Notes: generated by a model from the sequence alone, not told the origin. A stretch of 64,000 bases of DNA from Acidimicrobiales bacterium (GCA_963667085.2 OY762975.1:2480221-2544220), one strand, 5' to 3'; numbered from the stretch's first letter, positions 1 through 64,000 are shown. Made by a program: numbers and translations.

Positions 1-421
1 CGGCATCCTTCTTGTAGCCGAAGCTCTTCTCCACCTTGGTGACCTGGCCGTCCTTGTCGGTCATCGTCACCCATCCCATCCACATGGCGACGTCGCCGTC
101 TATGAAGCTTGCCGCGGTCTCTGACTGGACCTCTTGCCATCCGTTGAGTCCGAACCCGCCGTCAAGGGGATACTCCGGGTCGTGGCCGACGAAATAGGAC
201 AGCGCTCCCCGTTTGGTGGGCCGGAACGTCTGCTCGCCGCTCGCCATGGTCGGCTTGAACAGCACCGGCCCCAAGTCGTACCCGTACACCTCATCCAGGA
301 CGCGAGAAGCGACCGCACGGGCATCATCGATCCCGTCTGCTTCGTAGGCTCGTGCAATTGCGACCAGTCCTAGTCCCCACGCCCTTCGGGCCGCCGTCAA
401 CTCAGATTCTGCGATTGGCAC
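1..421 (-). CDS. NTF2-fold (DUF4440/SnoaL/CaMKII-AD-like) protein, C-terminus cut by window edge
   Basis: Absent from the ORF track because it runs off the window. My translation of the minus frame reads ...SELTAARRAWGLGLVAIARAYEADG...LFKPTMASGEQTFRPTKRGALSYFVGHDPEYPLDGGFGLNGWQEVQSETAASFIDGDVAMWMGWVTMTDKDGQVTKVEKSFGYKKDA. The upstream in-frame stop is at 437-439; GTG 421 or ATG 247 are possible starts. The family call is tentative. Confidence 0.45.
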   Translation of the reverse strand, partial: MPIAESELTAARRAWGLGLVAIARAYEADGIDDARAVASRVLDEVYGYDLGPVLFKPTMASGEQTFRPTKRGALSYFVGHDPEYPLDGGFGLNGWQEVQSETAASFIDGDVAMWMGWVTMTDKDGQVTKVEKSFGYKKDA

Positions 422-624
422 GGCACGCTTCAGTGATCATTGTCGGTCGCGTCGATGCTGATGAGGCTACCCGGACCCCCTAGGGGGAACCCACCCGCGT
501 CGCCGGCTGTCTTCCTCGGCGTTGAGGCCCGGGAGGCGCTTGGCTGATTGGTCTGCGATGCCCGCAAGGAGTGCCGGGAAGACGACCGTAGATCAGCGTT
601 TGCCGTCTATGGCACACTGGGGGC

Positions 625-1500
625 ATGTTTCGGGTCACGCAGTTTTCGGACCTTCACTTCAGTACCGAGCCGGAAGGTGAGCCGCGCAATACCGACGACA
701 CGTGGGATGTGGTGTTTGCCGACGCGTTTGATGCCGGAAAGCCGCTGCCCGATGTGGTGGTGCTTACCGGTGACATTGCGAATAACGGCACTGAAGCCGA
801 GTACGCCAAGGTCGCTGGGAAGATGGCCCGCCTCCCGGTTCCCGCTGTCGTGTGCATTGGCAATCACGACAAGCAGGCGCCATTCGATGCTGTATTGCCG
901 AGGCCGGGGTTGAGCAACAGCCGCACCTTGCGGGGCGGGAACTGGCTGTTCTTGTTCGCCGACTCCAACTTGGCGGGGCGGGATCAGCGCCCCGACGGCT
1001 CGCTCGTGGACCGCGACGACCGGATCAAAGCAGACGGGCATTTTGGGGACCGCGAGCTGATGTGGATGGCTGAGACCGTCGAGCGGAGCGACGCGGAGCA
1101 TGCCTTCGTCTGGACCCACCATCCGCCGGGCGCCTATGGCTTCTTCCACAGCGGGGACTACGAAAAGGAGTTCGCCCGGCTGATCGACCTGGCTCCCACT
1201 ATCAAAGGGGTCGGTGCTGGCCACACGCACACCTACACGGTGGTGGATTGTGCCGGTCGCCCCGTCCACCAGTGCCCGTCGCTGTCGGTCAACGTCGATT
1301 TCGAGAGCTTCACCTCGCTCCCGCCCGGATACCGCACTTACGAGTTCTGCGACGATGGCTCGATCAACACCGAAGCGCATCTCGTGGGTGAAGACCGGTG
1401 GCCGAGCAGTGAGCTTCCCGAAATAGTCTGCCGCATGCTCCGCGGCGAGATCAGCTACTGGGACATGCAAGAGAGACGGCACGGTGCGCTTGCCCACTAG
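625..1500 (+). CDS. metallophosphoesterase (calcineurin-like, CpdA/GpdQ-like)
   Basis: 291-aa ORF with ordered motifs SDLHF (D-x-H), TGDIANNG (GD), GNHD, THHPP and GAGHTHT (GH-x-H). Paralog of 4091-4963. Confidence 0.85.
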   Translation: MFRVTQFSDLHFSTEPEGEPRNTDDTWDVVFADAFDAGKPLPDVVVLTGDIANNGTEAEYAKVAGKMARLPVPAVVCIGNHDKQAPFDAVLPRPGLSNSRTLRGGNWLFLFADSNLAGRDQRPDGSLVDRDDRIKADGHFGDRELMWMAETVERSDAEHAFVWTHHPPGAYGFFHSGDYEKEFARLIDLAPTIKGVGAGHTHTYTVVDCAGRPVHQCPSLSVNVDFESFTSLPPGYRTYEFCDDGSINTEAHLVGEDRWPSSELPEIVCRMLRGEISYWDMQERRHGALAH

Positions 1501-1544
1501 CCGTGACTCCGCGGATTGATCCAGCAGACGGCGAGGGGGAAGCA

Positions 1545-3002
1545 ATGCGTCGATGGAAATGGCTGGCCCTAGTAGTTGTGGTGGCGCTGTTGCTTGCGGG
1601 GTGCGGTGGGGATTCAGACGGGTCTCAGCCCGATTCGGCGATTGCGAGCGAGCCGACGGCGGCACCTGAGTCCACGACCGTCCCTGATCAGGACAGTGCC
1701 GCCCCAGAGGACGCGGGCGATTCGGCCACTGCCGACGGAGACACTGAGCAGAGCAGCACGGCCGAGAGTGGAACTTCTGAGGAGAGCACCTCCTCCGCGG
1801 ACGGCGATTCTGAGGAAAGCGATGCCGTAGAGAGCGAAGAGGCCGATGTTGAGATTGTCGAGCTGACGGCGACTGCTCGGGGCGTGACCGCGGACACGAT
1901 CACTTTGGGCGTTGCCATCACCGATGTGACCGTCTTTGCTGATGTGGGCGACATCCTGGCCCGGTACCAGCCGCTCGTCGATGCCACCAATGCTGCGGGT
2001 GGGATCAACGGGCGTCGGGTGGAGATCATCACCGAGCAGTGGGGCATCCTCGATTCGACGGCGTTCGAAGCGGCGTGCGTGGCCCTCACCGAAGACAACG
2101 AAGTGTTCTTGGTGCTCGGATTCCTCATCAGTGGCTGGGGCAACATTTTCTGCTACACCGACATCAACGAGACCATCGTCATCAACACCTCCGACTTGAA
2201 CCAGGAGGATCTTGAGGTCAGTGACGGGCGCTTGATCACCACCCGCCCGTACCAGTTCGGCTCACTGCTCGCCGGATTGGAACTGTTGAGGCCCGAACTT
2301 GAGGGCGCCAGGGTGGTCATCTACGGCGCCACTCCCGATGGGCGGATCGAAACTACCGAGGAACTGCTGCGCAGTTTCGGGGCCGAGATTCTCGAGGTCA
2401 CCAGACAACAGATCGGCGGGGAGGATCTAATCGCTGCCGAGGCCGAGATCGACATCCACGTCGAACGATGGCGGACGCGCAATCCCGACTGGATCATCAA
2501 CGTCGACGGCGCCGTGGCCGGAAGCCTGCAAGGACTTGAGCGGGCAGGACTGACCGACTGGAACATCGTCACCCCGGCCAACGATGCGCCTAGCAATAAC
2601 GCGATGGGCGCCGATCTGAGCGTGTTTTCCAATCTGATCGCCACCGGTGAGCCCGGCGCCGAAGAACTGGCCGCCCAAGGACTGTATGGGATCCCCGAGT
2701 GCTTCGAGATCATCAACGCGGCGACCGGTCAGGGCTTGGGGACATCCGGCAAAGCCGAAGACGCCCAAGCCGGGACCGCGATCGAGGTTTGCGCCGCGTG
2801 GGACGTCTTCGTGGCGCTGGCCACAGCCGCCGGGCCTAACCTCACCCCGGAGAGCTTCCTCCAGGCTGGTTACGACCTCGGTACATTCCCCATGACGGGG
2901 TCGCCCAGCGGGTCACTGTTGCCCGACAAGCCGTGGGTGTCCAACGCCCAGCCGGCGCTGTTCGTCTACGACGCGGAGTTGGATACCTTCGTTCCCCGCT
3001 GA
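1545..3002 (+). CDS. ABC-type substrate-binding lipoprotein (Leu/Ile/Val-binding-protein-like fold) with long acidic linker
   Basis: ORF 1503-3002. The ATG at 1545 gives the signal peptide MRRWKWLALVVVVALLLAGC with a lipobox (LAGC). About 86 aa of D/E/S/T-rich linker follow, then a periplasmic-binding-protein-like body. No permease or ATPase lies adjacent. Confidence 0.75.
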   Translation: MRRWKWLALVVVVALLLAGCGGDSDGSQPDSAIASEPTAAPESTTVPDQDSAAPEDAGDSATADGDTEQSSTAESGTSEESTSSADGDSEESDAVESEEADVEIVELTATARGVTADTITLGVAITDVTVFADVGDILARYQPLVDATNAAGGINGRRVEIITEQWGILDSTAFEAACVALTEDNEVFLVLGFLISGWGNIFCYTDINETIVINTSDLNQEDLEVSDGRLITTRPYQFGSLLAGLELLRPELEGARVVIYGATPDGRIETTEELLRSFGAEILEVTRQQIGGEDLIAAEAEIDIHVERWRTRNPDWIINVDGAVAGSLQGLERAGLTDWNIVTPANDAPSNNAMGADLSVFSNLIATGEPGAEELAAQGLYGIPECFEIINAATGQGLGTSGKAEDAQAGTAIEVCAAWDVFVALATAAGPNLTPESFLQAGYDLGTFPMTGSPSGSLLPDKPWVSNAQPALFVYDAELDTFVPR

Positions 3003-3025
3003 CGAGTGTCAGCCAGCGCTCGGGG

Positions 3026-4000
3026 TCAAATGGCCCGCTGAAAGCGTCGGGAACCGCCCTGTACCAGGGGCATGGCATCTTTGACGAACGCCGTCCAGTG
3101 CGGGTCGGCGATGGTGGTAGCCCGGAGGTCGCTGTAGGCGCTGAGGGAGTCGATCTGCCAGGTGGAGTGGACCTCGGCCTCGAGGTAGCCCTGATCCACG
3201 GTGCGCCAGCGATTCAGAAGGGGACAGCCCCCCTCAACCATGAACGGGTCGTAGTGACGCTCGAGCAGATCAACGTATGCGTCGGCGTCGGCTGCGGCGG
3301 TGCGAGCGGTGATGGTGTACAGCACTGGAGAGGTGTCGGGCGGCGGTTCGGGTGGCGACTGGTCGCCGACCGGTGAGAGCTCGAACGGACAGGTGAATAT
3401 CCTCAGAGAGCCCAGGTCGATGCCGAGGCCGGCAAAACCCTCAATACTCGAGCAGGCCATGCCGTCTGGCGTGCTCAGGTAGCGCTCCAGCTGGGCCATG
3501 TCGGCGAACGACTGCTCCCAGATATGGGTCCAGGGCCGGCCCTTGGCCGACACCCACCCCACGTCGTCGGCCCCGAAGGCCGATGCCGCCATGCCCTGAG
3601 GGTGCGCGGCGAGGGCTTCGAGCGCCGAACCGTCCGCGTCGGTGCCCGCGTTTACCAGCAGCACCCGGCGGATCCCGACTCGCACCTCCTGGGCGGCATC
3701 AAGTGTCGTGTAGCGCGTGGCGTAGGTGTTGTCAGTGATGCACTCTGGGCTGTCGGGCATGACGTAGTTGTCGATAGCCCCGATGTGGTAGGGGTGCACC
3801 ATATAGGGCCCCGAGTAGCTGGCCTCGTCGACGAAGGTGTTCTCCCAGATCACCGTGCCCGAGTCGAAGTCGACCCCGGCAGAGGAATCCAACAGGCCCG
3901 GTATGATGCGATCGGCGGCGCTCAGCACATCGATCATCTCCTGCACCTTCTCGTCGGGCACGCCGGGCATCAGCGGAAGGACGTAGAACCGCCTGATCAT
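3026..4000 (-). CDS. protein with three ferredoxin-like (Dabb/NIPSNAP-like) repeats
   Basis: ORF 3026-4123 trimmed to the internal ATG at 4000 (MIRRFYVLPLMPGVPDEKVQEM...), which removes the overlap with 4091-4963. There are three ~100-aa segments, each starting with a hydrophobic beta-strand plus helix as in stress-responsive alpha/beta-barrel proteins. The family call is tentative. Confidence 0.55.
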   Translation of the reverse strand: MIRRFYVLPLMPGVPDEKVQEMIDVLSAADRIIPGLLDSSAGVDFDSGTVIWENTFVDEASYSGPYMVHPYHIGAIDNYVMPDSPECITDNTYATRYTTLDAAQEVRVGIRRVLLVNAGTDADGSALEALAAHPQGMAASAFGADDVGWVSAKGRPWTHIWEQSFADMAQLERYLSTPDGMACSSIEGFAGLGIDLGSLRIFTCPFELSPVGDQSPPEPPPDTSPVLYTITARTAAADADAYVDLLERHYDPFMVEGGCPLLNRWRTVDQGYLEAEVHSTWQIDSLSAYSDLRATTIADPHWTAFVKDAMPLVQGGSRRFQRAI

Positions 4001-4090
4001 GTTCGTCACAGCCTTTGAACGTACTCGCTGCCAGATGGTTCCTGGAACACGATCGTGGCTCCGCGGTGACAGGTTTGCGATACTCAGGGG

Positions 4091-4963
4091 GTGTTTCGCG
4101 TCACTCAATTCTCGGATATGCACTTTTGTACCGACCCTGAGGCCGCGTCCCGAAATACAGATGACACTTGGGACGCGGTGTTCGCCGATGCATTCGATTC
4201 AGGTCGGCCGCTTCCCGATTTGGTGGTGATCACCGGCGACATTGCCGACAACGGCACCGAGGCCGAATACGAGAAGATCGGCGAGAAGCTTGGCCGCCTA
4301 CCGGTTCCCGCCATCGTGTGCACTGGCAATCACGACCGGCAGGTGCCGTTTGACGCCATTCTGCCCCGGCCCGGGATAAGCAACGGGCGCACGATGAGGG
4401 TCGGGAGCTGGTTGTTCCTATTCGCCGACTCCAATGCCGACGGGCGGGACCGACGGCCGGACGGCTCTCTGGTTGACCGCGACGACCGGACCCATGCCCA
4501 CGGCCGTTTCGGAGATGCTGAGGTGGCGTGGATCGCGGAGACCATCGGTCGGAGTGACGCTGATCATGCTTTCGTGTGGACCCACCATCCGCCGGGGGCA
4601 TTTGGCTTCTTCAGCAAGCCGGATCATGACGCAGAATTTGCCCGGCTGGTGGAAATGGCTCCCAAGATCGCTGGGGTCGGTGCCGGCCACACCCATACCA
4701 ACACCACCCATGAGTGCGGGGGGCGTCCCATCCATCAGTGCCCGTCGCTGTCGACAAACATCGACTATGGGAACTTCACCACGCTGGCGCCCGGATACCG
4801 CACCTATGAGTTCGCCGATGACGGATCGATCACCAGCGAAGCCCATCTCGTCGACGAAGACCGCTGGCCAAGCAGCCTGCTTTCCGAAATCTCACGGCGT
4901 ATGCTCCGCGGCGAGATCAGCTACGAGGAGATGAAGGCCCAACTGGCCGCCGAGCAGGCCTAA
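4091..4963 (+). CDS. metallophosphoesterase (paralog of 625-1500)
   Basis: 290-aa ORF with a GTG start and the same motif series (SDMHF, TGDIADNG, GNHD, THHPP, GAGHTHT). By eye it is about 70 percent identical to the 625-1500 product along the full length. Confidence 0.85.
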   Translation: MFRVTQFSDMHFCTDPEAASRNTDDTWDAVFADAFDSGRPLPDLVVITGDIADNGTEAEYEKIGEKLGRLPVPAIVCTGNHDRQVPFDAILPRPGISNGRTMRVGSWLFLFADSNADGRDRRPDGSLVDRDDRTHAHGRFGDAEVAWIAETIGRSDADHAFVWTHHPPGAFGFFSKPDHDAEFARLVEMAPKIAGVGAGHTHTNTTHECGGRPIHQCPSLSTNIDYGNFTTLAPGYRTYEFADDGSITSEAHLVDEDRWPSSLLSEISRRMLRGEISYEEMKAQLAAEQA

Positions 4964-5029
4964 CAGCACTTGGCTCCAGCCCGAAGGGCGCTTACCCTGA
5001 CGGCATCATCGAGACCATGAGGAGCAATA

Positions 5030-5923
5030 GTGGAGTTGACTGATAAGACCATCGTGGTGACGGGGCCAACGGGCATGGTGGGGCCGCCGTTGTGCAAGTC
5101 GTTGGCCGCAGACAATCGGGTGATCGCGTTGGCCCGCTTTTCCGACGATGATGCTCGGGCTGATCTTGAGGCGGGGGGAGTGGAGTGCATCGCCGTTGAC
5201 TTCGTCAATGCCGACTTCTCGGCGGTACCCCGAGATGTCGAAGTGGTGGTGAATCTGGCGGTGATCAAGACCGGCGACTGGAGAACTGATCTGGCCGTGT
5301 GCTCAGAGGCCACTGGCCATTTGATGAGCCACTTCCGCGACGCCGAGGCGTTCCTGCATTGCTCTTCGGGCGCGGTATATCAGCCCAACGGCGGCCAACC
5401 GTTTACCGAGGACAGCCCCCACGGCAACCATCACGCCCACATGATGCCGACCTATTCGATCTGCAAGATTGCCGCTGAGTCGGTTGCCCGTTTCGGGGCC
5501 CAGGAATTCGGATTGCCGACGGTCATCGCCCGGCTCAATGTGCCCTACGGCGACACCACGGGATGGCCTTTCTTCCATCTTCTGATGATGCGAGCGGGCA
5601 TGGATATCGAGATCCATACCGATGGCGCCCGCTACAACCTCATCCACGATGAGGACATCGCCGCCGACCTGCCCGTGCTGCTCGATCAGGCCTCGGTGCC
5701 CGCCACCACGCTCAACTGGGCCAGCCCTGGACTGGTCTCTGTTGCGGAATGGTGTGCGTTCATGGCCGAAGTCGACGGCTGCGACCCTGCCAAGATCGTT
5801 GAGTCCGATACCGCCATTCCCAGTACCGTCATGGACACCAGCCGCATCGAGGCCCTGCGTCCCGACCGCCTGGTGAGTTGGCAAGACGGCATCCGCCGCC
5901 TCGTGGAGAATCACCCAGCCTGA
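5030..5923 (+). CDS. NAD-dependent epimerase/dehydratase family protein
   Basis: 297-aa ORF with an N-terminal Rossmann motif IVVTGPTGMVGPPL and extended-SDR length and organisation. Confidence 0.8.
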   Translation: MELTDKTIVVTGPTGMVGPPLCKSLAADNRVIALARFSDDDARADLEAGGVECIAVDFVNADFSAVPRDVEVVVNLAVIKTGDWRTDLAVCSEATGHLMSHFRDAEAFLHCSSGAVYQPNGGQPFTEDSPHGNHHAHMMPTYSICKIAAESVARFGAQEFGLPTVIARLNVPYGDTTGWPFFHLLMMRAGMDIEIHTDGARYNLIHDEDIAADLPVLLDQASVPATTLNWASPGLVSVAEWCAFMAEVDGCDPAKIVESDTAIPSTVMDTSRIEALRPDRLVSWQDGIRRLVENHPA

Positions 5924-5960
5924 CTGAGTCTTTGCCAGCACCGGGCACTAAGTGAATTAG

Positions 5961-6003
5961 ATATTTACAAATATTGGAATAAGTCCAAAATTGATGGTAC
6001 GAT
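5961..6003 (+). promoter_or_regulatory. candidate furA promoter/operator: AT-rich palindrome ATATTT-AC-AAATAT plus TACGAT -10 hexamer
   Basis: The palindrome at 5961-5974 is the only strongly AT-rich patch in the area. TACGAT (TAnnnT) lies at 5998-6003, 6 nt before the furA ATG at 6010, and there is no Shine-Dalgarno. This suggests a leaderless transcript. Confidence 0.4.
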
Positions 6004-6009
6004 GACTCC

Positions 6010-6459
6010 ATGCCATCGAGCGATGTACCTGACCCGGCCGAACTGTTGCGCCAGCACGGGCTCCAAGTCACCGCCCAGCGCATCGCTGTCATCCGTGCCG
6101 TTTCTGCCTATCCCCACGGTACGGTGGATGACGTGGCCGAGGCGGTCCACGACGACATCGGGTCCATATCCCGCCAAGCGGTGTACGACTCGGTGGGGAT
6201 GCTGGCCGAGAAGGGCCTGATTCGCCGGATCCAGCCCGCGGGATCGCCGGCCCGCTACGAGGATCGGGTAGGCGACAACCACCACCATTTGATCTGCCGC
6301 ACCTGCGACCAGATGGTCGACGTCGACTGCGCGGTGGGCTACACCCCGTGTCTCACCGCAGCCGACGACTTCGGATACGAGATCGACGAGGCCGAGGTCA
6401 TCTATTGGGGCCGCTGCCCTGAATGCATGGTCGCCGATCCCCAGCCAGTCGTCCAATGA
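6010..6459 (+). CDS. furA: Fur-family transcriptional regulator (FurA/PerR-like)
   Basis: 149-aa ORF with a winged-helix N-terminus, an [17 protein letters not shown] ... GRCPEC metal-site pattern, and a position directly upstream of katG. Confidence 0.9.
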
Positions 6460-6498
6460 TCCATCCAACAACCAAACAACAACTCAAAGGAGAGTCCA

Positions 6499-8682
<2,184 letters not shown>

Positions 8683-8747
8683 GGCAATAAAGCACAGCCA
8701 CTACCCTGCGAGGCGCCTATCAGGTTTGCAGCCTTGGAGGAGGACCA

Positions 8748-9959
8748 GTGGTCGCCATCGAACCGGACATCTTGTCGCCGAAGTTTTTTGAGGATCCCAA
8801 CGCCGTCTTGGAGGTCATGCGGGAGGACTACCCCGTGGTGTACCACGAGGCCACCCAGGCCTGGCTCATCTCCCGCTATGACGACGTGGAGCGGGCCTTC
8901 AAGGACAAGGCCTTCACCTCCAAGAACTACGAATGGCAGCTCGAGCCGGTCCACGGCCGGACCATCCTCCAGATGGAGGGCCGCGACCACTCTGCGCATC
9001 GCAATCTGATCGCACCCGCTTTTCGAGGCAGCGAGCTGACGGCCAAGTTCGTACCGGTCATTGCAGCCAATGCCCGTGACCTCATCGACGGCTTCCGCAC
9101 CGACGGCAAGGTCGACTTGGTCGACCAGTTCACCATCCGCTTCCCGATCAACGTGATCGTCGACATGCTGGGACTGGACAAGTCAGACCACGAGCGGTTC
9201 CAGAAGTGGTACCACTCGATCATGATGTTCCTCAGCAACCTGACCGGTGACGAGGAGGTCATGGCCCAAGGGCTCCAGACCAAGGAGGAACTCGAGGCCT
9301 ACATGATGCCGATCATCGCCCAGCGGCGGGCCGATCCCGGCGACGACCTGCTCAGCACGCTGTGCACTGCGATCATCGACGGCGAGCAGATGACCGATCT
9401 GGAGATCAAGGCATTCGTGTCGCTGCTGTTGGTGGCCGGGGGAGAAACCACCGACAAGGCAATGTCCAACATGATGATGAATCTGATCGCCAACCCCGAT
9501 CAGCTCCAAGCGGTCCGCGACGACCGCAGCCTCATCGACAACGCGTTCGCCGAGACGCTGCGACACTCCCCGCCGGTGCAGATGATCATGCGCCAGCCCG
9601 AGGAGGACGTGGAGATGCGCGGCGTGACCATTCCGGCCGGCGCCACGGTGACCTGCCTCATCGCTGGGGCCAACCGCGACCCCCGCCACTACGCCGACCC
9701 CGACAAGTTCGACATCTTCCGCGATGACCTTGACGTGTCCAAGGCGTTCTCGGGGGCGGCCAACCACACGGGCTTCTGCTTGGGACGCCACTTCTGCATC
9801 GGGGCCATGCTGGCCAAGACCGAGGTGGACATCGCCACCAACCAGCTGCTCGACGCCATGGACGACGTCGCCTTCGATGGCGTGGCGCCCACCCCCGAGG
9901 GCGTCTTCACCCGGGCACCCAAGTCCATGCCCCTCACGTTCACGCCAACCGGTCCCTGA
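8748..9959 (+). CDS. cytochrome P450
   Basis: 403 aa with I-helix LLVAGGETT, ExxR (ETLRH) and the Cys-ligand loop FCLGRHFCIGAMLA. SD ggaggagg lies upstream of the GTG. Confidence 0.9.
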   Translation: MVAIEPDILSPKFFEDPNAVLEVMREDYPVVYHEATQAWLISRYDDVERAFKDKAFTSKNYEWQLEPVHGRTILQMEGRDHSAHRNLIAPAFRGSELTAKFVPVIAANARDLIDGFRTDGKVDLVDQFTIRFPINVIVDMLGLDKSDHERFQKWYHSIMMFLSNLTGDEEVMAQGLQTKEELEAYMMPIIAQRRADPGDDLLSTLCTAIIDGEQMTDLEIKAFVSLLLVAGGETTDKAMSNMMMNLIANPDQLQAVRDDRSLIDNAFAETLRHSPPVQMIMRQPEEDVEMRGVTIPAGATVTCLIAGANRDPRHYADPDKFDIFRDDLDVSKAFSGAANHTGFCLGRHFCIGAMLAKTEVDIATNQLLDAMDDVAFDGVAPTPEGVFTRAPKSMPLTFTPTGP

Positions 9960-9987
9960 GTATCCCGCGCCGTCGGGGCAGATATAA

Positions 9988-11358
9988 CTAAGCGTTCTTG
10001 CCCAGCGTTGTGGCGGGACTGGGGGTCTCGCCCTGGAGTTGACGGCGACGTTCAAAGAGTTCTTCGGCCGCGGCTTGGGCATTGGCAGCAACTTCTTGAA
10101 CATCGACGGAGATCACCTCGCCATCCGCCACCAACTGCTGCCCTTGGACCCAGACATTGGCCACGTCGTGTGAGGACGCGGTGAACACCAGATGGGCGGC
10201 GATGTTGAAGTCGTCTCCGTGCATGACCGGCACAAAGTGCAGCGCACCCAGGTCCACGGTGACGATGTCGGCGTCCTTGCCTACTTCCAGTGACCCGGTC
10301 ACATCGTCGAGGCCGAGTGCCCGCGCGCCGGACAGGGTGGCCATGTCCAGAATGTCCCAAGGGTCGCCGGATGTGGGGTCGAGGGTGCTCACCTTCTGAA
10401 GCAACGAGGCGAATTTCATCTCCTCGAGCATGTCGAGGTTGTTGTTCTCCTTCTCTCCGTCGGTGCCCAAAGCAACCGTCATGCCTTGCTGGCGGTAGAA
10501 GCCGATGCGGGCCGGGCCCGAAGACAGCTTCATGTTTGAACACGGGCAATGGGTGACGCTGGTGCCGGTTTGCACCATCAGCTGCACCTCCCGGTCGTCG
10601 AGCCACACGCCGTGGGCAATCACGCTGTTTTCTCCCAGGATGCCCCGGTTGTAGAACTCCTCGATGGGGCGGCGGCCGAATTGGCGGAGGCACTCCTGCA
10701 CCTCCCAGATGGACTCCGACGAATGGGTGTGGATCCCAGTGCCAAACTCCTCGGCCAGATCAGCGGCCTGGCGGAACATCTCCGGCGAGCAATAGAAGAT
10801 GTGCTCCAATCCCACCCAGGTGCGAACCCGTCCATTGGCGGCGGTCAGATGGGTCTCCAGCAACCGCCGATTGGTCTCCAGAGTCTCGAAGTAGTCGTAC
10901 AAGTCGGCGGTGTAGGGGGCCAGCGTGGCCCGAATGCCGATTGCCTCCGCGGCCCGGGCCGAGCCCTCCATGTGCCGCCACATATCCAGCACCGATGTGG
11001 TGCCGCCGCGCAGTCCCTCGGTGTAGGCCATCCACGACGCGGCTTCGGCGATTTCCTGGGTCAGCGCCCGATGAGCCGGATCAATGTGGTCCTCCAGCCA
11101 TTCCCACAGCGCCAGCGACTCCGCAGTTCCCCGCAGCAGGCCGGAATGAAGGTGGCAATTGTGAAAGCCTGGAACCACCGCGTGCCCAGTTGCATCAATG
11201 GTGTCGACGTTCGCCGCCGCGGGATGCTCATCTACCTCGGCCACGCTGCCAACCAGTTCGATTTCGCCGTCGATCACCAACACTGATCCCGGATCGAATA
11301 CGACCTTGGATCCCTCCATGGGGAGCACCGTTCCGCCGCGCAACAAGAAACTGGTCAC
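9988..11358 (-). CDS. amidohydrolase, COG0402-type deaminase (MTA/SAH-, guanine- or chlorohydrolase-like)
   Basis: 456 aa with N-terminal LLRGGTVLPM, HxH metal motif VPGFHNCHLHSG, and later HTHSSES and GTDG motifs. Confidence 0.85.
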   Translation of the reverse strand: MTSFLLRGGTVLPMEGSKVVFDPGSVLVIDGEIELVGSVAEVDEHPAAANVDTIDATGHAVVPGFHNCHLHSGLLRGTAESLALWEWLEDHIDPAHRALTQEIAEAASWMAYTEGLRGGTTSVLDMWRHMEGSARAAEAIGIRATLAPYTADLYDYFETLETNRRLLETHLTAANGRVRTWVGLEHIFYCSPEMFRQAADLAEEFGTGIHTHSSESIWEVQECLRQFGRRPIEEFYNRGILGENSVIAHGVWLDDREVQLMVQTGTSVTHCPCSNMKLSSGPARIGFYRQQGMTVALGTDGEKENNNLDMLEEMKFASLLQKVSTLDPTSGDPWDILDMATLSGARALGLDDVTGSLEVGKDADIVTVDLGALHFVPVMHGDDFNIAAHLVFTASSHDVANVWVQGQQLVADGEVISVDVQEVAANAQAAAEELFERRRQLQGETPSPATTLGKNA

Positions 11359-11470
11359 CGTGCCTGCCTTTCAGAGCCGCATCTGCGGATCACGGTAGTG
11401 GCTTCACTTCGGCTGGCGCGTCGGCGGCTGCATACTGGGCACTTCGCTGCCTGCGGCGGTTCTTGGGGGC

Positions 11471-11476
11471 TAGCGT
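11471..11476 (+). promoter_or_regulatory. candidate -10 hexamer TAGCGT for a leaderless ade transcript
   Basis: A TAnnnT hexamer lies 6 nt upstream of the ATG at 11483, with no SD between them. The geometry matches furA. Confidence 0.3.
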
Positions 11477-11482
11477 CTGTTC

Positions 11483-13252
11483 ATGCAGAGTTATCTCGAT
11501 GAGGAGACCCGGTCCCGAGCTGTCGCGGCCGCGCTCGGCAACGAGTCTTTCGATCTGGTCCTGAGCGGCGGCACCGTTGTCGATGTGGGAACCGGCGAGC
11601 TGCGCCAGTCCGACGTGGGGTTGGTCGGCCCGATGGTCGCCAGCGTCCACCCGACGGGGTCCCGCACCGACACCGCCGACACGTTTGACTGCTCTGATCG
11701 GTTCATCGCGCCCGGGTTCATCGACATGCACGTGCACTTCGAGAGCTCCATGCTCACTCCCGGCGGGTATGCCGAGGTGGTGTGCCCCCGTGGCACGACC
11801 ACGGTCTTCATCGATCCTCACGAGCTGGCCAACATCGCCGGGGTTGAGGGAGTTCGCTACGCAGTCGACGCCAGCCGAGGGCTACCGGTGCGCTTTGTGG
11901 TGCAGGCTCCGTCGTGCGTGCCGCCGCTGCCGGGGTTGGAGCTCTCCGGCCACGACCTTCACGCGGCCGACATCGCCGAGATGCTGTCTTGGGACGAAGT
12001 GGGCGGCCTGGCCGAAGTCATGGACATGGGCGGGGTATTGACCCGCGACGCCCGGATGGTCGACATCGTGGCGGCCGGCCACGACAGCGGCAAGCTGGTC
12101 AGCGGCCATGCTGCCGGCTTGACCGGCCCCGCGCTTCAGGCCTATCTCAGCGCGGGCATTTTCTCTGATCACGAAGTCTTCGCCCACGTCGATGCCATGG
12201 AGAAGCTCCGGGCAGGCATGACGGTCGAGCTGCGGGGCGCGTTCGACTTCGTTCTTCCTCTCTTGATTGAAGAGTTGGCCCAACTTCCGGAGTTCCCCAC
12301 CCACCTCATTGCCGCCACCGACGACCTGTTCGCCCTCACGCTGCTGGAGGAAGGGGGCATCGACGACCTCCTTCGCCGCTTGATCCGCTACGGCCTGTCC
12401 CCGGTGCGGGCTATCCGGATTGCCACCTACAACGCGGCCTACCGACTCCAGCGCACTGATCTGGGCCAGGTCGCCGCCGGTCGGCGGGCCGACATCTTGG
12501 TGCTGTCGTCATTGGAGGAGGTCACGGTCGATGATGTGTTCTTCGACGGCCGCCGGGTGGCCCATGGGGGAGCGATGCTTGAGCCGGTTGTCGAGGCACC
12601 TTCAAATCCTCCGCTCGACACCATCCAACTGCCGGACATGACCCCCGAGCACTTCGTTTTCCGTCTGCCTGAGATTGCCGACGGCAAGCACCGCATCAGA
12701 GTCGTGGAGGGCGTGGTGCTCACCGACTGGGGCGAGACCGAAGTTGAAGTGACCGACGGCATCGTCGCCGTACCCGATGGGTACCTGTTGAATGTGGTCG
12801 TGCATCGCCACGGGCGGATTGCCGCCAATCCGGTGACCGGGCTGCTCGGCGGCTGGGGGGACTGGACCGGCGCGGTGGCCACCACGATCAGCCACGACAC
12901 CCACAATCTCTCGGTGTTCGGGCGCGACCCCTTCGACATGGCGGTGGCGGCCAACGCGGTGATCGCCACCGGAGGGGGAGTGGCCGTGGCCCAAGACGGC
13001 GAGGTCGTGGCGATATTGGAACTTCCGGTGGCGGGGATCCTGTCGCCCCTGCCCGCCGCCGAGGTAGCGAGGATTCAGGGAGAGGTGGGCGTCGCCGCCG
13101 AGGCCATCGGGCTGCCGCCCGGGCCGCTCACCCAACCGTTGTTCTCGGTCATGTTGATGAGCCTGGCCTGTCTGACTGGTCCGCACGTGACCGACATCGG
13201 CGTTGTCGACGGCACACTGAGCGAGCTGGTCGACGATCTCGTCCTGTCGTGA
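11483..13252 (+). CDS. ade: adenine deaminase family protein (COG1001)
   Basis: 589 aa with APGFIDMHVHFESSMLTP and the characteristic adenine-deaminase length and domain order. Confidence 0.85.
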   Translation: MQSYLDEETRSRAVAAALGNESFDLVLSGGTVVDVGTGELRQSDVGLVGPMVASVHPTGSRTDTADTFDCSDRFIAPGFIDMHVHFESSMLTPGGYAEVVCPRGTTTVFIDPHELANIAGVEGVRYAVDASRGLPVRFVVQAPSCVPPLPGLELSGHDLHAADIAEMLSWDEVGGLAEVMDMGGVLTRDARMVDIVAAGHDSGKLVSGHAAGLTGPALQAYLSAGIFSDHEVFAHVDAMEKLRAGMTVELRGAFDFVLPLLIEELAQLPEFPTHLIAATDDLFALTLLEEGGIDDLLRRLIRYGLSPVRAIRIATYNAAYRLQRTDLGQVAAGRRADILVLSSLEEVTVDDVFFDGRRVAHGGAMLEPVVEAPSNPPLDTIQLPDMTPEHFVFRLPEIADGKHRIRVVEGVVLTDWGETEVEVTDGIVAVPDGYLLNVVVHRHGRIAANPVTGLLGGWGDWTGAVATTISHDTHNLSVFGRDPFDMAVAANAVIATGGGVAVAQDGEVVAILELPVAGILSPLPAAEVARIQGEVGVAAEAIGLPPGPLTQPLFSVMLMSLACLTGPHVTDIGVVDGTLSELVDDLVLS

Positions 13253-13253
13253 G

Positions 13254-15092
13254 TTGGCTGCGCATGACCGTCGAGCCCGCGACGCCATGAGCCAGATGTT
13301 CATTGGCGGCGACCTCGTTCCCGATCCCGAGCAGATCCTGCGGCTTCAGGCTGCCGCCCGGGGCGATCAGCCGGCCGACCTGGCCATTCGGGGCGGCACG
13401 GTACTGGCGCTCCACAACCGCGAGCTCATTGAGCGCGACGTTTTGATCGTCGGACAGCACATCGCGGCGGTGACCCCGCCGGGACGGCTGGAGGCCGCCG
13501 CCGAAATCGACGCGTCGGGCCAGTACGTGGCTCCGACATTCATCGATGTCCATCTCCACATCGAATACACCATGCTCACCCCGGGGGAATTGGCCCGGCT
13601 GGTGGTGCCTCGGGGCACCACCACGGTGCTGGCCGACCCCAACTGCCTGGCCAACGTGGTTGGCACCCGAGGGGCCGACGCCATGGCCTCCACCGCCACG
13701 CCGATGCGCATCTTTCAGCAGATCTCCCACAAGATTCCCCGGGTGCCCGATCTGGAACTGGGCGGAGCGGTGATGCCCGAAGAAGATGTGCTCGAACGCC
13801 TCAGTGCCATCAACGTGGCCACGCTGGGCGAGAGCAATCCCTTTGATCTCGACATCTCGGCGGCTCGCAAAGCCCATACCGCCATGGCCGCGGGCCGCCG
13901 GCTCACCGGCCACACCGCCCGCATCGCCGATGAGCCGCTGTGGGCCTACTTGGCCGGAGGGGTCAGCGACGATCACAATGCCTTCAACACCTCAGAGGTG
14001 ATCGACCGGCTCCGCCTCGGGGTCATGATCACCGTCATGTCGGGGTCGATGAACGACAACGTGCCCTTAGTATTCGAGGACGTCGACGCGGTGGCGGGCG
14101 GATTCGACTACATGAGCTTCTGCGCCGACGACCGCCATGTTGAGGACCTCCGCGATGAGGGCCATATCGACCATCACGTCCGCAGCGCCATCGCCGTCGG
14201 GGTGCCCGCCATCGAGGCCTACCGCATGGCCTCGCTCAACGCCGCCCAGTACTACCGCCTCGATCACCTGCTCGGTTCGATAACTCCCAGCCGACTGGCC
14301 GACGTGATGATCCTCGACGATCTGGACAAGGTGCAGCCATCGCTGGTCATCGTGGGAGGCGAGGTGGCCGGTCGAGACGGCGAGGCTGCCTTCGCCAACC
14401 CCGACACCATGCCCGATTGGATTCGCAACACCGTGCATTTGCCGGGCGATTTCGGACCCGACCTGTTCCGGGTGGAAGCCAACGCCGCCCCCGATGAGGT
14501 GGCGGTGGTACGGGCCATGGAGATGTACGACGGCTACTTCAAGCGGGCCATGGAGGCCGAACTCCCGGTGGTGGACGGCAACGTAGTCCCCGATCCCGCC
14601 ATCGACATCGCCAAGATCACCGTCGTCGACCGCCATCACGGCACCGACACCCGGGCCACGGGATTTGTGCGGGGGTTCGGCCTCACGCGGGGCGCCTTGG
14701 GCATCACCAGCAACTGCGAGAACCAGAACCTGGTCGTGGTGGGAACCAGCGACGAAGACCTCGCTCACGCCGCCCGCACGCTCCAACAGATCGGCGGCGG
14801 CTACGTGTGTGTGGCCGACGGCGAGGTTCTGGCCTCCGTTCCGCTGCCGCTGGGGGGCATTATGAGCGACCAGCCGTGGGAGCAGGTGTACAACCAGTCG
14901 ATCGCCGCCAACCAAGCCGCGGCCTCGCTCGGATGCGAGATCGCGTCGCCGTACATGATCTTGGCCTTCGTGGGGCTAGCTGGGGTGCCCGACTACGGCC
15001 TCACTGAGAAGGGTCTCATCGACACCATGACCCAGTCGTTCATCCCGGTGCTGCTGTGCTGTCGATGCCCCCAGCACGTTCACACGGGATAA
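13254..15092 (+). CDS. adenine deaminase family protein, second tandem paralog
   Basis: 612-aa ORF (TTG 13254; ATG 13287 MSQMFIGG is an alternative) with APTFIDVHLHIEYTMLTP. It starts 1-35 nt after the previous paralog. Confidence 0.8.
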   Translation: MAAHDRRARDAMSQMFIGGDLVPDPEQILRLQAAARGDQPADLAIRGGTVLALHNRELIERDVLIVGQHIAAVTPPGRLEAAAEIDASGQYVAPTFIDVHLHIEYTMLTPGELARLVVPRGTTTVLADPNCLANVVGTRGADAMASTATPMRIFQQISHKIPRVPDLELGGAVMPEEDVLERLSAINVATLGESNPFDLDISAARKAHTAMAAGRRLTGHTARIADEPLWAYLAGGVSDDHNAFNTSEVIDRLRLGVMITVMSGSMNDNVPLVFEDVDAVAGGFDYMSFCADDRHVEDLRDEGHIDHHVRSAIAVGVPAIEAYRMASLNAAQYYRLDHLLGSITPSRLADVMILDDLDKVQPSLVIVGGEVAGRDGEAAFANPDTMPDWIRNTVHLPGDFGPDLFRVEANAAPDEVAVVRAMEMYDGYFKRAMEAELPVVDGNVVPDPAIDIAKITVVDRHHGTDTRATGFVRGFGLTRGALGITSNCENQNLVVVGTSDEDLAHAARTLQQIGGGYVCVADGEVLASVPLPLGGIMSDQPWEQVYNQSIAANQAAASLGCEIASPYMILAFVGLAGVPDYGLTEKGLIDTMTQSFIPVLLCCRCPQHVHTG

Positions 15093-15121
15093 GCACGGGA
15101 ATTGAAACCAAGGAGGAGACA

Positions 15122-16360
15122 ATGACATTGAGACGGCTGCTGGGTTCGGCGATTGCGCCTCCGGTGCTCGACGCCGACGAAGAAAGCGCTCTAGCGACAC
15201 TCGACGAGGCGATTACCGAGGTGGTGGCACCCCTTGCCCCCGAGCACGACGATGAGGGCCGGTATCCCACCCGCGCCGTCGAAGCCCTCAAAGGCTGCGA
15301 GATTCTTGGATTGGCCGTTCCCGCCGAGTTCGGCGGCGTCGGCGCCTCGCACACCGCCAGCCTGCATGCCCAGGTGCGATTGGCGGTGGCCGACTCGTCG
15401 GTAGCTCAGGTGTTCAAAGTACACGACGAGCTGGTGCGGGAGATCTTCAGCTACTGCACCGATGACTTGAAGCCCCGGTTGGCCTCGTTGGTCCTAGAGG
15501 AGAACGCCATGTTGGGCCTGGCGGTGGCCGAGGCGGGCCGGACAGTGGCCGATCCGTTTACCACGGTGGCACTGGAGCAAGAAGACGGCAGCCACCTCAT
15601 CAACGGCCAGAAGATCTACACCACGGGCTCGGCAGAAGCCGACTACGTGGCGGTATGGGGCGTCAACCCCGAGCGGTTCACTCCGGAAAATCCGTTCTTC
15701 GCCCTCCAATTGAACCTGGTGGCCAAGGACACCCCGGGCATGACCGTCCATCGCGACTGGGACACGCTGGGCCAACGGGCCACCGACTCGGGGTCCATCA
15801 GCTTTGAGAACGTCCATGTGGGTGCCGAGTGGAATGCCAGCATTCCCGGGCGGGCGCCGTTGCCCCATTCGGGGGTCCGGTTCGAGGCCGGTTTTGCGGC
15901 GGTGAACGTGGGCATCGGCATCGGTGCGCTTCAGGCTGCGGTGCCGTTCGTGAACGAGCACAGCCGCCCGTGGCCCTCGGCTGAGGTACAGAACGCCGCC
16001 GACGATCCCATGGTGCAGCGGGCGGCGGGGGAGTTAGTGGCCGATTTGGCCGCGGCCCACGAACTGACCATGCGCTGCGGGGAACTTATCGACGCCTTCG
16101 AGCGGGGGGAGATGAGCCGCACCGATCTGGCCATTCCGATCTATGCCGCTCGCTCTGCCGCCGACCGGGCCGGATTGGCCGCGGCTCAGGGCATCTTCGG
16201 GCTCATGGGTACCCGGTCGGTACGGCGTCCACTGGGCTTCGACCAATGGTGGCGCAACGTCCGCACGCTCTCGCTTCACGATCCAGTGGAGTGGAAGCAC
16301 GCCGAGATCGGCAAGCACGTCCTCACCGGCTGGGACCCGCCCCCCGGCATTTACACATGA
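15122..16360 (+). CDS. acyl-CoA dehydrogenase-fold flavoprotein (type-2 / DszC-SfnB-like group possible)
   Basis: ORF 15056-16360 trimmed to ATG 15122, which follows SD aaggagga. Three-domain ACAD layout with ...INGQKIYTTGS... and ...GQRATDSGSISFENVHV... Confidence 0.8.
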   Translation: MTLRRLLGSAIAPPVLDADEESALATLDEAITEVVAPLAPEHDDEGRYPTRAVEALKGCEILGLAVPAEFGGVGASHTASLHAQVRLAVADSSVAQVFKVHDELVREIFSYCTDDLKPRLASLVLEENAMLGLAVAEAGRTVADPFTTVALEQEDGSHLINGQKIYTTGSAEADYVAVWGVNPERFTPENPFFALQLNLVAKDTPGMTVHRDWDTLGQRATDSGSISFENVHVGAEWNASIPGRAPLPHSGVRFEAGFAAVNVGIGIGALQAAVPFVNEHSRPWPSAEVQNAADDPMVQRAAGELVADLAAAHELTMRCGELIDAFERGEMSRTDLAIPIYAARSAADRAGLAAAQGIFGLMGTRSVRRPLGFDQWWRNVRTLSLHDPVEWKHAEIGKHVLTGWDPPPGIYT

Positions 16361-17358
16361 CGGCGCTCAGCGAGCAGCAGGTACGCGCTGTCCCCAAAAT
16401 CGAGCTGCACATCCATCTTGAGGGCACGTTTCGCCCGGCCCGAGTGGCCGAGTTAGCCGCCATGGCTGGCGAGGAGCCACCCCGGCCGGTGGACCGGCTA
16501 TTCGAGGTGGACAATCTGGCCGATTTCCTGGAAAGCCTCGACTGGGTGTGCGGCCTGGTCCGCGACGAACCCACCGCTGAACAAGTGGCTTACGACTTTG
16601 CGGTTTATGCCCACGACCAGGGCATCGTTTACGCCGAAGTCATCGTCAATCCCACGCACTGGTCAGGACTGACCACCGCAGAGCTTTTCTCCGCCTGCGC
16701 CCGCGGCTTCAACCGAGCCCAGGCCGATGGGTTGGGCGACTTCCGTTTGCTCCCGTCGATCCTTCGCCAGCAGTCCGAACAGGACGCCCGCCAACTGGTG
16801 GAGTGGATCGAAGGCGCGGGACTGGATCGAATCGTCGGACTCTCCATTGACGGCAACGAGGAAGCCGCCGGTCGCACTGGTCCTCGTTTCGCCCCCGCCT
16901 ATTCCCAGGCCGCTCGAATTGGACTGGGGCGCACAGCCCACGCAGGCGAGTCGTCGGGAGCCGAGGGGGTCCGCGACGCCATCGAACTGTTGGGGGTGAG
17001 CCGCATCGATCACGGGGTCCGCTGCATCGAGGATCCTGAGGTGTTGGGCATGGTGTTGGAGCGGGGCATCACGCTGAACGTCTGCCTGACGTCCAACTGC
17101 ACCCTGCTCTATTCGAGCCTGGACGACCACCCGATCCGAGAGCTAGCCACCGCAGGCGTGCGTTTCACCATCAACACCGATGACCCTGAAACCCTGGGCA
17201 TCTCGCTGTGCAGCGAGCTCACGCTTGCCGCCGAGCACCTTGGCTGGAATCTGAATGATCTAGTTGAAGCCCAGCACCGGGCCATCGATGCCACATTCTG
17301 CTCAGACGCCGACAAACAGGCGCTCAGAGCCCTGATCGATCAGACCGTGGGGACGTAG
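16357..17358 (+). CDS. add: adenosine deaminase
   Basis: ORF trimmed to ATG 16357, an ATGA overlap with the upstream stop. Motifs PKIELHIHLEGT, HAGES and FTINTDDP. Confidence 0.88.
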   Translation: MTALSEQQVRAVPKIELHIHLEGTFRPARVAELAAMAGEEPPRPVDRLFEVDNLADFLESLDWVCGLVRDEPTAEQVAYDFAVYAHDQGIVYAEVIVNPTHWSGLTTAELFSACARGFNRAQADGLGDFRLLPSILRQQSEQDARQLVEWIEGAGLDRIVGLSIDGNEEAAGRTGPRFAPAYSQAARIGLGRTAHAGESSGAEGVRDAIELLGVSRIDHGVRCIEDPEVLGMVLERGITLNVCLTSNCTLLYSSLDDHPIRELATAGVRFTINTDDPETLGISLCSELTLAAEHLGWNLNDLVEAQHRAIDATFCSDADKQALRALIDQTVGT

Positions 17359-18275
17359 TTCTCGCCCAAACCTCGAGGCATACGGGCCCACCGGGCGCTG
17401 ACGGTGAGGATCACCAGGGCCACAAAGAACGGTATGGCGTTGAGACCCTCGATGGGCACGTCCACGAACACGTTGTTGAGGTTGAACCCCAGGGCCTCGA
17501 AGAACCCGAAGACGAACGCCCCTACCGCGGCCCCCCAGATACTCCAACTGGCCATGATGATCACGATGAGGGCGATGAACCCCCGGTTCGCGGTGAGGTA
17601 CGGCTGAAATCGGCCCACGCTGCCCAGCATCAGCGCCGCGCCGCCCAAGCCTCCGAGGAATCCCGAGATCAGCGTGGCCTGAGTGCGTATGCGCAAGACG
17701 TCGACCCCCTTGGCCGCAGCGGCGTCGGGGTCTTCCCCTACCGCCTTCACTTGGAGACCGAAGATGGTCCGGGAAGCGACGAATCCGGCGACGATCACCA
17801 GACCCAGGGACAGCCACGTGTACCAGCTGTGGCCAAAGACGGCATCGCCGAGCCACGGGATATCCGACAGGAGCGGGATGTCGATCTCCGACGGCAGGGA
17901 GACCTGACGGTCTCGTCCCCCGACATCGGTGGTCTCGTGGAAGATGTATCCCGTGGTTCCTATGCCGAGGATGGTCAGCCCGAAGCCGACCACTACCTGG
18001 TTGGCAAACAGACGAATGGAGAGCAAGACCATGAGGCTGGCCAACGCCATCCCGGCCAGACCTCCCATCAAGAAGCCGAGCGGGGCCGAGGTCGGATCGG
18101 CGACATAGAGGGAACTCAGGGCACCGATGATCATGTAGCCCTCAAGCCCGAGGTTCAAGACACCAGCCCGCTGGGCGAACGTCTCGCCGATGGATGCGTA
18201 GATCAGCGGGGTGGCCAAGCGCAGTCCGCCGGCCACGGTGGCGCTCCAGAACGTGGCTTCCAGGAGCTGGCTCAT
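17340..18275 (-). CDS. ABC transporter permease (BMP/nucleoside-type system)
   Basis: ORF 17340-18722 trimmed to ATG 18275 (MSQLLEATFWS...), an ATGA overlap with the upstream permease stop at 18272-18274. Multi-TM sequence. Confidence 0.85.
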   Translation of the reverse strand: MSQLLEATFWSATVAGGLRLATPLIYASIGETFAQRAGVLNLGLEGYMIIGALSSLYVADPTSAPLGFLMGGLAGMALASLMVLLSIRLFANQVVVGFGLTILGIGTTGYIFHETTDVGGRDRQVSLPSEIDIPLLSDIPWLGDAVFGHSWYTWLSLGLVIVAGFVASRTIFGLQVKAVGEDPDAAAAKGVDVLRIRTQATLISGFLGGLGGAALMLGSVGRFQPYLTANRGFIALIVIIMASWSIWGAAVGAFVFGFFEALGFNLNNVFVDVPIEGLNAIPFFVALVILTVSARWARMPRGLGENYVPTV

Positions 18276-19396
18276 GCCCGTCTCTTCCCGATGAGCGTGA
18301 AGTTGGCCATGACCCCGCGGGTGAGGCGGATGATCTGGGGGGCATAGCGGATGGAGAATCCCAGCAGGAGGAGCGCTTGGATGATGTCGGAGAGCGAGGC
18401 CGGGATGCCCTCCGAGGACTGCATGGCCAGACCGCCGGATTGGAGGGCACCAAACAACAGCGCGGCCACCAGCACTCCGCCCGCGGTGGCGCCGCCGAGG
18501 AAGGCGACGACGAGGCCGAAGAACCCGATGTCGGAGGCAATTTGGACGTAGACCCGCTGGAGCAGCCCCGCCGCCTGCATCCAACCCACAAGACCGGCAG
18601 TAGCCCCGGAGATGAGCAGCGAGTTGATGATGACGCGGTTGCCGGAGATGCCCAGGCTCTGGGCCAAGCTGGGGTTCTCGCCGTACAGGTCGTAGCTGAA
18701 CCCCCGGTCTGAGCGCACCCACCAGACAAAGGCGAGTCCAATCGCGAAGGCGGCGAAAACCCCGAAGTGGAACCGGGTGCCGTCGACTACCAGTCCGAGG
18801 ATGCCGTTCTTCGGATAGGGCTCCGACTGCGGGGTGATGGCAGTGGGGGGCTTGAGGGGGTTGTTCAACAGGTACTCGATGAGCAGAGCGGCGAATTCGG
18901 TGAACAGCAGGGTGGAGAGAATCTCGTTCACGTTGAAGTGGGCGCGCAGCAGCGCGGGAATCAGTACCCAGGCCATGCCGAAAAGAGCGCCTCCAAGGGC
19001 GGCAGCCGGTATGGCGACGGCCGAAGGGGCGTTCTCGAAGAACTGGGCGGTCAACAGCGCTCCGATGGCGCCGGCCACCACTTGGCCTTGGGCGCCGATG
19101 GTGATCAACCCGGCACGAAGGGCAACCGCGGTTCCGTATCCGACAATGGCCAGGGGAGCGGCCCGAGACAGCGTCTCACCGAGGGCGAAGTTCGACCCGA
19201 ACGCACCGTCAACCATGGCGGAGTAGGCAGTCAGCGGGTTCTCCCCGGACATGAGCAAGATGAGCCCGCCGATGACCAAGGCGATCAGAACGGCAAAGAC
19301 ACTGGTGGACAATGACGTGGTGAGCCTGCGCTCCTCGCCAGCGGGAGGGGCGGACCGAACGTCGTCCAAATCGCCGTCGGCGACAACGTCAGCCAC
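18272..19396 (-). CDS. ABC transporter permease (BMP/nucleoside-type system)
   Basis: 374 aa and multi-TM, with an 8-nt overlap with the upstream ATPase gene. Confidence 0.85.
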   Translation of the reverse strand: MADVVADGDLDDVRSAPPAGEERRLTTSLSTSVFAVLIALVIGGLILLMSGENPLTAYSAMVDGAFGSNFALGETLSRAAPLAIVGYGTAVALRAGLITIGAQGQVVAGAIGALLTAQFFENAPSAVAIPAAALGGALFGMAWVLIPALLRAHFNVNEILSTLLFTEFAALLIEYLLNNPLKPPTAITPQSEPYPKNGILGLVVDGTRFHFGVFAAFAIGLAFVWWVRSDRGFSYDLYGENPSLAQSLGISGNRVIINSLLISGATAGLVGWMQAAGLLQRVYVQIASDIGFFGLVVAFLGGATAGGVLVAALLFGALQSGGLAMQSSEGIPASLSDIIQALLLLGFSIRYAPQIIRLTRGVMANFTLIGKRRA

Positions 19397-20993
19397 TGGT
19401 CGCTCCCGCAGACTCGGTCAAACCAGCCATGGCTGCACCCACTCGCTCAGAGGTCATGTCCTCGATGGGGAACGCATCGGTCACCGCTCCCCGGTAGAGC
19501 ACGATGACCCGGTGAGCCAGGTCAGCCACCTCGTCGAGGTCGGCGGAGATCACAACCACAGCACCGCCGGCTTGGGCGGCGGCGAAGCAGCGATCGCGCA
19601 TGGCCTTGGCCGCTTCGGGGTCGAGTCCCTTCGTCGGACCATGGGCCACCAGAACCGTGGGGTTCTTCTCGAGCTCGCGAGCGGCCATCAACTTCTGCTG
19701 GTTCCCGCCCGAGAGCGAGTTGGCCCTCGCAGCGGGATCAGGAGGACGGACTTGGAATCGTTCGGCCAGTTCCCGGGCGTGGCGGGCAATCTTGTCCGGC
19801 AATCTGACGCCGAAACGGGTGAATCTCCGGCTTCCCACATGGCGAGCGGTGGCATTGTCGGCCACCGAGAACGCCGCGGCCAGTCCGGTGGCGCGGTCTT
19901 CATGCAGGTGGGCGACCCCGGCGGCAATGGCCTCGCGGGCTGATCCAGAGATGTCCACACCGTCCACCAGAACATGGCCGCTCGACAGCTTGACCTGCCC
20001 GGTAAGGGCTTTGGCCAACGATTCTTGGCCGTTGCCAGCGATGCCGACCACCCCGAGAATCTCCCCACCGTCCACCTCGAAATCGAGACCGTGACAGCCG
20101 ACCTCTTGTGTCGACGAGACTGAGAGATCGCTCACGCTCAATCGAATCGGTCCCCGCTCGATCTCGGGCCGATTGACCTCAAGGAGAGTGACATCGCCGA
20201 TCATCAAAGTGGCGACCTCGCGGAGGTCGGCGGCCCGCACATCGGCCCCTTCGACCACCACCCGGCCGGCCCGGAGAACGGTGAGGCGGTCGGCCAGTTC
20301 AGCCAGCTCGGGCAAGCGGTGGGAGATATACAGGATCGGGGTGCCCTCGCCCCGGAGCCGGTGACACAGCGCGATCAGGGCATCGGTCTCCAGCGGCCCG
20401 AGCGCGGAACTGGGCTCGTCGAGGATCAGGAGCCGCGCTCCCCAGGCCACCGCGATGAGAATCTCGGCCTGCTGTCGCACCGCCAGCGGCATGTCGTCGA
20501 CCAGCGTTTCCGCTGGAACGCTGAGGGCGAACTCATCGGACCACCGCTCGACCTCGGCCCGGGCTGCGGCGGCGTTGAAGACTGCGGGCGCACCGGGCCG
20601 ACCGAGCTGAAGGTTCTGGGCGACGGTGAGTCCTCGGACCAGCGAAAGCTGTTGTCGTACATGGGCGACACCGGCGGCGGCGCCTTCTCGACGAGACGAC
20701 GGTTGATACGGCTGGCCAAACAGGCTCATCGAGCCGGCGTCAGACCGGATCGAACCGGCGACGATCTTGGCCAGCGTGGATTTGCCCGCTCCGTTTTCGC
20801 CGACGAGGGCGTGAATCTCACCTGATTCCAGCGTGAAATCCACTTTGGCCAGCGCCTGGACGGACCCGAACCGCCGGGAGATGCCCCTTACCGAGAGGGG
20901 CGTACCGGTGGCCGGGCCCGCGCCTGGTTCTGCGTTCAACGACGGTCTAGCCGGGGAATGGGATCGCGAATTCGCCGGCTTGGATGGAGGCAA
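19389..20993 (-). CDS. ABC transporter ATP-binding protein, duplicated ATPase
   Basis: Two ABC halves, with Walker A GENGAGKST and signature LSGGNQQK in the second half. The track start TTG 20993 overlaps the SBP gene by 47 nt. An in-frame TTG at 20939, 7 nt after the SBP stop, is an alternative start. Confidence 0.85.
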   Translation of the reverse strand: MPPSKPANSRSHSPARPSLNAEPGAGPATGTPLSVRGISRRFGSVQALAKVDFTLESGEIHALVGENGAGKSTLAKIVAGSIRSDAGSMSLFGQPYQPSSRREGAAAGVAHVRQQLSLVRGLTVAQNLQLGRPGAPAVFNAAAARAEVERWSDEFALSVPAETLVDDMPLAVRQQAEILIAVAWGARLLILDEPSSALGPLETDALIALCHRLRGEGTPILYISHRLPELAELADRLTVLRAGRVVVEGADVRAADLREVATLMIGDVTLLEVNRPEIERGPIRLSVSDLSVSSTQEVGCHGLDFEVDGGEILGVVGIAGNGQESLAKALTGQVKLSSGHVLVDGVDISGSAREAIAAGVAHLHEDRATGLAAAFSVADNATARHVGSRRFTRFGVRLPDKIARHARELAERFQVRPPDPAARANSLSGGNQQKLMAARELEKNPTVLVAHGPTKGLDPEAAKAMRDRCFAAAQAGGAVVVISADLDEVADLAHRVIVLYRGAVTDAFPIEDMTSERVGAAMAGLTESAGATSG

Positions 20994-22020
20994 CCAGCTC
21001 GTCGAGCGCGGCTTGCAGCTCGTCGAGTCCTACTGCGGTGTCGACCGTCGCCGCCATGTTGACCGGCAAGACCTCTACTTGGGCGTTGAAAATGCCGCCC
21101 GGATAGAAGGCGTATCCCTCTTCGCCTACCGCATGCACCTCGCCATCGGGGGTGCCAAAGGTGCCGGTGCGGACCTGGTTGAAGAAGTCCAGGTACAGGT
21201 CCTTCATCCGGATGACGGTGGCCGCCAGATAGACATCGGGTGCGGTCTGCTCCTGGGAGCCGAATCCGACTGCGATCGGGATCCCTGCCGCTGAAGCGGT
21301 CTGAGCCGCGCCGATGCAGATTCCATCTCCCGAGCAGTAGATGAAGTCCGCCCCCTGGTCGATGAGCTGCTGGGTAACCTCCGCGGCGGCCTGGACATCG
21401 ACGAACGAACCGGCAAAGCCCTCAAGGAAGTTCAAATCGGGGTTCTCCGACAGGGCCGCGTCGCGGAACGATTGGTGCATCGTCTTGACGAAATCGAACT
21501 CAGGCCCTCCGACGATCCCAATGGTGTCGCCGATCACGGCCTGTGCGGCCAAGATGCCGTTCGGATAGGCCATGTCCTGAACGTTGTACAGCCAGTCCAC
21601 GACGTTGCTCGAGGTGACTGAGCCGGGAACCAACACGCCGCCGGTCATCGAGAAGGCAACGTTGGGGAACTCCGCATAAAGCTGCTGGATCGGGTCCACG
21701 TACTCGATGCCGTGTCCCAGAATCAGGTCGAAGCCCTGGCTGGCGAAGTCGCGAAGAGCCGGTAGCGAGTCGGTCGGGTCGATGATCTCCTCAAGGACCT
21801 CAGTCTCAACGTTGCCGTCTTGGGCTGCGGCGTCACGCAGGCCCTCATAGGCCGCCTGGCTAAACGAGTTGTCGTTGCGGACGCCGGGCAGAAGCAGCGC
21901 AACCTTGAGAGCGCCACCGTCACCAGAGTCATCGTCGTCGTTGCCGCACGCTGCGGCTACCAGGCCAAACACCATCAAAAGGGCAAGGAATTTGAACAGA
22001 ATTGAAGAACGCCTTGTCAC
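20947..22020 (-). CDS. BMP-family (PnrA-like) ABC substrate-binding lipoprotein
   Basis: 357 aa with the signal peptide and lipobox FGLVAAACGN, and a BMP-like body. It is the first gene of the SBP-ATPase-permease-permease operon. Confidence 0.88.
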   Translation of the reverse strand: MTRRSSILFKFLALLMVFGLVAAACGNDDDDSGDGGALKVALLLPGVRNDNSFSQAAYEGLRDAAAQDGNVETEVLEEIIDPTDSLPALRDFASQGFDLILGHGIEYVDPIQQLYAEFPNVAFSMTGGVLVPGSVTSSNVVDWLYNVQDMAYPNGILAAQAVIGDTIGIVGGPEFDFVKTMHQSFRDAALSENPDLNFLEGFAGSFVDVQAAAEVTQQLIDQGADFIYCSGDGICIGAAQTASAAGIPIAVGFGSQEQTAPDVYLAATVIRMKDLYLDFFNQVRTGTFGTPDGEVHAVGEEGYAFYPGGIFNAQVEVLPVNMAATVDTAVGLDELQAALDELVASIQAGEFAIPFPG

Positions 22021-22080
22021 GGAAATACCCCTCCTTCTACGGCGCTGTCGTGGGACAACGCGCGTACCTGACAGTAGCCG

Positions 22081-22109
22081 ACACTACCCCCTCGCCGATC
22101 AGGTGTCGA
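22081..22109 (-). promoter_or_regulatory. candidate promoter of the BMP ABC operon (TCGACA-17 nt-TAGTGT on the minus strand)
   Basis: Read on the minus strand, the -35 TCGACA is at 22109-22104 and the -10 TAGTGT at 22086-22081, with a 17-nt spacer. A ~60-nt leader follows, ending in SD gaaggagg before GTG 22020. Confidence 0.3.
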
Positions 22110-22126
22110 TTGCGAGTGATGGGTTG

Positions 22127-23605
22127 TCAGTGGCGTCGCCGGTGCGATGGGGGACGCACGGGATAGGCGCCCCGGGCGGCATCGGCGATGGCGTTCTCAT
22201 CCACCGTTGTGCAGTGTCCGTCTCTGACGACGATCTCGCCGCCCACCATCACCAACGAGGCCCGGTCCGAGAGGCCACCGAGTACTAGGCCAATAACCGC
22301 GTCGTGAACCCCGACGCGATCGACGGTGGTCATGTCCCAGGCGGCAATGTCCGCGGCCTTGCCCGGCTCGATCACTCCCAGATCACGGCGCCCGAGGCAG
22401 GCCGCCGAACCGCGAGTGGCCAGGCCCAAGAGCTCCCGAGCGCTCGGCCACTTCTGCGGCGAAACGTGCATATCCCGGTGGGCCAGCGCGGCTACTCGGA
22501 CGTCGCCGAGCTGGTTGCAGCCGTCGTTGGAGGCCGACCCGGTGGTGCCGAATCCAACCTTGCAGCCGGCATCGAGGTACTTCCGCAACGGTGCCAGCCC
22601 CCAGCCCATGCGCAGATCGGGAGCGATGAGGTGCACGATGCCGACCCCGGCCTCGGCGAATTCGGGGATCTCCTCATGAGGCGGGTCAACCATGTGGGCC
22701 AGCCACACCTTGTCGTGATTCCAGCCGTTCTCAACCAGAAAGTGCCATGGCGTGACCCCGTAGGTGTCGGTGCAGAATCCGGTGTCGATCACCTCATACA
22801 GGTGGGTGTGCAGCCCGACCTGTGGGTGATCGGCGGCCAGGCTGGCGAACTCGCGGTACATCTCGGGCTCGTCGGTGTGCACTCCGCACGGAGCCAGATC
22901 GATCCTGATCCGGGCCAGGGGGTCGGGATCGTGGTACCGGTCGATGAGCGCTTGCGAGTGGCGCAGCACCTCGTCGATCGTCTGGCAGGCGATGTCGGGC
23001 ACGACGCCGCCGTGCCTCTTGCCCTTGGTCATGGATCCCCGTCCGGCATGCAACCGGATTCCGGTCTCAAGGGCGCCTTCGATCATCTCTTCGATGAAGG
23101 GCTCGGTGTTGCCCTCCACGAACACGTAGTGCTGGTCGGCCACGGTTGTGACCCCGCCGAGCAACGACTCCACCATGCCAGCCCGGGCCACCGCGCCCAC
23201 CGTGGCCGGTGTGTAGTGGCCCTGGCGCCACAGATACAGCGTCTTCACGTGGAGCGCGGTCAGCCAGGGGTGGATGGGGGCTCGCTCGAGTTCGACAAAT
23301 GAGCGCAAACCCACTTGGTACAGATGCTGGTGGCCGTTGATCAGTCCGGGGAGCACCAGCAGACCTCGGCCGTCGATGACCTCGGCGGAGTCGTCGGCCT
23401 CCAGTCCATAGCCCACCGCGGCAAAGCGCGAACCGGACACCAGAATGTCCGCGCCGTCCAACTCACGGTCGTTGGCATCGAAGGTGACCAGGTGGCTGAT
23501 GTTGCGGATCAAGGTGTCGGGCACTTCCTGCGAGTCTCGCCTTTGAACCTGGCTCGCGCAATCGTCGCTGATCGGTTCGGCAACGGCTGGGTATTGTCGC
23601 GACAC
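22127..23605 (-). CDS. amidohydrolase, COG0402-type deaminase (8-oxoguanine/isoxanthopterin-deaminase-like)
   Basis: 492-aa ORF with LIRNISHLVTFD near the N-terminus and LPGLINGHQHLYQ (HxH). The track start 23605 lies only 2 nt from the divergent gene, so an internal GTG near 23523 (VPDTLIRN) is likely the true start. Confidence 0.8.
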   Translation of the reverse strand: MSRQYPAVAEPISDDCASQVQRRDSQEVPDTLIRNISHLVTFDANDRELDGADILVSGSRFAAVGYGLEADDSAEVIDGRGLLVLPGLINGHQHLYQVGLRSFVELERAPIHPWLTALHVKTLYLWRQGHYTPATVGAVARAGMVESLLGGVTTVADQHYVFVEGNTEPFIEEMIEGALETGIRLHAGRGSMTKGKRHGGVVPDIACQTIDEVLRHSQALIDRYHDPDPLARIRIDLAPCGVHTDEPEMYREFASLAADHPQVGLHTHLYEVIDTGFCTDTYGVTPWHFLVENGWNHDKVWLAHMVDPPHEEIPEFAEAGVGIVHLIAPDLRMGWGLAPLRKYLDAGCKVGFGTTGSASNDGCNQLGDVRVAALAHRDMHVSPQKWPSARELLGLATRGSAACLGRRDLGVIEPGKAADIAAWDMTTVDRVGVHDAVIGLVLGGLSDRASLVMVGGEIVVRDGHCTTVDENAIADAARGAYPVRPPSHRRRH

Positions 23606-23607
23606 CT

Positions 23608-25917
23608 ATGAAGCACCGGTTTGTTGGCCAGCGGGTGCGCAGGCTCAATGACGAGTATCTCCTGCGGGGCACGGGCCGGTATATCGACGACATCGTTCTG
23701 CCGGACATGGTTCACGCCTCCATCGTCCGCAGTCCCGTTGCCCACGGACGCCTGATCGGGTTCGACAGCGCCGGCGATGGCCGGGCCACGGTTTACGACC
23801 CCGACCGGTTGGCGTCTCTCATTCCTGGTGAGCTGCCCGTGCTATGGATTCTGGGCGGCCAGCAGCAGCGTTCCACCCCGGTAGTCGACAACGCATTGCG
23901 ATACGTGGGCCAGCCGCTGGCAGTGGTCATTGCCGAATCGCGATACCTGGCTGAGGATCACGCTGAGCAGATTGGCCTCGACATTGAGGAGTTCGAGCCG
24001 GTGTTGGCCATTGATCACGCCCTGGCCGCCGATGCCCCCTTGCTGTATCCCGATATTAACTCCAACGTGTTGGCCTCATTCGACGCCGGCGACAGCGAAG
24101 ATCATGCTGCTGCGGTGTTTGCGGCCGCCGACCGCTCGTTGACCATGAGGCTGCGAATAGGCCGAATTCATGGGGTGGCTCTTGAGGGTCGGGGGATCGT
24201 CGCAGTGCCCGAGCCTCGGGGGAAGCTCACCGTCTACACATCCACCCAGACTCCGCATTCGGTGCGAGACTCGCTGTGCGAGTCGCTGGAGATGGCCCAG
24301 AACCAGGTACGGGTGGTCGCCCCCGATGTGGGGGGCGGATTCGGTCTCAAAGACCATGTGTATGAGGACGAGGTCATGGTCGCCGCGGCGGCGTTGGACC
24401 TCGGTCGACCGGTGAAATGGGTTGAAGACCGATCCGAGTCCTTGCTGGCCACCACTCACGCCCGTGATGAGATCCACGATGTGGAAGTGGCTTTCGACGA
24501 CGATGGAACGCTGCGAGGTCTGCGCCTGGACAGTTTTCGCAACGCTGGTGCCCGGTTCGCGGTCTTCGGCGGTGGACCGCTGTTTACGGTTTTCGGCGTC
24601 GTGCCCGGACCATACCGATGGGATGCCGTGCGCTGCGCCGGCCGGGTCGTGGCCACCAACACCATGTCCACCGGTGCTTATCGCGGCTTCGGGCAAACCC
24701 AGGCCGCATGCATCCGCGAGCGGGTGGTTGATCTGGTGGCCGCGGAGCTGGGCCGCGACCCGGTGGAGCTGCGGCTCCAGAACATGATCGGCCCCCAAGA
24801 ACTGCCGTATCAGATTCGAACCATGATCGAATACGACAACGGCGACTACCCCGAGGCTCTACGGCGCGCCCAACAGCTCATCGAAAACGGGCCAGCGGCA
24901 CCAGACGATGGGAGGCACCGCGGCGTGGGTTATTGCAGCTACGTGCAGATGGCCGGGATCGGGCCGAGCACGATGAACGAGTTCATCGGCCTCAGCGTCG
25001 GCGGGTTCGAAACCGCCACCATCCGTCTTGAACCTGACGGCTGCGTGCGGGTGGCCACGGGAGTGTCGCCCCACGGCCAAGGCTTGGAGACGACGATTCC
25101 GCAGTTGGTGGCCGACGAGTTGGGCGTGGAGCCGGAGACGATCGAGTTGGTACACGGCGACACCGACACCACCCCGTATTCCCCATACGGCACCGCCGCG
25201 TCCCGATCGATCGCGGTAGGCGGCGGCGCCGCGGTGGTTGCCGCACGGCGGGTAGCGGAGAAGATCAGAACCGTCGCGGCCGAAATGCTGGAAGCCAGTC
25301 CGGCGGATATCGAGCTGGGGGAGGGGCAGGCCCGGGTAGCGGGAACCGAGGTAGGAGTGAGCATCGCCGACGTGGCTCAACGGGCCTGGCAGGGGTTCCG
25401 GTTGCCCGAGGGCACTGAGCCCGGACTGGTGGCGTCACACTCCTACGATCCGGCCAGCGCCACCTTTTCCTACGCCACGCATGCGTGCCGAGTGGCCGTC
25501 GATGTCGGCACCGGGCAGGTGGAGGTTGAGGACTATGTGGTGGTGAGCGACTGCGGCACCATGGTCAACCCCACCATCGTCGAGGGACAGATCGAAGGTG
25601 GCGTCGCTCAGGGACTGGGTGCTGCTCTCATCGAGGAGTTTGTCTACGACGAACAGGGTCAACCACTGTGCTCGACGCTGCTTGACTACCACGTTCCGGA
25701 CAGCGCGACAATGCCCGACATCCGCATCGAGCATTTGGAAACCCCCAGTCCCTTCACCCCCGGTGGCATGAAGGGCATGGGGGAGGGGGGAACCAATGGC
25801 GCGTACGCCGCGGTAGTGAATGCCGTGTGTGCTGCGCTGCCGGAGGTGGCCTGGACCAACGTCGTCACGCCGCTGTCACCGAACCGAATATGGGAGATGC
25901 TTCATGACCAATCCTGA
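23608..25917 (+). CDS. xanthine dehydrogenase/aldehyde oxidase-family molybdopterin-binding large subunit
   Basis: 769 aa with N-terminal VGQRVRRLNDEYLLRGTGRYIDD, and the motifs VGGGFGLK, GAYRGFGQTQ and GMKGMGEGG. No 2Fe-2S or FAD subunit genes lie adjacent. Confidence 0.9.
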   Translation: MKHRFVGQRVRRLNDEYLLRGTGRYIDDIVLPDMVHASIVRSPVAHGRLIGFDSAGDGRATVYDPDRLASLIPGELPVLWILGGQQQRSTPVVDNALRYVGQPLAVVIAESRYLAEDHAEQIGLDIEEFEPVLAIDHALAADAPLLYPDINSNVLASFDAGDSEDHAAAVFAAADRSLTMRLRIGRIHGVALEGRGIVAVPEPRGKLTVYTSTQTPHSVRDSLCESLEMAQNQVRVVAPDVGGGFGLKDHVYEDEVMVAAAALDLGRPVKWVEDRSESLLATTHARDEIHDVEVAFDDDGTLRGLRLDSFRNAGARFAVFGGGPLFTVFGVVPGPYRWDAVRCAGRVVATNTMSTGAYRGFGQTQAACIRERVVDLVAAELGRDPVELRLQNMIGPQELPYQIRTMIEYDNGDYPEALRRAQQLIENGPAAPDDGRHRGVGYCSYVQMAGIGPSTMNEFIGLSVGGFETATIRLEPDGCVRVATGVSPHGQGLETTIPQLVADELGVEPETIELVHGDTDTTPYSPYGTAASRSIAVGGGAAVVAARRVAEKIRTVAAEMLEASPADIELGEGQARVAGTEVGVSIADVAQRAWQGFRLPEGTEPGLVASHSYDPASATFSYATHACRVAVDVGTGQVEVEDYVVVSDCGTMVNPTIVEGQIEGGVAQGLGAALIEEFVYDEQGQPLCSTLLDYHVPDSATMPDIRIEHLETPSPFTPGGMKGMGEGGTNGAYAAVVNAVCAALPEVAWTNVVTPLSPNRIWEMLHDQS

Positions 25918-27193
25918 ATGCGACAGATTGCGGGTGCTCTACCCGGACATGTTCGGATTCGCCCGTGGCAAGTACATCCCGACGGCGGCGGCCAACGGCG
26001 CGGTGAGCTACTCCATAGCCATCTTCGGGGTGGGCTACGACCGGGCGTTGATTCCCGCACCCGGCGCCGATGTGCTCGATGGCCTGGGCGATATGCGGGC
26101 GGTCTACGACCTCGAACAGGTCAGGGACAGCTGGCAAGAGGGGACCGGCGTGGTTATCGCTGATCTGCTCCAAGGTGGCAAGCCCCTCGCAATCTCGCCT
26201 CGCCATGCCTTGACCAAGGCGGTCGATGACCTTGAGGCATCGGGGTTCCGGGCTCGCGTCGGTGTCGAGCTTGAGGCCTATGTGCTCCAGCCCAATGGCA
26301 ATGGAGGCTGGGAGCCGTGGGACACCCCCGGGTCCTATTGCTACGGGACCGGCCCACTGGTGGACCCAGTCGGGCTGCTGGACGAGATCATGGCCGCAGC
26401 CGAATCCACCGGGATCGGGCTGGAGACCCTAGCTAGCGAGTACGACACCCCTCAGTTCGAGGTCACCATCGAGCACAAAGAGCCGCTGGAGGCGATCGAC
26501 AACACCTTCTTGCTCAAGCTCTTGTGCCGCGAAATCGCCGCTCGCCACGGGCTTTTGTGGACATTCCTCGGTCGACCATTCGGCGACCGCGGTGGCAACG
26601 GCCTACACGTGAACATCAGCTTCCAAGACGACGGTGGCGAGCACCTCTTCTGTGATCCTCAAGCTGAAGACGGGCTCTCTGAGATGGCCCGCCAAGGCAT
26701 CGGAGGAATGCTTGAGCACCACGAGGCGGTGACCGCGTTGTGCGCGCCCACGGTCAATGCCTACAAGCGGCTCATCCCCGGGCAATTGTCGGGCTACTGG
26801 GCCAATTGGGGCTACGACCACCGCGCCGTGGCGATTCGGGTACCCAGCGACCGAGGGGCGGGCACCCGTCTGGAAAGCCGAGTGCCCGATGGAGCGGCCA
26901 ACCCCTATGTGGCCACCGCGGCGCTGCTTCAGGCCACGCTCCTCGGCATTAGAGACGAGGTTACGCCGCCTCCCTGCGAGGAGGGCGACGGCTTGGAGAC
27001 CGCCAACACCGAGCGTTGCGCCCCTGCCAATTTGAGCTTGGCTCTGGATGCGCTTGAGTCCGACGATGCCTTGATCGAGGCCGTCGGCTCCGAGCTAGTG
27101 GCCAATTTCGTGGCCATGAAGCGGGAAGAATGGCGTCGATTCTCCCAAGCGGTCACCGACTGGGAGCTCAACGAGTATCTGACCTACCACTAG
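25904..27193 (+). CDS. glutamine synthetase-family ligase (gamma-glutamyl-amine synthetase-like)
   Basis: ORF trimmed to ATG 25904 (MTNPECDRLRVLYPDMFG), a 14-nt overlap with the upstream gene. Motifs NGLHVNISF, NAYKRLIPG and AIRVP...TRLESRVPD. Confidence 0.85.
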   Translation: MTNPECDRLRVLYPDMFGFARGKYIPTAAANGAVSYSIAIFGVGYDRALIPAPGADVLDGLGDMRAVYDLEQVRDSWQEGTGVVIADLLQGGKPLAISPRHALTKAVDDLEASGFRARVGVELEAYVLQPNGNGGWEPWDTPGSYCYGTGPLVDPVGLLDEIMAAAESTGIGLETLASEYDTPQFEVTIEHKEPLEAIDNTFLLKLLCREIAARHGLLWTFLGRPFGDRGGNGLHVNISFQDDGGEHLFCDPQAEDGLSEMARQGIGGMLEHHEAVTALCAPTVNAYKRLIPGQLSGYWANWGYDHRAVAIRVPSDRGAGTRLESRVPDGAANPYVATAALLQATLLGIRDEVTPPPCEEGDGLETANTERCAPANLSLALDALESDDALIEAVGSELVANFVAMKREEWRRFSQAVTDWELNEYLTYH

Positions 27194-27231
27194 CGGGTTA
27201 GCTCGAGGGCAATGCCAAGTGGGCTAACGGC

Positions 27232-28791
27232 CTAGCTGTCCTCTCCATCGATGCCGGGTTCGAGTTCGAACAAGCGCAGATCGCGTTCGGTAACTGCGTC
27301 GTACTGAATCCACAGCGGGTACCAGGTCACCGCGGTCTGCCATCTGGCTTCCCGCTCGGCACCGGCGAGGAGTCGAGCCCTCACCGGCGTCCTCTTGCCC
27401 CGGTACACGATCTCGGCATTGGGGTTGGCGAGGAGGTTGGCGGTCCAGGCCGGGTGGTGGTCGCGGGCGAAGTTGCTGCCCACCACCAGAAAGCGGCCCT
27501 CTTCGAGCGGTACCGCGCCCAGCGGGGTTTCCCGGGTCTGACCGGTCTTGGCCCCCGTTGTATAGAGCATGAGCATGGGCTGGGCGGCGGAATCGAGCAG
27601 GGTGCGGCCCCGGGTGATGCGGCTGATCGCCCGATGAACCCGGGGGACCACCACGGGACCCAGAGTGCGGAAGGGCCGCGAGAGCACCACGCGGGCCGGC
27701 ATTCGGAATCCCTTTGGGGGAGTGGGCGCGGCGCTGGGTTCGGGCACGGGGAGAGCCTTACCGATTTGGCGGTCGGAGAGGAGGCCAGCCTTGTGCCATG
27801 CAGCCAGGCTATCGGCGAACGTCTCTTCGATATCGCGGAACTGAACCCCGTATTCGGCGAGATCGCTGTCTTCTGACCCCTCCCACTGGGTGAGCACGCT
27901 CATACTGAATCTGTTCATGGCCGCGTTGATCGGGACGATCCGCCGTATCGAATCAGCCAATCTGCCCATCCCTCTCAGCGCCGACGGCGGAAGCGGCATC
28001 ATGGGGAACCTTCGACCAGTGAGGTCGCGGTAGATGGCGGCGAAAAGATCCATGTCCACCAGATGGCCACCGCACATGATCCGGCGGGGCCCATGGCCTC
28101 GCTCCAGCAGGGCCACTAGGAGCGAGGCCATGTCGCGGACATCGGAAATAGCCACCGCGGCTCTGCGAGTGGGAAGGATGCCGGTGGCGGTGAATCGGGC
28201 CATGTCCTCGCTGGCCTCGCCGAAAGCAGAACCGGCGGGAGGGCCGATCACCGCGCTGGGGTACACGATGGCGATGGGGGCACCGTCAGCCTGAAGCTTC
28301 CGGGCCACCATCTCCGCGTCGGCCTTGGCCTGGCCGTATGTGAATCCCGCGGACGAAGGCGGGTGGTCGACAGTGAGAGATCCGGCTCCGGGGTCGAACA
28401 GGGCCGCCACGCTGGAGACGTGAATGATCGGGTCGAGGTCCAGGGCATGAGCCTGATGAAGCACAAGGCGGGCCCCGGTAATGCTGTTCTCGATCCCCTG
28501 GGCGTTGCCACGGGCGTCGAGCGACACGACCGCAGCGCTGTGGATGGCAGCATCGGCACCCTCGAGAGCTGCCGCTACAGCATCAGGATCGGTCATATCG
28601 CCCACGACGTGGTCGATAGCGGGCAGGTCAAAAGCAGCACGGAGCTCGTCAAGCTTCTGGGGCGACCTAACCAGGGCACAAACTTCGTGGCCCGCGGCGA
28701 CGGCTCGGGCCGCGGTGTGACCGCCGATGAACCCAGTTGCCCCCGTCATCATCACACGCACAAGTGACCACCCTAGTGACGATCCTCTCAC
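27232..28791 (-). CDS. fusion protein: NAD(P)-binding epimerase/SDR domain + DDN-like (F420H2-dependent nitroreductase family, DUF385) domain
   Basis: N-terminal MMTGATGFIGGH Rossmann domain of about 330 aa, then a Pro-rich linker. The C-terminus reads LYTTGAKTGQTRETPL...VVGSNFARDHHPAWTANLLANP...RLFELEP, typical of deazaflavin-dependent nitroreductase-family proteins. The start may be ATG 28752. Confidence 0.75.
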   Translation of the reverse strand: MRGSSLGWSLVRVMMTGATGFIGGHTAARAVAAGHEVCALVRSPQKLDELRAAFDLPAIDHVVGDMTDPDAVAAALEGADAAIHSAAVVSLDARGNAQGIENSITGARLVLHQAHALDLDPIIHVSSVAALFDPGAGSLTVDHPPSSAGFTYGQAKADAEMVARKLQADGAPIAIVYPSAVIGPPAGSAFGEASEDMARFTATGILPTRRAAVAISDVRDMASLLVALLERGHGPRRIMCGGHLVDMDLFAAIYRDLTGRRFPMMPLPPSALRGMGRLADSIRRIVPINAAMNRFSMSVLTQWEGSEDSDLAEYGVQFRDIEETFADSLAAWHKAGLLSDRQIGKALPVPEPSAAPTPPKGFRMPARVVLSRPFRTLGPVVVPRVHRAISRITRGRTLLDSAAQPMLMLYTTGAKTGQTRETPLGAVPLEEGRFLVVGSNFARDHHPAWTANLLANPNAEIVYRGKRTPVRARLLAGAEREARWQTAVTWYPLWIQYDAVTERDLRLFELEPGIDGEDS

Positions 28792-28841
28792 CTTCTGTCA
28801 CTGTGCTTGGTTGGTGGCACGATGGGTAGCCTTCTCACAGC

Positions 28842-29975
28842 TTGAGACGCATGGAGGAGCAGATGGCTGATCGATCAGGACAGGCGTGGGAAGAGCTGGT
28901 AGCCCTGATGGGGGAAATTGAAGGCGACTGGTGGCGCGAGGCCCGGGGAATGCCGACGGCCGACAGCCGGGCCGAGGCTCGGATCTTCGCACTCAATTGC
29001 TTGCAGCATGCTCTGGAATTTTGGTCACAGGCGGACCCAGCCCGGCCTTGGTTCTACCGGTGGTTCTCGCCGACCAAGAAGCTGCTGGGGGATAACCCCG
29101 ACGCCATCTACTACGGCAGCGTGATCGACCCCGATCGCGACTATGTGGTCCGGGGCAATCTCGCCGGGGCGGTATACACCTCGTTCACGGTAGAGCAGGG
29201 AACCGCCGAGGGTGCGATGTCAGCCAAGCTGGGGGCCACACTCAACGACGATGAAATCGAGATCAACTCCGATGGAAGCTACGAGTTGCACCTCAGCCAG
29301 AGCCCCCAGGCCGGCAACTGGCTGGCGCTTACGCCTGAATCCGGGAGCATCACGACACGGCACTACTTCGAATGGGATCGCCCCGCCGCCACCGACCCGA
29401 ATATGCACGTTCCGCTGTCTATCGAGCCGACGGCCGATCCCGGCCCACCGGCCATCCCCGACGACGAGGCTTGCGCCCAGGGTCTTCAGCGAGTGGTCAC
29501 GTTTCTGCGCAGTGTGACCGTCGAATGGCCCGACGGGCCTCGAGAAGACATGCCGGCGTGGAGCTCTCCTGAGCCCAACCGGTTCACCAACCCTCCTCTC
29601 GACGAGGGCAATCGGACCATCGGCTATGCCGCGGCCGACAACGCTTACCGCTCCACCCGCTATCGACTGGGGCCTGACGAGGCGCTGGAGATTCGGGGCC
29701 GATTCCCGGATTGCCGCTTCGCCAACGTGGTGCTCAACAACCGCTTCATCCAGACGCCGCCCTACCGAGACCGCCGGGTTTCGCTCAACCGACGCCAAAC
29801 GGTGCTTGAGCCAGACGGCTCTTTCCGCATGATCCTGGCTCATCGCGACCCCGGAGTCCCCAACTGGCTGGACACTGCCGGCGCGCCTACCGGCACGCTT
29901 TTCTGGCGCTACCTGCTCCCCACCGAGCAGCCCAGCCAGCTGGAGACACAAGTGCTGGCCGTGGATCATGTGTGA
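28842..29975 (+). CDS. DUF1214-like protein (family call tentative)
   Basis: 377-aa ORF; ATG 28851 or 28863 are alternative starts. Motifs ...LGDNPDAIYY...DYVVRGN... and ...PNWLDTAGAPTGTLFWRYLLP. Paralog of 29993-31144. Confidence 0.6.
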   Translation: MRRMEEQMADRSGQAWEELVALMGEIEGDWWREARGMPTADSRAEARIFALNCLQHALEFWSQADPARPWFYRWFSPTKKLLGDNPDAIYYGSVIDPDRDYVVRGNLAGAVYTSFTVEQGTAEGAMSAKLGATLNDDEIEINSDGSYELHLSQSPQAGNWLALTPESGSITTRHYFEWDRPAATDPNMHVPLSIEPTADPGPPAIPDDEACAQGLQRVVTFLRSVTVEWPDGPREDMPAWSSPEPNRFTNPPLDEGNRTIGYAAADNAYRSTRYRLGPDEALEIRGRFPDCRFANVVLNNRFIQTPPYRDRRVSLNRRQTVLEPDGSFRMILAHRDPGVPNWLDTAGAPTGTLFWRYLLPTEQPSQLETQVLAVDHV

Positions 29976-29992
29976 CTTGGCGACGGCCTGAG

Positions 29993-31144
29993 CTAGGTCC
30001 GGTAGCGCCAGGCGATGTGCGAGGAGCGTCGGGCGATTTGGGCCTGTCGGTCTACCGGGGGCAGGTTGAGCTCGCTGAGGGGGACGATCTGGGCGTCCAC
30101 CACCGGGGTGTCGGGTGGGTCCCACCAGCGGAAGGTGCACAGCACGGAATCCCGTCCCTCAGTGTCTAGCCAATTGGCGCCGCCGGGGTCGGTGCCAGCG
30201 ATGACGATGGGGCCGGGTTCGATCAGCGCGTGGTTGAGGCAGGTGAGCCGGTTGGTGAAGTCGAGGGCCTCATACCATGGCCGGTTGTAAAGCTGGACGT
30301 CCCACATGGCAGCGCCCCCATGGTCGACCTTCACTACCAGTGCCTCGTGTGGTTCCAAGGCCACGCCAGCGTGGCTATAGATCAGGGTCTTCACGCCGCG
30401 GCCCATTCCGGCTGGAGGGAGGAATGTGTTGGAGGGCTGATCGCCGAGCATTCGCTCCTGGTATTCGTTCCAAAATGCGAAGGAGTGCTCGATCTCGCCG
30501 AGGGCAGTTCCGAGGATGGCGGCGGCATCGATTTCCGGTTTGGGCTCGCCAACGGTATCGAGGCGCTCGATGACGAAGGTGGCTGGCTCGGCGGGCTGCC
30601 AGTCGAAGTAGTAGTCGCGGATATGAATGAACGACGCCTCAGGATCAAGCGGCAACCAGCTTCTGCTCTCGCTGCTGCGCTCTTCACCCCCGAGAAGGAT
30701 GTTGATCTTGTCACCCGGGCCAATTCCGAGGCTTGATCCGGTGACCTCGAGCCCCACCCCCGCACCGCCGCTTTGCGTGGCGCCGAGCTTGACTTGGAGC
30801 ACGAATTCCTCGCAGGCACCCATGTGACCCGAGATCCGGTACACCCCGTCACCGTCGATCGCGGTCCTACGGGCCACCTGATCGGCGTTGGCCCCGCCCC
30901 ACTGATAGACGGGATCGCTGCTCCGGAAGAAGGCAGGATGGCGAGGATCGTTGTGGCCGATCGCATAAGTAAGCCAACACGCCACCTGATTGGCCAGGTG
31001 CCGCTGCCCCTCATCATCCAGGCCATCTCCGAGGGTGGCAATCCGGTCGCAGAACTCGCGCCAAGTCGTCATAGCTGTCATGCAAAATAGACCACCCTCC
31101 ACCCGGCAGCGACCCTCAAACCGGCAAGGGTGACTGCCTTCCAT
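29993..31144 (-). CDS. DUF1214-like protein (paralog, convergent)
   Basis: 383-aa ORF; the start is probably ATG 31081 (MTAMTTWREF). Motifs ...GGANADQVARRTAIDGDGVYRISGH... and ...ANWLDTEGRDSVLCTFRWWDP. Confidence 0.6.
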   Translation of the reverse strand: MEGSHPCRFEGRCRVEGGLFCMTAMTTWREFCDRIATLGDGLDDEGQRHLANQVACWLTYAIGHNDPRHPAFFRSSDPVYQWGGANADQVARRTAIDGDGVYRISGHMGACEEFVLQVKLGATQSGGAGVGLEVTGSSLGIGPGDKINILLGGEERSSESRSWLPLDPEASFIHIRDYYFDWQPAEPATFVIERLDTVGEPKPEIDAAAILGTALGEIEHSFAFWNEYQERMLGDQPSNTFLPPAGMGRGVKTLIYSHAGVALEPHEALVVKVDHGGAAMWDVQLYNRPWYEALDFTNRLTCLNHALIEPGPIVIAGTDPGGANWLDTEGRDSVLCTFRWWDPPDTPVVDAQIVPLSELNLPPVDRQAQIARRSSHIAWRYRT

Positions 31145-31232
31145 TGGCAGCGGTGGAATTCAACAAAGATCACCGAGCCTCCTAGCTGGTAAGCCATAAG
31201 GCGGGAGCTGCCCGTCGTCAGGAGACATCTGC

Positions 31233-32057
31233 ATGCGAATTGAACCGCTCACGGCGGCAATTGGGGCCGAGTTATGCGACATCAACCTCGGGGATCTCGA
31301 TGCTGAAGCGGCGGGCCGGCTTCGGGCCGCCATTTTGGAGTACAAGGTGGTGGGCATCAGGGACCAGTTCCTCGACGATGCTGGTCATGTCCGACTGGCT
31401 GAGTCGCTCGGCGAGCCGTGGATTCACCCCATGGACCGCCTGGCTGGGGTTGACCGGGCTGAGCCGTCGGAGTTGCGGGTCAAGAGCGACCATCAGTTGC
31501 TGACCGACCGATGGCACTTGGATGTGCTGTATGCGCCCAATCCGCCCGCCTTCGGCATCTTGCGGGCAATTGATGTGCCGCCGGTGGGCGGCGACACTAT
31601 GTGGGCCAATTTGGTGCTGGCCGCCTCGTGGCTTCCCGACGAGCTACGGGGGCAGTTGCAAGGGCGCTTCACAATGCACAGCGTGCCTGACACGTTGATC
31701 AATCTGAAGCAGGCGTTATTCCCAGACTTCGACCCTCAGATCTGGCGTGAAAACCTCCAAGGGGTGCGCCAGCCACTACTGCGCCGCCACCCTGAGACAG
31801 GGGAGGAGGCGGTATTTTGTGTCGGAGACGCCTCCGTTGACGGGCTCGATGACGATGCCAGCCATGCCCTTATGGCCGCCGTCACTGAACACGCCACCAA
31901 TCCCAGCGTGACCTGCCGCTGGCGCTGGCACAACGGGGATGTCGTGATCTGGGATGAGCGATGCACGGCCCACTTCGCCGTGCGCGATCCATGGGAGGGC
32001 GATCGCGTGCTGCGACGACTGTTGGTGGAGGGTGATTGCCCAGTAGCGGCCAGCTAG
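31233..32057 (+). CDS. TauD/TfdA-family Fe(II)/2-oxoglutarate dioxygenase
   Basis: 274 aa with WHLDVLY (H-x-D) and PPVGGDTMWAN. SD aggaga lies upstream. Confidence 0.85.
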   Translation: MRIEPLTAAIGAELCDINLGDLDAEAAGRLRAAILEYKVVGIRDQFLDDAGHVRLAESLGEPWIHPMDRLAGVDRAEPSELRVKSDHQLLTDRWHLDVLYAPNPPAFGILRAIDVPPVGGDTMWANLVLAASWLPDELRGQLQGRFTMHSVPDTLINLKQALFPDFDPQIWRENLQGVRQPLLRRHPETGEEAVFCVGDASVDGLDDDASHALMAAVTEHATNPSVTCRWRWHNGDVVIWDERCTAHFAVRDPWEGDRVLRRLLVEGDCPVAAS

Positions 32058-32095
32058 TCGCCCGTAGTATCGATGACGGACCCACTTGCTTGAAC

Positions 32096-33391
32096 ATGAC
32101 GGATTCACTGGACGACAGGATTCAGCGGCTGCTCGACCGCGATGAGGAATTGCTGGCTTGTCCATGGCCGCTATTCGACGACGTGCGGGACGTGTCAGAG
32201 CCGGCGTTCTACAGCGAGGCTATGGGAGCCTGGGTCATCACTAGCTACGAGCTGCTGCACGACGTTCTGGTCGATCCCGAGACCTGGTCGAATCGATCGC
32301 CAACGGCGACCTATGACTTCCGAAACCCGGTGGCCGACCACGCCGCGGCCATCGCTCAGGAGCCGCAGATGGCTGAGGTGGTCAGCCGGTTCCGAAGCCG
32401 CAATCGGGGGCGGGTGCTCAACACCGCCGATCCGCCCGAGCACGTTCGGCAGCGCCGGGCGCTCAACCGGGCGTTCCGTCCTGCTCGGCTGCGGGCGCTG
32501 GAGCCCGAGGTCATAGCGGTATCAGATCAGCTTGTTGCGGAGTTCGCCCATCGGGGCCGGGCCGATCTGTTTCGCGAGTATGCCGTGTTGTTGCCCATGG
32601 TGATGATCTCCCGAATGCTCGGCGTCCCCGAGGAGGAGCTCGAAGTATTCAAAGGGTGGTCGGATGCCTTCGCCATTCCCATCGGCCGGGCCAACCCAAG
32701 CCGTGACGAAGTGCGCAGCTACATCAGATCGGAATCCGAGTTCGAGGACTATTTCTCAGCCATGATCGAACAGCGCCAGTCTGAGCCCCGAGACGATCTG
32801 ATATCGGACGTGGCCAACGCCGAGGTTGACGGCGAGCCATTGACTGATGAAGAGCGGATAAGTGCCTTGCGGCAGTTTCTGCTGGCAGGCAATGAGACCA
32901 CCACCACGTTGTTGGCCAACATCGGCCACCGCCTCGCCACCGACCATGAGCTGCGCGGCCGGCTGGCCGACGATCGGGAACTGGTGCCCGCCTTTGTGGA
33001 AGAGGCCCTCCGTCACGAAGCGCCGGTAACCGGACTATTCCGCGTCGCCACCCGAGACACCCAACTCGGCGACTTGCCAGTGGCTGAGGGAGAATTCGCT
33101 TGGCTGGCGTTCGCGGCTGCAAACCGAGATCCTGAAGCCTGCCCAATGCCTGACGCCTTCAACATCGAACGAGATCCCAACGACCATGTGGCCTTCGGAT
33201 ACGGCGAGCACTACTGCATCGGCCAGGGACTGGCCCGCCTTGAGGCCAAGGTGGGCACGAACGCCATGTTGGACCTGTCCAATTTGGCGCTCGCCGACGA
33301 CCACAGCGACACCTTCATGGACAGCTACATCCTGCGAGGCCGCACCCAGCTGCTAGTCACCTTCGACCCACTAGGGGAGGGCAGACCATGA
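32096..33391 (+). CDS. cytochrome P450
   Basis: ORF trimmed to ATG 32096 (MTDSLDDRIQ). Motifs LLAGNETTT, EALRHEAP and the Cys-ligand loop FGYGEHYCIGQGLA. Confidence 0.9.
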   Translation: MTDSLDDRIQRLLDRDEELLACPWPLFDDVRDVSEPAFYSEAMGAWVITSYELLHDVLVDPETWSNRSPTATYDFRNPVADHAAAIAQEPQMAEVVSRFRSRNRGRVLNTADPPEHVRQRRALNRAFRPARLRALEPEVIAVSDQLVAEFAHRGRADLFREYAVLLPMVMISRMLGVPEEELEVFKGWSDAFAIPIGRANPSRDEVRSYIRSESEFEDYFSAMIEQRQSEPRDDLISDVANAEVDGEPLTDEERISALRQFLLAGNETTTTLLANIGHRLATDHELRGRLADDRELVPAFVEEALRHEAPVTGLFRVATRDTQLGDLPVAEGEFAWLAFAAANRDPEACPMPDAFNIERDPNDHVAFGYGEHYCIGQGLARLEAKVGTNAMLDLSNLALADDHSDTFMDSYILRGRTQLLVTFDPLGEGRP

Positions 33392-34182
33392 CCACTCGGA
33401 GCGATAACAGAGTCGCCATCGTCACCGGGGCCCGCCCCTGGGGAGTAGGCGGGGCGACGGCGCGGGCCCTTGCCCAGCGGGGCTACGACATCGCGCTGGT
33501 TGACCTCCGCCAGGACTGGGGGGAGCAGAGCGCCGAGGCCATTAGTGAAGAGACTGGGCAGCGGGCGATCTGGGTGCGGGCCGACGTTTCGAATCGTGAT
33601 GATGTCGCAGAGATGGCCGATACCGTGCTCGGAGAGTTCGGCCGCATTGACGCCCTGGTCAACAACGCCGCGGTTGGCGGGGCAAGCAGCACCGAGGACT
33701 TCGAAGTTGAGGAGTTCAACCGAACCATCGGCGTCAACCTGCTGGGTCCGATGCTCTGCACCCAGGCCGTCATTCCGGCAATGAAGGAGGCCGGCTACGG
33801 CCGGGTTGTCAGCATTGCCTCGACGGCGCCCTTCAACCCGCCGCCGGCCGACATGAGTCCGGTGTCGCTCTACAACGCGGCCAAGGGAGGCCTGATCGCC
33901 TGGACCAAGTCGGCGGCGGCCGAGCTAGCGCCCTACGGCATCGTCGTGAACGTTGTCGCCCTCGGAGGGATTTCCACCGGGGGTATGGGCAGTGAGAACC
34001 CACCGACACCGGAGCAGGACGAACACATGCTGAACGTGGTGCATCGAGGGCTGCTGCCGTGGGGTCGGCTGCTGGGAGTCGACGAGGCGGCCGACGTCAT
34101 CGCCTACGCCGCTTCTGCCCCGAGCCACGCGATGTTGGGGGCGACCATTCACGCCAGCGGCGGGCGGGTCATGCCGCTCTAG
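33388..34182 (+). CDS. SDR-family oxidoreductase
   Basis: 264 aa with an ATGA overlap with the P450 stop. Motifs VTGARPWGVGGA and YNAAKGG (YxxxK). Confidence 0.9.
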   Translation: MTTRSDNRVAIVTGARPWGVGGATARALAQRGYDIALVDLRQDWGEQSAEAISEETGQRAIWVRADVSNRDDVAEMADTVLGEFGRIDALVNNAAVGGASSTEDFEVEEFNRTIGVNLLGPMLCTQAVIPAMKEAGYGRVVSIASTAPFNPPPADMSPVSLYNAAKGGLIAWTKSAAAELAPYGIVVNVVALGGISTGGMGSENPPTPEQDEHMLNVVHRGLLPWGRLLGVDEAADVIAYAASAPSHAMLGATIHASGGRVMPL

Positions 34183-34230
34183 CCGCGGCGGGAGAGAAGT
34201 CTCAGAGAAACCAAGAGAGAGGGGCAGGCA

Positions 34231-34740
34231 ATGGAAAACGGGCACACGATCCGCCGGGTGGTCACCGGGCATGATGCCGGCGGTCGGTCGGTGATCGTCT
34301 TCAACGATGAGCACGACTACAAGCGCCGGGTGCAAATTTGGACCACAGAGGGCTCCCCGACCGACAACTCTGGCGAGGTAGTCGACGCCGCAGAGCGCGA
34401 GACTCGCCTCGAAGCCCCACCGCAGGGATCGATGTTCTGGTTGGTGGAGCTTCCACCGGTCCAAGACCTCGCTCCAGGAGCAGCGGCGGAAACAGCGGAG
34501 CGGCTCGCCAAGGAAGGTGCCGTCACGCACCGCGACAGCCGCCCCGGAATGCACACGACCAGGACGATCGACTACATGGTGGTGCTCGACGGCGAGGTCA
34601 CCTTGTTACTGGACGACGGCGAGGTCACTCTGCACAAGTACGACACGGTGGTCCAGCGTGGGACAGCGCACCACTGGGAGAACCGTGGCACCGAGCCGGC
34701 CCGCCTTGCCTTTGTACTGCTTGACGCGCAGCCGCTCTAA
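34231..34740 (+). CDS. cupin-domain protein
   Basis: 169 aa. The C-terminal half reads MHTTRTIDYMVVLDGEVTLLLDDGEVTLHKYDTVVQRGTAHHWENRG, typical of a cupin barrel. Confidence 0.75.
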   Translation: MENGHTIRRVVTGHDAGGRSVIVFNDEHDYKRRVQIWTTEGSPTDNSGEVVDAAERETRLEAPPQGSMFWLVELPPVQDLAPGAAAETAERLAKEGAVTHRDSRPGMHTTRTIDYMVVLDGEVTLLLDDGEVTLHKYDTVVQRGTAHHWENRGTEPARLAFVLLDAQPL

Positions 34741-34786
34741 AGGAGCTGACGCAAGATCAGGGCTATCCCACCGGCGAGAGCCACGA

Positions 34787-35206
34787 TCAGACCTTCTTGG
34801 GGTCGGGGATGCCGGGGCGGGTGCCCTCTTTGTGCTCGACAAACTCGATGAGGTAGCCGTCGAAGTCCCTCACATAGGCCATGATCACCGGCCAGCGGTC
34901 CAGGTGGGTGGGCTCCATGACCGACTCACAGCCGGCGTCGATGGCCCTCTGGTAGAGCCGCTCGCAGTCACTCGTGTTGATGTAGATCTTCCACATGGCA
35001 GTGCCCATGTCGATGGGTCCCTCGTTGTCAAGGTGTTGGGCCAGTTGAAGGCGCGACCCGCCGTGAGGCGATTGGATCACGGCCTCAAGGGCACCGGGAA
35101 TCTCCAGGCGGTGCTGGAGTTCGAGTTCGCACACGTCTACCCAGAACTCGAGTGCCCGGTCCATGTCCTCCACGTTGATGCAGTATTGGGCCAGGATCTG
35201 CGTCAT
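34787..35206 (-). CDS. VOC-family (glyoxalase/bleomycin-resistance/dioxygenase) protein
   Basis: 139 aa with paired beta-alpha-beta-beta-beta modules (YCINVEDMDRALEFW ... MAYVRDFDGYLIEFVE). Confidence 0.8.
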   Translation of the reverse strand: MTQILAQYCINVEDMDRALEFWVDVCELELQHRLEIPGALEAVIQSPHGGSRLQLAQHLDNEGPIDMGTAMWKIYINTSDCERLYQRAIDAGCESVMEPTHLDRWPVIMAYVRDFDGYLIEFVEHKEGTRPGIPDPKKV

Positions 35207-35313
35207 CTGTCCTCCTTGGGCGCGCCACTAGTGAGCTATTGCCAGAGTGACAGTACAGTGTGATCAGCGCTCTAGCCGTTGTACTCAGCAAGAACTCAAG
35301 AGGGAGCTGACCA

Positions 35314-36603
35314 ATGCCCAGTCCTGTCGCCGGTGTTGACCAGAGCAACGCCCCATACATCATCGTTTCATCCGACACTCACGCTGGGCTGTTCGTCGAG
35401 GACTACCGGGAGTATCTTGAGTCGGCCCTCCACCCGGAGTTCGACGAATGGCTGGTCACCCGCCACCAGCACCGGGCCATGGTCGAGGAGCTCAACGGCG
35501 AGTACGTCGAGCAGTGGGAGAGCGAGAACGAGATCGGGTTGAAGGGCGCCTACGACCCGGAGATCCGCGACAAGACCCTTGATGCCGACGGCGTTGCCGG
35601 AGAGATCATCTTCGCTGACGGCGACGCGGTAACCGGCATGGAGGCCCCGCCGTTCGGGGCCGGCCTGTCGGCCGGGCAGATCACCGACTCGCGACGGGCC
35701 TGGGCTGGGGCTCGGGCCCACAACCGCTGGCTTGAGGAGTTCTGCGCTACCAATCCACCCCGCCGGGCCGGGGTCGCCCTGGTGCCGATCACCCACGGCA
35801 TCGACGAGGCGGTGAAGGAGATCGAGACGCTGGCAGGCAAGCCCGGCATCAGGGGCATCATGATCCCCACCATGTGGCATGAGCACCCTTCGTACGGCCA
35901 CCAGAGCTACGACCCGGTGTGGGCCGCCTGTGCGGAGGCCGGGCTCGTCGTGCATACCCACTCCGGCGAAGCCGACACGCCGTCGTACAACGAGAACATG
36001 GCCCAGTACATGCTCGAGGTGGCGTTTTGGACCCACCGCCCCCTTTGGCAACTGCTGTTCTCCGGAGCTTTCGACCGCCATCCCAATCTGCGGTACGCGC
36101 CGGTGGAGTGCGGCTCGTGGTGGCTTGGCGACCTCTTGTTCAAAGCCGACGCCATGTTCGGAGGCCGCAACTGGAAGGTGAAGAAGATGAGCTCGCGCAC
36201 CAAGGACCTCATCCAGCGCCTGCCATCGGAGTACATCGGCACCAACGTGTTCATCGGCGCTTCCACAATGAGCAAGGTGGAGCTGCGGCGCCGCTACATG
36301 AATGGCGTCGACGCCCTCATGTGGGGTACCGACTACCCCCACCCCGAGGGCAGCTGGCCCAACACCATTGAGCGACTAGAGACGGACTTCCAGGAGATCC
36401 CTGTGGAGGAGACTCGCCTGCTGCTCGGGCTCAACGCGGTGCGCTGCTACAACCTCGACATCGACGGGCTGGCGAACATTGCCAGCCAGATCGGGCCGAC
36501 ACCCGAGCAGCTCAACCAAGACCTCGGCCTGCGGACCGATCCCAACGCCATCCGCGAGGCCCGGTTCTGGTTCGACGACTACAACATCGAGTGGCCTGAT
36601 TGA
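35314..36603 (+). CDS. amidohydrolase-2-type metal-dependent hydrolase/decarboxylase family protein
   Basis: 429 aa with IIVSSDTHAG near the N-terminus, HTHSGE, and WGTDYPHPEGSW near the C-terminus. Confidence 0.7.
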   Translation: MPSPVAGVDQSNAPYIIVSSDTHAGLFVEDYREYLESALHPEFDEWLVTRHQHRAMVEELNGEYVEQWESENEIGLKGAYDPEIRDKTLDADGVAGEIIFADGDAVTGMEAPPFGAGLSAGQITDSRRAWAGARAHNRWLEEFCATNPPRRAGVALVPITHGIDEAVKEIETLAGKPGIRGIMIPTMWHEHPSYGHQSYDPVWAACAEAGLVVHTHSGEADTPSYNENMAQYMLEVAFWTHRPLWQLLFSGAFDRHPNLRYAPVECGSWWLGDLLFKADAMFGGRNWKVKKMSSRTKDLIQRLPSEYIGTNVFIGASTMSKVELRRRYMNGVDALMWGTDYPHPEGSWPNTIERLETDFQEIPVEETRLLLGLNAVRCYNLDIDGLANIASQIGPTPEQLNQDLGLRTDPNAIREARFWFDDYNIEWPD

Positions 36604-36643
36604 TTTGATCGGCCCAACGCTTGCCGAGGATCAATCTCCGGCG

Positions 36644-36672
36644 TTGACAGCTTGAAGACGTATTCATAACCT
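36644..36672 (+). promoter_or_regulatory. promoter TTGACA-17 nt-TAACCT with embedded LacI-type palindrome TGAAGACGTATTCA
   Basis: -35 at 36644-36649, 14-bp CG-centred imperfect palindrome at 36653-36666 (12/14 self-complementary), and -10 at 36667-36672. It is nearly the same 27-bp motif as at 37699-37727. Confidence 0.45.
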
Positions 36673-36705
36673 CCGACCACACCTATCAGCAAGACCGGAG
36701 CAGCA

Positions 36706-37674
36706 GTGAAGGGATTCGATCCAAAATTCAGCGACCTGCCCGACTACATCCTTGGCATCACCAAGGAGATCTGGGAAGAGCGCGGCGTTGATGCCCTCCA
36801 CCGCTATTACGCGCCGAAGCTCACCGTCCGCTCGCCAGAAGGGGTGGTTATCGGCAACGAAGGGGTCATAGGCGCAACCCTGGCGACTCTCGCGGAATTT
36901 CCTGATCGACAGTTGCTCGGCGAGGATGTCATCTGGAGCGGGGACGAGGACCGCGGCTTTCTGTCGTCCCACCGCATCTACTCAACGGCAACCCATCTCG
37001 GCGATGGTGCCTATGGGCCTGCGAGCGGAACGCGCTTGGGATACAGGATCATTGCCGACTGCGCCTGTCGAGAGAATCAGGTCTACGACGAATGGCTCAT
37101 CCGAGACCAAGGAGCGATCATCCGCCAACTGGGTCTCGATCCCAAGCGGTTCGCGGCCGATCAGATCGCCAGCGAGGGTGGAATTTCAAAGGCAAAACAA
37201 CCTTTTTCACCGGCAATCGACCAAGAAGCCCTCTACCAAGGGACCGGCAACGATCATGAGGCCGGCGCCCAATACGCTGACGCATTGGAGCAGATCATGC
37301 ACGGCCGCTTGGCTGTGATCCCCGAGGTATTTGATCGCGCCGTCCATCTCGAATTGCCTGGTGGGCAGACCGGCCATGGGTGGGGCGACGCCGACGCCTT
37401 CTGGCTGGGGTTGCGCAGTGCATTTCCCGACGCAGCCTTCCGCGTCCACCATCGGATAGGGCGAAGCGATGGGGGAATGGCTCCGCGGGCCGCGTTGCGC
37501 TGGTCGCTCGACGGCATCCACGACGGTTGGGGAGCGTTCGGAACCCCGACGGGGGCACCAGTTCACGTGATGGGTCTTAGCCACGCCGAGTTCGGCCCAT
37601 GGGGGCTGCGACGCGAATACGTGCTCTACGACGAGACAGCCATTTGGAAGCAGATACTCCTGCACACTGGGTGA
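36706..37674 (+). CDS. double NTF2-like (SnoaL/ester-cyclase-like) protein
   Basis: 322 aa with two tandem ~150-aa halves. The first begins ILGITKEIWEERGVDALHRYYAP. The family call is tentative. Confidence 0.6.
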   Translation: MKGFDPKFSDLPDYILGITKEIWEERGVDALHRYYAPKLTVRSPEGVVIGNEGVIGATLATLAEFPDRQLLGEDVIWSGDEDRGFLSSHRIYSTATHLGDGAYGPASGTRLGYRIIADCACRENQVYDEWLIRDQGAIIRQLGLDPKRFAADQIASEGGISKAKQPFSPAIDQEALYQGTGNDHEAGAQYADALEQIMHGRLAVIPEVFDRAVHLELPGGQTGHGWGDADAFWLGLRSAFPDAAFRVHHRIGRSDGGMAPRAALRWSLDGIHDGWGAFGTPTGAPVHVMGLSHAEFGPWGLRREYVLYDETAIWKQILLHTG

Positions 37675-37698
37675 CAAAACTTTGGAAATCGCTGCGGT

Positions 37699-37727
37699 TT
37701 GACAGCATGACTACGTATTCATAGGGT
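37699..37727 (+). promoter_or_regulatory. promoter TTGACA-17 nt-TAGGGT with embedded LacI-type palindrome TGACTACGTATTCA
   Basis: -35 at 37699-37704, palindrome at 37708-37721 (12/14 self-complementary), and -10 at 37722-37727. The GTG 37736 of the LacI ORF lies 8 nt downstream, so the transcript may be leaderless. Confidence 0.45.
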
Positions 37728-37735
37728 CGCGGCTC

Positions 37736-38788
37736 GTGGGGGCCAGGCCGGAGGAGAAATCCTCTGCTGAGGTGCGGAGCCAGCAGCAAGCCAACCGACG
37801 GGTGACGTCGGTAGATGTGGCTGCGGAGAGTGGAGTGTCTCAAGCTACCGTGGCCCGCGTCTTCTCATCGCCCGACAAAGTCTCGCCCGCGACCAGAGAG
37901 AAGGTCCGCTCCGCGGCAGATCGGTTGGGCTACGTGCCCAATGCCATTGCTCGCAGCCTCAAGTCGCAGCGAACCAACATCGTGGGGGCGGTGGTTCCGG
38001 CCTACGGCGAATACTGGCAGAGCGTGCTGGCCGAGTTCTCCCGCCAGTTGGCCCAGCGTTCATACCAGCTGCTGTTGTTCAGCTTCGCCAAACCCGAAGA
38101 TGTAGACGGCGCGCTGGGGTCAGTAGCCCAGTACCGCCTAGACGGCGTGATCCTGGCATCGGCGACCATTGGTCAGGCCCAACTGGGCAGAATGCAGTCT
38201 TCGCCTCTGCCGTCGGTGGCTTTCAACCAGCCGGCTGCTGAGGGCTTGGTTCCGTCAGTCTCGGTCGACAACGAGGCAGGCATGGCCGAGTTGGCTCAGC
38301 ATCTGGTTGACATGAGGGTGGGTACTGCGCTGTACATCGGCGGGGTGTCGTCGGTTTCGACTGATCAGGTGAGATACCGGGGTGCGGTGCAAGCTCTCGC
38401 CGAGCACGGCGTGGCGTGTCCCTATATGGAGGCCGGCGCTTACACCTACGATGCCGGCTACAAGGCCGCAGGCCAACTGGCCCAGCGAGACAACTTGCCC
38501 GAGGCGGTGATGGTCGGCAGTGACGAGGTGGCGTTCGGGGTGCTCGACGGCCTGGAGAATGCGGGAATATCCGCTCCTCGTGACCTGCTTCTCACCGGTT
38601 TCGATGGACTTCCGCAGGCGAGTTGGGCCGGCTACGACCTCACCACCCTGGTCCAGGCCACTGACGTGCTCGTGGCCCAGGCAATCGACGTGCTGCTCAA
38701 TTCCAACAGCGCCGCCGACCGGCCGGCCTCGGTTGTGGTGCCTGGGACGATTCGCCACGGGAAGACCACGAGGAAGTTCGATGCCTGA
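37736..38788 (+). CDS. LacI-family transcriptional regulator
   Basis: [24 protein letters not shown] followed by a periplasmic-binding-fold effector domain. Possible starts are GTG 37736, 37772 or 37802. Confidence 0.88.
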
Positions 38789-40064
38789 GGTTCTCAAGGG
38801 CGCAGCGGCGAAGCGGGCCCATGGCACCGATCCCGAATTGGCTGAGCAGGTCCGCCTTCTCATTGCCGACATCGAGGCCCGCGGCGAGACCGCGGTGAGA
38901 GAGATGTCCCGAGACTTCGACAACTGGTCGCCAGAGCAGTTCCAGCTGAGCCCCGAACGAATCGAGGAGATCGTGGCCGGCGTCGATCCGGGCACGGTCG
39001 ATGACATCCGCTTCGCCCAGACCCAGATTCGGAACTTCGCTGAGGCTCAACTCGCATCGATCGGCGACACTGAGGTCGAGACCATGCCAGGGGTGGTGTT
39101 GGGCCACAAGAGCATTCCGGTCGGCTCTGTCGGCGCCTACGTGCCCGGAGGGCGCTATCCGATGGTGGCGTCGGCCCACATGAGCGTTCTCACCGCCAAG
39201 GTCGCCGGTGTCCCCAGGGTTGCTGCCTGCACGCCTCCGATCAACGGGGGAGTGCCTGCCGAGACGGTAACGGCCATGCACCTCGCCGGCGCCGATGAGA
39301 TATATCTCCTGGGAGGGGTTCAGGCCGTGGCGTCTCTGGCGCTTGGAACCGACTTCGTCGATTCTGTCGATGTTCTCGTTGGTCCCGGGAACGCGTTCGT
39401 GGCCGAGGCCAAGCGGCAGCTCTACGGCAGGGTCGGCATCGACCTCCCGGCTGGTCCCACGGAGACACTGCTCTTGGCCGACGACACGGTGGACGGCGAG
39501 ATTTGCGCCACCGATCTCTTAGGGCAGGCCGAGCACGGTCCGACTTCACCGGCCGTGCTGCTCACCACCTCTCGCAGGCTCGGGCTCGAGACATTGGCCG
39601 AGGTGGACCGCCAACTCGAAACCCTGCCGACGGCCGATGTCGCCTCGAAAGCATGGGCCGACTACGGGCGGGTCATCGCCTGCGAGGACAAGGCGGAGAT
39701 GCTGGCCATGGCAAACGAACTGGCGTTCGAGCACGTCCAAGTCATGACCTCCGACGACGACTACTTCCTGGAGAACATGACCAACTACGGCGCTCTCTTC
39801 CTGGGCCCGATGACCAATGTGTCCTACGGCGACAAGGTGATCGGCACCAACCACACGCTCCCCACCCAGGGCGCGGCCCGCTACACCGGCGGACTGTGGG
39901 TTGGAAAATTCATCAAGACTGTGACCTACCAGCGGGTTACCGATCCGGAGTCGAGCGCCCTCATCGGGGAATATTGCAGCAGGCTGTGTGCGATTGAGAA
40001 CTTCTCCGGCCATCAGGCCCAGGCTGACATCAGAGTCAGACGTTACGGCGGAGCCAGAGCATGA
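38781..40064 (+). CDS. histidinol-dehydrogenase-family (HisD-like) NAD-dependent dehydrogenase
   Basis: ORF 38520-40064 trimmed to ATG 38781, an 8-nt overlap with the LacI stop. Motifs [16 protein letters not shown] and [20 protein letters not shown], matching the HisD Zn/substrate motifs. Confidence 0.85.
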
Positions 40065-40798
40065 AGACCGCAGTGGTGACCGGAGCAAGCGGGGGAATCG
40101 GCTCTGCCATCGCTCGCGGCCTGGCCCAAGATGATTTCACCGTGGTGGCGGGATACCACCGGGCTGCCGGTCGGGCAGAGTCACTGGTCGAGAACCTTCC
40201 TGGCGGCGGGCATCGGGCTACTCGGATTGCGGTACACGAGCCGGCGTCGCTGGACGAATTGGCCCAGTCCCTGGCGGAGTCGCCGGGATCGCTCGACGTG
40301 CTGGTCAACTGTGCGGGGGTGACCCGGTCAGTGCCCCATGACGATCTCGACGCTCTTGACGACGCCACAATCGACAAGATCTTTGCCACCAACTGGCGGG
40401 GCCCTTTCGCGGCAATTCGCGCTCTGCGGCCTCTCCTCGACAAGGCCGATGGCGCAGTTGTCGTCAACATCTCGTCGGTTGCCGCCGTCACCGGCCAAGG
40501 CTCCAATGTGGCTTACTGCGCATCCAAGGCCGCCCTCGACTCCATGACCAGGTCACTGGCCCGGGCGCTGGCGCCATCGGTGCGCGTGGTGTCGGTGTCG
40601 CCGGGGTGGGTTCTCGGCGAGTACGCCGACCAGATGCCGGCCGAACTCCTTGATGCCCAGCGCGGCGCCACCCCGCTAGGCCGCCTCGCCACCGCCGAAG
40701 ACGTGGCGTCAGCGGTGAGAGCCGTGGTGAGTGATCTGCCCTTCACCACCGGGGCAACCATCAGCGTCGATGGGGGCCGTCCCTTGGGGGTCACATGA
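40061..40798 (+). CDS. SDR-family oxidoreductase
   Basis: 245 aa with an ATGA overlap. Motifs [13 protein letters not shown] and YCASKAAL. Confidence 0.9.
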
Positions 40799-41922
40799 GC
40801 GCGCCAGTTCTCGTCCGCGCCGAGGAGTTCGCCCGTCGGGTGATTCAGCCCGCTGACTTCGTGCCCGACGCCGAGGCCTTCGTCGACGTGAGGCTGCCTC
40901 GATCGGCGGGCAAGATCAGCTATTCGTTCATCGGGCCCGGCGTATCGCAGAACGACGCCCAAACGGTCAATCTCACCGAACCCCATGGATTCCAAGTCGG
41001 CGCCGCGAGCATGGACCACGGCGTCATCAACAATCAGCACCTCCATTTCACTGCCGAGGTGCTCGTCTGCACTCGAGGCCACTGGCGGGTGAACATCGGC
41101 GAACATGCCGAGCAGCAATTGGACGTTGGGCCCGGAACCGTGTTCTCGGCGCCCAATTGGGTGTTCCGGGGCTTTGAGAACATCGGGAGCGACGATGGCT
41201 GGCTCTTCGCGGTATTAGGGGGCGACGACACCGGAGGCATCATCTGGGCGCCCGACGTTCTTCGCGATGCAGCCCAAACCGGTTTGTACCTGCGGTCGGA
41301 CTATTCGCTGCTGGATGCCGCCAACGGCGAGCCGCCTGAAGACGTTGTGCTTCCGCTGGACGCTGAGTTGCTCACTGCGGTGGACACTTATACCGATGAG
41401 GAGCTCGCGGCCCGAACGGTGAAGATGGAGGACCTTCAGTGGTCGGCCAATGCACTCCTCTCCAGCGTGCTGGCTGGCCACGCCACTGCGCTGGCGCCGG
41501 TGATCGGCTACGGCCTGACCGAGGACCGCCGCCAGAGGACGCCAATCGGCACACCCCACGGTTTCTCAGTTGAGTGGCTTCGCATTGCTCCCGGTGCCAG
41601 CACGGGGGTTCACCGACACAGCCACAGCCAAGTGGTGCTGATTGGCGAAGGCCAATGGGAGATTGCCGTCAACCGCGGTGATGACATGATCGGCGCCAGT
41701 CCGGCCGAAGGCTCAGTGGTCTCGATTCCCGCGAATGCCTGGAGGGACTTCAAGAACACCGGCGCGGCAGATGCGCTCGCGCTCGTGGTCTGCGGCAGCG
41801 ACCAGCGAGCTGTCATCGAATGGGACCCAGAGATCGTGACCGCCGCCGAGGCACTCGGCTGGGGTCACGACGCCGCGGGCTACCTAGCCCCGCTGGCGCT
41901 TCTCGGAAGGCCACCGCAATGA
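40795..41922 (+). CDS. bicupin-like protein
   Basis: 375 aa with an ATGA overlap. Two cupin-like halves (...HLHFTAEVLVCTRGHWRV... and ...GVHRHSHSQVVLIGEGQWEI...). Confidence 0.65.
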   Translation: MSAPVLVRAEEFARRVIQPADFVPDAEAFVDVRLPRSAGKISYSFIGPGVSQNDAQTVNLTEPHGFQVGAASMDHGVINNQHLHFTAEVLVCTRGHWRVNIGEHAEQQLDVGPGTVFSAPNWVFRGFENIGSDDGWLFAVLGGDDTGGIIWAPDVLRDAAQTGLYLRSDYSLLDAANGEPPEDVVLPLDAELLTAVDTYTDEELAARTVKMEDLQWSANALLSSVLAGHATALAPVIGYGLTEDRRQRTPIGTPHGFSVEWLRIAPGASTGVHRHSHSQVVLIGEGQWEIAVNRGDDMIGASPAEGSVVSIPANAWRDFKNTGAADALALVVCGSDQRAVIEWDPEIVTAAEALGWGHDAAGYLAPLALLGRPPQ

Positions 41923-41977
41923 GCTCGCCCACGATCTACCTACGTAGAAAACCAACAACCAAGGAGGGGTAAGACCC

Positions 41978-43471
41978 ATGAGCACACAACAACGCAGGTG
42001 GTGGCGAATCCTCGCCATTCTCCTCGCCTTCACTCTGGTCGTCGCGGCTTGCGGCAACGACGATGACGACGCTGCGGATGAGCCCGCGGCGCCGGCTGCT
42101 ACCGAGGCCCCGGCTGACGAGCCGATGGATGACGCTGAGGAGCCCATGGACGACGAGCCGATGGATGACGCTGAGGAGCCCATGGACGACGAGCCGATGG
42201 ACGATGCCGAGGAGCCCATGGACGACGAGCCGATGGACGACGAGCCGGAAGTCATGCTGATCTCGGACGAGTGCGCCATTCCGAACCCGGACAGCAACTT
42301 TGAGATCGACGTCATGGGATGGGAGTTCCCGATCACCACCCAATACGCCGAAGAGCTTGAGGACTGCGAAGAGGGCAACTACTCGTTCAACTACCAGTTC
42401 CTCGACTCGCAAGAGGCCCGCAGCGCCATGACGCAGGACGCGGCCTCCGGCTCGCCGAGCTTCGAGCTCTATCAGGGCTCGAACGCCTTCATCAGCGAGT
42501 TGGCCAATCAGGGCTTCGTCAGGCCCTTGAACGACCTGGTGGACAAGTACCGGGACGAGTTCAACCTCGATCAGATCGACAGTGCGTTCTGGGAGATGGC
42601 GACGCTCGACGGCAACATCTACTCCATCCCCATGGTGTCCAACACCATGCACGTCTTCTACAACGAGCCTGCTCTCGCCGAACTCGGCCTCTCGGTGCCG
42701 ACCACGTTCGACGAGGCGTTCGAGACCTGTGCCGCAATCATCGACGAGGGCTATGACATCGGCTTCTTGTACATGCTGTCGGCTGGCTGGGCCTGGCAGA
42801 TCGAGTTTGACAGCGTTCTCGGAGCGCTGGGTGTGAAGCCGATCGACCCGCAGACCGGCCAACCCAACTTCAACAGCCCCGAGGGCATCGAAGCCGCCAC
42901 AACCTTGAAGCGCATGTGGGAGGAGTGCGCTCCCAACGCCTCCAACTCCTACAGCACCGATGACGTGCAGGCGGCATTCCAGACCGGTGAAGCCATCTTG
43001 GGCCACACCTGGGCTTCTCGGGCTGGGGCGATGGACGATCCCGAAGCATCGACCGTGGTGGGCGAGATCCAGTTCGCCGCCGCGCTCAGTCCTGGAACCG
43101 GGACTGTGGCTGCTCCGGCCTACATCGATGGCTGGATGATCCCGGCCAACACCCCCGAGGACAGGGTTGAGGCCATCTTCTTGGCCATGCTTGCCGCCAC
43201 CGACCAGGAGAGCCAGGAGGCCGCTGCCGAGTTCGGCTTGGTGACCCGCACCGGTGTGAGCAACCCCAACGGCCCGCGCAACGCGGCCGCTGCGGAGGCC
43301 AGCCTGGTGAACGGCCGCGGGGTAGACCTCGTCCACCCGGCCGCCGGCATCGCCCGGGCCAAGCTGGGTGAAGCGCTGGTGAGCATTCTCGACGGCACCC
43401 CGGTTGAGGAGGCGCTGGCCGCGGCTGAAGAGGCCTATATGGCCGAAGCCGAGGCTCAGGGAGTGCTTTAG
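41978..43471 (+). CDS. ABC sugar-type (family 1) substrate-binding lipoprotein with repetitive acidic linker
   Basis: 497 aa with the signal peptide and lipobox TLVVAACGN, an acidic EPMDD repeat linker, then an SBP body. SD aaggagggg lies upstream. Confidence 0.85.
   Translation: MSTQQRRWWRILAILLAFTLVVAACGNDDDDAADEPAAPAATEAPADEPMDDAEEPMDDEPMDDAEEPMDDEPMDDAEEPMDDEPMDDEPEVMLISDECAIPNPDSNFEIDVMGWEFPITTQYAEELEDCEEGNYSFNYQFLDSQEARSAMTQDAASGSPSFELYQGSNAFISELANQGFVRPLNDLVDKYRDEFNLDQIDSAFWEMATLDGNIYSIPMVSNTMHVFYNEPALAELGLSVPTTFDEAFETCAAIIDEGYDIGFLYMLSAGWAWQIEFDSVLGALGVKPIDPQTGQPNFNSPEGIEAATTLKRMWEECAPNASNSYSTDDVQAAFQTGEAILGHTWASRAGAMDDPEASTVVGEIQFAAALSPGTGTVAAPAYIDGWMIPANTPEDRVEAIFLAMLAATDQESQEAAAEFGLVTRTGVSNPNGPRNAAAAEASLVNGRGVDLVHPAAGIARAKLGEALVSILDGTPVEEALAAAEEAYMAEAEAQGVL
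42119..42241 (+). repeat. 36-bp in-frame tandem repeat, about 3.4 copies (EPMDDAEEPMDD)
   Basis: Units at 42119-42154 and 42155-42190 are identical. Unit 42191-42226 has 3 substitutions. A partial copy starts at 42227. Confidence 0.9.
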
Positions 43472-43481
43472 CCTTGACCTT

Positions 43482-43547
43482 GCTGCCCTAGCGGGCAGCT
43501 TCAGATCCCCCTCCTGCGGGGCGGCGTCCACGCGGCGCCGCCCCGCA
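43482..43547 (+). terminator. two GC-rich hairpins between the SBP and permease genes (possible intra-operon attenuator)
   Basis: Hairpin 1: GCTGCCC-tagc-GGGCAGC at 43482-43499. Hairpin 2: TGCGGGGCGGCG-9 nt-CGCCGCCCCGCA at 43515-43547, a perfect 12-bp stem. Neither has a clear U-tract. Confidence 0.4.
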
Positions 43548-43597
43548 ACGGGGTCGGGGATGCACCGCCGCAGCGCCGGCGGGATGATAGGGGGAAG

Positions 43598-44464
43598 ATG
43601 AACAAGCGCACGTTCTGGGGGTTCACAGTGCCCAGCGTGGTCGTGATGCTGGTGCTGATGGTGTTCCCACTGGTCACGACGGTTTGGCTGGGCTTCCAGA
43701 AGCTGCTGCTGCGCGACCTGAACAACCCCCAATGGGTCGGCTTCGACAACTACACCGATGTCCTGTCTGATCCTGAGTTCTGGGCCGCATTCCGGTTCAC
43801 GATGGTGTTTGTGGCCGTCGTCGTGCCGGTGACCATGGTGATGGGTTTGGGCGTCGCTTTGCTCCTCGACCGGGTTGGCCGAGGCCGCAGCCTGTACATG
43901 GCTGCTCTCCTGCTGCCGTTCATCGTCACCCCGGTGGTGGGCTCCCTCGTCTACAAGGACTTGTTTGAACGAGGCGGCTTGATCTCCTGGCTTTGGGAGG
44001 TGATCACCGACGATCCTTTCGCGGTTGACGCCAGCAACGTGAAGTGGCTGATCATCATCCAGTCGATCTGGTATGTCATGCCGTTCGCCATGATCACCTT
44101 CTTTGCCGGACTCCAAACGCTTCCTGAAGAGCGGGTGGAAGCCGCCGCCATCGACGGGGCGAATTTCCTGCGGAACTTGTGGCATGTGATCTTGCCCCAC
44201 TTGAGAGTGCTCATCTTGTTCGTGGGTTTGATCACGATCATGGACGCCTACCGGGTGTACGACCAGGTGTTCGTCTGGGCTGGGAACAGATTCACCGACG
44301 CCCACACCTTGTCGGTCTACAACGTGCGCGTGGCCACGGCCTACGACATCGGAAGGCTGGGGAAGGGCAACGCCATCGCAGTTCTCAATGTGATCGGCAT
44401 CTTCGTGGTGCTGATCCCGTTCTTGTGGCGCAGCTACAAGGACCAGATCGCGGAGAGGACCTGA
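43598..44464 (+). CDS. ABC sugar transporter permease (MalF/UgpA-like)
   Basis: 288 aa and multi-TM, with an EAA-like loop EERVEAAAIDGANFLRNLWHVILP. Confidence 0.88.
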   Translation: MNKRTFWGFTVPSVVVMLVLMVFPLVTTVWLGFQKLLLRDLNNPQWVGFDNYTDVLSDPEFWAAFRFTMVFVAVVVPVTMVMGLGVALLLDRVGRGRSLYMAALLLPFIVTPVVGSLVYKDLFERGGLISWLWEVITDDPFAVDASNVKWLIIIQSIWYVMPFAMITFFAGLQTLPEERVEAAAIDGANFLRNLWHVILPHLRVLILFVGLITIMDAYRVYDQVFVWAGNRFTDAHTLSVYNVRVATAYDIGRLGKGNAIAVLNVIGIFVVLIPFLWRSYKDQIAERT

Positions 44465-44469
44465 CCAAG

Positions 44470-45546
44470 GTGAGACGATCCACCCCCCTCTCCCGAATCG
44501 GGCTCCACGCCACGATGCTGGTGCTGGTGGCCTGGAGTGTCCTGCCCTTCTTGTGGACGTTCCAGACCTCCATCAAGTTCACCCGTGACGTAGCTGCGAA
44601 GAAGCCCGTGCTGTGGGGCTACGAGACCACCGCCAACGCCTATCGGGCCTTCTGGCTGGACGAAGACGACATCAACATGTGGAGCGTTTTGGTCTACATC
44701 CTGGCGGTGGCGGTGATCTGCCTCGTCTTGGGCCAGATCGGCAAGCGGGTTCGGCACGGATGGCCGTGGTTCACCGCCGCGGTCGGCGTGATCTTCGTTG
44801 CTTTGTGGCGTTTCCCAAAGGTCTGGGAGGTCAACGACGAGTACGACTTCTTGATCAACAGCATCGTGGTCACCGTTCTCACCATGATCATCTCGTTGTC
44901 CATTGGGCTACTGGCCGGCTACGGGCTGGCCCGCTACACCGGCATCTCCGGGGCGGTGATCCTGATCGTGGCCCTCGGCTTTCGGGCACTGCCCCGTACC
45001 GCGTTCGTGCTCCCGTACTTTTTTGGAGCCAAGGAGATCGACGACTGGCTGACCAGCAGCGGCCTTGCTTCGTGGGACTTCCCCCTCATCGACTTTCCCG
45101 GGATCGACACCCTTCAGATACTCGACACCCGCCTCGCCATCGTCTTGGCCCTGGTGGCGGTCAACCAGCCGTTCACCATCTGGATGTTCCGCAGCTTCTT
45201 CATGGAGGTGCCCAAAGAGATCGAGGAAGCGGCCATGATGGACGGCGCCACCCGGCTCCAGGCGTTCCGCAGGGTGATCATCCCGATGATGTGGCCGGCC
45301 ATCATCGCCACCGGCCTCTTCACCATGCTGCTGGCCTACAACGAATACCTGTTCGTGCGGGTGCTGGCCCCCACGGAGTGGACTTTGCCGGTGGCCATCG
45401 TGTCGCTTACCGGGGGAGAGAGCTCTAGAACGATCACCGAGGCGGCTGCGGCGTCGGTGTCGATCACGCTGCCCATTGTGGTGGTCATCATCTTGTTCCA
45501 GAAGCACCTCGTGAAAGGACTCGGCGCGGGCGCCGTGAAGGGTTGA
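44470..45546 (+). CDS. ABC sugar transporter permease (MalG/UgpE-like) with extra segments
   Basis: ORF 44179-45546 trimmed to GTG 44470, 5 nt after the upstream stop. EAA loop EIEEAAMMDGATRLQAFRRVIIP. At 358 aa it is longer than typical MalG-type permeases. Confidence 0.8.
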   Translation: MRRSTPLSRIGLHATMLVLVAWSVLPFLWTFQTSIKFTRDVAAKKPVLWGYETTANAYRAFWLDEDDINMWSVLVYILAVAVICLVLGQIGKRVRHGWPWFTAAVGVIFVALWRFPKVWEVNDEYDFLINSIVVTVLTMIISLSIGLLAGYGLARYTGISGAVILIVALGFRALPRTAFVLPYFFGAKEIDDWLTSSGLASWDFPLIDFPGIDTLQILDTRLAIVLALVAVNQPFTIWMFRSFFMEVPKEIEEAAMMDGATRLQAFRRVIIPMMWPAIIATGLFTMLLAYNEYLFVRVLAPTEWTLPVAIVSLTGGESSRTITEAAAASVSITLPIVVVIILFQKHLVKGLGAGAVKG

Positions 45547-46649
45547 TGTCAGAGATCTTCCAGCAGGCCAAACGCGTGGTGCTCGACTACTACGACGCGC
45601 TCGACAATGCCCGGAACGACGAGATCGCCGGAGTGCTGGGCAAATACACGACGGAGGACTACGGGTGGCGGGGGATGCACCCGTTCCACGAGCTCGCCAG
45701 CGCCGAGGAGGTTGCCGAGCGGTTCCATGTGCCGTTGCGCCGGTCGTTTGCCCCCATTCAGCGTCGCCCCGATGTGTTCCTGGCCGGGGCCAACACGCAG
45801 GATCAGCTGGGGGACACCTGGGTGTGCCAGATGGGGCACCTCCTCGGGCTGTTCGACCGGCCCTGGCTGGATATTCCGCCAACCCGGAAGATGTGCTTCC
45901 TTCGCTACGCCGAGTTCCACCGAGTGGAAGACGGCCTGATCGCCGAGACTGCGTTTTTCACCGACATCATCAGCGTGATGCGACAGGCAGGGCACTACCC
46001 GCTGCCGCCCCAAACCGGCTCATCGCACATCTATCCCGGTCCCCGCACCCATGACGGGCTGTTGTACGACGCCCACGATCCCGCCGAGGGCGCGACCACC
46101 ATGGCATTGGTGGACCGGATGATCAACGACCTCATCTGGGCCAACGACGTGGGGAATGCCAAGGGAGAGAACATCATGCCCCGGTCGGTGTTGGCCGAAT
46201 CCTGGCACGAGGACATGATCTGGTCGGGTTCTGAGGGCATCGGCGCGGCCTACACCATCGATCGCTATCAGCAGCAGCATCAGCATCCGTTCCGGGTCAA
46301 CCTCTCGGCCAAGACCTTCAACGGGCATGTGGCCCGGTTCGCCGAGGGCAACTATGCCTGTTTCTTCGGCTGGCCCAACCTCACCGTCACCGCCGATGGC
46401 GGATTCATGGGCCTGCCGGGCACGGGCGTTCCCGCCGATATGCGGGTGGTGGACGTCTACCGCCGAGACGGCGACAAGCTGGCCGAGAACTGGGTATTCA
46501 TCGACTTGGCCAACTGGCTCAACATGCAGGGTCTCGACGTCCTCGCCCGCATGCGCCAGCTCCTGGGCATCGAGGAGTTTCGCAACGAGGACACAGAAGC
46601 ATCCGCATGGGTCCGGCCAGAGTTGCCGGGCCAGAGTGGAGGGGAGTGA
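45546..46649 (+). CDS. double NTF2-like (SnoaL/ester-cyclase-like) protein
   Basis: ATG 45546 shares one nt with the permease stop (TGATG). N-terminus AKRVVLDYYDALDNARNDEIAGVL; C-terminus MRVVDVYRRDGDKLAENWVFIDLANWL. Paralog of 49045-50082. Confidence 0.6.
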   Translation: MSEIFQQAKRVVLDYYDALDNARNDEIAGVLGKYTTEDYGWRGMHPFHELASAEEVAERFHVPLRRSFAPIQRRPDVFLAGANTQDQLGDTWVCQMGHLLGLFDRPWLDIPPTRKMCFLRYAEFHRVEDGLIAETAFFTDIISVMRQAGHYPLPPQTGSSHIYPGPRTHDGLLYDAHDPAEGATTMALVDRMINDLIWANDVGNAKGENIMPRSVLAESWHEDMIWSGSEGIGAAYTIDRYQQQHQHPFRVNLSAKTFNGHVARFAEGNYACFFGWPNLTVTADGGFMGLPGTGVPADMRVVDVYRRDGDKLAENWVFIDLANWLNMQGLDVLARMRQLLGIEEFRNEDTEASAWVRPELPGQSGGE

Positions 46650-46651
46650 AG

Positions 46652-47824
46652 ATGTCAACGGTCACCTTGGACAAGCTCACCAAGATCTATCCCAACGGAT
46701 TTCAGGCCATCACCGAGCTGAGCCTGACCCTGGAGGACGGGGAGTTCCTCGTTCTGGTGGGTCCGTCTGGATGCGGCAAATCAACGGCGCTGCGGATGAT
46801 CGCGGGCCTAGAAGACATCACTGCGGGCGACTTGTACGTTGGAGAGCGCAAGCTCAATGACGTGCAACCCAAAGACCGGGATATCGCCATGGTGTTCCAG
46901 AGCTATGCCCTTTATCCGCAGATGACGGTGGCAGAGAACATCGGTTTTCCCCTCAAGCTCCGCAAGATCGGCAAGAAGGATCGCCAAGAGCAGATCCGCC
47001 AGGCCGCGGAGATCCTCGAGCTCACCGAGCAGCTTGAAAAGAAGCCGGCCCAGTTGTCGGGCGGGCAGCGCCAGCGGGTGGCGATGGGCCGGGCCATCGT
47101 GCGGCGTCCGGCGCTGTTTCTCATGGATGAGCCGCTCTCGAATCTTGATGCGAAGCTGCGGGTCCAGATGCGGGCCGACATCGCCGGCATACAGCGGGAG
47201 TTGGGGGTCACCACCTTCTACGTCACCCACGATCAGGTCGAGGCCATGACGATGGGTGACCGGGTGGCGGTCATCAAAGACGGTGTGCTGCAACAAGCGG
47301 CGGCACCGGAGGCCCTTTACGAAGAACCAGACAACGTATTTGTGGCTGCCTTCATCGGTTCTCCGTCGATGAACCTCTACGAAGCAACGCTTGCGGAGGC
47401 CGACGGGGACTTCCGCCTACGCCTCGGCGACCAGTCTCTCTCCGTGCCCGACCGCGTTGTGGCCGCGCGCCCTGCCCTGCGGGACTACCTGGATCAGCCC
47501 GTCGTCGTCGGCTTCCGCCCCGAAGACCTCGAGGACGCCGCGGTCGTCCCTGATCATCCCGACGACCAGCGACTCGACACGGAGATCGCGGTTCGGGAAG
47601 CCCTTGGCGCGGAGACCCTGGTCCACTTTCCCATCGCCGCGCCGAGCGTGGACAGCGGAGACCCCGATGCGCTCGACGAGCTCGGCGATGATGACGCCAG
47701 CCGGTGTACGGCCCGGTTCAGCTCGGCCACCCGAGTCCGGGTGGGCGACGGTGTCCGGGTGAACGTGTCCACCGAGCGGCTTCACTTCTTCGACCGGAAG
47801 ACGCATCTGGCAATTCGGTCCTGA
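46652..47824 (+). CDS. ABC transporter ATP-binding protein (MalK/UgpC-like)
   Basis: ORF trimmed to ATG 46652 (MSTVTLDKLTKIY). Motifs GPSGCGKST, LSGGQRQRVAMGRA and LMDEPLSNLD, plus a C-terminal regulatory domain. Confidence 0.92.
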   Translation: MSTVTLDKLTKIYPNGFQAITELSLTLEDGEFLVLVGPSGCGKSTALRMIAGLEDITAGDLYVGERKLNDVQPKDRDIAMVFQSYALYPQMTVAENIGFPLKLRKIGKKDRQEQIRQAAEILELTEQLEKKPAQLSGGQRQRVAMGRAIVRRPALFLMDEPLSNLDAKLRVQMRADIAGIQRELGVTTFYVTHDQVEAMTMGDRVAVIKDGVLQQAAAPEALYEEPDNVFVAAFIGSPSMNLYEATLAEADGDFRLRLGDQSLSVPDRVVAARPALRDYLDQPVVVGFRPEDLEDAAVVPDHPDDQRLDTEIAVREALGAETLVHFPIAAPSVDSGDPDALDELGDDDASRCTARFSSATRVRVGDGVRVNVSTERLHFFDRKTHLAIRS

Positions 47825-47873
47825 GGACGATCCAGCATGAGAACCAGACCTCGTTCGTGAGAACGTTCAGGCC

Positions 47874-49016
47874 ATGAGAACCAGCCCCGACCGCATACTC
47901 ACCACTCATGTGGGCAGCCTGCCCCGATCGGAGGCAGTCACTCGGGGCGTGTTCGCCATTGAGCGGGAGGAGCCTGTCGATCACGACGAGCACGATCGGG
48001 TGGTAGCGGAGGCGGTGAACACCGTCGTTGCCCGGCAGGTGGCCGCAGGAGTTGACGTGGTGAGCGACGGCGAGATGAGCAAGCTCAGCTATGCCACCTA
48101 TATCAAGTACCGCGTGTCCGGTTTTGAGGGAGACAGCCCTCGCCGGGCACCCGCCGATCTTGAGGACTTCCCGTCGTTCCTTGAGCGCCAGGCCGCCACT
48201 GGGGGCACGCCGACCTACATGCGTCCGCAGTGCGTCGGGCCAGTGGAGGTTGTGGACATGGCGCCGTGCAAGACGGACATCGCCAACCTCAGAGCCGCCC
48301 TGGGTCAGCATGCTGTGGTGGAGGGCTTCATGAATGCGGCATCTCCGGGGGTAATCGCCCTCTTCCAACCCGATGCCTACTACGGGGATCATGAGGCGTA
48401 TCTCTATGCGCTGGCCGAGGCGATGAGAGCCGAGTACGAGGCCATCGTCGGGGCCGGCTTCCTGCTGCAACTGGATTCCCCCGACCTCGGGCTGGGTCGG
48501 CACATGATGTTCAAGGGCAGGCCCGACGAGGAGTACGAGCGGCTGGCCAGCATCCATGTCGAAGCCTTGAACCACGCAGTGCGCAACATCGACGCCAGCC
48601 GCCTTCGGCTCCATGTCTGCTGGGGCAACTATGAGGGGCCCCACACCCACGATGCCCCCATGTCCCAGGTGCTGCCTATCGCGCTCAAAGCCAAGCCGCA
48701 GGCGCTGCTTTTTGAGTCGGCCAATCCGCGACATGCCCACGAGTGGGCGACCTTCGCCGAGGCTGACATCCCCGACGACAAGGTGCTCGTGCCTGGAGTC
48801 ATCGACACCACAACTCATTTTGTGGAGCACCCGGAGTTGATCGCCCAGCGGATTGAGCGGTTTGCCGGAATCGTGGGCCGGGATCGGGTAATGGCCGGCA
48901 CGGACTGCGGGTTTTCCTCGTTCGCCGGTTATGAGGGGATCGATCCTGAAATCGCCTATGCCAAGCTCGACTCTCTGGCCCAGGGCGCGGCCTTGGCGTC
49001 TGAACGGCTCTGGTGA
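47874..49016 (+). CDS. cobalamin-independent methionine synthase (MetE C-terminal domain)-like protein
   Basis: 380 aa with N-terminal ILTTHVGSLPRSEAV and the length and pattern of MetE-like single-domain family proteins. Confidence 0.75.
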   Translation: MRTSPDRILTTHVGSLPRSEAVTRGVFAIEREEPVDHDEHDRVVAEAVNTVVARQVAAGVDVVSDGEMSKLSYATYIKYRVSGFEGDSPRRAPADLEDFPSFLERQAATGGTPTYMRPQCVGPVEVVDMAPCKTDIANLRAALGQHAVVEGFMNAASPGVIALFQPDAYYGDHEAYLYALAEAMRAEYEAIVGAGFLLQLDSPDLGLGRHMMFKGRPDEEYERLASIHVEALNHAVRNIDASRLRLHVCWGNYEGPHTHDAPMSQVLPIALKAKPQALLFESANPRHAHEWATFAEADIPDDKVLVPGVIDTTTHFVEHPELIAQRIERFAGIVGRDRVMAGTDCGFSSFAGYEGIDPEIAYAKLDSLAQGAALASERLW

Positions 49017-49044
49017 GTCGCGACCTGGAGATGAGGAGCGTCAC

Positions 49045-50082
49045 TTGACCGTTCACGAAGAGAACAAGCTTGCGCTTGCCCCGCTGCGGGATGCGATGTA
49101 CCACTGGGTTGACGGGGGAGTGCTGCCGGTTTTGCAGAGGGCCTTTGTGGCCGATGCGCGAGTCCATTTGGCGTTTCCGTATGAGGACCTCGACGGCCCC
49201 GAGGGTCTGTGGGATCAGGCGCTGAGCACACTGGCGTCGGCCATGCCCGATATTGAGCGCCGTGACTACATCGTGATGGCTGGCGACGACGATCAAGGCG
49301 ACAACTGGGTTGGATGTTGCGGCCACTACACGGGTACGTGGTTGAGGCCGTTTCTGGACATTCCTGCTAGCGGACATCAAGCGGCGATGCGGTACCACGA
49401 GTTCTTCCATCTGGTTGATGGGCGCGTGGTGGAGATGCAGGCGCTGTGGGACATCCCCGAGATGATGATGCAGGCTGGCGTGTGGCCGATGGGCCCCAGC
49501 CTCGGGCGGATGTGGCAGGCACCCGGTCCGGCAACCCAAGACGGCGTGTACCGCGGTCCCCGGGATGCGGCGGACTCGCAGGCCAGCGTCGACTGGGTGA
49601 CGGGCATGCTTGCCGACATGGGCCGCCATCCCACCGAGCCCGAGCCGGTCATGCGCCTGGATCACTGGTGGCACCCGAAGTTCAGCTGGTACGGCCCTGC
49701 CGGTATCGGGACGGGACGAGGAGTGGACGGCTTCCGCAACTGGCACCAGATCCCGTTTCTGGCCGCGATGCCCGATCGCCGCGTCGATTTCAGCAGCGTG
49801 AGCCACTTCTTCGGCGACAACGACTATGTCGGGGTCACCGCCTGGCCGGGCATGGCGATGACAGTGACCGGCGACGGCTGGCTCGGCATTGCTCCCTCGG
49901 GTCGGGAGATCACCATGCGCAGCCTCGACTTTTGGAGGCTGGAAACCGATCCGGCCACCGGCCAGCGGTCGATTCGGGAGAATTGGGTGCTGGTCGATCT
50001 GCCGCATGCGTGGGACCAACTAGGGGTGGACGTCTTTCGGCGGATGAGAGAGTTGGCGCGGCCGAGTCGCCTGGCTGAATAA
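49045..50082 (+). CDS. double NTF2-like (SnoaL/ester-cyclase-like) protein
   Basis: ORF 48931-50082 trimmed to the in-frame TTG 49045, just after the upstream stop at 49016. By eye it aligns with the 45546-46649 product (e.g. ...MRSLDFWRLE...IRENWVLVDLPHAW). Confidence 0.55.
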   Translation: MTVHEENKLALAPLRDAMYHWVDGGVLPVLQRAFVADARVHLAFPYEDLDGPEGLWDQALSTLASAMPDIERRDYIVMAGDDDQGDNWVGCCGHYTGTWLRPFLDIPASGHQAAMRYHEFFHLVDGRVVEMQALWDIPEMMMQAGVWPMGPSLGRMWQAPGPATQDGVYRGPRDAADSQASVDWVTGMLADMGRHPTEPEPVMRLDHWWHPKFSWYGPAGIGTGRGVDGFRNWHQIPFLAAMPDRRVDFSSVSHFFGDNDYVGVTAWPGMAMTVTGDGWLGIAPSGREITMRSLDFWRLETDPATGQRSIRENWVLVDLPHAWDQLGVDVFRRMRELARPSRLAE

Positions 50083-50093
50083 CGAATACCGGG

Positions 50094-50885
50094 TTGACAA
50101 TGGGAGACATTGAACTGGCGGCCTCGAAGGCGGCGGTGCGGCTCGACCCCGGGAGCGGCGGTCGGATTGCTTTATTGGAGGTGGATGGGGTGGAGCTGCT
50201 GGCCCCGCGCCAAGGTAGCGATTGGTTAACGTGGGGGTGTTATCCCATGGTGCCCTGGGCAGGGCGTATCCGCGATGGCCGGTTCGGATTCGACGGCCAG
50301 AAGTACCAACTGGAGTTGGATCTGCCCCCTCATGCCATTCACGGGGTGGGGTATCGGGCCAATTGGGAGTCGGAGGGCCCTAGAACCCTGCATCTGAACA
50401 TGGAAGGGCTGTGGCCGTTCGGGGGTGGGGTGGAGCAACGAGTTGACCTAACTGACCAGGCTCTGGCCCTGTCCATGTCGGTACGGGCGACTAGGCGGAT
50501 GCCGGTAATGGCCGGGTGGCACCCGTGCTTTCGCCGACAATTGTCACGAGGCGGCCAGGCCGAGCTTTCGTTCAACGGCGGGTATATGTGGCAGCGAGAC
50601 GATGCAGGGATCCCGACAGGGGAGCGGATACCGGTTCCGCCGGGCCCGTGGGACGATTGCTTCGGCGACGTTGCCGAGCCTCCGGTGGTGCGCTGGCCGG
50701 GCTTCGGGTTGATACGGCTGGAATCCAACATGACGTCGTGGGTGGTGTACGACGAGCGCCCCGACCTGGTGTGCGTGGAGCCCCAAAGCGACGCCCCTGA
50801 TGCATTCAACCGGGATCCGGTAATTCTCGAGCCGGGTGAGACGCTGGATGTATGGATGAATATTTCTTGGGACCTCGAGCAATGA
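50094..50885 (+). CDS. aldose 1-epimerase (galactose mutarotase-like) family protein
   Basis: 263 aa (TTG 50094 or ATG 50100) with ...GGRIALLEVDG..., ...HAIHGVGYR... and ...VCVEPQSDAPDAFN... Confidence 0.7.
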   Translation: MTMGDIELAASKAAVRLDPGSGGRIALLEVDGVELLAPRQGSDWLTWGCYPMVPWAGRIRDGRFGFDGQKYQLELDLPPHAIHGVGYRANWESEGPRTLHLNMEGLWPFGGGVEQRVDLTDQALALSMSVRATRRMPVMAGWHPCFRRQLSRGGQAELSFNGGYMWQRDDAGIPTGERIPVPPGPWDDCFGDVAEPPVVRWPGFGLIRLESNMTSWVVYDERPDLVCVEPQSDAPDAFNRDPVILEPGETLDVWMNISWDLEQ

Positions 50886-51679
50886 GCACCGATCCCAGAC
50901 GGCGGCTGGCCGCTGAGCTTCGCGGGACACCGTCGGACCAGTTGCCCGGCGTCTTGGCCTTTGGAGACGGTGATGTGACGGCGATTTTCGTGTCGCTCTC
51001 GGCGCGCTGTCCTGACGGACGGGATGCCGAGTACTTGGAGTGGCACACTCTCGACCATCGCGCCGAGCAGCATCGGCTACCCGGACTCCGCGGTTCGGTG
51101 CGGTACGTGTCCACGCCGGAGTGCCGATCGGCCAGAGCCGCGGCTGACACTCGATATGAGGCCACCGACCACGTCATGGTGTACCTGTTTGGCGACCAAG
51201 CCCCGATGGACGCGTTCTATGGACTGGGCGAGGAGCTTTTCAGAGCAGGACGGATGCAGCACCGACTGCCCCCGGTAGAGGGGGATCTCTATCTGGTGCA
51301 GGGCAAGACGGCAGCGCCGAGCGCGGTAGCTGGTTCCGACGTTCTCCCATGGCGTCCCGCTCGAGGTGCGTACCTGCTTCTCGAGCTTGGAACCGCAGCG
51401 CCCGACCATCTCATTGGGGTCGATGGCGTTGCTGGCGTGTGGTGGGCAGCTGCTGATTTTGAGGAGATTGAGGACCGACCTTGGTTCGGTTCCCTGACGT
51501 CGGGCGACGAGGGCGTGAAGCAAGTCAGCCTCTGCTTCACCGACGGAGACCCAATCGACGTTGCCAAGCGAATGGAGCCGGTCTTGAAGGAGCGATGGGC
51601 TGAGGGTTCAGTGAAGCCCTTGCTGGCCGCGCCCTTCCACACCGTCGTCCCTTACGAGTGGGATCGCCACCTGCCCTGA
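50882..51679 (+). CDS. hypothetical protein
   Basis: ORF trimmed to ATG 50882, an ATGA overlap with the upstream stop. I recognise no motif. Coding is supported only by the overlap geometry and codon-like GC3 pattern. Confidence 0.5.
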   Translation: MSTDPRRRLAAELRGTPSDQLPGVLAFGDGDVTAIFVSLSARCPDGRDAEYLEWHTLDHRAEQHRLPGLRGSVRYVSTPECRSARAAADTRYEATDHVMVYLFGDQAPMDAFYGLGEELFRAGRMQHRLPPVEGDLYLVQGKTAAPSAVAGSDVLPWRPARGAYLLLELGTAAPDHLIGVDGVAGVWWAAADFEEIEDRPWFGSLTSGDEGVKQVSLCFTDGDPIDVAKRMEPVLKERWAEGSVKPLLAAPFHTVVPYEWDRHLP

Positions 51680-51691
51680 CCTGGGTCGATT

Positions 51692-52216
51692 CTAGGGATC
51701 GGTGCCGGTGCCGCGATCAAGAATGCGTTGGTAGGCGTCAACGGTTTCCTGGTTGAAGGCAACGAACCGGACCTTTGAGACGCTGGTGGGTGCAGATCGG
51801 ACGGTGGCGACGGCGATGGCGGCCGCGGCGTCAATCGGATACCCGAAAACCCCGGTGGAGATGGCTGGAAAGGCAACGGTGTCAGCTTCCACCTCGTCGG
51901 CCCGGGCCAGCGACTCCCGATAGCAGGAGGCCAGCAGCTCTGGCTCTCCGTGGCCGCCGCCATGCCACACCGGCCCCACGGTGTGGATCACCCATCGGGC
52001 CGTGAGGTTGAACCCCGGCGTGATCTTGGCCTCCCCGGTCTCACATCCACCCATGGCGCGGCAGTACTCGACCAACTCCGGTCCCGCCGCCCGGTGGATC
52101 GCCCCATCCACCCCGCCACCCCCCAGCAAGGTGTGGTTGGCCGCATTCACGATCGCATCCACGTCTTCAGCTGTGATGTCGCCCTGGATAAGAACCAAAT
52201 GAGGTCTAGCGCTCAT
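51692..52216 (-). CDS. macro-domain protein (O-acetyl-ADP-ribose deacetylase/ADP-ribose-binding, YmdB-like)
   Basis: ORF 51692-52543 trimmed to ATG 52216 ([45 protein letters not shown]...). Canonical macro motifs, 174 aa. Confidence 0.9.
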
Positions 52217-52289
52217 AGCGTGCGGCAATCCTACGTTCGATGATGTGCTCTCGGTCAGCAGGAGCCTGTAGAGAAATCTCTGGGATGGT

Positions 52290-53489
52290 TTAGCGTCTAG
52301 GAATCGGATCAGGCGGTGGGGTAGGCGGTTTCTGCCAGGGTGGCCGGAGGTAGCGGCGACCGGTGTCGGGGTGCTTCTCCACAGCCCAGTTGTTGTTGTG
52401 AACCTTGTCGTGGCAGGTGTGACACAGCAGTACCAAGTTGTCGGGCTGGGTGGGTCCGCCGTGTTGCCATTCGATGATGTGGTGCGAGATGCACCATTCG
52501 GGTTCGACCTGGCAGCCGATGCAGCCCCCATCTCGGGCTTCAAGAGCAGCTCGCAGGGCGAAGTTGGGGTGGCGGCTGGTGCTGCCCAGCCAGATGGGCT
52601 CGGTGTCAGCTTCTCGAAACAGACCGCAGAGGATGTCGGCGTCGCAGGCCAGCATGTGGAACTCAGACGCCGGTAGGGGAGTGCCGTCAGCCAGGCGAGG
52701 GTTGCCCAGCTTGTTGTCGACGAGGTCGTAGTCGGCCATCAACAACAACGTGGTGCCTTGGGGTTGCTCTTTGCCGCCGTCAGAGCTTTGGCGAGTTATC
52801 AGTTGCTCAAGGGCGTCGGCCCGGCGGTGCCGGTCTGAGATGTGATCTCGGCCCCGCTTGTTGTCGAAGCGCCAGTTGGCGTCGGTCTTGGCGTTAAGTG
52901 TCTTGCGAATGCGGGCCGCCGCGGTGGAGTCGAACAGGGCGTACATCTGCCACATGCCATCATCTCGTTCGGTGAAGCTGCCCGTTCGGGCCTGTCTCTG
53001 GCGCTCATGACGGGCCTCCCCGTCGTCGCCGGCCAACTCGTTCTGATGGTCCCGCATCGTCTTGCGGAACTGATCCGGCGTCTGAGTCTCAGCCGCCACC
53101 AGCATCTTCTGCTCGTCCATCGGCCCATTCTCCGACGCCCTTCCCATGATCCGAGCGTGCTCAGGGGTGATCCGGCTGTCCACCAAAGCGTCCCGAGTGG
53201 CCCCCAGCTTCTCCAGTTGTGCAGCCTCGTTCATCGTCTTGCGAGCCTGCCCTCTCGACACCCGCAACCCCTCCAGCAATCCATCAACGGTGTCACCCAC
53301 CCGCGACCGCCGCTTCTTCTCCGCCACCACCTCCGCAATCAACCCCGAGACCCGGCTCTGCACCCGCCCCAAATCCCGCAACCGAGAATCCAACCCAGCA
53401 GCATCCAACCCCCGAACATCCACCGCCGCCAACACCGAACGAGGCACATCGGCGGCAGTGTTATCCCTGGTCAGAGCTTCAAACTCCAT
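52290..53489 (-). CDS. DUF222-type HNH endonuclease (actinobacterial 13E12-repeat-like family)
   Basis: 399 aa with a long helical N-terminal region. The C-terminal HNH reads [36 protein letters not shown]. Confidence 0.85.
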
Positions 53490-53578
53490 GCCAATATTCT
53501 ATCGACGCCTGTGACAACATCTCTCTGGGAGCAGCCGCGTCGATCAAGCCGTCACACCCTGCAAGTAGAGTGCTCGGC

Positions 53579-56500
53579 GTGACTGATCAGGTAGAAACGA
53601 AGCCAGACTCCTCAGACGGCAACCCGGTCTTCCGTCTTGAGCTTCCTGGCTGTAGCGGCACCGGCGTATTGCTCCCCGACGGCGGCTTCCTGGTTCGTGC
53701 CGGTGCAGTGGGGCGTGCCGAGACCAATGAATCGTTCCACAAGTATGCGAACAAATACCGACAGCAGCTTCGCCAGGAACTGCTTGACGACGGCACTCTC
53801 CTGGTCGATGGCGACCGTGCGGAGTTGACCCGTGACTGGGAATTCAATTCACCAAGCGCTGCCGGCGCGGTGCTGACAGGTAGCAATAGAAGTTGGCTTG
53901 ACAAGTGGCATGACGATGACGGCAAGACACTCAGGGAGTGCCTGCCCATCGAGACGAGCAATTCCGGCGGCGGCACTGACCCCGGGCCTGCCTCACCAGG
54001 GGAGATTGAGTTACGCCAGCTTTGGTATGAGGCACATGTTGGGCGATTCACTGCGGATCAAGGCCGCTACCAAGAGGCCATGTCGGCCACCGAGGGATTC
54101 AGGGCAAGTGCGGATGAAGCTCTCAGGCTGCTGGCTGATCTTCGACGAACCGGTGACCTTGACCGGTTTATTAGGGACATTCGGAAGTGGGCGGTAGCAC
54201 CGGGGACACTGGACTTCAGTGGGTTTGCCGGAGGGTTGCTGTTGAACCAGCTATACGATCGAGCCGACGAACCCCAACGATTCGCCCATCTGCTGGCCGA
54301 GTCGCTCACGGCTCCTGCTTCCGATCAGGAAGCTCTCGAGAAGCTTACGTCGATGGTGGACTATGTGAAGTCCATCAAGGTTGGAGCATACCCAGCCCCT
54401 GGAAGTGTGCCGTTTCTGTTGTCATATTTTTGGGCGCTGGCCGACTGGAAACGCTGGCCGGTGATGTGGGCAAGCGCTGTCCGTTTCATTGAGTTCTCTA
54501 CCGGTGAGAACCTGCCGGATGATCCTCCTGAGAAGTATCGGGTGTTTGTTGAGAGGGTCCGGGAGCTTACCTCCGACTATGAGGAGTTTGAGACGACCGC
54601 CGCATGGTGGCAGAACCAGGAGCCTGTATTCCTCGACGAGGTGCTGGCGGATCGCGCCGCTTTCGCCCTCGACACCGAGACTGCGGCGCAAGGCGACCTG
54701 GAGATCAATGCCCGGGCTCTCGTGAGCATCGCCAAACATTGGGGTATACGGCTTGCCGACGACGTCGCGGAAGCGCTCGGTCACCCAGTCAAAGTGATCG
54801 TGCCGAAGGCCAGCAGTGCCAGGCCAGACCTATGGGTGGACTGGCGAATCAACGAGGCCGCCGAAAACGGGCTCAGCATGAGGGTCTGGGTAACCGACCA
54901 GGGAGCAGCGGTTGCCCTACGCCCGGGGGTAAATCCAAAGGGCTGGATGGACAAGGTTGCGCCGGAACTTTCTTCAGCCAAACACGACGGCTGTCGAGTC
55001 CTCGGCGGACCTAGCTCCCAAATCGGCGAGGATGTCGGACTTCTTGGGGCCCACTGGGCAGAATTCGTCTATGGGCGGTGGTTCGACCGGGAAGAGTTCG
55101 CCGATGTCGACTTGGCGGCCACGGTTGTCGAGACGGCTACGCAGCTGAAGCCCCTGTTTGACGATCTACTGGCTCTTGCGGACCCGGAATCTCAGAAGCC
55201 GAATGGCGGTGACCCGATAGCGTCACGCGTCGAGAAGTTCCGAGCCGAGACTGGTTATCCAAGGCCCGAGGATGAGGAGCACAAGGCAGAACAGCGCCGA
55301 TTTGCAGAAGTGCTTGACCCCGAATCCATAGGCCTGGCTGATCCCGCCGAGATCCAACGGATTTGGAATGGTGGCAATTACGGCGGAACCGGGCCAATGT
55401 CGGGGTTGAATAGATCGTTCCGCGATGCTGACGCGGCCGAATACGAACGCATGGCGGAATCTTTCCGCTATCTGTGCTGGGGAGAGGATGCCGACGAGGA
55501 GCGCATCGACCGGCTGCTCACTGACGACCAATATCGCATTAGAGGGCTCGGGGAGTCAGTCATCATGAAGATGTTGGCGATCACACACCCTGACAAGTTC
55601 CTCTGCGTCTATCCCCAGCGTGGAGACATGGGGAAAAGCAAGATGCTCTCTTGGCTCGAGCTTGAGGAGCCAACTGGCTCGCGCGGCGAGATCCAAGTGG
55701 AATCCAACAGGCTCCTACGCGACCGACTTGAGCCATTCTTTCCCGACGACCCTTGGGGTATGTCGCAGTTCTTCTATTGGTATGCGTACGGACTCTCACC
55801 CAGTGCCCCCCAGGAGTTGGATGAGCTGGCTGAGGAACTGCTGGTCGAACGAAAGTTCCTGGACGACGTGGTCGAATTGTTGAAGGACAAGAGGCAGGTG
55901 ATCTTCTATGGGCCACCGGGGACGGGCAAAACGTATCTGGCCCGAAAGCTGGCCGAGGCTCTGGCCCCTGGTCCGGGGCAGCGGGCGTTGGTGCAGTTCC
56001 ATCCCTCAAGCTCCTATGAGGATTTCTTCGAGGGGTACCGGCCCCGAGTTGACGGCGGCAAGATGACCTACGAACTCACACGCGGTCCTTTGGCAGACAT
56101 GGCAAAGCTGGCCGCGGGTACCCCTGACCAACAGCATGTGATGATCATCGACGAGATCAACCGGGCCAACTTGCCCAAGGTGCTCGGCGAGCTGCTGTTC
56201 CTGTTGGAGTACCGCGACGAGAGCGTGCGCACGCTCTACCGACGACCCGACGATCCGTTTGCGCTCCCCCGAAACCTGTGGTTCATCGGCACCATGAACA
56301 CTGCCGATCGCTCCATCGCCCTGGTGGACGCCGCCTTGCGGCGTCGGTTCCACTTCATCCCGTTCTTCCCGAACCGCAAGCCAATAGCGGGGCTGTTGGA
56401 TCGTTGGCTTGAGGCGAATGGTGAGCCTCGGTGGGTGGGCGAGTTGGTGGCACAAGTCAACGACGAACTCAAAGATGCACTGGGTGGGGACGACCTACTC

Positions 56501-56767
56501 GTCGGGCCAAGCCACTTCATGAAGGCAGGCTTGGACACCGAGGTCGTGCGGCGAATTTGGGAGTACAACATTGAGCCGTTCATCGAAGACCAGTTCTTCG
56601 GCGACCCAGCGGAGATCGAGCGGTTCCGCTTCAAGAATGTCTATGAGCGGTACCGCGACTACTCCGGTCAAGACGAGATGGAGGCAGCCCAAGAACAGCC
56701 TGTAACCGCCACGCCGTCTGACGAGAGCGACGAACCACAAGAAGACCAAAACGACGAGGCGGAGTGA
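53579..56767 (+). CDS. mcrB: McrB-type GTPase (type IV restriction specificity/motor subunit) with very long N-terminal extension
   Basis: ORF 53219-56767 trimmed to GTG 53579 (or 53570), because codons upstream are antisense to the HNH gene. Walker A GPPGTGKT at 55910-55933, Walker B MIIDEINRAN, McrB signature MNTADRS at 56294-56314, and ALRRRFHF. The N-terminal ~110 aa look DUF4357-like (FNSPSAAGAVLTGSNRSWLDKW). Confidence 0.85.
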   Translation: MTDQVETKPDSSDGNPVFRLELPGCSGTGVLLPDGGFLVRAGAVGRAETNESFHKYANKYRQQLRQELLDDGTLLVDGDRAELTRDWEFNSPSAAGAVLTGSNRSWLDKWHDDDGKTLRECLPIETSNSGGGTDPGPASPGEIELRQLWYEAHVGRFTADQGRYQEAMSATEGFRASADEALRLLADLRRTGDLDRFIRDIRKWAVAPGTLDFSGFAGGLLLNQLYDRADEPQRFAHLLAESLTAPASDQEALEKLTSMVDYVKSIKVGAYPAPGSVPFLLSYFWALADWKRWPVMWASAVRFIEFSTGENLPDDPPEKYRVFVERVRELTSDYEEFETTAAWWQNQEPVFLDEVLADRAAFALDTETAAQGDLEINARALVSIAKHWGIRLADDVAEALGHPVKVIVPKASSARPDLWVDWRINEAAENGLSMRVWVTDQGAAVALRPGVNPKGWMDKVAPELSSAKHDGCRVLGGPSSQIGEDVGLLGAHWAEFVYGRWFDREEFADVDLAATVVETATQLKPLFDDLLALADPESQKPNGGDPIASRVEKFRAETGYPRPEDEEHKAEQRRFAEVLDPESIGLADPAEIQRIWNGGNYGGTGPMSGLNRSFRDADAAEYERMAESFRYLCWGEDADEERIDRLLTDDQYRIRGLGESVIMKMLAITHPDKFLCVYPQRGDMGKSKMLSWLELEEPTGSRGEIQVESNRLLRDRLEPFFPDDPWGMSQFFYWYAYGLSPSAPQELDELAEELLVERKFLDDVVELLKDKRQVIFYGPPGTGKTYLARKLAEALAPGPGQRALVQFHPSSSYEDFFEGYRPRVDGGKMTYELTRGPLADMAKLAAGTPDQQHVMIIDEINRANLPKVLGELLFLLEYRDESVRTLYRRPDDPFALPRNLWFIGTMNTADRSIALVDAALRRRFHFIPFFPNRKPIAGLLDRWLEANGEPRWVGELVAQVNDELKDALGGDDLLVGPSHFMKAGLDTEVVRRIWEYNIEPFIEDQFFGDPAEIERFRFKNVYERYRDYSGQDEMEAAQEQPVTATPSDESDEPQEDQNDEAE

Positions 56768-57960
56768 GCGACACGATCACGCTCTACGAGTACGAGCGGA
56801 CATCGCATCGGCTCTCGGAATCCCAATCGCGTCGCCTTGCCTCCGTGGGTAAGGGTGCGGTCACCGTAGAGCCGGAGGCTCAACACGGCTACTACTCGAT
56901 TACCGCCCAGAACTGGGTGGGCACCTTGGTAGTCGATGATCTTCGGGTGCTGATCCGCCCAAAGATCAGGCCAGAAAACCTGTTCTTGCTGCTGGAAGTG
57001 GGCTTGAGCCCCGATGCTTGGCGGCAGGAGGCCTTTGACTACGCGACCAGCGCCGACCTGTTGCCCTCGGTGATTGCCTTTTATGCACGCACCTTGGAGA
57101 CCACCCTGGCCCGAGGGCTCCTGCGTTCATACCGCCATACCGAGGAGAGGCTGGTGGCGCCGCGGGGGCGCATCGACATGGCCGGGCAATTCCGCCAAGC
57201 AGGAATCCGGGTGCCGGTGGCGTGCCGATTCGACGAGTACACCTCCGACATCGCCGAGAACCGCTACCTGAAGGCCGCGACCCGATTGGCGCTGAGGGTT
57301 CCTGGTGTGGCTCCTGAGGATCGTCAACGATTGCTTCGGGAGGTCGTCTCACTGGAGGATGTGGCCGACGTCCATGTTCAACCTGACGATCTCGACCGAA
57401 TTGCATTCACCCGTTTGAACGCTCACTATCAGCCTGCGCTGCGCCTCGCCCGGCTGCTGCTCGCGAACCTGACTCTGGCTGACCGGCGCGGTCATCACGC
57501 CGCTTCGTCGTTCCTGGTGGACATGAACCAGCTCTTCGAAGACTTCGTCACCCAGCGGCTGCGACGGGCGTTGCAGGGCCGTCTCGAAGTAGCGAGCCAG
57601 TTGAGCACCTACTTGGCAACTCGCAACCAAGTGCCGATTCGCCCCGACTTGGTGTTCCGCAGGCAAGGCCACGAGGTCCTTGTCGCCGATATCAAATACA
57701 AGCTGACTGGCGATGCTCAAGCCCAAAATTCGGACTACTACCAGTTGCTCGCTTACACCACGGCACTCGATCTCCCGGAGGGGCTGTTGATCTACTGCCT
57801 TGCTGACGATGGTCGGCCGGAAGGGGTAGTGACCGTTAGACATGCTGGAAAGCGACTTCACACCAAGGCCATCAACTTAACCGGTTCATCTAGTGAGGTG
57901 GCTTCGGAGATATCCGGTCTTGCCGGGTGGATTCGCGGACAGGTTCGGGTCGCTGCATGA
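56764..57960 (+). CDS. mcrC: McrC-like nuclease subunit
   Basis: 398 aa with a GTGA overlap with the mcrB stop. PD-(D/E)xK-type motif RPDLVFRRQGHEVLVADIKYK at 57640-57696, followed by YYQLLAYT. Confidence 0.8.
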   Translation: MSDTITLYEYERTSHRLSESQSRRLASVGKGAVTVEPEAQHGYYSITAQNWVGTLVVDDLRVLIRPKIRPENLFLLLEVGLSPDAWRQEAFDYATSADLLPSVIAFYARTLETTLARGLLRSYRHTEERLVAPRGRIDMAGQFRQAGIRVPVACRFDEYTSDIAENRYLKAATRLALRVPGVAPEDRQRLLREVVSLEDVADVHVQPDDLDRIAFTRLNAHYQPALRLARLLLANLTLADRRGHHAASSFLVDMNQLFEDFVTQRLRRALQGRLEVASQLSTYLATRNQVPIRPDLVFRRQGHEVLVADIKYKLTGDAQAQNSDYYQLLAYTTALDLPEGLLIYCLADDGRPEGVVTVRHAGKRLHTKAINLTGSSSEVASEISGLAGWIRGQVRVAA

Positions 57961-58026
57961 TCGTTCGATGGGTGGCCCAGATGTGTCCAAGAACGACACT
58001 GGAAGTGGCCGTTTTTGCAATAGAGA

Positions 58027-58051
58027 GGTCACTTTCAAAGCAAAAGTGACC
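58027..58051 (+). terminator. perfect 9-bp inverted repeat GGTCACTTT-7 nt-AAAGTGACC (mcrC terminator or fic operator)
   Basis: Stems at 58027-58035 and 58043-58051, followed by GTTTAT. It lies in the 114-nt AT-richer gap between mcrC and fic. Confidence 0.3.
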
Positions 58052-58074
58052 GTTTATGCAATTCGGCGGTTAGT

Positions 58075-59460
58075 TTGGTAGGCGTGGGGAGGTACGTCAA
58101 CCGCGTTCACGATGGTGTTCTAGGGCCTGAGCCGTACAAGGCGCTGGTGCCCCACGGTATCGCCGGCTGGAGTCCGGAGTTGAGCGAGGGGACGGCCCAG
58201 CGGGTGAAGGCTGCTGGTGATCGAATGTTGGGATTGGCGGCCAGGCTGCCCCAGCATCCTGCATTGGAGTGGTGCCTGAAGCGCTCAGAGGGGATCGCGA
58301 CCAGCGACGTGGAGGGGGTCTCGACGACACTGCGGTCCCTGAGCTTGCTCGAATCGCTTAGGGCCGAGCGCGACCCCGAGCGCCAGAAGCGCGACAGGCA
58401 GGCTCTCGGTGCGGTGCGGCTCGCCGCCCACGCTGTCGCGGTCGGGCGCCGGGGGTCCGACCCTGTGCGCGTCTCCGACCTGAGCGAGATGCATATGCGG
58501 CTGTTTGAGAGTGCCGACGTTCCGCTCGAGCCTGGAAGCCTACGCAGCGACGACATCTGGGTCGGCCCGGAAGGGGCCACACCGCCCGAGGCGCTGTATG
58601 TCGCACCGCCAGCGGAATATGTGCCTGCTCTCTGCGAAGACTTGATGGACTATGTGTCGGCCCACGACCTTGAGCATCCTCTGGCCAAGGCCGCAGTCGC
58701 CCACTTGCAGTTCGAGACGATTCATCCGTACCCCGACGGGAACGGGCGTGTCGGCAGGGCGCTGATCCACTGCGTATTGCAGCGCAACTGGCCGACTGTG
58801 GTGCCCGTGCCGCTCTCGGCTGCGATTGCCGAGCACAAGCAGAGATATTTCGCCGCGTTGCGGCCTTACCAGGCCTACACAGGCGACAGCGAGAGCCAAG
58901 TGCGCGATGCTTGCGCGGAGGCAGCGGTCTCATTTGTGGCCGACGCGGCCACTGTCGCCTGCGATTACGCCGAGTCAGTCGGCTACGCCATAGAGGGCAT
59001 GTTGGCTAAGTGGGATGAACTGGGTTTGAGGTCGCACTCGGCGGCGGTGGCCACGCTGGAAGCGATGGCCACGATGCCCGCCGCGAGCGTCACCTACCTG
59101 ACTGACGCGACGGGCCGCAGCCCCAATTCGGTGAGGCGAGGCCTTCGCAGCCTGGTCTCAGCAGGGGTGGTGGCAGAGACGCGGGACGAGGACACAGGGC
59201 TCAGGGTGTTCGAGGTGCCTGAGCTGCTGAAGGTCGTTGACCATCGCCAAAGGCTCTTGCAAATCTGCTGGCACTCGCACCAAGCAGGTCTGGGACTCTC
59301 GGCAGCCGAGCTCGTCGCCCAGTGGTGCCGGGCCGCCGTTGCGGACGAAGTGGGCCTGCAACCGTTGGCGCGGCAGGGCCGGTGCAGCCATATCGGCGAG
59401 CGCAGCAAAGTCCGATGCACCCAACCGGTAGGCCACACGTTGCCTCACCGCTACACCTAG
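58075..59460 (+). CDS. Fic-family protein (AMPylase-type), N-terminal inhibitory motif, C-terminal winged-helix plus tail
   Basis: 461 aa (TTG 58075 or GTG 58084). Fic motif HPYPDGNGRVGR at 58723-58758. Inhibitory-helix motif TSDVEG, i.e. (S/T)xxxE(G/N), at 58300-58317. Fic_N-like PYKALVPHGI near the N-terminus. Confidence 0.88.
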   Translation: MVGVGRYVNRVHDGVLGPEPYKALVPHGIAGWSPELSEGTAQRVKAAGDRMLGLAARLPQHPALEWCLKRSEGIATSDVEGVSTTLRSLSLLESLRAERDPERQKRDRQALGAVRLAAHAVAVGRRGSDPVRVSDLSEMHMRLFESADVPLEPGSLRSDDIWVGPEGATPPEALYVAPPAEYVPALCEDLMDYVSAHDLEHPLAKAAVAHLQFETIHPYPDGNGRVGRALIHCVLQRNWPTVVPVPLSAAIAEHKQRYFAALRPYQAYTGDSESQVRDACAEAAVSFVADAATVACDYAESVGYAIEGMLAKWDELGLRSHSAAVATLEAMATMPAASVTYLTDATGRSPNSVRRGLRSLVSAGVVAETRDEDTGLRVFEVPELLKVVDHRQRLLQICWHSHQAGLGLSAAELVAQWCRAAVADEVGLQPLARQGRCSHIGERSKVRCTQPVGHTLPHRYT

Positions 59461-59522
59461 CCGTTAAGGCCACGCGGCCCGAGAGGCGGGGTGGCTCATA
59501 GGTGACTAGTTCCCGGTAGGTT

Positions 59523-60716
59523 GTGGCCTCTATGGCGGGGGAGAAGAGCTACTACGTCGATTCGTTCGGGACGATCGAGCTCTCGGCGTTTCGGCAGGGG
59601 AAGTCGCCGTTTGCCCATCGGTATGTGACCGATCAGACGATCTTTGCCTTGTACTGCGATCGGTTGTATCCCCTCAGGCATTCTGAGGACGAGGATCCGA
59701 TTCCCAGCTACTGGAAGCTGCGCAATGGAGTTCTGTTGTACGACGTGCCGGAGATGCCGCTGGAGATTGTTGGGCCCGACGCTGGGCGGCTGTTGGAGCA
59801 GGTGCTCGTGTGCAGTGTGGAAGCGCTCGGGGCAGGCCGGTGCCGCTACGCACTGGCCTGCAATGAGGACGGAACCATGGTGATGGACGGCGTGATCATG
59901 CGGCTGGGGCCGGAGCGCTACTGGTACGTGAAGGCCAATGGCGAGTTCACCACCTGGCTCAGAGCCCATGCCATTGGTATGGATGCCGAGGTCTCTGATC
60001 CGAAGTCACAGGTGCTTCAAATCCAGGGACCGAAGTCGCTCGATGTCCTCAATGCCGCCATGGGCGGAGGCTTGTCGGCCGACTTCCGGTATTTCCGGGC
60101 TGGGTTCTTCGAGCTGGGTGGCCAAACGCTGTGGGTGTCCCGCACGGGATGGACGGGGGAAGTGGGAATTGAGATCTACTGCAACAGCGGTCCAGAACCC
60201 ACCGACCACGATGCCCTGTGGGATCACCTCTTTGCCAGCGGCGAGCCGTTCGGCATGGAGTTCAGCACGTCCACCTCAATGGGAATCCGGCGCATCGAGG
60301 CGGGAATCCTGGACAACGGCAGTGATATCGAGCCCGATCTGACGCCGTTCAGCGCCGGTCTCGGGCACTTCGTCAACTTCGACAAGGGGGATTTCATAGG
60401 TCGGGCCGCACTGGAGACCGCCGACCGCAGCCAACTCCTGTTCGGCCTGATCTGCCCAACCGCGGTGCCAGAAGCGTTCATGAGCGTCCACACCGAGAGC
60501 GGCCCGGTGGGACACATAACGGTCGGCACATGGTCTCCCACGTTGGAAGCAGGCGTGGGCTACATCCGCTTCGGCCAGCCGCTGCCCGGCGGGGACTGGC
60601 TGGGCCAAACGGTCTTCTTGTACGACGGAGATGGAAGGCCCCACGAATCGACGGTGGACTTGCTGCCGTTCATCGACAAGGAGAAGCAGCTGCCTCGGGC
60701 GGTGTGGAGCGGGTGA
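59523..60716 (+). CDS. aminomethyltransferase-family protein (GcvT/DmdA-like)
   Basis: 397 aa (GTG 59523 or ATG 59532) with ...LQIQGPKS... and ...VSRTGWTGEVGIEIY..., typical of the folate-binding GcvT fold. Confidence 0.85.
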   Translation: MASMAGEKSYYVDSFGTIELSAFRQGKSPFAHRYVTDQTIFALYCDRLYPLRHSEDEDPIPSYWKLRNGVLLYDVPEMPLEIVGPDAGRLLEQVLVCSVEALGAGRCRYALACNEDGTMVMDGVIMRLGPERYWYVKANGEFTTWLRAHAIGMDAEVSDPKSQVLQIQGPKSLDVLNAAMGGGLSADFRYFRAGFFELGGQTLWVSRTGWTGEVGIEIYCNSGPEPTDHDALWDHLFASGEPFGMEFSTSTSMGIRRIEAGILDNGSDIEPDLTPFSAGLGHFVNFDKGDFIGRAALETADRSQLLFGLICPTAVPEAFMSVHTESGPVGHITVGTWSPTLEAGVGYIRFGQPLPGGDWLGQTVFLYDGDGRPHESTVDLLPFIDKEKQLPRAVWSG

Positions 60717-60738
60717 GGTTTCCCATGACGGTTCTGCC

Positions 60739-61662
60739 ATGACGGCGCACGACGAGATCAAGGTCGGATTCATGGCCAGCGATGCCCGCACCGCGCCTGC
60801 CCTTGAACAACGACCGATCGATTCGCTCTGGGTGGGCGGCCACGTCGCATCGCCGAATCCGACCCCGGAGGTGATGGTTGCGCTGGCTCGCTTGTCGGCA
60901 GTCACCGAGCGGGTGCGGATCGGCACGTCGATCCTGTTGCTTCCCTTGTACTCGCCCGCCATCGTCGCCAAGCAGATTGCCGACCTCGACCGCGCCTGCG
61001 GGGGCCGGGTGACGCTGGGTGTCGGCATAGGGGGCGAATACCCCGGGGAGTTTCGGGCTACCCAGATTCCGATCACCGAGCGGGGTCGCCGGGCCAATGA
61101 GGCCATCCCGCTCCTGCGGAGGATGTGGACCGCTGAGGAGGTCAGCCACGACGGCGCCTTCTATGCGATGCGCGATGTCAAGATCCATCCGGCACCGCTC
61201 CAGCCGGGCGGGCCGCCGATCATCGTGGCCGGCCGCCAGGAAGCCGCCATGCGCCGAGCCGCGCTCTTGGGGGATGGCTGGATGCCCTACCTGTACTCGC
61301 CTCGGCGGTATGCGGCCTCAGTGGCCACTGTCAAGGCTGCCGCTACCGAGGCCCAACGCGACCTGGCCGATTTCGAGTACTACGCCTTTGTCTTCACCAA
61401 CGTCAACCCCGACGGCGAGGCTGCTCGCCAAGAAGCTGCGACGTTCATGGGCGGCACCTATGACCAGGACTTCCGCCAGATGGTCGACCGGGTGGCCGTC
61501 GCCGGCAAGGTCGAGGAAGTGATCGAGAAGCTGGTGGCCTTCCACGATGCCGGGGCCCGCCACTTCATCTTCTCACTCGCCACCAAGACCAGCCGCCGCG
61601 ATGCCATGATCGACCGCATCCTCGACGATGTGATGCCCGCGGTGCGCGAACAGGTCGGATAA
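60739..61662 (+). CDS. luciferase-like monooxygenase (LLM) family oxidoreductase, probably F420-dependent
   Basis: ORF 60631-61662 trimmed to ATG 60739 (MTAHDEIKVGFMAS). LLM-class pattern with ...RVTLGVGIGGEYPGEF... and ...ANEAIPLLRRMWT... Confidence 0.82.
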   Translation: MTAHDEIKVGFMASDARTAPALEQRPIDSLWVGGHVASPNPTPEVMVALARLSAVTERVRIGTSILLLPLYSPAIVAKQIADLDRACGGRVTLGVGIGGEYPGEFRATQIPITERGRRANEAIPLLRRMWTAEEVSHDGAFYAMRDVKIHPAPLQPGGPPIIVAGRQEAAMRRAALLGDGWMPYLYSPRRYAASVATVKAAATEAQRDLADFEYYAFVFTNVNPDGEAARQEAATFMGGTYDQDFRQMVDRVAVAGKVEEVIEKLVAFHDAGARHFIFSLATKTSRRDAMIDRILDDVMPAVREQVG

Positions 61663-61689
61663 CCCGGACCGCCCTGGGGCTTCAGCCCT

Positions 61690-63006
61690 TCACATGGCTG
61701 AGGTGAAGCCGCCGATCTTGGTGGGGTCGGTGTCGAATGATCGCACCATGGCGTGAACGGAGTAGGAGGCGACGAGGCGGCCGTCTTGGGCGAAGATGCG
61801 GCCCTGGCCTTGTACGTGGCCCTGGCCGGCGTAGATGGCCGGGTTTTCGTAAAGGTGCCAGTCGGCGGCGTCGGCCTCGTCGTGGAAGGCGATGTCCACG
61901 GCCATGGGGCCGGTTGACAGGGTCACGTGGGCCAGCGCTTCAGTGATGCCTTGATGGGGGCGCATCGATGCCCCGATGGTGTAGTGGGTGGTGGCCTGGG
62001 CCAACAGGGCGGCCTGCATGGCCGGGGCCTCGGGCCGGTCTCGGTAGCGCATCCACACGAAGAGCTCCGGGGGCCCCTCATCGTCGGGGTCGAAGTTGTA
62101 GGCCCCGTCCACCACCCGGATATCGCGCCCAATCACACCGAAATCCCGCAGCGGGCAGTCCAGCGGTCCGGGTACATCGGGCATCTCGGCGGTTACCCGG
62201 TAGACGTCTTCGGCACCGCTGTCGAGCAGAACCAACCCCGCCGAGCACAGCTTGTCGTGCTGGACGATGCGAGTCTCCACTGTGGAATAGGTGCGGCCTT
62301 GGCGCAGCACATCCACCTCGACGGCCAGCGGAGCATCAAACCGGGCTGCTCGGGTGAACACCATCGAGGCCGACACCACCCGCTGGTAGGGCACGGTCTT
62401 GGACGCGGCCACAATGGCCTGACCCAAGAGATGGCCACCCTCGATCACCTGGCGGGGTCGCCGGTGGTCGGGAATGTCAAGGAAAGTGCCCAGCGGAGGG
62501 TCGGGGAACGACGGGCTGGTGAAGCGGCCCTCACCGTCGGGCACCACGTCGATGAGGTGGGCCAAGTCTCCCGCGGTGCCCCAGACCGGGAAGGGATAGG
62601 CCACCACCTGGCCGCCATCCTCTTCGACCACCTCAAGGAGTTCGACGTTCACCCGGTCGGTGTAAAAGGCCACATGGCCCTCCAGTCCAGCTACCTCGGG
62701 AAATGGCTGGCGATACGCCCACACCACGTTCTCTTCGGTCTGGTCGCCAACGGTGAGCGACCAGTAGTCGGCCTCGCCCTTGAACGGACACACGGTGTGA
62801 AGATCAGTCTCGGTGAAGTGCTCCCAGGCCACATCGCTGATGGGGAAGTAGAGCTGGTCTTGGTGATCCGACTCCTTGACGATCAGGCAAGCATCGCTCT
62901 CAGCCACCACCACACCGCCCAACTGTGTCCGGCCCCGGCCCGTCCACGGCACCAGGTCGATCACATAGCCGGAATACCGGCCCCACGCTGATTCGATCTT
63001 CCTCAC
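61690..63006 (-). CDS. fusion protein: DUF427 domain + acyl-CoA thioesterase II (TesB-like)
   Basis: 438 aa. The N-terminal ~125 aa read ...QLYFPISDV...CPFKGEADYWSL...VWAYRQPF...HVAFY (DUF427 pattern). The rest has a double-hotdog TesB-like pattern (...EGGHLLGQAIVAA...). Confidence 0.72.
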   Translation of the reverse strand: MRKIESAWGRYSGYVIDLVPWTGRGRTQLGGVVVAESDACLIVKESDHQDQLYFPISDVAWEHFTETDLHTVCPFKGEADYWSLTVGDQTEENVVWAYRQPFPEVAGLEGHVAFYTDRVNVELLEVVEEDGGQVVAYPFPVWGTAGDLAHLIDVVPDGEGRFTSPSFPDPPLGTFLDIPDHRRPRQVIEGGHLLGQAIVAASKTVPYQRVVSASMVFTRAARFDAPLAVEVDVLRQGRTYSTVETRIVQHDKLCSAGLVLLDSGAEDVYRVTAEMPDVPGPLDCPLRDFGVIGRDIRVVDGAYNFDPDDEGPPELFVWMRYRDRPEAPAMQAALLAQATTHYTIGASMRPHQGITEALAHVTLSTGPMAVDIAFHDEADAADWHLYENPAIYAGQGHVQGQGRIFAQDGRLVASYSVHAMVRSFDTDPTKIGGFTSAM

Positions 63007-63050
63007 ATGGAAATCGTAATGGCAACGTCTTGCCTGGTTACGCTCACTCG

Positions 63051-64000
63051 GTGCCTGGGGCGTACAGCCGAACGGATCAGCGGGCCCTGCGGGCGGTCGC
63101 GGTGCAGTTCTTCGTGAACGGTGCTTTGTTCGCCTCCTTCATTCCCCGGCTGCCGGAGATTCGCGACCGCGTCGGGGTCTCAGTGGCCGGTATCGGCGCG
63201 TTGTTGTCGATTGCCGGAATGCTCGGCCTCGCGGGCAGCGCAGGTGCCAGCCATGCGATAGCCCGTGTTGGAACCCGCAACGTGATCCTTATAGCTGGAG
63301 CACTGCTTTCGATGTCATTGGCGGTTGTCGGGCTGGCCACCGTACCGGCGGTGCTATTGCTGGGGCTGTCGCTGATGATGGCCTTCGATGCGCTGGTCGA
63401 CATCGCCATGAACATGCAGGGATCGTGGCTGAGCGCCCGTCGCCACACACCGGTGATGAGTCGGCTCCACGGGTTGTGGAGTCTTGGGGCCCTTGCCGGA
63501 GGAGTGGCTTCTTCGCGGGTAGCGGACGCGGGGGTTTCTCTGTCGGTGCATCTGCTTGTTGTCGCCGGGCTGCTATTGGTCGTCATCGGTGTTGTCGGGA
63601 CAGGTCTTCTTCGGGTCGATGAGACAGCCGCACAGCCCGAGTCTCCGCCAGACCAGGGCGAGCCCGGTGGGATGGCCAGTAGCTCCGGAGCGACCCTGCT
63701 GCTTTTTCTGGTGATCGGTTTCACCGCAGCGGCAATGGAGTCGACCTCTTTCGACTGGGCCGCGTTTCGTCTCACTGACGACCTGGGAACCTCCGCGGGG
63801 TTCGCGGCCTTGGGCTATGCCGCGGTAATGGGGGGCATGACTTTGGGGAGATTCGCTGGCGATTGGGGGAAGGCCCGCCTGGGCCAGGAAAGGCTCAATT
63901 CGCTGTCGGTGGCCATGACCGCGACGGGACTGGCGGTTGCTTCGTTTGTGCCCAATCGGTTCGTCGTCGTTGCGGGGTACCTGCTTGCCGGCCTCGGCAT
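63051..64000 (+). CDS. MFS transporter, C-terminus cut by window edge
   Basis: Absent from the ORF track because there is no stop in the window. My translation from GTG 63051 (or TTG 63030) reads VPGAYSRTDQRALRAVAVQFFVNGALFASFIPRLPEIRDRVGVSVAGIGALLSIAGMLGLAGS... with successive TM helices up to position 64000. Confidence 0.7.
   Translation, partial: MPGAYSRTDQRALRAVAVQFFVNGALFASFIPRLPEIRDRVGVSVAGIGALLSIAGMLGLAGSAGASHAIARVGTRNVILIAGALLSMSLAVVGLATVPAVLLLGLSLMMAFDALVDIAMNMQGSWLSARRHTPVMSRLHGLWSLGALAGGVASSRVADAGVSLSVHLLVVAGLLLVVIGVVGTGLLRVDETAAQPESPPDQGEPGGMASSSGATLLLFLVIGFTAAAMESTSFDWAAFRLTDDLGTSAGFAALGYAAVMGGMTLGRFAGDWGKARLGQERLNSLSVAMTATGLAVASFVPNRFVVVAGYLLAGLG

What the first reader, a model, noticed from the sequence alone, without database searches (positions are those of the whole stretch)
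53579..57960. McrBC-type restriction pair whose McrB carries ~740-780 aa of mostly unassignable sequence ahead of the GTPase core
Seen: the 53579-56767 product ends in an unmistakable McrB core: GPPGTGKT, MIIDEINRANLPKV, IGTMNTADRS and AALRRRFHF. It overlaps by 4 nt (GTGA) a McrC-like gene with an RPD...ADIKYK nuclease motif. Established: in E. coli McrB only about 200 aa, a single DNA-reader domain, precede the P-loop. Family members are known to swap this reader to change which modified base is sensed. Here the P-loop starts at residue ~778. The first ~110 aa resemble a DUF4357-type module (VFRLEL...LLPDGGFLVRAGA...FNSPSAAGAVLTGSNRSWLDKW). Residues ~480-600 (HPVKVIVPKASSARPDLWVDWRINEAAENGLSMRVWVTDQGAAVALRPG) faintly recall the McrB N-terminal/DUF3578-type reader. 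The remaining helical stretches match nothing I can name. The protein also ends in an acidic tail (SDESDEPQEDQNDEAE). Inference: this is a type IV, modification-dependent system with a composite, possibly multi-reader specificity region. It is the best candidate in this window for an undescribed variant system.
Basis: partly seen in the sequence, partly recalled or inferred. Interest (0 to 1): 0.72.

Follow-up and report, generated by a model that had tools for sequence, protein, structure and literature searches.

The report
McrBC restriction pair, uncharted reader array
This is an intact McrBC-type DNA restriction gene pair whose motor protein carries about 745 extra residues built from four stacked modules, three of which match no described protein family, so the enzyme type is ordinary but its target-recognition end is uncharted.

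Summary
Window 53579-56767 encodes a 1062-aa McrB. It has a canonical GTPase core (E. coli McrB AAA+, E 4e-43; Walker A at 778-785; NTAD signature). It overlaps by GTGA a McrC gene with an intact PD...DxK nuclease motif.

The N-terminal 745 aa resolve into four modules:
- D0: residues 1-135, carrying a Pfam DUF4357 match.
- D1: residues 141-297, helical.
- D2: residues 298-540, alpha/beta; its only structural relative is B. subtilis YktB.
- D3: residues 545-745, helical.

D1-D3 fold with mean pLDDT 91.6 and are under purifying selection as strong as the GTPase. They have no match in Pfam, NCBIfam or PDB sequences.

The modules recombine across McrB relatives: D2-AAA, D3-AAA, D1-D2-AAA and D1-D2-D3-AAA all occur, and about a third of the family carries D0. 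In other relatives D3 sits between known readers (DUF3578, EVE, Mrr_N, ScoMcrA_N) and the GTPase.

The D1-D2-D3 family was found only in Actinomycetota and always with McrC. No third gene and no methyltransferase is conserved beside it.

Verdict: a canonical McrBC mechanism with an undescribed modular specificity region. This is a new variant of a known kind, of moderate interest.

The parts
53579..56767 (+). mcrB-like gene, 1062 aa (GTG start; alternative GTG at 53570)
   Evidence: ORF and translation. E. coli McrB AAA+ match E 4e-43. 111 homologues at 39-83% identity.
53579..53983 (+). D0: DUF4357-containing module, residues 1-135. Optional in the family.
   Evidence: Pfam DUF4357 at residues 65-118, E 2e-14. 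PADLOC PDC-S14 C-terminal region covers residues 10-121, E 4e-19. AF2 pLDDT 80.6 with strands and helices over residues 17-121. Foldseek against PDB gives nothing below E 0.33. Present in 36 of 111 homologues and 8 of 51 genome loci.
53999..54469 (+). D1: all-helical module, residues 141-297
   Evidence: AF2 model, block pLDDT mostly above 90. No Pfam, NCBIfam or PDB sequence match. dN/dS 0.17-0.26.
54470..55198 (+). D2: alpha/beta module, residues 298-540, YktB-like fold.
   Evidence: All seven strands of the AF2 model (model residues 264-363, i.e. protein residues about 404-503) lie inside D2. Foldseek best hit is 2a8e (B. subtilis YktB): E 2.8e-3, probability 1.00, TM(target) 0.61. Assigning that hit to D2 is my inference, because D2 is the only strand-containing part. 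No sequence-level match with a 22-sequence profile. D2 is the sole N-terminal domain in P0240, 607 aa.
55211..55813 (+). D3: helical module, residues 545-745, directly abutting the GTPase. Contains the hairpin-like GLGESVIMKML at 656-666.
   Evidence: AF2 model. In every listed relative that has both D3 and the GTPase, D3 ends 5-60 residues before the AAA+ match. Homologous at 99.9% probability to the domain between MrcB_N and AAA_5 in P0243. Only weak HhH-GPD glycosylase hits. No PDB or NCBIfam sequence match with a 27-sequence profile.
55817..56668 (+). McrB AAA+ GTPase core with lid, residues 747-1030. Walker A at nt 55910-55933, Walker B at 56141-56170, NxxD (NTAD) at 56297-56308, RRRF at 56339-56350.
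   Evidence: PF28529 (McrB_lid) is recorded for nearly all full-length homologues. It is missing from those truncated at or before our residue ~981.
56669..56764 (+). Acidic C-terminal tail, residues 1031-1062 (net charge -13)
   Evidence: Sequence. The sequence is poorly conserved but the acidity is kept: family median net charge -9.
56764..57960 (+). mcrC-like gene, 398 aa, GTGA overlap with mcrB. Catalytic D295 (nt 57640-57648, RPD) and D309-x-K311 (nt 57688-57702).
   Evidence: PF10117 E 7e-56. NCBIfam McrC E 2e-28. BLASTP against E. coli McrC aligns the catalytic motifs. A McrC homologue follows in 50 of 51 loci.

Best explanation
This is a two-gene, chromosomal McrBC restriction system of the canonical NxxD class.

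Mechanism, by homology with E. coli McrBC (inferred): McrB assembles into a GTP-hydrolysing AAA+ hexamer. McrC stimulates the GTPase and cuts DNA with its PD-DxK site after translocation.

What differs is the target-recognition end. Instead of one ~160-aa reader, it has an array D0-D1-D2-D3.

My reading of the modules (all inferred):
- D1-D2 is the core specificity module of this lineage. It is present in every member and sits in the slot that DUF3578 or EVE occupies in sister McrBs.
- D3 is an adaptor shared by many McrBs. It couples whatever reader lies upstream to the motor.
- D0 (DUF4357) is an accessory second reader added in one sublineage.

No methyltransferase is linked. Self-DNA must therefore be spared by recognising a feature that host DNA lacks, most simply a base or backbone modification carried by phage DNA.

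Shown here: the domain anatomy, its conservation, the modular distribution and the McrBC hallmarks. Inferred: DNA binding by D1-D2, the adaptor role of D3, and dependence on modification. The modification recognised is unknown.
For: McrBC hallmarks:
- AAA+ core E 4e-43 to E. coli McrB.
- Walker A, Walker B, NTAD and RRRF present.
- McrC PF10117 E 7e-56, with the catalytic D...DxK aligned to E. coli McrC.
- GTGA translational coupling.

The N-terminal region is real and functional:
- AF2 mean pLDDT 91.6, giving three compact domains.
- dN/dS for D1-D3 is 0.11-0.31, against 0.16-0.24 for the GTPase.
- The region aligns almost without gaps (gap fraction at most 0.08 per 20-residue block) across 79 full-length proteins.

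Modularity:
- Representative-library search: 731 representatives at E <= 1e-3.
- Architectures among the 150 best: D1+D2+D3+AAA (30), D3+AAA (26), D1+D2+AAA (11), D3+D3+AAA (5).
- Checked on real loci: L050 D3-AAA, 579 aa, then McrC. L053 D1-D2-AAA, 738 aa, then McrC. L059 D2-AAA, 607 aa.

Slot equivalence:
- ScoMcrA_N+MrcB_N+D3+AAA in P0243.
- EVE+D3+AAA in P0248 and P0253.
- Mrr_N+D3+D3+AAA in P0181.

Other support:
- Mosaic domain-by-domain identity and dS between close homologues, the kind of module shuffling seen in restriction specificity regions.
- Across 51 genome loci only McrB and McrC are conserved, with no methyltransferase among the recurrent neighbours checked and none among the ORFs checked in window 47.8-63 kb.
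- DUF4357 is listed as a domain commonly fused to McrB (PMC11090510) and occurs on GmrSD and GIY-YIG nucleases (PMC4619093).
Against: - No module was shown to bind DNA.
- D1, D2 and D3 are strongly acidic (pI 5.2, 4.5 and 4.7; net -4, -20 and -13), both here and in distant relatives. This is unusual for DNA readers.
- The only structural relative of D2 is YktB/DUF1054, whose function is unknown and which is not known to bind nucleic acid.
- D0 has no structural relative in the PDB.
- The HhH-like resemblance of D3 is not significant: Foldseek E about 1 with TM(target) 0.2-0.34, and hhalign probability 0.2%.
- Foldseek does not report which part of the 608-aa model each hit covers.
- L050 shows D3 as the only N-terminal domain, so D3 may be more than an adaptor.
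Confidence: 0.6

Rival explanations
1. The D1-D2-D3 array is not a nucleic-acid reader. It is a sensor or regulatory scaffold, for example binding a phage protein or a small molecule, or auto-inhibiting the ring. On this view DNA contact comes from the AAA+ ring, from McrC, or from D0 where it is present.
For: - All three modules are markedly acidic across the family and in distant representatives.
- None resembles a known DNA-binding or base-flipping fold.
- The nearest fold, YktB, has no known function.
- A conserved acidic C-terminal tail is also present.
Against: - D2 alone, D3 alone and D1-D2 alone each form the whole N-terminal part of some McrBs. That is the position the DNA reader holds in every characterised McrB.
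- D1-D2 sits exactly where MrcB_N or EVE sits in D3-bearing relatives.
- Many conserved Trp, Tyr and Arg residues in D2 (W343, R359, R415, R435, W437, Y498, W501) would suit base or backbone contacts.
Confidence: 0.22
2. It is a sequence-specific McrBC-like enzyme of the LlaJI, LlaI or BsuMI type. It cuts unmodified sites, and the host is protected by a cognate methyltransferase.
For: Such non-canonical McrBC relatives exist (bioRxiv 10.64898/2026.08.31.748284). The specificity of D1-D3 is unknown.
Against: - No methyltransferase among the ORFs checked in window 47.8-63 kb.
- No gene other than McrB and McrC is conserved across 51 loci, and recurrent neighbours are housekeeping genes.
- Reader and motor are fused in the canonical two-gene layout.
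Confidence: 0.06
3. It is a CoCoNuT-like, RNA-directed McrBC derivative.
For: The long N-terminal extension is helix-rich. CoCoNuTs are McrBC derivatives with large non-reader extensions (PMC11090510).
Against: - The signature motif is NxxD (NTAD), not the NxD that defines the CoCoNuT branch (PMC11090510).
- AF2 gives compact globular domains, not long coiled coils.
- McrC keeps an intact PD-DxK site.
- No tandem nuclease, helicase or Hsp70-like partner gene is present.
Confidence: 0.03
4. The long N-terminus is an annotation artefact. On this view the real protein starts internally, either at Met259 as in the public call of the identical protein or near the AAA+ core.
For: The identical public protein P0002 is annotated as 804 aa starting at MVDYVKS.... 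No sigma-70-type promoter was found upstream.
Against: - The ORF is uninterrupted.
- Residues 141-745 are conserved almost without gaps in 79 full-length homologues, and dN/dS equals that of the core.
- D1 starts at the protein N-terminus in the two thirds of homologues that lack D0.
- AF2 folds the region confidently.
- The promoter scan does not cover actinobacterial promoter types.
Confidence: 0.03

Closest known systems
E. coli K-12 EcoKMcrBC (McrB plus McrC; PDB 6hz4, 6ut6, 7vsr)
   Same: - AAA+ GTPase core: E 4e-43, with Walker A, Walker B, NxxD and an arginine motif.
- A lid domain.
- McrC with its N-terminal domain plus a PD-DxK nuclease.
- mcrB upstream of mcrC, translationally coupled.
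   Different: - E. coli has one ~160-aa DUF3578 (ADAM) reader. Here ~745 aa in four modules precede the core, and none is DUF3578.
- An acidic C-terminal tail is present here.
D3-bearing McrB relatives with known readers: ScoMcrA_N+MrcB_N+D3+AAA (P0243), EVE+D3+AAA (P0248, P0253), Mrr_N+D3+D3+AAA (P0181)
   Same: - The same D3 module directly before the same type of GTPase (hhalign probability 99.9%).
- Multi-domain N-terminal arrays.
- A downstream McrC, shown for P0253.
   Different: Their upstream slot holds recognised modified-DNA readers. The window's protein has the uncharacterised D1-D2 there, plus DUF4357.
DUF4357-carrying nucleases (GmrSD variants, GIY-YIG and T5orf172 proteins, PADLOC candidate PDC-S14)
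   Same: The D0 module matches Pfam DUF4357. It also matches the C-terminal ~110 aa of the PDC-S14 models. It is fused to a nuclease-associated defence protein.
   Different: - Here the module is N-terminal to a McrB motor.
- It is dispensable in two thirds of the family.
- The function of DUF4357 is itself untested.
B. subtilis YktB (DUF1054/UPF0637; PDB 2a8e)
   Same: It is the only near-significant structural match of the mid region: Foldseek probability 1.00, TM(target) 0.61 over 218 columns.
   Different: - 13% identity and no sequence-profile link.
- YktB is a stand-alone ~210-aa protein of unknown function.
CoCoNuT systems (Bell et al. 2024, PMC11090510)
   Same: They are McrBC derivatives with large extensions on McrB.
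   Different: CoCoNuTs have an NxD motif, long coiled coils, extra nucleases and predicted RNA targeting. None of these is seen here.

Membership tests
McrBC (type IV, GTP-dependent) restriction systems | McrB AAA+ core homologous to E. coli McrB, with Walker A and Walker B | tested here: met
   phmmer against 6hz4_A gives E 4e-43 over residues 747-1017. NCBIfam McrB E 8.5e-41 at 140 bits, below the full-length equivalog cut-off of 637, as expected for a core-only match. GPPGTGKT at 778-785 and IIDEIN at 856-861.
McrBC (type IV, GTP-dependent) restriction systems | McrB signature Nx(x)xD motif, with NxxD in the canonical clades | tested here: met
   MNTADRS, with N907-T-A-D910. N907, T908, A909 and D910 are each conserved in at least 95% of the 79 aligned proteins.
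McrBC (type IV, GTP-dependent) restriction systems | Adjacent McrC with a McrB-activating N-terminal domain and a PD-(D/E)xK nuclease | tested here: met
   PF10117 E 7e-56 over residues 47-344. D295 and D309-I-K311 align with E. coli McrC METD...VDAKY. A McrC homologue lies downstream in 50 of 51 loci.
McrBC (type IV, GTP-dependent) restriction systems | GTP-dependent cleavage restricted to modified DNA | not testable with these tools
   This needs biochemistry or a restriction assay. The only indirect support is the absence of a linked methyltransferase.
DUF3578 / MrcB_N (ADAM) 5mC reader | Match to Pfam PF12102, or to E. coli McrB residues 1-161, by sequence profile or by fold | tested here: not met
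   - No PF12102 hit at E <= 10 in 12 plus 22 family members.
- hhalign probability 0.3%, and the aligned stretch is not in D2.
- P0243, which does have MrcB_N (E 1e-38), aligns with the window protein only through D3.
- No McrB-N structure among the 50 Foldseek matches listed.
DUF4357 (PF14267) | Score above the Pfam gathering threshold | tested here: met
   53.4 bits against a cut-off of 38.4, residues 65-118, full model length 1-54.
HhH-GPD DNA glycosylase superfamily (as a reading of D3) | Significant profile or fold match that includes the HhH hairpin and the Gly/Pro-Asp loop | tested here: not met
   - Foldseek hits to MutY, EndoIII and TDG have E 0.9-4, probability <= 0.5 and TM(target) 0.15-0.34.
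- hhalign against E. coli Nth gives probability 0.2%, although its best local alignment does put GLGES on the Nth hairpin LPGVGRK.
- No Pfam or NCBIfam hit.
- This is a lead only.
YktB / DUF1054 (as a reading of D2) | Fold similarity, and sequence-family membership | tested here: inconclusive
   Fold: Foldseek E 2.8e-3, probability 1.00, TM(target) 0.61. Sequence: no DUF1054 hit, and 2a8e is not recovered by a 22-sequence profile. The result is a similar fold without demonstrated family membership.
CoCoNuT | NxD GTPase motif, long coiled coil on McrB, tandem or extra nucleases | tested here: not met
   NTAD is an NxxD motif. The AF2 domains are globular. The locus has two genes with no conserved extra gene.

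The most novel reading that the evidence does not exclude
D1-D2 (a YktB-like fold) and/or D3 could be new classes of recognition domain. Either they read a DNA feature that no known type IV reader covers, for example a hypermodified base or a backbone modification common in actinophage or marine phage DNA. Or they sense a non-DNA cue that licenses the McrBC motor. The same reading would give the first functional clue for the widespread YktB/DUF1054 fold.
Probability: 0.2. Interest if true: 0.7.

Novelty: new variant of a known kind. Interest (0 to 1): 0.45.

Why it matters
- **Specificity.** McrBC specificity lies in the N-terminal reader, and each new reader fold has so far revealed a new way of recognising modified nucleic acid (DUF3578, YTH-like, PUA-like, B3-like). 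Here three conserved, confidently folded modules with no family assignment occupy that position in hundreds of McrB representatives.
- **A possible general part.** One of them, D3, recurs between known readers and the motor. That suggests an unrecognised general part of McrB architecture.
- **Experimental access.** Cultured carriers would make this testable. They include Brevibacterium aurantiacum ATCC 9175, Corynebacterium xerosis, Knoellia flava and Garicola koreensis.
- **Practical use.** New modification-dependent nucleases are useful for epigenome mapping. They also explain barriers to transforming Actinomycetota.
- **Limit.** If the modules turn out to bind ordinary 5mC DNA, this is just another McrBC.

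Tried and rejected
- **Sequence searches on the mid region.** Pfam, NCBIfam and PDB-sequence searches of residues 141-748 found nothing. This held for the single sequence, a 12-sequence profile, and diverse D2 (22-sequence) and D3 (27-sequence) profiles.
- **PF28529.** This family, listed for the homologues, looked like a possible mid-region family. It is McrB_lid, at the C-terminus.
- **DUF3578 hypothesis.** Rejected.
- **Foldseek of the D0 model against the PDB.** No meaningful hit.
- **Foldseek of the mid region against viral BFVD.** No meaningful hit.
- **Plasmids and viral contigs.** tblastn against PLSDB plasmids and a scan of IMG/VR found no relatives. The alignment A4 was too divergent for a pattern scan.
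- **Word-index searches.** Two protein searches, with D0 alone and with the D2 profile, returned only a few fragments and added nothing.
- **Source record.** An exact look-up of the public 804-aa call found no record, so the source record was not identified.
- **Literature.** A search on YktB, DUF1054 and DUF2461 gave no functional information. The McrBC census papers do not describe these modules.
- **Promoter scan.** No sigma-70-type site was found, but the scan is uninformative for this phylum.
- **Third gene.** A conserved third gene or methyltransferase was sought. Only antisense shadow ORFs and syntenic housekeeping genes recur.

Full report
**Observation**

The window carries a 1062-aa ORF on the + strand, from a GTG at 53579 to a TGA at 56767. 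It is followed by a 398-aa ORF at 56764-57960 that overlaps it by GTGA. A longer reading of the first ORF from 53219 is not credible. It would overlap the divergent gene at 52290-53489, and close homologues begin at the same MTDQVE... position. A GTG three codons upstream, at 53570, is an equally possible start.

- GPPGTGKT at residues 778-785
- MIIDEINRAN at 855-864
- NTAD at 907-910
- RRRF at 921-924
- the acidic tail at 1047-1062
- in the second protein, RPD at 293-295 and DIKYK at 309-313

**The known parts**

Residues 747-1017 match the E. coli McrB AAA+ domain at E 4e-43. They also match AAA_5 at E 5e-23. The signature motif is NxxD, which puts the protein in the canonical rather than the CoCoNuT (NxD) part of the family, as defined in PMC11090510.

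Homologues carry PF28529. A gene table shows this family to be McrB_lid. It is absent from homologues truncated at or before our residue ~981. It therefore covers the C-terminus, not the N-terminal region.

The second gene matches Pfam McrBC at E 7e-56. BLASTP against E. coli McrC aligns its D...DxK residues with the catalytic METD...VDAKY.

Residues 65-118 match DUF4357 above the Pfam threshold. PADLOC models of the candidate system PDC-S14 extend that match to residues 10-121.

**The unknown part**

Residues 141-748 have no match in the local Pfam copy, NCBIfam or the sequences of the PDB. This is true for the single sequence and for a 12-sequence profile. The newer precomputed Pfam annotations of the homologues list nothing in this region either.

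AlphaFold2 with an 87-sequence alignment gives a confident model, mean pLDDT 91.6. I split it into three units, using the boundaries at which partial relatives start and stop:
- D1: residues 141-297, helical
- D2: residues 298-540, helices plus a seven-stranded sheet
- D3: residues 545-745, helical

Foldseek against the PDB gives one hit of note. It is 2a8e, B. subtilis YktB (DUF1054): E 2.8e-3, probability 1.00, TM-score 0.61 on the target, 218 columns. I assign this hit to D2 by inference, because D2 is the only strand-containing part. The tool does not report which part of the query aligned.

A series of HhH-GPD glycosylases (MutY, EndoIII, TDG) follows at E about 1, with poor TM-scores. 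hhalign of a diverse D3 profile against E. coli Nth does place GLGESVIMKML on the Nth helix-hairpin-helix, but at probability 0.2%. That resemblance is a lead, not a finding.

Diverse profiles of D2 and D3 still find nothing in the PDB sequences, in Pfam (D2) or in NCBIfam (D3). The D0 model (pLDDT 80.6) has no structural relative in the PDB. The viral structure library gave nothing for the mid region.

**The DUF3578 suggestion**

The suggestion was tested in four ways, and all four failed.
- The Pfam MrcB_N model gives no hit on any of 34 scanned family segments.
- hhalign of the family profile against E. coli McrB residues 1-161 gives probability 0.3%, at an unrelated place.
- No McrB-N structure appears among the 50 Foldseek matches listed.
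- A relative that carries a genuine MrcB_N domain (P0243, E 1e-38) aligns with the window protein only through D3.

**Family and distribution**

A word-index search with residues 120-745 found 111 protein clusters at 39-83% identity. All those long enough to include the C-terminus carry the McrB core. 36 of the 111 carry DUF4357. The rest begin directly at D1.

A scan of one genome per species found 51 loci, all in Actinomycetota. Most are Acidimicrobiia MAGs, including Candidatus Poriferisocius. Cultured carriers include Garicola koreensis, Paraoerskovia sediminicola, Brevibacterium aurantiacum ATCC 9175, Corynebacterium xerosis, Knoellia flava, Citricoccus, Nesterenkonia and Dermacoccus.

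Every locus has the GTPase fused downstream. Fifty have McrC next.

Clustering all neighbouring ORFs shows that only McrB and McrC are shared by all loci. The other large clusters are antisense shadows or syntenic housekeeping genes: Mur ligase, Ddl, MurJ and a PAPS-reductase-domain gene. No methyltransferase recurs among the neighbours checked. Nothing related was found in PLSDB plasmids or IMG/VR.

**Evidence that the N-terminal region is translated and functional**

Residues 141-1030 align almost without gaps across 79 full-length proteins. Pairwise dN/dS against seven close homologues is 0.11-0.31 for D1-D3 and 0.16-0.24 for the GTPase. D0 is more relaxed, at 0.17-0.63.

The public annotation of the identical protein starts at Met259, giving 804 aa. 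This looks like a start-codon miscall.

**Modularity**

An exhaustive HMMER search of 1.84 billion representatives with the mid-region profile gave 731 proteins at E <= 1e-3 and 187 at <= 1e-30.

I scored the 150 best with separate HMMs for D0, D1, D2, D3 and the core. The architectures were:

| Architecture | Representatives |
|---|---|
| D1+D2+D3+AAA | 30 |
| D3+AAA | 26 |
| D1+D2+AAA | 11 |
| D3+D3+AAA | 5 |

A few longer forms also occur. Many of the remaining entries are fragments.

The minimal forms were checked on DNA:
- L050 encodes at most 579 aa of D3-AAA, followed by McrC.
- L053 encodes a 738-aa D1-D2-AAA protein followed by McrC, with a divergent upstream gene fixing its start.
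- L059 encodes a 607-aa D2-AAA protein.
- L058 has D2 and the motor as two overlapping calls.

In every listed relative that has both D3 and the GTPase, D3 ends 5-60 residues before the AAA+ match. In relatives with other N-termini, the region upstream of D3 holds recognised modified-DNA readers:
- ScoMcrA_N plus MrcB_N in P0243
- EVE in P0248 and P0253
- Mrr_N in P0181

D3 of P0243 is homologous to the window's D3 at 99.9% probability.

Identity and dS vary sharply from module to module between close homologues. In L007 and L009, D3 is 45% identical while D2, the core and McrC are 75-86% identical. For L004, dS is 0.31, 1.74, 0.54 and 2.06 for D0, D1, D2 and D3. This points to allele swapping by recombination inside the array.

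**Interpretation**

The mechanism of the enzyme follows from homology with E. coli McrBC. A GTP-driven AAA+ hexamer is activated by McrC, which cuts with its PD-DxK site.

The N-terminal array is best read as the specificity end. On this reading D1-D2 is the lineage's core recognition module. It is present in all members, it is sufficient as the sole N-terminal part in some McrBs, and it lies in the slot of DUF3578 or EVE. D3 is an adaptor shared among many McrBs. D0 is an accessory module in one sublineage.

With no linked methyltransferase, recognising a feature absent from host DNA is the simplest way to avoid self-cleavage. That fits a modification-dependent enzyme.

These functional steps are inferences. 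Two caveats matter most:
- D1, D2 and D3 are all acidic (pI 4.5-5.2; net -20 for D2), here and in distant relatives. This is atypical for DNA readers.
- The only structural relative, YktB, has no known function.

A sensor or regulatory role therefore remains a real alternative.

**Comparison with what is known, and novelty**

Membership in McrBC is met on every sequence criterion tested. The activity criteria cannot be tested here. The protein is not a DUF3578 McrB, not a CoCoNuT, and not demonstrably an HhH-GPD or DUF1054 family member.

N-terminal diversity of McrB is well recognised. DUF4357 is already listed among domains commonly fused to McrB (PMC11090510). The census paper deferred classification of the fused specificity domains. 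I found no description of D1, D2 or D3 in the searched literature.

I rate this a new variant of a known kind: ordinary machinery with an undescribed, modular recognition region and a possibly general adaptor domain.

**Context**

The pair sits in a small islet of lower G+C, 0.59-0.62 against about 0.64 in the flanks. Its neighbours are a Macro-domain gene, a DUF222-HNH gene and a Fic gene that matches PADLOC SoFic. Metabolic genes flank the islet. The window contains no tRNA gene.

Noticed in passing
window 58075-59460 (+): A Fic/DOC protein with a C-terminal HTH lies immediately downstream of mcrC. It matches the PADLOC SoFic model at E 3e-49. Together with McrBC this makes a small two-system defence islet. 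It is not conserved next to McrBC in the 51 related loci.
   Followed up: partly
window 58027-58051 (intergenic between mcrC and the Fic gene): A perfect 11-bp-stem palindrome reads GGTCACTTTCAAAGCAAAAGTGACC on the + strand. It is flanked by the near-repeat CGTTTTTGCAAT / CGTTTATGCAAT. It could be a terminator for mcrC or an operator for the Fic gene.
   Followed up: no
window 52290-53489 (-); also L001 16117-17241, L004 6844-7980, L006 14763-15902, L013, L046: A DUF222-HNH endonuclease gene lies divergently upstream of mcrB. Homologues lie 1-3 kb from the McrBC pair in several Acidimicrobiia loci. It may be a mobile or selfish HNH element that favours these islets, or a functional partner.
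   Followed up: partly
window 51692-52543 (-): A Macro-domain protein (PF01661, E 3.5e-47) sits at the edge of the low-GC islet. As listed, the ORF overlaps the HNH gene by about 250 nt, so its true start is probably further downstream.
   Followed up: no
window 53579-55813 compared with L002, L004, L007, L009: The N-terminal array evolves as a mosaic. D3 is only 45% identical in L007 and L009 although D2, the GTPase and McrC are 75-86% identical. dS differs up to six-fold between adjacent modules of the same gene pair. This suggests recombinational swapping of module alleles.
   Followed up: partly
window 56669-56764 (McrB residues 1031-1062): The C-terminal tail is poorly conserved in sequence but consistently acidic across the family (net -13 here, median -9). 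It is absent from E. coli McrB. Its role is unknown.
   Followed up: no
window 54353 (Met259 of McrB): The public annotation of the 100%-identical protein (P0002, 804 aa, on a 3.35-Mb contig) starts at this internal Met. It therefore omits D0 and most of D1. Short 'DUF4357-only' proteins P0112-P0115 (118-221 aa, 63-84% identical to D0) may be similar split or mis-called McrB genes.
   Followed up: partly
L058 4001-5837: In one relative, the D2 module (320 aa) and the GTPase plus lid (304 aa) are called as two overlapping genes ahead of McrC. This is either a frameshift in the assembly or a natural split of reader and motor, as in LlaI-type systems.
   Followed up: no
L003 3974-5635 and 12 other loci: A gene with a PAPS-reductase domain recurs about 4 kb upstream of mcrB in 13 Acidimicrobiia loci. 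It is probably syntenic housekeeping cysH. It was not checked against DndC or SspD-type DNA phosphorothioation genes.
   Followed up: no
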